A stretch of 27,489 nt of DNA, from assembly GCA_048885525.1 (NCBI GenBank), contig JBHLLP010000048.1, forward strand, positions 1 through 27,489. The letters are read 5' to 3'. This document shows positions 1 through 27,489 of this stretch, piece after piece. Origin of the DNA: Candidatus Hermodarchaeota archaeon. GTDB lineage: Archaea > Asgardarchaeota > Lokiarchaeia > Sigyniarchaeales > SOKP01. The notes beneath the pieces are model-generated. The model worked only from the letters and a program-made list of their open reading frames with translations, did not search any database and was not told the origin of the DNA. Position numbers and translations under genes: made by a program. The stretch's first letter is position 1. Each line of letters begins with the position of its first letter.

Positions 1-2
1 TA

Positions 3-101
3 TTATCCGAATCTATGAAGTTAGGAGAAAAACAGAGACCTTCTAGAAAATCGATTGAAGAGTTTGTATTTTTAAATGAATACAGAAAAAAACTAATTTA
101 A
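3..101 (+). CDS. 3' end of a gene entering from the left edge, possibly nitroreductase family (partial)
   Basis: Open frame from the window edge reads LSESMKLGEKQRPSRKSIEEFVFLNEYRKKLI, TAA at 99-101, converging on the activase gene. RKSIEEFVFLNEY resembles the R-K-x-x-E-E-x-V C-terminal tail of nitroreductases. Only 32 codons visible. Confidence 0.4.
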   Translation, partial: LSESMKLGEKQRPSRKSIEEFVFLNEYRKKLI

Positions 102-142
102 AATTAGTTCTCAATTAAAAAAAAGAATTTAGTATAAATATT

Positions 143-1063
143 CTAAAAATCGATAGTAACGTTAAGATTGTAGGATTCTATTACCTTTTTAAAATCTTGT
201 AATTGTTCATCTTTTATAAGAAAGGTATTAGTAAGAGGGTATATTCTATCTAAATATTTATATTTGTGTTTTCCCCATTCATGATATTGTAATAAGGAGA
301 CTTTTTCAATTGGTTTTCCTGATAAAAATTCTGCTAATTCCCTCATAAATTGATTAGAGTCGTTAAAATCAGGGATAACTGGAATTCTTATCCAAACCTT
401 TTTTCTTTTTTTGAGAATTCTATTTAAATTATTTACTATTAATTCATTTTTTACTCCTGTCCCCATTTGATGCATTTCTGAATTTAGATGCTTTATATCA
501 AAAAGCACTAAGTCCACATAATCCAAAATCTTTTCAATTTCTTCCCATTTAGCATAACCTGTAGTATCTATACTAGTATGGAGTGATCTTTTCTTAAATT
601 CCCTTAGTAGATTGAGTGTGAAATCTATTTGATAAAGAGGCTCTCCTCCCGAAATCGTTACCCCCCCTCCTGAATTATTATAAAATAATTCATCTCTCAT
701 AACTTCACTCACCACTTCATTCACAGTTACTTTTCTACCTATATGGTTGATAGCACCTAGAGAGCATGCGGATACGCATTTCATGCATAAATTGCATTTA
801 TCTCTATTTATTTGAATAGAATTTTTAGAGAGAATTATAGCTTCTGGTAAACAAGCGTCTAAACACTTTCCGCATTGATTACATTTCTCTCCTCTTAAAA
901 AAATTTCTGGATAAGGGTTAATTGACTCAGGATTTGAACACCATTTACACTTAAGCGGACAACCTTTTAGAAATACCGTTGATCTAATTCCAGGACCATC
1001 ATGGATGCTGTATCTTTGAATATTAAAAATTATTCCTTCGTTTCCTGTCTGGCTCCCTTTCAA
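143..1063 (-). CDS. Glycyl-radical enzyme activating enzyme (radical SAM with 2x[4Fe-4S] ferredoxin insert)
   Basis: IFNIQRYSIHDGPGIRSTVFLKGCPLKCKWCSNPES (CX3CX2C), inserts CNQCGKCLDAC and CNLCMKCVSAC, GGVTISGGEP, DTTGY, DIKH. Directly downstream of the GRE; TTG start. Confidence 0.95.
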   Translation of the reverse strand: MKGSQTGNEGIIFNIQRYSIHDGPGIRSTVFLKGCPLKCKWCSNPESINPYPEIFLRGEKCNQCGKCLDACLPEAIILSKNSIQINRDKCNLCMKCVSACSLGAINHIGRKVTVNEVVSEVMRDELFYNNSGGGVTISGGEPLYQIDFTLNLLREFKKRSLHTSIDTTGYAKWEEIEKILDYVDLVLFDIKHLNSEMHQMGTGVKNELIVNNLNRILKKRKKVWIRIPVIPDFNDSNQFMRELAEFLSGKPIEKVSLLQYHEWGKHKYKYLDRIYPLTNTFLIKDEQLQDFKKVIESYNLNVTIDF

Positions 1064-1087
1064 AGGAACTGCCTCTTAAGCTTATTT

Positions 1088-3445
1088 CTAAAAACACTGT
1101 GGTGTTCGAGCTATTATTGAATCCTGTAGGTCTTTACTTAGATCCACAAAAAATGCTGAATATCCCGCTACTCTTACCATTAGATTTAAATATTTTTCAG
1201 GATTCTTTTGAGCTTCTTCCAGTGTTTCCTTTCCTACTGCGTTAAATTGAATGTGATGGATTCCTAAATCTGCCCAAGTTTTTAAATATTGAGCAAAAAC
1301 TTCAGCATTGTGCCCCTTTAAGTATTGAGGCATAAAACTCTGATTGAGAAGATGGTTCCAGCTACTTATAGGATCTACTTTTGATACTGATTTCAATACC
1401 GCTGTTGGTCCCTTTTGATCTCTCCCTTGTACTGGCGAAATACTTCCATCATGAAGAGTTTCTCTAGCTTTTCTTCCATCTGGGGTTGCTTCGCAACCTT
1501 TCCCTAAGAACCAGAATGCGGATGCAACAGTTCCATCTGGAATACACGGAGTTCCAAAATTTGTTGTGCATTTCATTGTTTCAATAGTAATTCTTTTACC
1601 GATTTCGGCTGATATGGAATCGACATAATCATCATCATTACCAAATTTAGGAGCTTCAATACACATTCTTCTAATTTCTTCATATTTACCCCTAAAATTT
1701 TTCTTAACAGCATCAACTAGTTCCTTCATTGTAATCTTTTTATCATCAAATACTACTTTTTTAATTGCAGCAAAGGAATCGGCAACATTATTAAGACCAA
1801 GTATAACCACATCCCTATAATCAAGAATATAATTCCATGCTCGTACATCTTGTGCTCTCTCGATTGAATCATCAAGTATAGCTGAAAGGAAAGGTCGAGG
1901 TACATATTCTTGATAAAATACATCTGCTATATTTGATAAAAAGACTAATTTCTTGATCCTGAATTTATAATTCTCCATAAACTCATCTATTAGTTCCTCA
2001 ATTGTGGTTGCTTTTTCTCCAATTGTTTTTAAAGTTTTTGTCAGTTCTTGTGGAACAGGTATAGCTGTAGCCCATGCTGAACGATGATTGAAATTCTTTC
2101 CTGGGATTGTTGGAACCATACAATTATTTATAGAATAATTTCTAGCATCATGTATAGGAACTCCTAAAGTTAAAAGTCTTGTAATAATAACTTTGTCATT
2201 AAAGAAGGCTGGTTGAGGCATTCCTGTACTTATCACTTCGATTGATTTATCGACTAATTTTTTAGGTATCTGATCATTCCATCTGAGAGCTAATGGAGGC
2301 GTAACTGTTCTTACTTTATTCATAGCATCTAAAACAATATAAGACATCTCATTTGTTATATCATTACCCTTAGAATCTGTTCCGCCAATAGTAATAGTTT
2401 GGAATCCTATAGCACCTCCTCCTGCCCCAGACCATATTGGGGGATGGAGAAAACCTGTTTCTTGAGATTTTACAAAAATGCATTCGACTAATTCCTGAGC
2501 TTCTTCTCTAGTGATAATAGCTTTCTCCAAATCATTCTCATAAAAAGGATTAAAGCATACGTCAAATCTAATTCCATCTCCAACCATCGGAACATCAATA
2601 AAGTTAATAATAAGATGAATCAACCAATAAAATTGTAACGCTTCGTAAAGCGTCCTTGGGGGATTTTCAGGTACCCATTCACAATTGCTTGCTATAATTT
2701 CGAGTTCTCGCTTTCTCACCGGATTATCAATATTTTCAATTTTTTCCCTTGCTAATTTGGTGTATCTTTTTGCCCAATTAATTGCACCATTTAATGTAAT
2801 AACTACCCCTTCTAAAAATCTCTTCTTCTTTACGTAATCATCCCCATTAAGATTTCCATCTAGCCATTCCTTTTCAAGCCTAGCTTTTCTTTCCTCAGCC
2901 TCTTGTATATATCCTTTCAATCCTATTTGGAATAATTTTTCGAAATTTGGAGTAGCAGACTCCCAATTAAAAACATAAAATTCATTATATAACTCTTTTG
3001 GGATTGTATTCTTGAATAAATGATGAATTGCTAAATTCTCCCAATATGAATCTATCTTTATCAATTCTTCCCTTTCTTCAGAAGTTAATAATTCTGAATA
3101 TATTTGTCCGGGTGCCGTTTCTCTCTCCACCCATTTATATGAAAACTCAGGATAATGAACAACCGAGTCTGGTGTGGATGCAAAATTTCCCACTATTAGC
3201 TCATCAGGTCGAATATAGAGTGTCATATTCTCTAAAATATATTTTAATGCTTCTGCTCTCCTTAATATCATTGGTTTTCCTTCTGTCTGCTTATAAGATT
3301 CAGTTAATAATTTAGCTCTCTCTAAATCCAATGTCCATCTCATTCCAGGTCTATTTGCTCTAGCATCATCAGCAATATCGATGTTGGCAACTTGAAGAGA
3401 TTTTATTGGTGTACTCATCATAAGTTTTTGAGTTCTCTCAGTCAT
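1088..3445 (-). CDS. Glycyl radical enzyme (PFL2/PflD superfamily), fumarate-adding-enzyme-like active-site loop
   Basis: C-terminal glycyl loop HIQFN...LMVRVAGYS (Gly761), single-Cys thiyl loop YSINNCMVP (Cys442), APKFGNDDDYVD, ATPDGR, ITIGG. GRE class is secure; substrate is not. Confidence 0.92.
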   Translation of the reverse strand: MTERTQKLMMSTPIKSLQVANIDIADDARANRPGMRWTLDLERAKLLTESYKQTEGKPMILRRAEALKYILENMTLYIRPDELIVGNFASTPDSVVHYPEFSYKWVERETAPGQIYSELLTSEEREELIKIDSYWENLAIHHLFKNTIPKELYNEFYVFNWESATPNFEKLFQIGLKGYIQEAEERKARLEKEWLDGNLNGDDYVKKKRFLEGVVITLNGAINWAKRYTKLAREKIENIDNPVRKRELEIIASNCEWVPENPPRTLYEALQFYWLIHLIINFIDVPMVGDGIRFDVCFNPFYENDLEKAIITREEAQELVECIFVKSQETGFLHPPIWSGAGGGAIGFQTITIGGTDSKGNDITNEMSYIVLDAMNKVRTVTPPLALRWNDQIPKKLVDKSIEVISTGMPQPAFFNDKVIITRLLTLGVPIHDARNYSINNCMVPTIPGKNFNHRSAWATAIPVPQELTKTLKTIGEKATTIEELIDEFMENYKFRIKKLVFLSNIADVFYQEYVPRPFLSAILDDSIERAQDVRAWNYILDYRDVVILGLNNVADSFAAIKKVVFDDKKITMKELVDAVKKNFRGKYEEIRRMCIEAPKFGNDDDYVDSISAEIGKRITIETMKCTTNFGTPCIPDGTVASAFWFLGKGCEATPDGRKARETLHDGSISPVQGRDQKGPTAVLKSVSKVDPISSWNHLLNQSFMPQYLKGHNAEVFAQYLKTWADLGIHHIQFNAVGKETLEEAQKNPEKYLNLMVRVAGYSAFFVDLSKDLQDSIIARTPQCF

Positions 3446-3472
3446 AATTTTATAAATTCCCTCTAACCAAAA

Positions 3473-3492
3473 TATCTTATCAAAATAAGATA
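3473..3492. promoter_or_regulatory. Inverted repeat, candidate operator of the GRE operon
   Basis: TATCTTAT-caaa-ATAAGATA, perfect 8-bp arms, about 30-45 nt upstream of the GRE ATG; further TAAGAT half-sites at 3498 and 3513. Confidence 0.45.
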
Positions 3493-3526
3493 ATTTTTAA
3501 GATTGATAGATATAAGATTAAAAATC

Positions 3527-3545
3527 TATTTAAAGGTTGTTTTTA
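3527..3545 (-). promoter_or_regulatory. Putative archaeal BRE/TATA promoter of the GRE operon
   Basis: Minus strand reads aaaaacaacc-TTTAAATA (TATA at 3534-3527), about 80 nt upstream of the ATG. The AT-rich background lowers specificity. Confidence 0.45.
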
Positions 3546-3711
3546 TGAATTCAATCTTTAATTTATACTCTAATGGTAAATTCAGAGTCTGATTTCAATG
3601 AAAATTCCATTGAAAAAACCAAAGAGAATTAGAAATCGAAATTCACGTACATAAGGCTTTTAAGAAACCTTATCTTCCATATTTTTAGATCCAATTTTTA
3701 CTCAGTGAAAA

Positions 3712-5760
3712 ATGATGTCTGATCCGAGACCCGAACAATTAATCCGCGCTGAAGAACTCATGTATAACGGGAAAGTAAAAGACGCGCTCGAAGTAGTTGT
3801 AAATTTCGAGAAAAAGGTTGAACTTACTCCTAAAGATCAATTATGGTCACTTCTTTTAAAAGGAAATATATATCGCTTAACGGCTCAATTGAAAGAAGCA
3901 GTAGAAGTTGGTGAACTTGCTTATTCGATGAGTCAAGAGTTAGGATTGGTTCCGGAATCTATTGAAGCACTTTTCCTTATGGCTGTTATGGTATACCTAG
4001 GAAAACCTGATGAAGCAATTGATTTAATTTCAAAAGCCGAAGAATTATTTAATTCTCTTTCAAATGGATCTCCCGCTAATATTACTAAGTTAAAATTTCT
4101 TCTAACGTATATAAAATCTAGGATCTATCTTCAGAAGAATAACATTAATACTGCATTAGATTTAGCATTGGAAGCTTTAACTCTGGGAGAAAAAATCAAA
4201 TATGATGTTCAAGTTGGATATAATTTAGATTTATTCGCCGTTATATATCTTCATAAAGGAGAACTTGATACAGCCTTAGAATACGCCATAAAGAGTTTAA
4301 AGCTCTTTGAAAAATTAGATTTTCAGACCGGTATCGCACAAATTCTTTTCACAATAGGTTTAATATATTTTAGTAAGGGAGATCTTAATAGAGCATTAGA
4401 CTTGTGTAAGAAGTCCCTATCTATAGAGAAAATAAGCGATTATATAAAAGCTAGCTCAACGAGGACTCTCGGACAGATTTACCAGAGTAAAGGTGAGTTA
4501 AATAAAGCTTTAAAATATATTAAACAGTCAACCAAATTTGCAGAAGAAAATTTAAATTACTTTACTTTAAGCTTTAATAAACGGCTTATAGGGGAAATTT
4601 GCAGGGAGGAAGGTGAAAATGATCAAGCTATAGAGTATTTTAAGCAGGCCTTGGCACTTAGTGAAAAGATTGGAAGTCCTATAGCCATGATATACCCGTT
4701 GTTAGCCTTATTATTAATTAACCTTGATAACAACTCCCGTAAACAAGCACAAGAGTATTTAAAACGCTTAGAAAATCTCTCAGATCAGCATGAAAGCATA
4801 CTAATTGAGCAGGGATGTCTATTAGGAAAAGCATCAATATTAAAAAACAGTGGTCGAATGCGTGATCATACTGATGCTGAAAGACTATTAAAACAAATAG
4901 TTGAGCAGGATATTTTTTACCCTCAATTTCATATTTTATCGATAGTCTCATTGTGTGATCTTCTCTTAGAGGAACTATCTATCTATAATAATCCAGAAGT
5001 ATTAGATGAGATATCCCCATTGATTATGCAACTTCTTAAAATCGCAGAGAACCAGCATTCATTTTCATGGTTGGGTGAGGCTAAATTACTTCAAGCTAAA
5101 TTGGCTTTAATCCAGATGAGCATAGAAGAAGCGAAGAAAGTATTGACAGAAGCTCAACAAGTCGCTGAAGAACAAGGTCTTAACTTGTTAGCACAAAAGA
5201 TTTCTAATGAACACGATATTTTACTTGAGAAAACTGATGAGTGGGATAAACTTAAGAATGAAAACGCTCCGATGGCAAATAGAATCGAATTAGCTTCATT
5301 TGACGGGATTATTGACCGATTACAAGGAAAGCAGGCAATAGATCCTCCTGAGTTGGTGGAAGAGGAGCCTATATTACTTTTAATCATGAGTGAAGGCGGG
5401 ATCACATATTTTAACCATCTTTTTGTGTCTAATTGGGATCACAACGACCTGTTCAGCTCCTTTTTGTCAGCGTTTAACACCTTCAGCGACCAGTTCTTTT
5501 CGAAATCCATCGATCGTATACGAATAGGAGAATTTACAATCTTAATAAACCCAGTTTTGCCATTTTTAGCATGTTATGTCATTAAAGGTCAGTCGTATCC
5601 GGCATTGCAGAAGTTAACGCGTTTTACCGAATCAATAAAAGAGAACACAGAAATTTGGGAAGCTCTTAAAAAAGCTGCAAAAACCAGTGAAATGTTAGAA
5701 CTCAATAAACCTCCTGCGCTTAGAACCGTGATTAATGAGATCTTTACTTATGCTTCATGA
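3712..5760 (+). CDS. Tetratricopeptide-repeat protein with C-terminal longin/roadblock-like domain
   Basis: Repeated TPR consensus (IYLHKGELDTALEY, IGLIYFSKGDLNRALDL, LGQIYQSKGELNKALKY, IGEICREEGENDQAIEYF). The C-terminal ~130 aa has a beta-beta-alpha-beta pattern (ILLLIMSEGGITYF...LFSSFLSAFNTFS...IDRIRIGEFTILI). Confidence 0.85.
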   Translation: MMSDPRPEQLIRAEELMYNGKVKDALEVVVNFEKKVELTPKDQLWSLLLKGNIYRLTAQLKEAVEVGELAYSMSQELGLVPESIEALFLMAVMVYLGKPDEAIDLISKAEELFNSLSNGSPANITKLKFLLTYIKSRIYLQKNNINTALDLALEALTLGEKIKYDVQVGYNLDLFAVIYLHKGELDTALEYAIKSLKLFEKLDFQTGIAQILFTIGLIYFSKGDLNRALDLCKKSLSIEKISDYIKASSTRTLGQIYQSKGELNKALKYIKQSTKFAEENLNYFTLSFNKRLIGEICREEGENDQAIEYFKQALALSEKIGSPIAMIYPLLALLLINLDNNSRKQAQEYLKRLENLSDQHESILIEQGCLLGKASILKNSGRMRDHTDAERLLKQIVEQDIFYPQFHILSIVSLCDLLLEELSIYNNPEVLDEISPLIMQLLKIAENQHSFSWLGEAKLLQAKLALIQMSIEEAKKVLTEAQQVAEEQGLNLLAQKISNEHDILLEKTDEWDKLKNENAPMANRIELASFDGIIDRLQGKQAIDPPELVEEEPILLLIMSEGGITYFNHLFVSNWDHNDLFSSFLSAFNTFSDQFFSKSIDRIRIGEFTILINPVLPFLACYVIKGQSYPALQKLTRFTESIKENTEIWEALKKAAKTSEMLELNKPPALRTVINEIFTYAS

Positions 5761-5941
5761 AATTCAGTTTAATAATAATCCCTTTGAAATTGGAATGGAA
5801 AAGTAAATTTATCAACTATTAACTAACATTCTAATTTATAATAAAGATTCTTGATATGATTTTCTGATTTAAGTTCATTTTTAATAATATTAATAGCTTA
5901 TAACCCGCGTTTTGATATTGTATAATACTTATAATTTTCTT

Positions 5942-8020
5942 ATGATGACAGGAGAAGCAGAATTTAATAAATTAATAAACGAAAAGAGTCCATATTTACA
6001 GCAACATGCTAATAATCCAGTAGAGTGGTATCCATGGGGAGAAGAGGCATTCAATAAAGCAAAAAGAGAGAATAAGCCAATCTTTTTATCGATAGGATAT
6101 TCAACTTGCCATTGGTGCCATGTTATGGCTCATGAATCCTTTGAAGATGAAGAAATAGCTGAATTGATGAATGAAGTATTTGTATCAATAAAAGTGGACA
6201 AAGAAGAGCGCCCAGATATAGACAAAATATATATGACTGTTTGTCAAATGATGACTGGTTCAGGAGGATGGCCATTAACAATAATAATGACTCCCGAAAA
6301 GAAGCCATTTTTTGCTGGGACCTATTTTCCAAAACAAACCAGATTTGGACGAATTGGATTAATAGACTTGATTAAACGCATAAAAGAACTTTGGATTAAT
6401 CAAAGAAATGAATTATTAAATTCTGCGGATCAGATTACTTTCAGTATTCAAAATATAGATCAAGAATCTCCTGGTGAGAAATTTTCAGAGAACATTCTGA
6501 AAAAGGCATTTCGACAATTATCAATTCAATTTGATTCTGTTAATGGTGGATTTGGAGATCATCCTAAATTCCCAACCCCACAGAATCTTACATTTCTACT
6601 TCGATATTGGAAACGGACTAGAGATGAAAAAGCATTAGAGATGGTTGAAACTACACTTCAAGCAATGAGAATGGGAGGAATTTATGATCATATTGGTTTT
6701 GGATTTCATAGATATTCAACTGATTCAAAATGGCTCGTTCCCCATTTTGAGAAGATGTTATATGACCAAGCATTAATTGCTATGGCGTATATTGAAGCTT
6801 ATCAAGCTACTAAAAATGATCTATACAAAAAGACAGCTCAAGAAATCATTTCTTACGTTCTAAGAGATATGATTTCACCAGAAGGAGGGTTCTATTCAGC
6901 TGAAGATGCAGATAGTGAAGGAGAAGAGGGAAAATTTTATGTATGGTCAAAAGAAGAATTAGAACAAACCCTTAAAAAGGATAAAATTGAGTTAGCTATG
7001 AAAATCTTTAATATCGAGGAAGCCGGAAATTATTTTGAAGAAGTAACAGGGAAAAAAACAGGCAAGAATATTTTATATTTGAAAAAACCAATAGATATAG
7101 AAATATTTGAAAGTTTTGAAAAAATTCGTTTAACTTTATTACAAAAAAGAGATAAAAGAATAAAACCTCATAAAGATGATAAAATTCTAACTGATTGGAA
7201 CGGATTATTTATTGCTGCTTTAGCCAAAGCTGCTGTAGCTTTCCAAGAGAAAATGTATTTAGATATAGCAAAGAAAGCAGTTCTTTTTATTCTTTCAAAA
7301 CTTCAGGAATCTAATAATAAACTATTACATCGATATAAAGATGGAGTCTCTGAAATTCAAGCTTATTTAACAGACTATGCCTATTTTATTTGGGGTTTAA
7401 TAGAATTGTATGAAGCTACTTTTGAAATTTTTTATTTAGAAACAGCCCTTGAATTATATAATATCCAAATAGAAGATTTTTGGGATGATGATATTGGTGG
7501 TTTTTATTTCACTGCAAAAAATGGTGAGAAGTTATTAACTAGACAAAAAGAAATATATGATGGAGCGATTCCTTCAGGGAATTCAATTGCTATGCTAAAC
7601 TTGCTTAGATTAAGTTACATTACGGGAAATTATGAATTAGAAGAAAAAGCAGATATCCTTCACAGAGTTTTTTCTAATAAAATTAAAGCTAATTCACTTG
7701 CTTATACTCAATTTTTGGTTGCTATAGATTTTGCAATTGGTCCAAGTTATTCACTAGTTATCGCAGGTGATTCAGGTGCTAGAGAAACTATCGAATTAAT
7801 GAAATCAATTCAAAAGGAATATCTTCCAAATAAAGTAATTATCCTTAGAAACACAGAAGAGAATTTTTCAGAGATGGATAAATTATCAAACTTTATCCAA
7901 TTTTTCGTTAAAATAGAAGATAAAGCAACGGGATATGTTTGCATCAATAAAACATGTAAGCCTCCTACTTCAGATCCCCAAAAAATTTTAGAGTATCTTA
8001 ATCCAATATGGAAATTTTAG
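5942..8020 (+). CDS. Thioredoxin-domain (DUF255) protein, YyaL/SPATA20 family
   Basis: [74 protein letters not shown] at 5942 preferred over the TTG at 5912. Confidence 0.93.
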
Positions 8021-8115
8021 AATAAAATAGTATATTATAGTTTTTCTAAAAAAATAATTTTATTTTAGAGATATAGGAACAGTATTAATTTTTGCAAATG
8101 TGAAAATAAGCAATT

Positions 8116-8250
8116 TTAATAATCATCATCTAATTCTTCATAATCGCCGTCGTCATCCCAATCTTCATCATCATCATCCCATTCTTCATCATCATCATCC
8201 CAGTCTTCGTCATCATCATCCCAATCTTCTTCATCTTTCTTTTTTGCCAT
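8116..8250 (-). CDS. 44-aa highly acidic Trp-repeat microprotein (not in ORF track)
   Basis: Hand translation MAKKKDEEDWDDDDEDWDDDDEEWDDDDEDWDDDGDYEELDDDY*. GGAGG at 8262-8258, 7 nt before the ATG. Repeat units differ at synonymous or D/E-conservative positions. Confidence 0.8.
   Translation of the reverse strand: MAKKKDEEDWDDDDEDWDDDDEEWDDDDEDWDDDGDYEELDDDY
8152..8229. repeat. Imperfect 21-bp tandem repeat (about 4 units) encoding E-D/E-W-D-D-D-D
   Basis: Trp codons (cca on + strand) at 8158, 8179, 8200 and 8221, exactly 21 nt apart, separated by (atc)n/ttc triplets. Confidence 0.9.
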
Positions 8251-8748
8251 TTAATTTCCTCCTATTATAATATTTTTTCTTTCTTTTTAATTATGATTTT
8301 GAGTTGAAATAAATTTAATAGTATTTCAATTAAATGAATTATAATATTGTTTATTTAAATTTTTCTATTAGAATGTGTTATTATCAAATTCTAAAAGAAG
8401 TTCATTATAAATTAAGCAATAGAGAATTATCGTGGTTTTAACTATAGAAGCATTAATGGCATAATTATCAAAAATCTAGGCGTTAATTCTCACAATGCTA
8501 ATTAATAATTATAAAATAATAACATAAACAAATTGGGAATATACTGAGAAAATATTATTGTAGAGTTATCTATAATAAATTTTTTACAAATTTCTCGAGA
8601 ATTATATTTAATTTGGTTTTTGAGAGCCATTTATCAATCATATGGATATATATTATAATATATTTTAGAAATCTCTTTATATTTATTGAGAAAATTAATT
8701 AATAAAAAAAAAGTTAAATTTTAAAGGATTTACGTTTATTGTGTGATT

Positions 8749-9045
8749 TTATTTTTCTCGATAGTCTTCACCGTCAACAATTTGCATTTCAGCTATTGAA
8801 TCGATTCCTATTCCTTTAATATTTTCATCCCATATTTTTCTGATTGATTCAGCATCCTTTGCATTCCATTCACAATATAACTTCTCATGATCTAATACTG
8901 CCCAGGTTCGTATCCAATAAGCATCATAATTACAAGCTTTTCTTAGTTTAATTATCATTTTGTTTTCTTCAGGTGGTACTTCTGCCATTTGCTCTAAAGC
9001 ATTTCGAGGTACAGAGTGTACAACAATAAATTTTGGCATATTCAT
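8749..9045 (-). CDS. Small DUF4242-like (SCO4226 nickel-binding-like) protein
   Basis: MPKFIVVH...WIRTW...KLYCEWNAKDAESIRK matches the family pattern as I recall it; start may be the second Met at 9039. Confidence 0.6.
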   Translation of the reverse strand: MNMPKFIVVHSVPRNALEQMAEVPPEENKMIIKLRKACNYDAYWIRTWAVLDHEKLYCEWNAKDAESIRKIWDENIKGIGIDSIAEMQIVDGEDYREK

Positions 9046-9250
9046 ACATCAATTTTTATTTTTTTTATGATATTGAATTTCGTTATTTCATTTTGGATCT
9101 CAATTTGAAACTAAAAGTCATTAACAAATATGTCAAGATATAATAAAAATGTTTCTTAAAATTGATCATTCATAAAAGTATACTCTATGTTTGTTCTGAA
9201 ATAGAAAAATTAAGTGTATTTTATGAATAAAAAAAAACCAATTTTAAATA

Positions 9251-11248
9251 CTATAATCTGTCTGTGATTATTGAATAGATTTGTTCGGCAGTAAATCCTT
9301 TAATATCTATTGCAGAGCATCTGCAATTTCCTGAACAAGCACCACATCCTTTGCAGAGTGCTTCATTGATTTTAGCTACAGTTCCAAACCATCGATCTTC
9401 AACAAGTTCAATAGCACCATAAGCACAATTCTCAACGCACATTCCGCATCCAATACAGCGTTCAGGACGGACAACACCAAAAAAGGGTTCTACTTCAACT
9501 TCTCCTTTTGCCATTAAAACTGCAGCACCTGATGCTGCTCCTTTTGCTTGAGCTACAGCATCAGGAATATCTTTTGGCCCCTGAGCAACTCCAGCAATAA
9601 AAATACCATCTGTTAAAGTATCTACAGGTCTTAATTTTGGATGTGCTTCTAAAAAGAACCCATCTGCAGATCTTTGAATTCTTAACAAAGAAGTTATTAT
9701 ATCTGCATCAGCTCTTGGTTCTAAACCACAAGATAATACAAATAAATCGACTTTTAATTCAACTGGTTGTTGTAGTAAAGTATCTTCAGAACGTATAATA
9801 ATATTGTGATCTTCATCCTCACTGACTTCTGCAATTCTACCTCTCATATAACTTATTCCGTAATTTCTACCCGCAGATTCGTAAAATTCCTCATATCCCT
9901 TTCCAAAAGCTCGAACATCCATGTAGAAAATATATACATCCGCATCGGGATGTTTTTCTTTATATTGCCTTGCTTGTTTTGTTGCATACATACAACAGAC
10001 TCGAGAACAATATTGATTCCCCCCTTCTCTGAAATTCCTACTTCCAACGCATTGTAAGAAAGCAATACTATGTGGTTCTTTTAGATCCGATGGTCTTACT
10101 GGTTTTCCTAAAACTGGTCCAAAAGAACTTAATAACCGTTCCATTTGAAGCCCAGTAATAACATTTGGAAATTTACCATATCCATATTGTTTCAATTCTG
10201 TTGGGTCATATAAATCCCAACCAGTTGCAACTATAATTGTACCTACTTTAACTTTAAGATATTCTGGTTCATCATCATAAATAATGGCTTCAGGTTCACA
10301 AACATCCGTTCTCGCACAAATCCCACATTTTATGCAATGATCCATATCTATTGTATATTGTCCAGGAACAGCTTGGGGAAATGGAATATATATCGCTTTC
10401 CGAGTAGCTAATCCTAAATCAAATTCATTTCCAACTGTAACTGGGCAGTAATCAACACAGACTCCACATCCAGTACATTTTTCTTGGTCTACATAATGAG
10501 GTTTTTTCAATATTGTAACTTCGAAATTTCCAATATACCCTGAAACTTCTGTAACTTCAGAATATGTTAATAATTCTATGTTTTCTTCTCGTGATACTTC
10601 GGACATTTTAGGAGTAAGAATACAACTACTACAATCCATAGTTGGAAAAGTTTTATCGAGTTGAGCCATATGACCGCCAATAGTCGGACTTTTTTCAACT
10701 AGATATACTTTATAGCCCTCCATGGCGAGGTCCAAAGCCGCATTCATGCCCGCAATACCTCCCCCGATTATTAAACAAGATGGTTCTACTTTTACTTTCT
10801 GAACTTCTAATGGTACTAATTCTCTTGCTTTTGCAACAGCCATTCTAATATGGTCCTTAGCAGTCTCATACGCACCTTCTGGTTCTTTCATGTGAACCCA
10901 AGTGGAGTGTTCTCGAATATTTGCCATCTCAAATAAAAATTGATTTAACCCAGCTTCTTTGCATGCAATTCTAAAAGTTGGCTCATGCATTCTCGGAGAA
11001 CATGCTGCTACTATTATTCTATTTACTAATCCGGCTTCAATATCCTCTTTAATCATTTTTTGACCCACGTCTGAACAAAAGAACTTATATTCCCGGGCTA
11101 CTTCAACGTTTGGAAGTGTTTTTGCATATTCTACTAAATCTGGAACTGAAATAACACCGCCAATATTCACTCCGCAATGACATATGTAAACTCCAATCTT
11201 AGGCCTTTCATTACCGGTGACCTCAATTTCCTTTTTGGTTTCTGTCAT
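9251..11248 (-). CDS. hdrA: Heterodisulfide reductase subunit A (FAD, Fe-S; electron-bifurcating type)
   Basis: IGVYICHCG, AACSPRMHE, ANIREH, IIGGGIAG, GGHMAQLDKTFPTMDCSSC, two ferredoxin regions, QCVGSR, YCSRVCC, HPKLRP, QGPKDIP. AGGTGG RBS overlaps the hdrB stop. Confidence 0.97.
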   Translation of the reverse strand: MTETKKEIEVTGNERPKIGVYICHCGVNIGGVISVPDLVEYAKTLPNVEVAREYKFFCSDVGQKMIKEDIEAGLVNRIIVAACSPRMHEPTFRIACKEAGLNQFLFEMANIREHSTWVHMKEPEGAYETAKDHIRMAVAKARELVPLEVQKVKVEPSCLIIGGGIAGMNAALDLAMEGYKVYLVEKSPTIGGHMAQLDKTFPTMDCSSCILTPKMSEVSREENIELLTYSEVTEVSGYIGNFEVTILKKPHYVDQEKCTGCGVCVDYCPVTVGNEFDLGLATRKAIYIPFPQAVPGQYTIDMDHCIKCGICARTDVCEPEAIIYDDEPEYLKVKVGTIIVATGWDLYDPTELKQYGYGKFPNVITGLQMERLLSSFGPVLGKPVRPSDLKEPHSIAFLQCVGSRNFREGGNQYCSRVCCMYATKQARQYKEKHPDADVYIFYMDVRAFGKGYEEFYESAGRNYGISYMRGRIAEVSEDEDHNIIIRSEDTLLQQPVELKVDLFVLSCGLEPRADADIITSLLRIQRSADGFFLEAHPKLRPVDTLTDGIFIAGVAQGPKDIPDAVAQAKGAASGAAVLMAKGEVEVEPFFGVVRPERCIGCGMCVENCAYGAIELVEDRWFGTVAKINEALCKGCGACSGNCRCSAIDIKGFTAEQIYSIITDRL

Positions 11249-11258
11249 TTTTTTCCAC

Positions 11259-12209
11259 CTATATTAATTGTTCTTTCACTAAATTTAAAAATGGATCAAT
11301 TGAAATAAAAGGAGAAACACCTTGTAATTCATGATTTTTAACTAGACCTAATAAATTCGGATCCATTCCAAATGCAGTTCCTAAAAGTTGGGTGATATAT
11401 ATTACTGGGATCTTAAATGGTTCTCCAATAATATCTCCATATAAATTGTTTACCTCAACCTGTCCTAGGTCTAATTGCAGGTGACAGAAGGGACAGCAAT
11501 CAACAATAATATCTGCCCCCGCTTCTCTCATATTAACTAATTTTTCCCTTGAAAAATCTGCTGCAACTTCTTTAACAGCAGTTCTAACAGCTCCTCCCGC
11601 ACCACAACACATATATTTATCTTTGTAATCAATACTTTTGGCTCCAGTTAATTCTACAATTTCATCAAGGAATCTAGGTTCTTCATACTCACCATCCCAA
11701 GGTCTTTTATCACTTGGTTTTACTATATGGCAGCCATAATGCACTGCAACCTTTAAATCTGAAAATTTTAATTTAATATAATCTTTTAAGTGATCTAATC
11801 CCATATCAAGATATAATGCCTGAACAACATGTTTAGGTTCAAGATTCCCTTTATAAGTCCTACCTATTTTCGAAAGGTATTCATTTACTTCTTTTTTTAA
11901 ATCATATTCATGCTCAAGTTCATACCATGCATCTCTAAGAGTCCCATAACAACCATTACATCCAGTAAGTGGATTAACTCCAATTTCTTCAGCAATAGAA
12001 ATATTTCTTGCAGCAATAACCAGCCAAGTTGGTATGTGAAATGCTCTAAAAACACCAGGAGCAGGACAACATGAAGCACCAGGCAAATCTAAGATTTCAG
12101 CTCCGAGATGGTCAAAAACATTTCTTATTGAAGCTTCAATCATAGGATACCGATTAGGGATAACACATCCTAAAAAAAACCCATACCGCCATTTATAATC
12201 TTCGCTCAT
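11259..12209 (-). CDS. hdrB: Heterodisulfide reductase subunit B
   Basis: Two CCG domains: FFLGC, SCCPAPG, CNGC, HYGCH, CCGAGG, CPFCHLQLD; lies between hdrC and hdrA. Confidence 0.96.
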   Translation of the reverse strand: MSEDYKWRYGFFLGCVIPNRYPMIEASIRNVFDHLGAEILDLPGASCCPAPGVFRAFHIPTWLVIAARNISIAEEIGVNPLTGCNGCYGTLRDAWYELEHEYDLKKEVNEYLSKIGRTYKGNLEPKHVVQALYLDMGLDHLKDYIKLKFSDLKVAVHYGCHIVKPSDKRPWDGEYEEPRFLDEIVELTGAKSIDYKDKYMCCGAGGAVRTAVKEVAADFSREKLVNMREAGADIIVDCCPFCHLQLDLGQVEVNNLYGDIIGEPFKIPVIYITQLLGTAFGMDPNLLGLVKNHELQGVSPFISIDPFLNLVKEQLI

Positions 12210-12211
12210 TT

Positions 12212-12814
12212 TTAGACCTCCTTATCTTTTTCTGCTGCTTTTGCTCTTTCTTCTTTTAATTTTGCAGCATTATCCATCAAATCTCTGAATCCAACAGCTT
12301 TCATCAATTCTTGGCATTCTTTAACTGCTTCAGGATATGAATGAACCGTAGGAGGTAATGGTGGTAATCCATATGATTCTCTTAAATCTCTCCATTTTTT
12401 ATTAGCCTCTCCATTCGCAGGTACACCATGTCCAGTAGCATAGAAAATATTATTAGCTAAACCAAAATGTGAATCTAAAATATATCCTTCTTCCACGGCT
12501 ATATTTCTTAGTTTTATAATCATATCTGTAACTGGAATATTTCTAGGGCAACGTTCATAACAATAATAACAAGTTGAACAAAGCCAAATATCAATATCTT
12601 TTAAAACCGATTCATCACCTGTTAATGCTCGGCGAACTGCAGAACGAGTTCGATATGCTGTCCTCCTTCCAGAAGGGCACCCTCCAGTACACGTTCCACA
12701 ATTTATACACGCTCTTATCTTTTCTAATCCAGCATCAACAAATTTTTGAGCAATTCTTGAACTTGTTGTCTTATAGACTTTTCTTTTTATATATTTTTCT
12801 ACATTTTCGCTCAT
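12212..12814 (-). CDS. hdrC: Heterodisulfide reductase subunit C
   Basis: CINCGTCTGGCPSGR and IWLCSTCYYCYERCPR; TGHGVP; first gene of hdrCBA. Confidence 0.95.
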   Translation of the reverse strand: MSENVEKYIKRKVYKTTSSRIAQKFVDAGLEKIRACINCGTCTGGCPSGRRTAYRTRSAVRRALTGDESVLKDIDIWLCSTCYYCYERCPRNIPVTDMIIKLRNIAVEEGYILDSHFGLANNIFYATGHGVPANGEANKKWRDLRESYGLPPLPPTVHSYPEAVKECQELMKAVGFRDLMDNAAKLKEERAKAAEKDKEV

Positions 12815-12889
12815 GTTTATTTCGAATCCCCTATATTGTTTAAAAAATGATTTGCGATTTTGTAAAAAAACAAGGTATTTTCTTTAACG

Positions 12890-12903
12890 TGTTTGATCAA
12901 ACA
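12890..12903. promoter_or_regulatory. Perfect 14-bp palindrome upstream of hdrC, candidate regulator site
   Basis: TGTTTGATCAAACA, 76-89 nt upstream of the hdrC start codon. Confidence 0.45.
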
Positions 12904-13096
12904 AATCGATTAATAATCTTAAGAAGGAAAAAGTATTTTTCTTAAAAAAATTTGTTATCGATAATTCATAATCAAATCTAAAGGAACTATTATTTCTTAT
13001 ATTTTATTTTTTTATAAGTAAAAAAAGTATTACTTATTTGAATTTTAATCATTCAAAAAAGAGGTTGAATCGTTAGTTTAATTAAAATTAGGTTAA

Positions 13097-13315
13097 TTAT
13101 CCCTCTAATTCATCTAAATACTCAATTTGTTTATCTTTTGATAAAAAAGCTAAGTCTTTTTTTATCTTTTTTTTTCTTTTCTTAGGTAATTCCAAATCTC
13201 TTAGTTTTTCTCGAATTTCTTTTGATAAAATTGTAAAGATTCTTGAAAAATATTTCTTTATTTCTGGTATCTCCTCGAGATCTCTATTTTCTCCCAATTC
13301 ATTCATTTTTATCAT
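13097..13315 (-). CDS. Small basic, helical hypothetical protein
   Basis: 72-aa ORF with codon usage like its neighbours and same strand; no motif recognised. Confidence 0.55.
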   Translation of the reverse strand: MIKMNELGENRDLEEIPEIKKYFSRIFTILSKEIREKLRDLELPKKRKKKIKKDLAFLSKDKQIEYLDELEG

Positions 13316-13496
13316 TTAGTTTTTTTTATTTAAAAGAATTTATTTAGATTAACTCTTTTAATTTAAGAATGCTCAAATTCTTTAATAAAAAATTAGGAGT
13401 CCAGTTCTTCTAAACAATAATTATGTCTATATTTATAACTTACTTTATTAAAACAATTTCGTAATAAAGATACACACAAATATATCCTCAATCAGT

Positions 13497-14510
13497 TTAT
13501 AACATATATTGTTTTAAAATTTCATCATTTTCGATTTCAACAATCATCTCATTAGTTAAATTGTCATAGGTTCTACCATAAATCACTTTTCCGTGAGATT
13601 TCTCCAAATCAGAATATCTTAATGTTAGCTTAGCAGCATATTTCAATGATTCTTCATCAAATTTACCTTGTAAAACAGTAATAGGTCCAGGAACCTCTTT
13701 AGCTTCCATTATCAAATCACCAGAATTTTTAAGATTAATTAAAACTTTGTTTTCAGCCTCATTCCTTCCTACAATTACTTTAACATTTTTATATCGGAAA
13801 TGGCGTCCATATTTTAAAATTGGAATATCTTGTATTTTTAGTTCCTCATTAAATTTTAAATAATCTCTCATTCTATTCGCAAAGTTTACATCTGTTAATA
13901 GACAGCCTCCACAAGCATAGTAACTCTCCAATAAACCATGATCTTTAGCTATTTTCAATTGAATTTTCCTGCTCCTTCCTTTTATTCCTAATAATCTCTC
14001 TCTGTCTATTATTCCCTGTTCTTCATATATAGTTGGCTTTAATTGAAGAGCTGATAAAGGTCTTAGAACTTTTCCTTGAAGTCCAGATTCTTCTTCTACA
14101 ATCTTAAGTGCTTTCATGTGTTGAGATTTGGGTCTTTGATTAAGAACTTCTCCAGTAAATATAAATTGTGCTCCTACTTGATTCATAAATTCTTTAGCTT
14201 TTTTTAATATAAAAATCCTACAATCAATACATGGATTTAAATTCTTTCCATAGCCAAACTTAGGGTTACGAATAATTTCTAAATATTCATCCCCTTTAGG
14301 TTGAACAAAAACTTTTATTCCTAATTTTTCATGGAATAAATTTAATCCACAATCGGAATGACTGAGTACTTTATCACATAGACAAAATGGTGATTTAAAA
14401 TTTAGACCTATTACTTCAATTCCTTGAAGCCTAAGTAAAAGACAAGCAATTAAACTGTCTAAACCCCCAGATACTAATCCAAGACCTATTACTTTCTCTT
14501 TCTTTTTCAC
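13497..14510 (-). CDS. PP-loop tRNA sulfurtransferase-like protein (ThiI/MnmA-related, C-terminal DUF814/NFACT-R-like domain)
   Basis: SGGLDS PP-loop, GYGKNLNPCIDCR, TGEVLNQRPKSQ, VLRPLSA, GGCLLTD, GRHFR, VIVGRNEAEN, PGP; GTG start. Confidence 0.85.
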   Translation of the reverse strand: MKKKEKVIGLGLVSGGLDSLIACLLLRLQGIEVIGLNFKSPFCLCDKVLSHSDCGLNLFHEKLGIKVFVQPKGDEYLEIIRNPKFGYGKNLNPCIDCRIFILKKAKEFMNQVGAQFIFTGEVLNQRPKSQHMKALKIVEEESGLQGKVLRPLSALQLKPTIYEEQGIIDRERLLGIKGRSRKIQLKIAKDHGLLESYYACGGCLLTDVNFANRMRDYLKFNEELKIQDIPILKYGRHFRYKNVKVIVGRNEAENKVLINLKNSGDLIMEAKEVPGPITVLQGKFDEESLKYAAKLTLRYSDLEKSHGKVIYGRTYDNLTNEMIVEIENDEILKQYML

Positions 14511-14632
14511 TTTTTCATCTTCAAATGTATCAAATCGATAAGAATATAATCAAGATTAATTTAAAGTTCGATATCATTTATGTTTTTCTTTAATCAAATA
14601 TAATTCTATTATTTTGCATGAATTTTTTGATA

Positions 14633-15250
14633 TTATTTTCTAATCATTGCCCAATTAATTACATTAGTTTCAGGTATTTGATATTCTTCAACAATTCTAA
14701 ACCCAAATCGTTTATATATTAGCAAATTTTTCTTATTATTAGTATCTAAAAAACAAGGTAATTCTTGTTCATCGATTTGATTGAACATCGAATTAAATAA
14801 AACACGAGAAAATCCTTTTCCTTGATATAGTGGATTTATACCAATAATCGATAAGTACCAATAGTTTAAAGGAAGGTGTTCTTTGCGTTTGGAATGTACA
14901 TAATTATAGAGATTATTCTGTTTCTTAATAGTTTTTCTTCCAAGTTTGAAAAAGTAAGAAAGTCCACCATTCAACAATCCCATCCAAGGAGTAATTTTCG
15001 CTTTATTTGAAGGAAACCAAACTGCAATTCCTTCTAGATTGTGAGATGTTGCATGGACTATTCCATATTTTATACCAATACGAAGTATTAGTTTCATCAT
15101 TAATGGTAATTTACATTTTCTTTCTTTAGGTTGAGGAAATAAATGAATCATTAAAGGATCATTATAAAATGCATAACTTATTACATTACGTGCTAGTTTA
15201 ATTTGACTTGGAGTTATTGAAGTATGATCACTTAATATAAATCCCACCAT
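14633..15250 (-). CDS. GNAT family N-acetyltransferase
   Basis: AFYNDP, YWYLSIIGINPLYQGKGFS (acetyl-CoA motif A), CFLDT, N...YKRFGF. Confidence 0.9.
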   Translation of the reverse strand: MVGFILSDHTSITPSQIKLARNVISYAFYNDPLMIHLFPQPKERKCKLPLMMKLILRIGIKYGIVHATSHNLEGIAVWFPSNKAKITPWMGLLNGGLSYFFKLGRKTIKKQNNLYNYVHSKRKEHLPLNYWYLSIIGINPLYQGKGFSRVLFNSMFNQIDEQELPCFLDTNNKKNLLIYKRFGFRIVEEYQIPETNVINWAMIRK

Positions 15251-15371
15251 AAAGACAACTTCTCTTATACCTAAAATCCTATAAACATAATCGTGTTAAA
15301 TAATATAAAATCATGCTATATAACGATTAATATTTAAAAAAGATAAAGCTAAAAAAAAATAATTATAAATA

Positions 15372-15383
15372 TTTATATATATA
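15372..15383 (+). promoter_or_regulatory. Putative TATA box for the tRNA (possibly bidirectional)
   Basis: TTTATATATATA about 40-50 nt upstream of the tRNA 5' end, in the divergent GNAT/tRNA spacer. Confidence 0.4.
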
Positions 15384-15420
15384 ATATTGAAATTTTGTAC
15401 TATAATAGGGAAAAACTAAA

Positions 15421-15504
15421 GCCAGCGTATCCTAGTAGTTAAGGAGGCGGCCTGCAGAGCCGTTGCTTTTAGCGTCATGGGTGCAAATCCCATCGCTGGC
15501 TCCA
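15421..15504 (+). tRNA. tRNA-Cys(GCA), atypical: long variable arm, encoded CCA
   Basis: Acceptor GCCAGCG/CGCTGGC, D arm TCCT-AGTAGTTA-AGGA, anticodon arm GCGGC-CTGCAGA-GCCGT (GCA at 15454-15456), variable region TGCTTTTAGCGTC, T arm ATGGG-TGCAAAT-CCCAT, discriminator T15501, CCA 15502-15504. Confidence 0.93.
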
Positions 15505-16059
15505 CTTATTAGCTTTGATTTCAGAGATTTTTCATAAATTCAAATTTATTTTCTAGAGTTATTCTCAAAACAAACTCGGAATATTTTTTAAACTATTTCA
15601 GTTTTAAGAATCAATTAAATCTATTTTTTTTTATATAATTTAGAAAATATAAATAGCTCGGTATTATTTTTGAAAAAAGAGTCTCTAAAAGGACGTTATA
15701 TTTTCTAAATGAAGATTTTATTGAAACTTAATAAAAATGATAACTTTTTTTCTATGTGGCAAAAATAACTTTGCTTATTTATGCAATAAGACTAATATTT
15801 AGATTAATTTAATAAAATATCTCTGTTCTGCATTAGATAAAGTAATTTTGTTTCACACACCAAGCTAAAGATAATTGGATTTTGCTTCTAATATCGTTAA
15901 AAATAAACTTGACTCATTAAAATTTAATTTTAATCTTATGTTATTTCAAAATCCTACCATATTCCTTAATAAGATGAGTAAGAAAGTTAGTTAGATAGAG
16001 ATTTATAAAGATCTTATTTAAATCAACTAAAATTTTTCAAAAATAATATTTAATAAATA

Positions 16060-16311
16060 ATGGCAAAAAGAAGAGAATTTAACAAAGAAATAGAGAATAT
16101 AAATCAAATTTATGAAAAGAAAGAGCCAAAGCAAGTAGATTCTTACATAAAATTATATACCCAAGTTGTAAGAGAAATTAGTGAAAGTCTAAAACAAAAA
16201 ACAAATTTACTAAATATTTATTTCACTGAAGAAATGAACAGTGATAAGATCTCATGCGACAAGATGATATATCACCATTTTAAAAAATTACAAAATTCTT
16301 CTAAAATTTAA
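16060..16311 (+). CDS. Hypothetical protein (83 aa)
   Basis: ATG-started ORF in an otherwise non-coding AT-rich stretch; no motif recognised. Confidence 0.45.
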   Translation: MAKRREFNKEIENINQIYEKKEPKQVDSYIKLYTQVVREISESLKQKTNLLNIYFTEEMNSDKISCDKMIYHHFKKLQNSSKI

Positions 16312-16713
16312 AAAGCCTGAATTTCGATTAATTAAAGTTTTTCGATTAAAATTTTATAAAAAAATTTCATAGTTAAAATCTGATAAAGCTAAACATTTTT
16401 GATTGAAAAGCTATTGTCTCAATTTTAACATAATAAAAATAATAAATACTTCGACTTTTTCTTTTTAAAAATTGGACCACTGATCACTATTAAATTTCTT
16501 TGCTTTATTTGAAATTAATAATAAAACACGTAAAAAATTAAAAGTGAAAAATTTGAAAAAAGGACCAGTTTGTTATATTTATTATGCAATAAAACAGCAT
16601 CGTCAATCAAAATTGGAAGAAAAGAATAGAGTTCCTGAAAATGAAAAAGTGCCTTCACAAATCAAAATGCATGATTTAAATTAATTCATTCATACTTCAC
16701 GATGATTTTTAAA

Positions 16714-17007
16714 TTATCTTTCAGTATAACCAGCAAAACCACCAATTAGCACTAAAATTCCTCCAATTAAACTAGTATATACTAACATAATTGTACCAAA
16801 TACTACACAAATTATCCAATTTAATTCTGTAAGTTTATGAGGAGTTATTATACTTAATAAAATAATAGTTGCTAATAAAATCGAAATTACTAATAAGATA
16901 ACTCTTGAGCTATCTAAATGTCTGTCATCAAATCCCAAAATAATCTCAATTAAACTTATTATGGCCCCCAGAGCCGCTAAAACTTTCATTATATCTTCAT
17001 TAGACAT
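16714..17007 (-). CDS. Small membrane protein (3-4 hydrophobic segments)
   Basis: Hydrophobic runs VLAALGAIISLIEIILG, VILLVISILLATIILLSII, WIICVVFGTIMLVYTSLIGGILVLIGG. Confidence 0.75.
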   Translation of the reverse strand: MSNEDIMKVLAALGAIISLIEIILGFDDRHLDSSRVILLVISILLATIILLSIITPHKLTELNWIICVVFGTIMLVYTSLIGGILVLIGGFAGYTER

Positions 17008-17108
17008 ACCAAAACTCTAAGTTCTTATATATATATGAATCTCTAATACTTCTCCCACTTTATAAATGTGATTGGAATAATTGTGAATTTTTTAAAAATA
17101 AATTTCGA

Positions 17109-17738
17109 TTATATTTTTACAGCAAAAGTTATTCCATCACCAATAGGAAGAATAGTACTGTACAGTTTTGGACAAGAGCTGACTAATTTATTAAATTCTT
17201 CTATTGATGGTATTAGATAATGCCATTTTGGATTCAAATCAATTACTGGAAACAATGTGTCTTCAGCAATCAATATCCCCCCTTTTTTTAATATATTTAC
17301 ACAATCATCGAATAATTTTGGATATAATTGTTTATCAACGTCTAGAAAAATTAAATCGAATTCTTCATTAAGATTTGGAATCACTTCCAACGCATCATCA
17401 ATAATCAATTGAATTACGTCTAAAAGATTTGCTCTTTTAAAGTTTCTTTTAGCTTGTTTAGCCACTTTTTCATCATATTCAATAGTAATAATTTTACCCC
17501 CATATTTTCTTACATTAAATGCCATAGAAGTCGTAGAATAACCTATACTCGTTCCAATTTCAAGAATCTTCTTAGGTTGGAATAAATTTATGATGATATT
17601 GATAAATCGAGCGACATCATCATCAATAACAGGTATAAAATCTTTTAACTCTGTTTTTTCTATATATAATTCCTTTGTTAAAAGATCTTTTTCTTTATAT
17701 AACTTATTTATATATACATTTAACTTTTCTATTTTCAT
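17109..17738 (-). CDS. SAM-dependent O-methyltransferase (Methyltransf_3; caffeoyl-CoA OMT/YrrM-TrmR-like)
   Basis: ILEIGTSIGYS, ITIE, FDLIFLDVDKQLY, LKKGGILIAED, LPIGDG. Start at Met27 (17738) preferred over 17816. Confidence 0.88.
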   Translation of the reverse strand: MKIEKLNVYINKLYKEKDLLTKELYIEKTELKDFIPVIDDDVARFINIIINLFQPKKILEIGTSIGYSTTSMAFNVRKYGGKIITIEYDEKVAKQAKRNFKRANLLDVIQLIIDDALEVIPNLNEEFDLIFLDVDKQLYPKLFDDCVNILKKGGILIAEDTLFPVIDLNPKWHYLIPSIEEFNKLVSSCPKLYSTILPIGDGITFAVKI

Positions 17739-17943
17739 CTTAATTATAAAAAACTTCTTTTTTAGAATTCTTTCTTTATGAAAAAATGGTTCTTTTTGAT
17801 TGTTAAATTTTTTCATATTTGATAATACCTTTTCTTAAAGTTTAAATTTGCAACTTGAATAATAAAATCTCGAAGTGATAAATCTTAGTAATACTATTTG
17901 ATATAATAAAAATGAAATTGAAAAAAATTATGAGTGATAAATA

Positions 17944-18498
17944 ATGGGACGTGGCGGAACAGTTTTAGGGATAATTGGGATAATTCTAGCTGCTGGAGCA
18001 ATTGGATTTACATTTATAGTATGGAATAGTCAAAATACTACTCAAAATTTGACAAGGACCATTGTTGTGGGTATATGGGAAACACTTAGTGACAATCTAG
18101 ATTTTGTTCCTTATAATTCTCAAAATAATTGGCTTTTAGAATTTGGAGATAATAAGTTGAATAATACTGACTATATCTCTGTTTCAAACACTAATACTCG
18201 TATTACTTTATTAAAGTCTGGTTGGTATCAAATTCACCTCTCTGTGTTACTTGCTGGTATTAGTCCTTCTAGTACTTATAGGGTAAGAATTTTAAAAGAT
18301 GGTGTTACCGAATCTTTTTTTGATTTTTATCAGACAGCTGTAACTATTGACAGCAATTATCATTCTATTGATTCATCTACGTTTGTATATAGTAATGGAA
18401 CAAATTACATCGAAATTAATGGAGATTCTGCTGATGATTTTTCAGTTCCTGCTAACGATTTATATAATCAACTAACAATTAGGTTTGTAGCTATATAG
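17944..18498 (+). CDS. Membrane-anchored surface protein with beta-rich (C1q/TNF/BclA-CTD-like) domain
   Basis: N-terminal hydrophobic anchor VLGIIGIILAAGAIGFTFIVW; ITLLKSGWYQIHLSV, ILKDG and terminal NQLTIRFV strands; several N-x-S/T sequons. Fold call is inference. Confidence 0.6.
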   Translation: MGRGGTVLGIIGIILAAGAIGFTFIVWNSQNTTQNLTRTIVVGIWETLSDNLDFVPYNSQNNWLLEFGDNKLNNTDYISVSNTNTRITLLKSGWYQIHLSVLLAGISPSSTYRVRILKDGVTESFFDFYQTAVTIDSNYHSIDSSTFVYSNGTNYIEINGDSADDFSVPANDLYNQLTIRFVAI

Positions 18499-18817
18499 TA
18501 TACGATTTTTAATATTTAACTCTCATTTTTTTTTACAATATTATTCTTCTTATTATTCGTCTACTCTTTATATAATTCCTTTACTAAATCATTTATTATT
18601 TTTTTGTAATATTAGTTCAGAAGAACTTACAAAAAGATCTTGGATAAGTAATGGTAATTATATTGGATAAAATAATTAAAGGAAAAGAAAATGTATCTGA
18701 CAATATTTTGATTCTTTATTATTTTTGCTTATGGAGTATTTGAATCTTGAACTTTATAGATATTATTAAAAAATTTTAATAATATTATATTTCAACAATT
18801 TTATCTATATCGTAAAA

Positions 18818-20539
18818 TTATGTACCATTCATAATTTTCATTTTTGGTGTATAATATTCACCGATATCATAATTATTGAAATTAATACTGTAATGATCAC
18901 GCCAATGAGTTTTTACTACTTCTAGCATTGCTTCCATAGTACTATCGGCAACTTTTCCTTCAGCACATAGAGTTGTGCCCATTGGTGCTGCTATAATTTC
19001 ACCATCTTTTACAACAATCTGACCATTTTTTATCGTATATGCAGCTAAAGTAAATGCTTTTTCTATTGTAGGTCCATCCATGTTTTTTACATCTAAATTA
19101 TGAATTGCAACATCTCCAATTGCTCCAATGCCTAGATGGCCTCGATCTTTCATACCCAAACATTTTGCTGTTCCAGCTCTAGATACGATGCAGATCTCTT
19201 CTAATGAAAATTCACGATCAATATCTTTTAATTGAGTTTTCTCAGAAGCTTTTTTAGAACATTGGTTTAGAAGTACATCATCTCTTGATTTTTTATCCAT
19301 TAACCAGCGAATAATTTGAGGATAAGAAGTAAATGGACCACCATTTGGGTGATCAGTTGTCATAAAAACTTGCCATGGATTCTTAGTTAGGAGTATAAGC
19401 TCTAAACCTACTGCCCATTGTATAGCATTTACAGCAACTTTTGGAGAAAAGAAATACGGTACAATTCCTGACCCAGATTCTCCTTCTACTTGACCATTTA
19501 TCCATTTTACACCTGGTTTATTGCCCCATGGAGAAGTTCCACCAATATGATGGAGGGCAAATTCCCATGGACCATCAGCAGTCATAGTTGTTGTAGCAGC
19601 TTTTCCAAAAATAACTTGTCCTGTATCTATGGTAACATGTTTATGCGAATTTAAATATTCAGCAATATCAGCAGCACCAGACTCAAAATCACCCCAATTT
19701 GTACCCCCATAAGCATTAAATTGGCAATGAGTTAAGTGAATAGTTGATACCCGCCCTTTTTTTGCTTTAATTTTTTCTATTGCTTGAAATGTTTCAATTG
19801 TATGCTTTTTATTTCCTGGATGTCCAAGATTATTTGCATGAACATGAATAGTATGAGGTAATCCAAGAGTCTCACTTACTTTTGCGAGATTCTCTAAGAT
19901 TTCTCTTGGAGTAACTTCGAAATGAAAGACTTTGGAATCTAAACTATCAACATTTTTACCCCATGCCCAATTCTCCACGCCTCCTGGATTTACAATTTTA
20001 ATGGCATAGCCTTTTGTTACTTTTAAAATCCATGATATATAAGCTGCTAATTTATCAAATTCTTTATTTTTAACGAATTCAAGAACAAACCAATTATTTC
20101 CAAATAATGGAAAGGCTGCTTTATCAATGATAGGAGTGACTAGAAATTCTTCATGAGTATGACGAGCTTTTAATAAAGGCATTGCTGGTTCTACAACAGT
20201 TGTATATCCTAATCGAGCATAACGATAACCCGTAACCCATGTGGAAGGTACAGACCATCCAGTTCCACTACGAGTTATTTTAGTCCTCTTTTCATTAAAT
20301 TCTTCAAGTTTATCATCAGGTCGAAATGAGCGTCCTAAATTGACTTTGGTTCCAGCAATATGAGAATGAATATCAACTCCTCCTGGCATTATTATCATTC
20401 CAGAAGCATCGATTACCTTAGCATCTCCATTAACTTTTTCTACAACAATACCATCTTTAATGTGAATTTCTTTCTTTTCACCATCAATTTTATTTAATGG
20501 ATCGTATACTAAGCCATTTTTGATTATTAAATTTGTCAT
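18818..20539 (-). CDS. fwdA: Formylmethanofuran dehydrogenase subunit A (amidohydrolase)
   Basis: MPGGVDIHSHIAG, GYRYARLGYTT, ARHTHEE, IKIVNPGG, HVHANNLGHPGN, TMTADGP, QWAVGLE, TTDHPNGGPF. Confidence 0.95.
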   Translation of the reverse strand: MTNLIIKNGLVYDPLNKIDGEKKEIHIKDGIVVEKVNGDAKVIDASGMIIMPGGVDIHSHIAGTKVNLGRSFRPDDKLEEFNEKRTKITRSGTGWSVPSTWVTGYRYARLGYTTVVEPAMPLLKARHTHEEFLVTPIIDKAAFPLFGNNWFVLEFVKNKEFDKLAAYISWILKVTKGYAIKIVNPGGVENWAWGKNVDSLDSKVFHFEVTPREILENLAKVSETLGLPHTIHVHANNLGHPGNKKHTIETFQAIEKIKAKKGRVSTIHLTHCQFNAYGGTNWGDFESGAADIAEYLNSHKHVTIDTGQVIFGKAATTTMTADGPWEFALHHIGGTSPWGNKPGVKWINGQVEGESGSGIVPYFFSPKVAVNAIQWAVGLELILLTKNPWQVFMTTDHPNGGPFTSYPQIIRWLMDKKSRDDVLLNQCSKKASEKTQLKDIDREFSLEEICIVSRAGTAKCLGMKDRGHLGIGAIGDVAIHNLDVKNMDGPTIEKAFTLAAYTIKNGQIVVKDGEIIAAPMGTTLCAEGKVADSTMEAMLEVVKTHWRDHYSINFNNYDIGEYYTPKMKIMNGT

Positions 20540-20825
20540 TGTAGTTTTCCTTAATAATTTCTATAATATGATACTATATTGTAAGTTATATAATTTGGTA
20601 TAAATTCAATATTTTAAAGAATCTATTATTTTTATAAAGATTTATTATAAATTTTAAGCATATTTCTGTAAGACTATTAAAACTAAAAACTGTCACTTTT
20701 TTGTATATGTCTAAACTTAAGTAGAAGTTCTTATTTGATTATTTTAATTCACGGAATAATTTCTATGGTTTTTCAATAAAAAGATAACTGCTAAATTAAT
20801 TGTTAATATCTGTTAGAAATTTATC

Positions 20826-21182
20826 ATGATAAAAATTTTCTTTGTTGACGATGATAAGTCTCTACAAAGACTATACCGATTAATTTTAGAGGAAGCTGAT
20901 TTTGAGATTATTGATACAGCTATGAATGGAAAAGACGCTATCGAGAAATACAAAAAATTTAAAGTAAAACCCGATATCGTTCTAATAGGCTATCGCATGC
21001 CGATTAAAAACAGACTAGAAGCTATGACTGAAATTTTAAAAATTAATAAAAATGAGAAGATTATTTTCGCTAGTGCTGATATTTCTGTCAAACAAAAAGT
21101 TATTTCGCTTGGAGCATGCACTTTTCTTGAAAAGCCTTTTAAGATGCAAGATTTACTAGGAACCATCCAGGATGTCGTATAA
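20826..21182 (+). CDS. Single-domain CheY-like receiver protein lacking the phosphoacceptor Asp
   Basis: IFFVDDD, A-x-NG, PDIVLIGYRMP, IIFASA, FLEKPF; Gly at the Asp position. Confidence 0.88.
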   Translation: MIKIFFVDDDKSLQRLYRLILEEADFEIIDTAMNGKDAIEKYKKFKVKPDIVLIGYRMPIKNRLEAMTEILKINKNEKIIFASADISVKQKVISLGACTFLEKPFKMQDLLGTIQDVV

Positions 21183-21265
21183 GAATTGGTAATCAAAAAA
21201 TAAATTACCCTATTAATAGTTTTTATAAAAAAAAAAGTGATTTATTAATCCTTGGTCGATTATCA

Positions 21266-21787
21266 TTAATCTCTTCTTACTAGTAATGCAATACAACCAT
21301 AGAACAATGCGATTGTTAGCCCAACACCTAAAAAGACTATAATAGAACCAACTATAACTTCAGGAGGAGGGGTAACGGGTCCGGTAAGCAGTTCTACTAT
21401 ACCAAATACAAGAACTATGACCATACTAATTATGGCTGTCAGAAACCAACCTAAGAAGGCTTCCTTTCTGTCTTCAGCAAAGAATCCTGAAAGAAAAGCA
21501 CCTATAACTGGTGCTACAAAAAATCCGATCCATTGAATTATTATCAATGTATCAATTGTTGCGCCCAAAGAAACTGCAACACCTATAGATGTCATAATTA
21601 TTCCTGGTGTTCCACCTTCAGCCATTGGTCCAAATAGCATTAGCATTAAAGTACCAATAAAATCAGTTTCAAATGCAGTAACGAATTGATCAAATGTATT
21701 TGATATTAGGAATGCTAGAAGTAAAAATACTGCGTTTAATCCAATAAAAGCAATTAAACTGAACAAAAAACATTTGGCGAAAGACAT
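21266..21787 (-). CDS. Hypothetical multi-pass membrane protein
   Basis: 173 aa with four or more long hydrophobic segments. Confidence 0.8.
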   Translation of the reverse strand: MSFAKCFLFSLIAFIGLNAVFLLLAFLISNTFDQFVTAFETDFIGTLMLMLFGPMAEGGTPGIIMTSIGVAVSLGATIDTLIIIQWIGFFVAPVIGAFLSGFFAEDRKEAFLGWFLTAIISMVIVLVFGIVELLTGPVTPPPEVIVGSIIVFLGVGLTIALFYGCIALLVRRD

Positions 21788-22196
21788 ATCTTTTATACAC
21801 TTTAGATTTTAATTTTTTTTGTTTTTTATTAATATTATTTAATTTTATTATGGATAACGTTTTTTACGAGATTTAATTCTATTTAATCATTAATAAAGGT
21901 TTCTAATTTTATTTGATTCTATTCAAAGTATAATATATGACTTGATCTTTGATCTTTAATTTTTTTTATCTTGAATAAGTATAAAAGAATTTATATTTTA
22001 TGCTGAAGATTAACTCTACTTCAATAAAAGTATACTTATTAGTGATATATACATATTGCTGCAATTAATATTTTCTTCTTAATCCTTAATAACTTACAGA
22101 TTTCATCTTTAATATAATAGATCAATGTTAAATATAATGCTAGATCTATTTTATAATAAAAATTAAAAATAATAACAGGTAGATAAGTGTAAAAGT

Positions 22197-22673
22197 ATGG
22201 CTTCTGGAAAAATTTTCTGCATTCTTGGAGGAATTTTGACTCTATTAGGTACCTATTTCTTTTCTTTTCTCCCTTCATTACCTGGAACATATTATTATGG
22301 TCTTGGATTTTTTTTGAACATTTATTCAATATTTACATCGGGATGGATTTTATATATAATTATAGCCATTATATTTATTGTATTTTTATTATCGGGGATT
22401 TTCATTATAATAGGAGTAAAGAGTAAGACATTAGCTCTAATTGGATCATTATTTGTTCTTGGTTTTGGAGTCTATATGATTTTGGCATTTTATGTATTTG
22501 GTTTAACCTCCGATATTACTATATTTATGGCCCAGTTTATAAATGCTCCTTTAGTTGAAGGCATTATACCTTTTGATTTATTCCTCGGACCATTTTCACT
22601 TGGTACATACATTTTGATTGGTGGAGGAGTCTTAGGGCTAATAGGAGGTATTAAGGGACCTAGTGCTTGGTAA
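22197..22673 (+). CDS. Hypothetical multi-pass membrane protein
   Basis: 158 aa, Gly-rich hydrophobic helices; followed by oligo-T tracts. Confidence 0.8.
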   Translation: MASGKIFCILGGILTLLGTYFFSFLPSLPGTYYYGLGFFLNIYSIFTSGWILYIIIAIIFIVFLLSGIFIIIGVKSKTLALIGSLFVLGFGVYMILAFYVFGLTSDITIFMAQFINAPLVEGIIPFDLFLGPFSLGTYILIGGGVLGLIGGIKGPSAW

Positions 22674-22689
22674 ATTTAATTAGTTAATA

Positions 22690-22715
22690 TTTTTTTTTAT
22701 ATTTCTTTTTTTTTT
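22690..22715 (+). terminator. Oligo-T tract, archaeal-type terminator
   Basis: T9 and T10 runs 17-42 nt after the stop at 22673, between convergent genes. Confidence 0.5.
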
Positions 22716-22794
22716 AAACTTTTAAACGAAATATTCTAAATATGCTTCTTATGCAAAAACAGTATTCAAAGATTGATTTGTTAAAAGAATATTA

Positions 22795-23478
22795 TTAAAT
22801 ATTGGAATCTTTAAAGAAAGGTTTTATCTTTTCAAGATCACTTGGTTCATTTAAGTTTATAAAAGAAGATAGATTCTCATCTATTTGTTTTAAATTTTCT
22901 TCTATGGATATGAAACTTATTCTCCATTTAGGATTTAATAAATTAGTTAATTTATAAGTCTTTTCTCTAATACTTTTTCTAGCAGTTTTTAGAGCTTTTT
23001 TAACAGGATAAACAGCTATCAGAGGTTCTGAAAAACCATTAGCCCATTGCGGGATACAACAATCAACATTACTACATTGTTCTATTAAATATTCTAGTAT
23101 ATTTTTTTTAATTAAAGGGGTATCACATGATAAAGCTAAAACCTTCTTATAATTTAGTTTTTTTAATTCTTTAAATGTTGAATATAACCCAATCATGGGT
23201 GTATATAATACATTATTTTGGTTATTATTCATCTCATCCACAATAAAAGCATTAATTTTAGTTATATCAATCTTTTTCATATAATTATTTACTTGTTCTA
23301 TCGATTTAGCAATTAGAAATATATCAAAATCTAAAGTACTTAAAATCTCAAGTTGATAAGAAATGAGAGGTTTTCCAGTTATTTCAAAAAGTCCCTTATC
23401 ACTTCCAAATCGACTACTTTTCCCTCCAATTAAAATCGCTATTGCTAAGAATTTTGATTTTTTTTTTATTTTTAACAC
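22795..23478 (-). CDS. mobA: Molybdenum/tungsten cofactor guanylyltransferase
   Basis: ILIGGKSSRFGSDKG, PMIGL, LSCDTP, EPLIAVY, SFINLNEPSDL; GTG start. Confidence 0.9.
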   Translation of the reverse strand: MLKIKKKSKFLAIAILIGGKSSRFGSDKGLFEITGKPLISYQLEILSTLDFDIFLIAKSIEQVNNYMKKIDITKINAFIVDEMNNNQNNVLYTPMIGLYSTFKELKKLNYKKVLALSCDTPLIKKNILEYLIEQCSNVDCCIPQWANGFSEPLIAVYPVKKALKTARKSIREKTYKLTNLLNPKWRISFISIEENLKQIDENLSSFINLNEPSDLEKIKPFFKDSNI

Positions 23479-23613
23479 TTTTTTTGTTGAAATATTTAAT
23501 ATTCTATTAAACTAATAATTAAAAATTATATATGATTTAAATTAATTGAAGATAATAAACCTGATTCTCTCTTTTTATTACTCATAATGTTTCATAAAAG
23601 AAAAATAATACAA

Positions 23614-25110
23614 ATGAAAGAAAAACCTAGAGAGCATTGTGCTATTTTTGGCGTAACTTGTGATGATATAGGTTATTCTGTCTCAAATATTTTATATCAA
23701 GGATTAATTGCTCTGCAACATCGAGGACAAGAATCTACAGGAATATCTCTTTTGAAAACTGGGGGTAAAATTTATACATATAAAAAAAATGGATTAGTTT
23801 CAAAAGTGTTAGAGGAAAAAATTCTTTCTCAATACTGGGGAAATGTAGGTATTGGACATAATAGATACGCTACAACTGGAGCAGTTGGTTTTAAATCCTC
23901 TCTTTATATGCAACCATTTCATTTCAAAAATAATGAAATCGAATTTTCTATCGCATTCAATGGGACTATAGCTAATTTTGATGAAATCAAGAAGAAAATG
24001 GATGAGATGGGACGTGTTTTTATCACAAATACTGACACTGAGGTTTTAGCGCAACTAATTGGATCTATTGCTTTAGGAACTGAAGATTGGCCTGAAATTC
24101 TTAAGTTTACGAGTAAATTATTGGATGGTTCCTATTCTTTGATACTTATGACTTCTGATGGAGATATTTATGCCATAAGAGATCCACTGGGATTTAAACC
24201 TTTATGCATCGGGGAATTGAAAACTGAGCAACGAAATCTATATTTTATTGCCTCTGAATCATGTGCTATTGATTCTGTTGGAGGAGTCTTTTTAAGAGAT
24301 GTAAAACCTGGAGAAATAGTTCATTTGAGTCATCAAAAAGATATACATTCAGAATTGGTGATTAAAACAAATAGAACAGCAATATGCCAATTTGAGTATG
24401 TATATTTCGCAAGACCAGATTCTATTATTGATGGAATTTCAGTTGCAGAAGCAAGATTACAACTAGGTATAAATCTAGCTAAGCAAGATCCTATATTAAA
24501 AAACCCGGAGATAAGGGAGAATGCAATAGTAGTTCCAGTTCCAGATTCGGGTCGAAGTGTTGCAGTAGGATATGCAAAGGAAGCAAAACTTCCTTATATA
24601 GAGGGTTTAATGAAAAATCGTTATGTTCATAGAACATTTATTATGCCCGGTCAAATAAAACGCAAAATTGCTGTAAAAGAAAAATTAAATCCTATAAAGA
24701 GTATTGTTAGAGGTAAAGATGTAATCCTTTTAGATGATTCTATAGTGAGGGGTACAACAACACAGCAGATAGTTTCATTACTAAGAGAAAAAGGAGGAGC
24801 TAAACGTGTTCATTTACGAGTAAGTTGTCCTCCAATTATTAGTCCATGCTACATGGGAATTGATTTTCCTACTAAAAGCGAACTAATCGCAGGAAGATTT
24901 CAAAATCTATATGGGGAAAATTATTTAGATGAGATTCAACAAACGATTGGATCAGACACATTGTTATATCAGACAGTAGATAATTTAACTCTAGCTATTG
25001 GTAAGGATAAAAATGAATTATGTTTGGCATGTTTAACGGGTGATTATCAATTAAAATCAGTAAAAAAGTTAGCAGAACTAGAGCAATCAATTATTAAAAG
25101 TAGAACTTAA
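23614..25110 (+). CDS. purF: Amidophosphoribosyltransferase (canonical, propeptide and Fe-S type)
   Basis: PREH-CAIFG (Ntn Cys after a short propeptide), LQHRGQES, GHNRYAT, NG, DTE, RDPLGFKPL, CQFEYVYFARPDS, PVPDSG, DDSIVRGTT, CYMGID, CLAC. Met at 23614 preferred over 23587. Confidence 0.95.
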   Translation: MKEKPREHCAIFGVTCDDIGYSVSNILYQGLIALQHRGQESTGISLLKTGGKIYTYKKNGLVSKVLEEKILSQYWGNVGIGHNRYATTGAVGFKSSLYMQPFHFKNNEIEFSIAFNGTIANFDEIKKKMDEMGRVFITNTDTEVLAQLIGSIALGTEDWPEILKFTSKLLDGSYSLILMTSDGDIYAIRDPLGFKPLCIGELKTEQRNLYFIASESCAIDSVGGVFLRDVKPGEIVHLSHQKDIHSELVIKTNRTAICQFEYVYFARPDSIIDGISVAEARLQLGINLAKQDPILKNPEIRENAIVVPVPDSGRSVAVGYAKEAKLPYIEGLMKNRYVHRTFIMPGQIKRKIAVKEKLNPIKSIVRGKDVILLDDSIVRGTTTQQIVSLLREKGGAKRVHLRVSCPPIISPCYMGIDFPTKSELIAGRFQNLYGENYLDEIQQTIGSDTLLYQTVDNLTLAIGKDKNELCLACLTGDYQLKSVKKLAELEQSIIKSRT

Positions 25111-25121
25111 AATTTTTTCTA

Positions 25122-26522
25122 TTAATATTCTACTCCATCCCAACAATATGTGCATATCTTTTCTTTTGGTAATCCAATAGCTTTAACTAAATCTTCAAGC
25201 CTCTGGTATTGCAATGTTGTTAACTGTAACTTTTTGCGAATAATTTCAACCATAGATTTATATTTATTCGATTCTGGATCAGTATATTCTGCTGGATCCT
25301 CAATATTCTTTCCAGTTAATTCTTTAATAGCCCATCTTCCAGCTAAATCTAATTCAGATCGAGATCGAGAGAAATTAAGAAACTTACAACTATAAACAAG
25401 TGGAGGACATGCTGGTCTCATATGCACTTCTTTTGCTCCATAATCATATAAGCGTTGAATAGTTTTCCGAAGCTGAGTACCTCTTACAATTGAATCCTCA
25501 CAAAAAAGTAATCGTTTTTCATTAATAAGTTCTTTAATAGGGATAAGTTTCATCTTCGCAACTTTATCTCTAATCTTCTGATCTTGGGGCATAAAACTAC
25601 GTGGCCACGTTGGCGTATATTTCACAAAGGGTCGTGAAAAAGGGATTTTTGCTTTACTTGCATAACCCAAGCCGTGGCCTGTGCCAGAATCGGGGATACC
25701 TGCAACAAGATCTATTTCTACACTATTATTTTGTGCTAAATATGATCCACATTTATAACGAACAACTTCAACATTAATATCCTCATAATTAGATGCAGGG
25801 TATCCATAATATACCCATAAAAAACCGCAAATTTGCAGTTGGTTACCTGGTGCGACTTTTTGTTCATACCCATTCTTATTGATGAAAACTACTTCACCAG
25901 GTCCAAGAAATTTAATTGTTTTATATCCAAGGTTAGGAAATGCACATGTTTCCATTGTTACGGCATAAGACCCTGATTTCTTTCCAATTATAAGTGGAGT
26001 CCTTCCTAATTTATCTCGTGCTGCATAGATACCTTTATTTGTTAATATAAGCATAGTACAAGATCCATCAACCGTTTCTTGAACTTTCTTAATTCCCACT
26101 TCGAATGAAGCACCTTGACTAATTATAGTTGCCGTCATTTCTGTAGGATTTATTTCTCCTCCATGCATTTCTGAGAAATGTGAGCCGTTTTCTAAAGCCT
26201 TTATAGCTAAATCTTCTAAATTATTAATTTTTCCTACCGTAACAATGGCAAATACGCCTAAATGGGAGTTAATTATTAATGGTTGATCATCATAATCACT
26301 GATAACTCCGATACCTTTATTACCATGCATTTTTTTAATATCTTTCTCGAATTTAGACCTGAATTGAGCAGTTCTGATATCTTTTATGAATCTTTGAAAG
26401 CCTCCTGCATTTTTTACTGCTAATCCCCCTCTACTAGTACCAAGATGAGAATGATAATCTGTACCATAAAAAAGATCTTCTAAACAATCTGAATTTGAAA
26501 TAACTCCGAATAAACCACCCAT
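25122..26522 (-). CDS. Amidophosphoribosyltransferase paralogue lacking the N-terminal catalytic Cys
   Basis: MGGLFG start, DYHSHLG, RDKLGRTP, GIPDSG, EDSIVRGTQ PRPP loop, RPACPP, CTYCWDG. Confidence 0.88.
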   Translation of the reverse strand: MGGLFGVISNSDCLEDLFYGTDYHSHLGTSRGGLAVKNAGGFQRFIKDIRTAQFRSKFEKDIKKMHGNKGIGVISDYDDQPLIINSHLGVFAIVTVGKINNLEDLAIKALENGSHFSEMHGGEINPTEMTATIISQGASFEVGIKKVQETVDGSCTMLILTNKGIYAARDKLGRTPLIIGKKSGSYAVTMETCAFPNLGYKTIKFLGPGEVVFINKNGYEQKVAPGNQLQICGFLWVYYGYPASNYEDINVEVVRYKCGSYLAQNNSVEIDLVAGIPDSGTGHGLGYASKAKIPFSRPFVKYTPTWPRSFMPQDQKIRDKVAKMKLIPIKELINEKRLLFCEDSIVRGTQLRKTIQRLYDYGAKEVHMRPACPPLVYSCKFLNFSRSRSELDLAGRWAIKELTGKNIEDPAEYTDPESNKYKSMVEIIRKKLQLTTLQYQRLEDLVKAIGLPKEKICTYCWDGVEY

Positions 26523-26633
26523 TATACCTTCACTATTTATTTAAGTCGAAAAATACTAATAAATGAAATTATTAATCCGATATCAAACCCTAAATCATTC
26601 AAAGTACAGAATTGGAATACTTTATACAATTTT

Positions 26634-27488
26634 TTACAAATTTTCTTTTTGATATTTAAATAATCCTCCGATTAATTGTCCTGTACTAATCCCAGCATCT
26701 CCCGGGGCAATCAAATTATGCTCTAAAAATAAAAGATCTTCATTCCTAACTTTTTCTTTGATAGTTCGTGAAAAAGAGTAATTATAGCCTACCCCACCTG
26801 TCAATCCTATATATTTTATTTGATTTTCCTTAGCAACTTCTAATGCAATTTCTGCGAATATATTACCCATTTCAATTTGAAATTTCGCAGCTATATCTGA
26901 CCGTTTAAATTGTGAATACTCCAAAAGAGAGATTATATCAAGTATTAGATTTGAGGTATTAATGATCCGGATTCCATTTTTTCTAAAATATTTAATTTCT
27001 AACTCTATATTATTTGGATTTCCTTTTGAAGCTAAAGCCTCAAGTCTCATAGCAGGCTCTCCTCTATATGTTTTAATATTCGCTACTCCTAAAAGATAAG
27101 AAACCACATCAAATATTCTACCAGTTGAACTAGACAAAGGAATATTCTCAGATGGAAAATTTCGATTGGCATTATCAAATTGAGAAACTAAAGTTTTCAA
27201 TTCCTTTTCTTTATATTCTAAATCATTTTCTAATCCTATTTTTTTAAATACTTTTAAAGAATCATTCACTCCTAATTTATTAAGAATGATAGAAGCAGCC
27301 ATCCGAGCGGGATATTTAGTACAACGATCTCCCCCAACCATTGGTTGATATTCTAAAAATCCAAGCCTTTGATAATCATTATAAGAACTTAGTAAAATTT
27401 CTCCACCCCAAATATTACCATCATCTCCATAGCCAACACCGTCAGTACTTATACCAATTATTCTTTCATCTTGTTTGATTCTATTTTC
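26634..27488 (-). CDS. hypF: [NiFe]-hydrogenase maturation carbamoyltransferase HypF, C-terminal part (5' truncated by the window edge)
   Basis: Frame stays open upstream of the track's Met to the edge: IIGISTDGVGYGDDGNIWGGEIL; then SSSTGRIFD, YRGEPAMRLEA, LTGGVGYN, PGDAGISTGQ. Confidence 0.93.
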   Translation of the reverse strand, partial: ENRIKQDERIIGISTDGVGYGDDGNIWGGEILLSSYNDYQRLGFLEYQPMVGGDRCTKYPARMAASIILNKLGVNDSLKVFKKIGLENDLEYKEKELKTLVSQFDNANRNFPSENIPLSSSTGRIFDVVSYLLGVANIKTYRGEPAMRLEALASKGNPNNIELEIKYFRKNGIRIINTSNLILDIISLLEYSQFKRSDIAAKFQIEMGNIFAEIALEVAKENQIKYIGLTGGVGYNYSFSRTIKEKVRNEDLLFLEHNLIAPGDAGISTGQLIGGLFKYQKENL

Positions 27489-27489
27489 T

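Follow-up and report, generated by a model that had tools for sequence, protein, structure and literature searches.

A hyper-acidic tryptophan microprotein gene in an Asgard archaeon, assigned by sequence comparison to an undescribed microprotein family

The micro-gene, its expression signals and its neighbourhood

The window, meaning the whole stretch of 27,489 nucleotides that was analysed, carries on its minus strand an open reading frame of 44 codons, running from ATG to TAA, whose translation is identical to the 44 residues quoted in the first-pass annotation. Re-reading and translating the sequence confirmed what that annotation had described with regard to the ORF, the GGAGG motif, the amino acid composition and the positions of the aromatic residues: the peptide contains 31 D/E, three Lys (all inside the five-residue head), Trp at positions 10, 17, 24 and 31, and Tyr at positions 37 and 44, which gives a computed net charge of about -28. 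The features recognised at this locus, all on the minus strand, are the following.

8048-8054, minus strand: run of seven T, about 62 nt 3' of the stop codon, between the microprotein gene and the convergent DUF255 gene that ends at 8020; likely archaeal oligo-T terminator
8116-8250, minus strand: predicted microprotein coding sequence (stop codon 8116-8118), encoding in turn a basic MAKKK head, the acidic Trp repeats and a tail that contains a D-G-D-Y turn motif and ends in Tyr
8153-8235, minus strand: 21-nt tandem repeat yielding the W-[DE]6 heptads (Tandem Repeats Finder: 4.0 copies, 91% matches, no indels)
8258-8262, minus strand: Shine-Dalgarno-like GGAGG, 7 nt 5' of the ATG
8263-8351, minus strand: conserved stretch from the TATA box to the ribosome binding site (RBS), with a high identity across orthologues that exceeds that of the repeat part of the coding sequence; probable 5' leader
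8352-8366, minus strand: putative archaeal promoter, with a TATA box TTTAAATA at 8359-8352 preceded by a purine-rich BRE-like AGAAAAA at 8366-8360
8368-8394, minus strand: inverted repeat TTAGAAT-N13-ATTCTAA just upstream of the promoter, partly conserved in orthologues; possible regulator binding site

The 21-nt units differ from one another solely by GAT/GAC and D/E changes, and the earlier statement that variation among the repeats is confined to synonymous or D/E substitutions is thus borne out. Since the units are nearly identical, the DNA duplication must be recent, and taken alone it constitutes weak evidence of selection. Selection had previously been argued from this very variation; the conclusion stands, yet it draws its strength from the relatives of the gene (see below) and not from the repeat units.

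The signals flanking the coding sequence are also found in the syntenic orthologues described in the next section. The RBS is kept as (A/G)GGAGGA in six of them and is weakened in a seventh. The candidate TTTAAATA TATA box pointed out at first reading sits in a block conserved across every orthologue that covers it, and the TTTAAATAA core of this block is identical in all of them; the promoter assignment follows the archaeal promoter consensus and is considered putative. The predicted 5' leader would measure about 75 nt. As for the T-run, it is largely conserved, with six or seven T in five orthologues and an interruption in two. A 25-nt direct repeat (2.2 copies, window 8307-8360) covers the putative TATA box together with the beginning of the leader, and its second copy holds a weaker TATA-like sequence.

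The gene stands alone between the convergent gene, which encodes a 702-aa DUF255/thioredoxin-like protein, and an upstream SCO4226-like gene. The latter is not kept in the orthologues, where the upstream neighbour differs, and neither the DUF255 thioredoxin-like nor the SCO4226-like neighbour gives a functional hint. A TPR protein gene lies 2.4 kb away. No lysine-rich micro-gene or very basic protein was found beside the window gene, no ATP-grasp gene is present within the window, and no acidic micro-ORF occurs upstream of ABCE1 in this genome, in which P0001 is the sole ORF of at most 90 aa with at least 50% D/E. Further upstream and on the same strand, an HdrA / CCG-domain / ferredoxin-type gene trio (heterodisulfide-reductase-like) occupies window positions 9251-12814 (-), and a 336-aa protein with ThiI and NFACT-R_2 domains is encoded at window positions 13497-14510.

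Orthologues, tryptophan spacing and distribution of the family

Orthologues were sought by locating the C-terminal part of the convergent DUF255 neighbour in same-genus genomes and inspecting the region downstream of it. An acidic micro-ORF was found at the same place in 8 same-genus genomes, while 21 others that possess the neighbour gene show no acidic ORF within 1.5 kb at this place. The window locus is therefore confined to a sub-clade of the genus and, accordingly, dispensable or replaceable by paralogues. The intact orthologues are 31-45 aa long and every length difference between them is in frame. Frame-disrupting variation among close relatives, named beforehand in the first-pass annotation as an observation that would speak against the gene, was seen in none of the orthologues. 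The five-residue lysine head (MAKKK) opens all those with a readable start, except two, and the tail carries the motif W-D-N-D-G-D-aromatic-E-E; the terminal Tyr, on the other hand, is lost in half of the window gene's orthologues. On the 17 non-repeat, unambiguously alignable codons we obtained a pS of 0.39 and a pN of 0.058, i.e. a pN/pS of about 0.15, with the proviso that the numbers are small and the pairs not independent. Overall, the comparison of these sequences indicates that the window ORF is a real gene under selection rather than a chance repeat.

The exact heptad fared differently. It is present in the window peptide, as first reported, but the conservation of Trp spacing by which the first-pass annotation had proposed to judge it was not observed, as Trp residues in the syntenic orthologues are separated by 14; 13; 10 and 4; 11; and 10, 5 and 4 residues. 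We also scanned the genus with a relaxed pattern consisting of two acidic Trp sites with any gap of 3-27 nt between them. This pattern occurs in 25 of the 54 genomes of the genus, and all matches (58/58) have gaps that are a multiple of three; across the genus, Trp residues lie 6 to 14 residues apart, the mode being 8 (15 matches), while a spacing of 7 is found in 10 matches. Given that the orthologues have no regular heptads and that their spacing varies, the seven-residue rhythm is a by-product of a recent, genome-specific slippage expansion of 21 nt rather than a conserved structural period. What these comparisons show to be retained is the composition, the head and the tail motif, repeat number and spacing being free to vary.

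We then considered the whole phylum, Promethearchaeota, i.e. Asgard, represented by 400 genomes. That the host is an Asgard archaeon, as had been proposed from the letters of the sequence, is confirmed by a same-genus complete genome (G006), which matches CP070831.1, labelled Promethearchaeota. The search across Asgard genomes advocated at first reading, carried out with a DNA pattern for W-[DE]6-W, proved the motif to be widespread (63/400 genomes, against 0 for the reversed control pattern). Of 30 sites inspected, 27 proved to be ORFs of 26-74 aa or truncated parts of them, most with a basic N-terminal head. A Shine-Dalgarno-like motif precedes 17 of 25 family ORFs, as compared with 7.6% of all ATGs in the same loci, although relatives in this count are not independent. 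No neighbour is universal to the family loci across the phylum, and the contexts differ by clade: DUF255; a methyltransferase/ATP-grasp fusion together with a MobA-like gene; deoxyhypusine synthase; or a metallo-beta-lactamase-fold protein. At four loci of another genus of the same family (L033-L036, genus g28), the acidic Trp micro-ORF adjoins deoxyhypusine synthase (Pfam PF01916, E = 2e-89), the enzyme that modifies translation factor aIF5A.

When two consecutive heptads were sought across all GTDB species, 82 loci were retrieved, of which 80 were examined. The archaeal loci (Promethearchaeota, Thorarchaeota, Thermoproteota, Nitrososphaeria, Bathyarchaeia and Thermococcaceae) encode microproteins of 21-73 aa, while in bacteria (Longimicrobiaceae, Planctomycetota, Anaerolineae, Prevotella and others) the matches mostly correspond to the C-terminal tail of a protein of 70-160 aa, in some cases behind a LysW-like or rubredoxin-like zinc ribbon. 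Four bacterial MAG loci (L068, L072, L109 and L133) encode proteins of 84-117 aa that combine a small zinc ribbon, with weak LysW, rubredoxin-like or DnaJ/anti-TRAP-like matches, and a C-terminal W-[DE]n tail; proteins of 110-160 aa with such W-acidic tails and no recognised domain occur in Longimicrobiaceae and Planctomycetota, and six IMG/VR viral contigs (L213-L218) encode proteins of 73-289 aa with double-heptad W-acidic tails. The tail W-D-N/D-D-G-(D/N/Y)-aromatic is common to the window-locus orthologues, further paralogues within the genus, a single member from another genus and the database matches P0002 and P0004, which argues for common descent within the taxonomic family. The D-G-D turn is missing from more distant family members. 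Across phyla, bacteria included, homology is not separable from convergence, and the similarity of such low-complexity sequences could be partly convergent, a caveat already raised at first reading and one that we maintain.

Database searches returned very little. The 44-aa peptide has no match in Pfam (E <= 0.1), NCBIfam or PDB (sequences, E <= 10), and it is absent, together with the four orthologues checked, from a collection of 15 billion predicted proteins. Searching 5.8 billion proteins with the peptide yielded one weak match (P0002), and a 14-sequence family profile run against 1.84 billion representatives yielded a single one (P0004). In full-text literature searches, we came across no account of W-acidic or DSS1-like small proteins from Asgard or other archaea. 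Taken together, the in-frame orthologues and the absence from databases uphold the earlier claim of a real coding gene overlooked by gene callers. The window peptide shares the features by which we delimit the family, namely (i) an ORF of under about 75 aa, (ii) at least half D/E, (iii) at least two Trp in acidic runs, (iv) its own RBS, and (v) the common non-repeat tail motif, at least within the taxonomic family. On these sequence features, the window gene is a lineage-specific, patchy paralogue of a large undescribed Asgard family of hyper-acidic Trp microproteins.

The second family member and the methyltransferase/ATP-grasp fusion gene

This genome has exactly two family members. The second one, already called by NCBI without a name and with a start identical to that inferred here, lies divergent from a fusion gene at a distance of 830 nt, a gap in which Rfam detects nothing.

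G000:C7:41215-41352 (= L162:4216-4353), plus strand: second family member, 45 aa, with a GTG start, ending in Phe-Tyr
G000:C7:38449-40383 (= L162:1450-3384), minus strand: methyltransferase/ATP-grasp fusion gene, 643 aa, combining a class-I SAM methyltransferase with a D-Ala-D-Ala-ligase-like ATP-grasp

A proteasome-activating ATPase gene comes after the fusion gene, the paralogue is followed at a distance of 95 nt by a MobA-like gene, and a TFB gene is nearby. In two genera, 22 of 30 loci have an acidic Trp micro-ORF 700-970 nt upstream of the fusion gene and divergent from it, and all but one of the 22 paired peptides end in Tyr or Phe. In three further genera, both are on the same strand, with the micro-ORF preceding the fusion gene by 63-472 nt. 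As the pairing thus extends over five genera in two orientations, the association has outlived rearrangement. The fusion enzyme itself is 59-87% identical across several families of the phylum (79/251 genomes), including families without a nearby acidic micro-ORF, and no curated family matches it above cut-off. The only matches of its ATP-grasp half in solved structures and NCBIfam models are D-Ala-D-Ala ligases, not RimK, LysX or tubulin tyrosine ligase (TTL); the organisms that carry it are presumably devoid of peptidoglycan. A tblastn search with the fusion enzyme against all other W-acidic loci retrieved only loci of family f1 and one ordinary bacterial Ddl-like gene.

Two other proteins of this genome are worth recording here. 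The TATA-binding protein, encoded at G000:C41:14066-14842 (+), has an N-terminal extension of about 40 residues with acidic/Phe repeats before its conserved core, and thus represents a DNA-binding protein to which an acidic/aromatic tail is fused. One of the four histones encoded in the genome, at G000:C24:11496-11729 (+), has a lysine-rich N-terminal tail that opens with the five residues of the microprotein head.

Candidate functions and comparison with known systems

A peptide with 70% D/E and conserved aromatic residues, viewed in the light of established knowledge of DSS1, prothymosin-alpha and the acidic/aromatic motifs of histone chaperones, suggests a disordered polyanion that would bind basic partner surfaces through charge and aromatic anchors; we place the chances of this reading at about even. 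The gene at 8116-8250 (-) is predicted to be transcribed independently and translated. Its product would be intrinsically disordered and polyanionic, opening with a short lysine head, followed by Asp/Glu runs in which the Trp residues are embedded and by a retained tail comprising a Trp, the D-N/D-D-G-D turn, an aromatic, acidic residues and, often, a C-terminal Tyr. The acidic runs would bind the strongly basic surface of one or more proteins, for instance a nucleic-acid-binding surface, with the Trp, Tyr and Phe side chains serving as hydrophobic anchors, and the outcome might be shielding, chaperoning or competition with nucleic acid, as brought about by DSS1/Sem1, prothymosin-alpha and histone-chaperone acidic tails. 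A complex prediction with the peptide alignment A1 and a homodimer of one histone of the genome (P0003), run without controls, scored 0.02, a value that speaks neither for nor against binding. The disordered acidic ligand or nucleic-acid mimic put forward in the first-pass annotation remains the most reasonable reading, although the eukaryote-type partners then proposed for it are unsupported.

These partners belong to an explanation in which the peptide is a multivalent eukaryote-like Trp-acidic motif for an Asgard actin or Arp2/3-like protein, a proteasome or PCI-type protein or the nearby TPR protein, its heptad setting the valency. The composition does resemble DSS1/Sem1 and W-acidic motifs, the host is an Asgard archaeon, and the TPR protein is encoded only 2.4 kb away; yet the heptad spacing is not conserved, the DSS1_SEM1 model matches neither the peptide nor anything in the genome, the 'PCI' matches are ordinary winged-helix regulators, no Trp has a Leu or Met at -2, and neither a WH2 nor a C-helix is present. 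In addition, similar peptides occur in Thermoproteota, Thermococcaceae and many bacteria, in which we know of no eukaryote-like partners. We consider this explanation very improbable. More improbable still is that the locus is not a protein gene at all and represents an open non-coding 21-nt tandem repeat, a C/D-box small RNA or a His-rich frame on the opposite strand. The sequence is indeed a DNA tandem repeat, Rfam C/D-box sRNA models overlap the ORF, and a 56-codon GTG frame is open on the opposite strand. The Rfam matches are nonetheless sub-threshold (17-23 bits, against gathering scores of 38-60) and result from GATGA repeats that mimic the C box, while the opposite frame, which has neither a conserved start nor a conserved RBS, is inevitably open, as no stop codon can arise in the antisense of GAN codons. 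Furthermore, start codon, RBS, non-repeat tail motif and stop are conserved in frame over 31-45 codons, and the sense frame displays the pN/pS of 0.15.

Two further explanations deserve somewhat more credit. A cation-binding peptide, in which carboxylate runs and a D-x-D-G-D turn would chelate Ca2+, Mg2+ or a transition metal so as to buffer, store or sense these ions, is unlikely in our estimation. There are 31 carboxylates per 44 residues, and poly-carboxylate peptides also bind cations; aromatics aside, the sole non-acidic conserved positions are the Asn and Gly of D-N-D-G-D, a motif that matches positions 1-5 of an EF-hand loop; and an SCO4226-like gene, of a nickel-responsive type, lies upstream in this genome. 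Against these points, the peptide has neither the Gly 6 nor the Glu 12 of an EF-hand, the orthologues do not retain the SCO4226-like neighbour, distant family members do not have the D-G-D turn, and ion binding offers no evident use for the conserved Trp, Tyr and Phe. The other explanation, which we hold to be marginally less probable, makes the peptide a substrate, carrier or regulator of an ATP-grasp ligase that recognises the acidic tail with its C-terminal aromatic and ligates or modifies it. Precedents exist, since RimK extends the acidic C-terminus of ribosomal protein S6, LysX loads the acidic carrier LysW, and tubulin tyrosine ligase acts on a Glu-Glu-Tyr end. The paralogue adjoins the 643-aa fusion gene, the pairing (22/30 loci of two genera, plus three further genera) survives rearrangement, and 21 of the 22 paired peptides have the terminal Tyr or Phe. 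W-acidic repeats also follow a LysW-like zinc ribbon in some bacterial proteins, and the action of RimK on an acidic C-terminus is documented (PMC10375531). However, the window gene itself has no adjacent ATP-grasp gene, the fusion gene being elsewhere in the genome; the ATP-grasp half is similar to D-Ala-D-Ala ligases alone, i.e. to small-molecule ligases, and not to RimK, LysX or TTL; high conservation of the fusion enzyme is also seen in lineages that have no micro-ORF next to it; and half of the window gene's orthologues no longer end in Tyr.

Small acidic disordered proteins such as DSS1 and prothymosin-alpha are potent regulators in eukaryotes, and Asgard archaea are the closest archaeal relatives of eukaryotes. 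With the disordered polyanion as the preferred reading, an abundant archaeal analogue would represent a class of regulators that is both new and easy to test; the peptide is short enough to synthesise. Because the gene and its relatives were overlooked by standard gene callers, a conserved microprotein family is missing from the Asgard proteome inventories, which serve reasoning on the origin of eukaryotes. The present analysis also corrects the attractive, unsupported idea of the heptad as a eukaryote-like multivalent motif and adds a testable lead, namely the conserved pairing of the paralogue with the methyltransferase/ATP-grasp fusion enzyme. As a more distant speculation, to which we give little credence, the family might be a prokaryotic counterpart of the DSS1/Sem1, CSNAP and prothymosin type, or might consist of acidic tails ending in Tyr/Phe that are modified by the ATP-grasp/methyltransferase enzyme and foreshadow tubulin-tail-like chemistry. 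If true, either version would imply a layer of unannotated microproteins regulating basic nucleic-acid-binding or translation proteins in Asgard archaea.

Several known systems were compared with the peptide and set aside. The kinesin-light-chain W-acidic motif requires Leu or Met at -2 relative to the Trp and Asp or Glu after it; in the peptide, position -2 is Glu for each of Trp 10, 17, 24 and 31. As to the WASP-family CA region and the cortactin DDW motif, the peptide consists of a lysine head and acidic repeats, with no C-helix, WH2, actin-regulator or other domain. An EF-hand loop spans 12 residues, of which 1, 3 and 5 are Asp, 6 is Gly and 12 is Glu in the consensus; D-N/D-D-G-D agrees with the first five, but the sixth position is occupied by Tyr/Phe/Leu/Trp and the twelfth by a residue other than Glu, and no Pfam EF-hand match was obtained. 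A LysW/ArgW carrier was discarded as the peptide has no Cys and no NCBIfam match, and a graspetide-type precursor as the window holds no ATP-grasp gene and the paralogue's neighbour is D-Ala-D-Ala-ligase-like. For a C/D-box small RNA, the best covariance scores, 22.9 and 22.6 bits, fall short of the respective gathering scores of 60 and 45. Regarding PCI-domain partners, the PF01399 matches in the genome are short and of a generic winged-helix kind, and one that was inspected resembles an Lrp/AsnC-type regulator by sequence. DSS1_SEM1 (PF05160) gave no Pfam match for the peptide at E <= 0.1 and, when the whole genome was searched in six frames, none at E <= 10. The links to DSS1/Sem1, WASP and kinesin light chain drawn at first reading thus found no support.

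Likeness of a looser kind is apparent with three groups of proteins. Like the LysW/ArgW carriers and ribosomal protein S6 acted upon by RimK, family members are small acidic proteins or tails with a Trp near an acidic C-terminus, the feature recognised by ATP-grasp ligases in those systems; moreover, the paralogue lies beside an ATP-grasp fusion gene, and bacterial LysW-like ribbons bear W-acidic repeats. They differ in that LysW/ArgW carriers have a four-Cys zinc ribbon and a C-terminal E-D-W-G-E, neither of which is found in the window peptide, and in that the neighbouring ATP-grasp is D-Ala-D-Ala-ligase-like, unlike RimK/LysX systems, the window gene having no such neighbour. DSS1 binds basic grooves and can mimic single-stranded DNA. 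With DSS1/Sem1 and CSNAP the microprotein shares a tiny size, disorder, a very acidic character and Trp or Phe inside Asp/Glu runs, but it is of about 44 aa versus 70-90 for DSS1/Sem1 and is distinguished by its lysine head, its tandem repeats, which vary in number, and its D-G-D turn motif; without a sequence-model match, the analogy to DSS1/Sem1 is functional only. Prothymosin-alpha and the histone-chaperone tails of the Spt16, Nap1 and ANP32E type differ from it by the lack of homology, by its being a stand-alone microprotein rather than a tail, and by the occurrence of similar peptides also in archaea without histones; the resemblance to them resides in a polyanionic disordered chain that would address basic nucleic-acid-binding surfaces by means of aromatic anchors.
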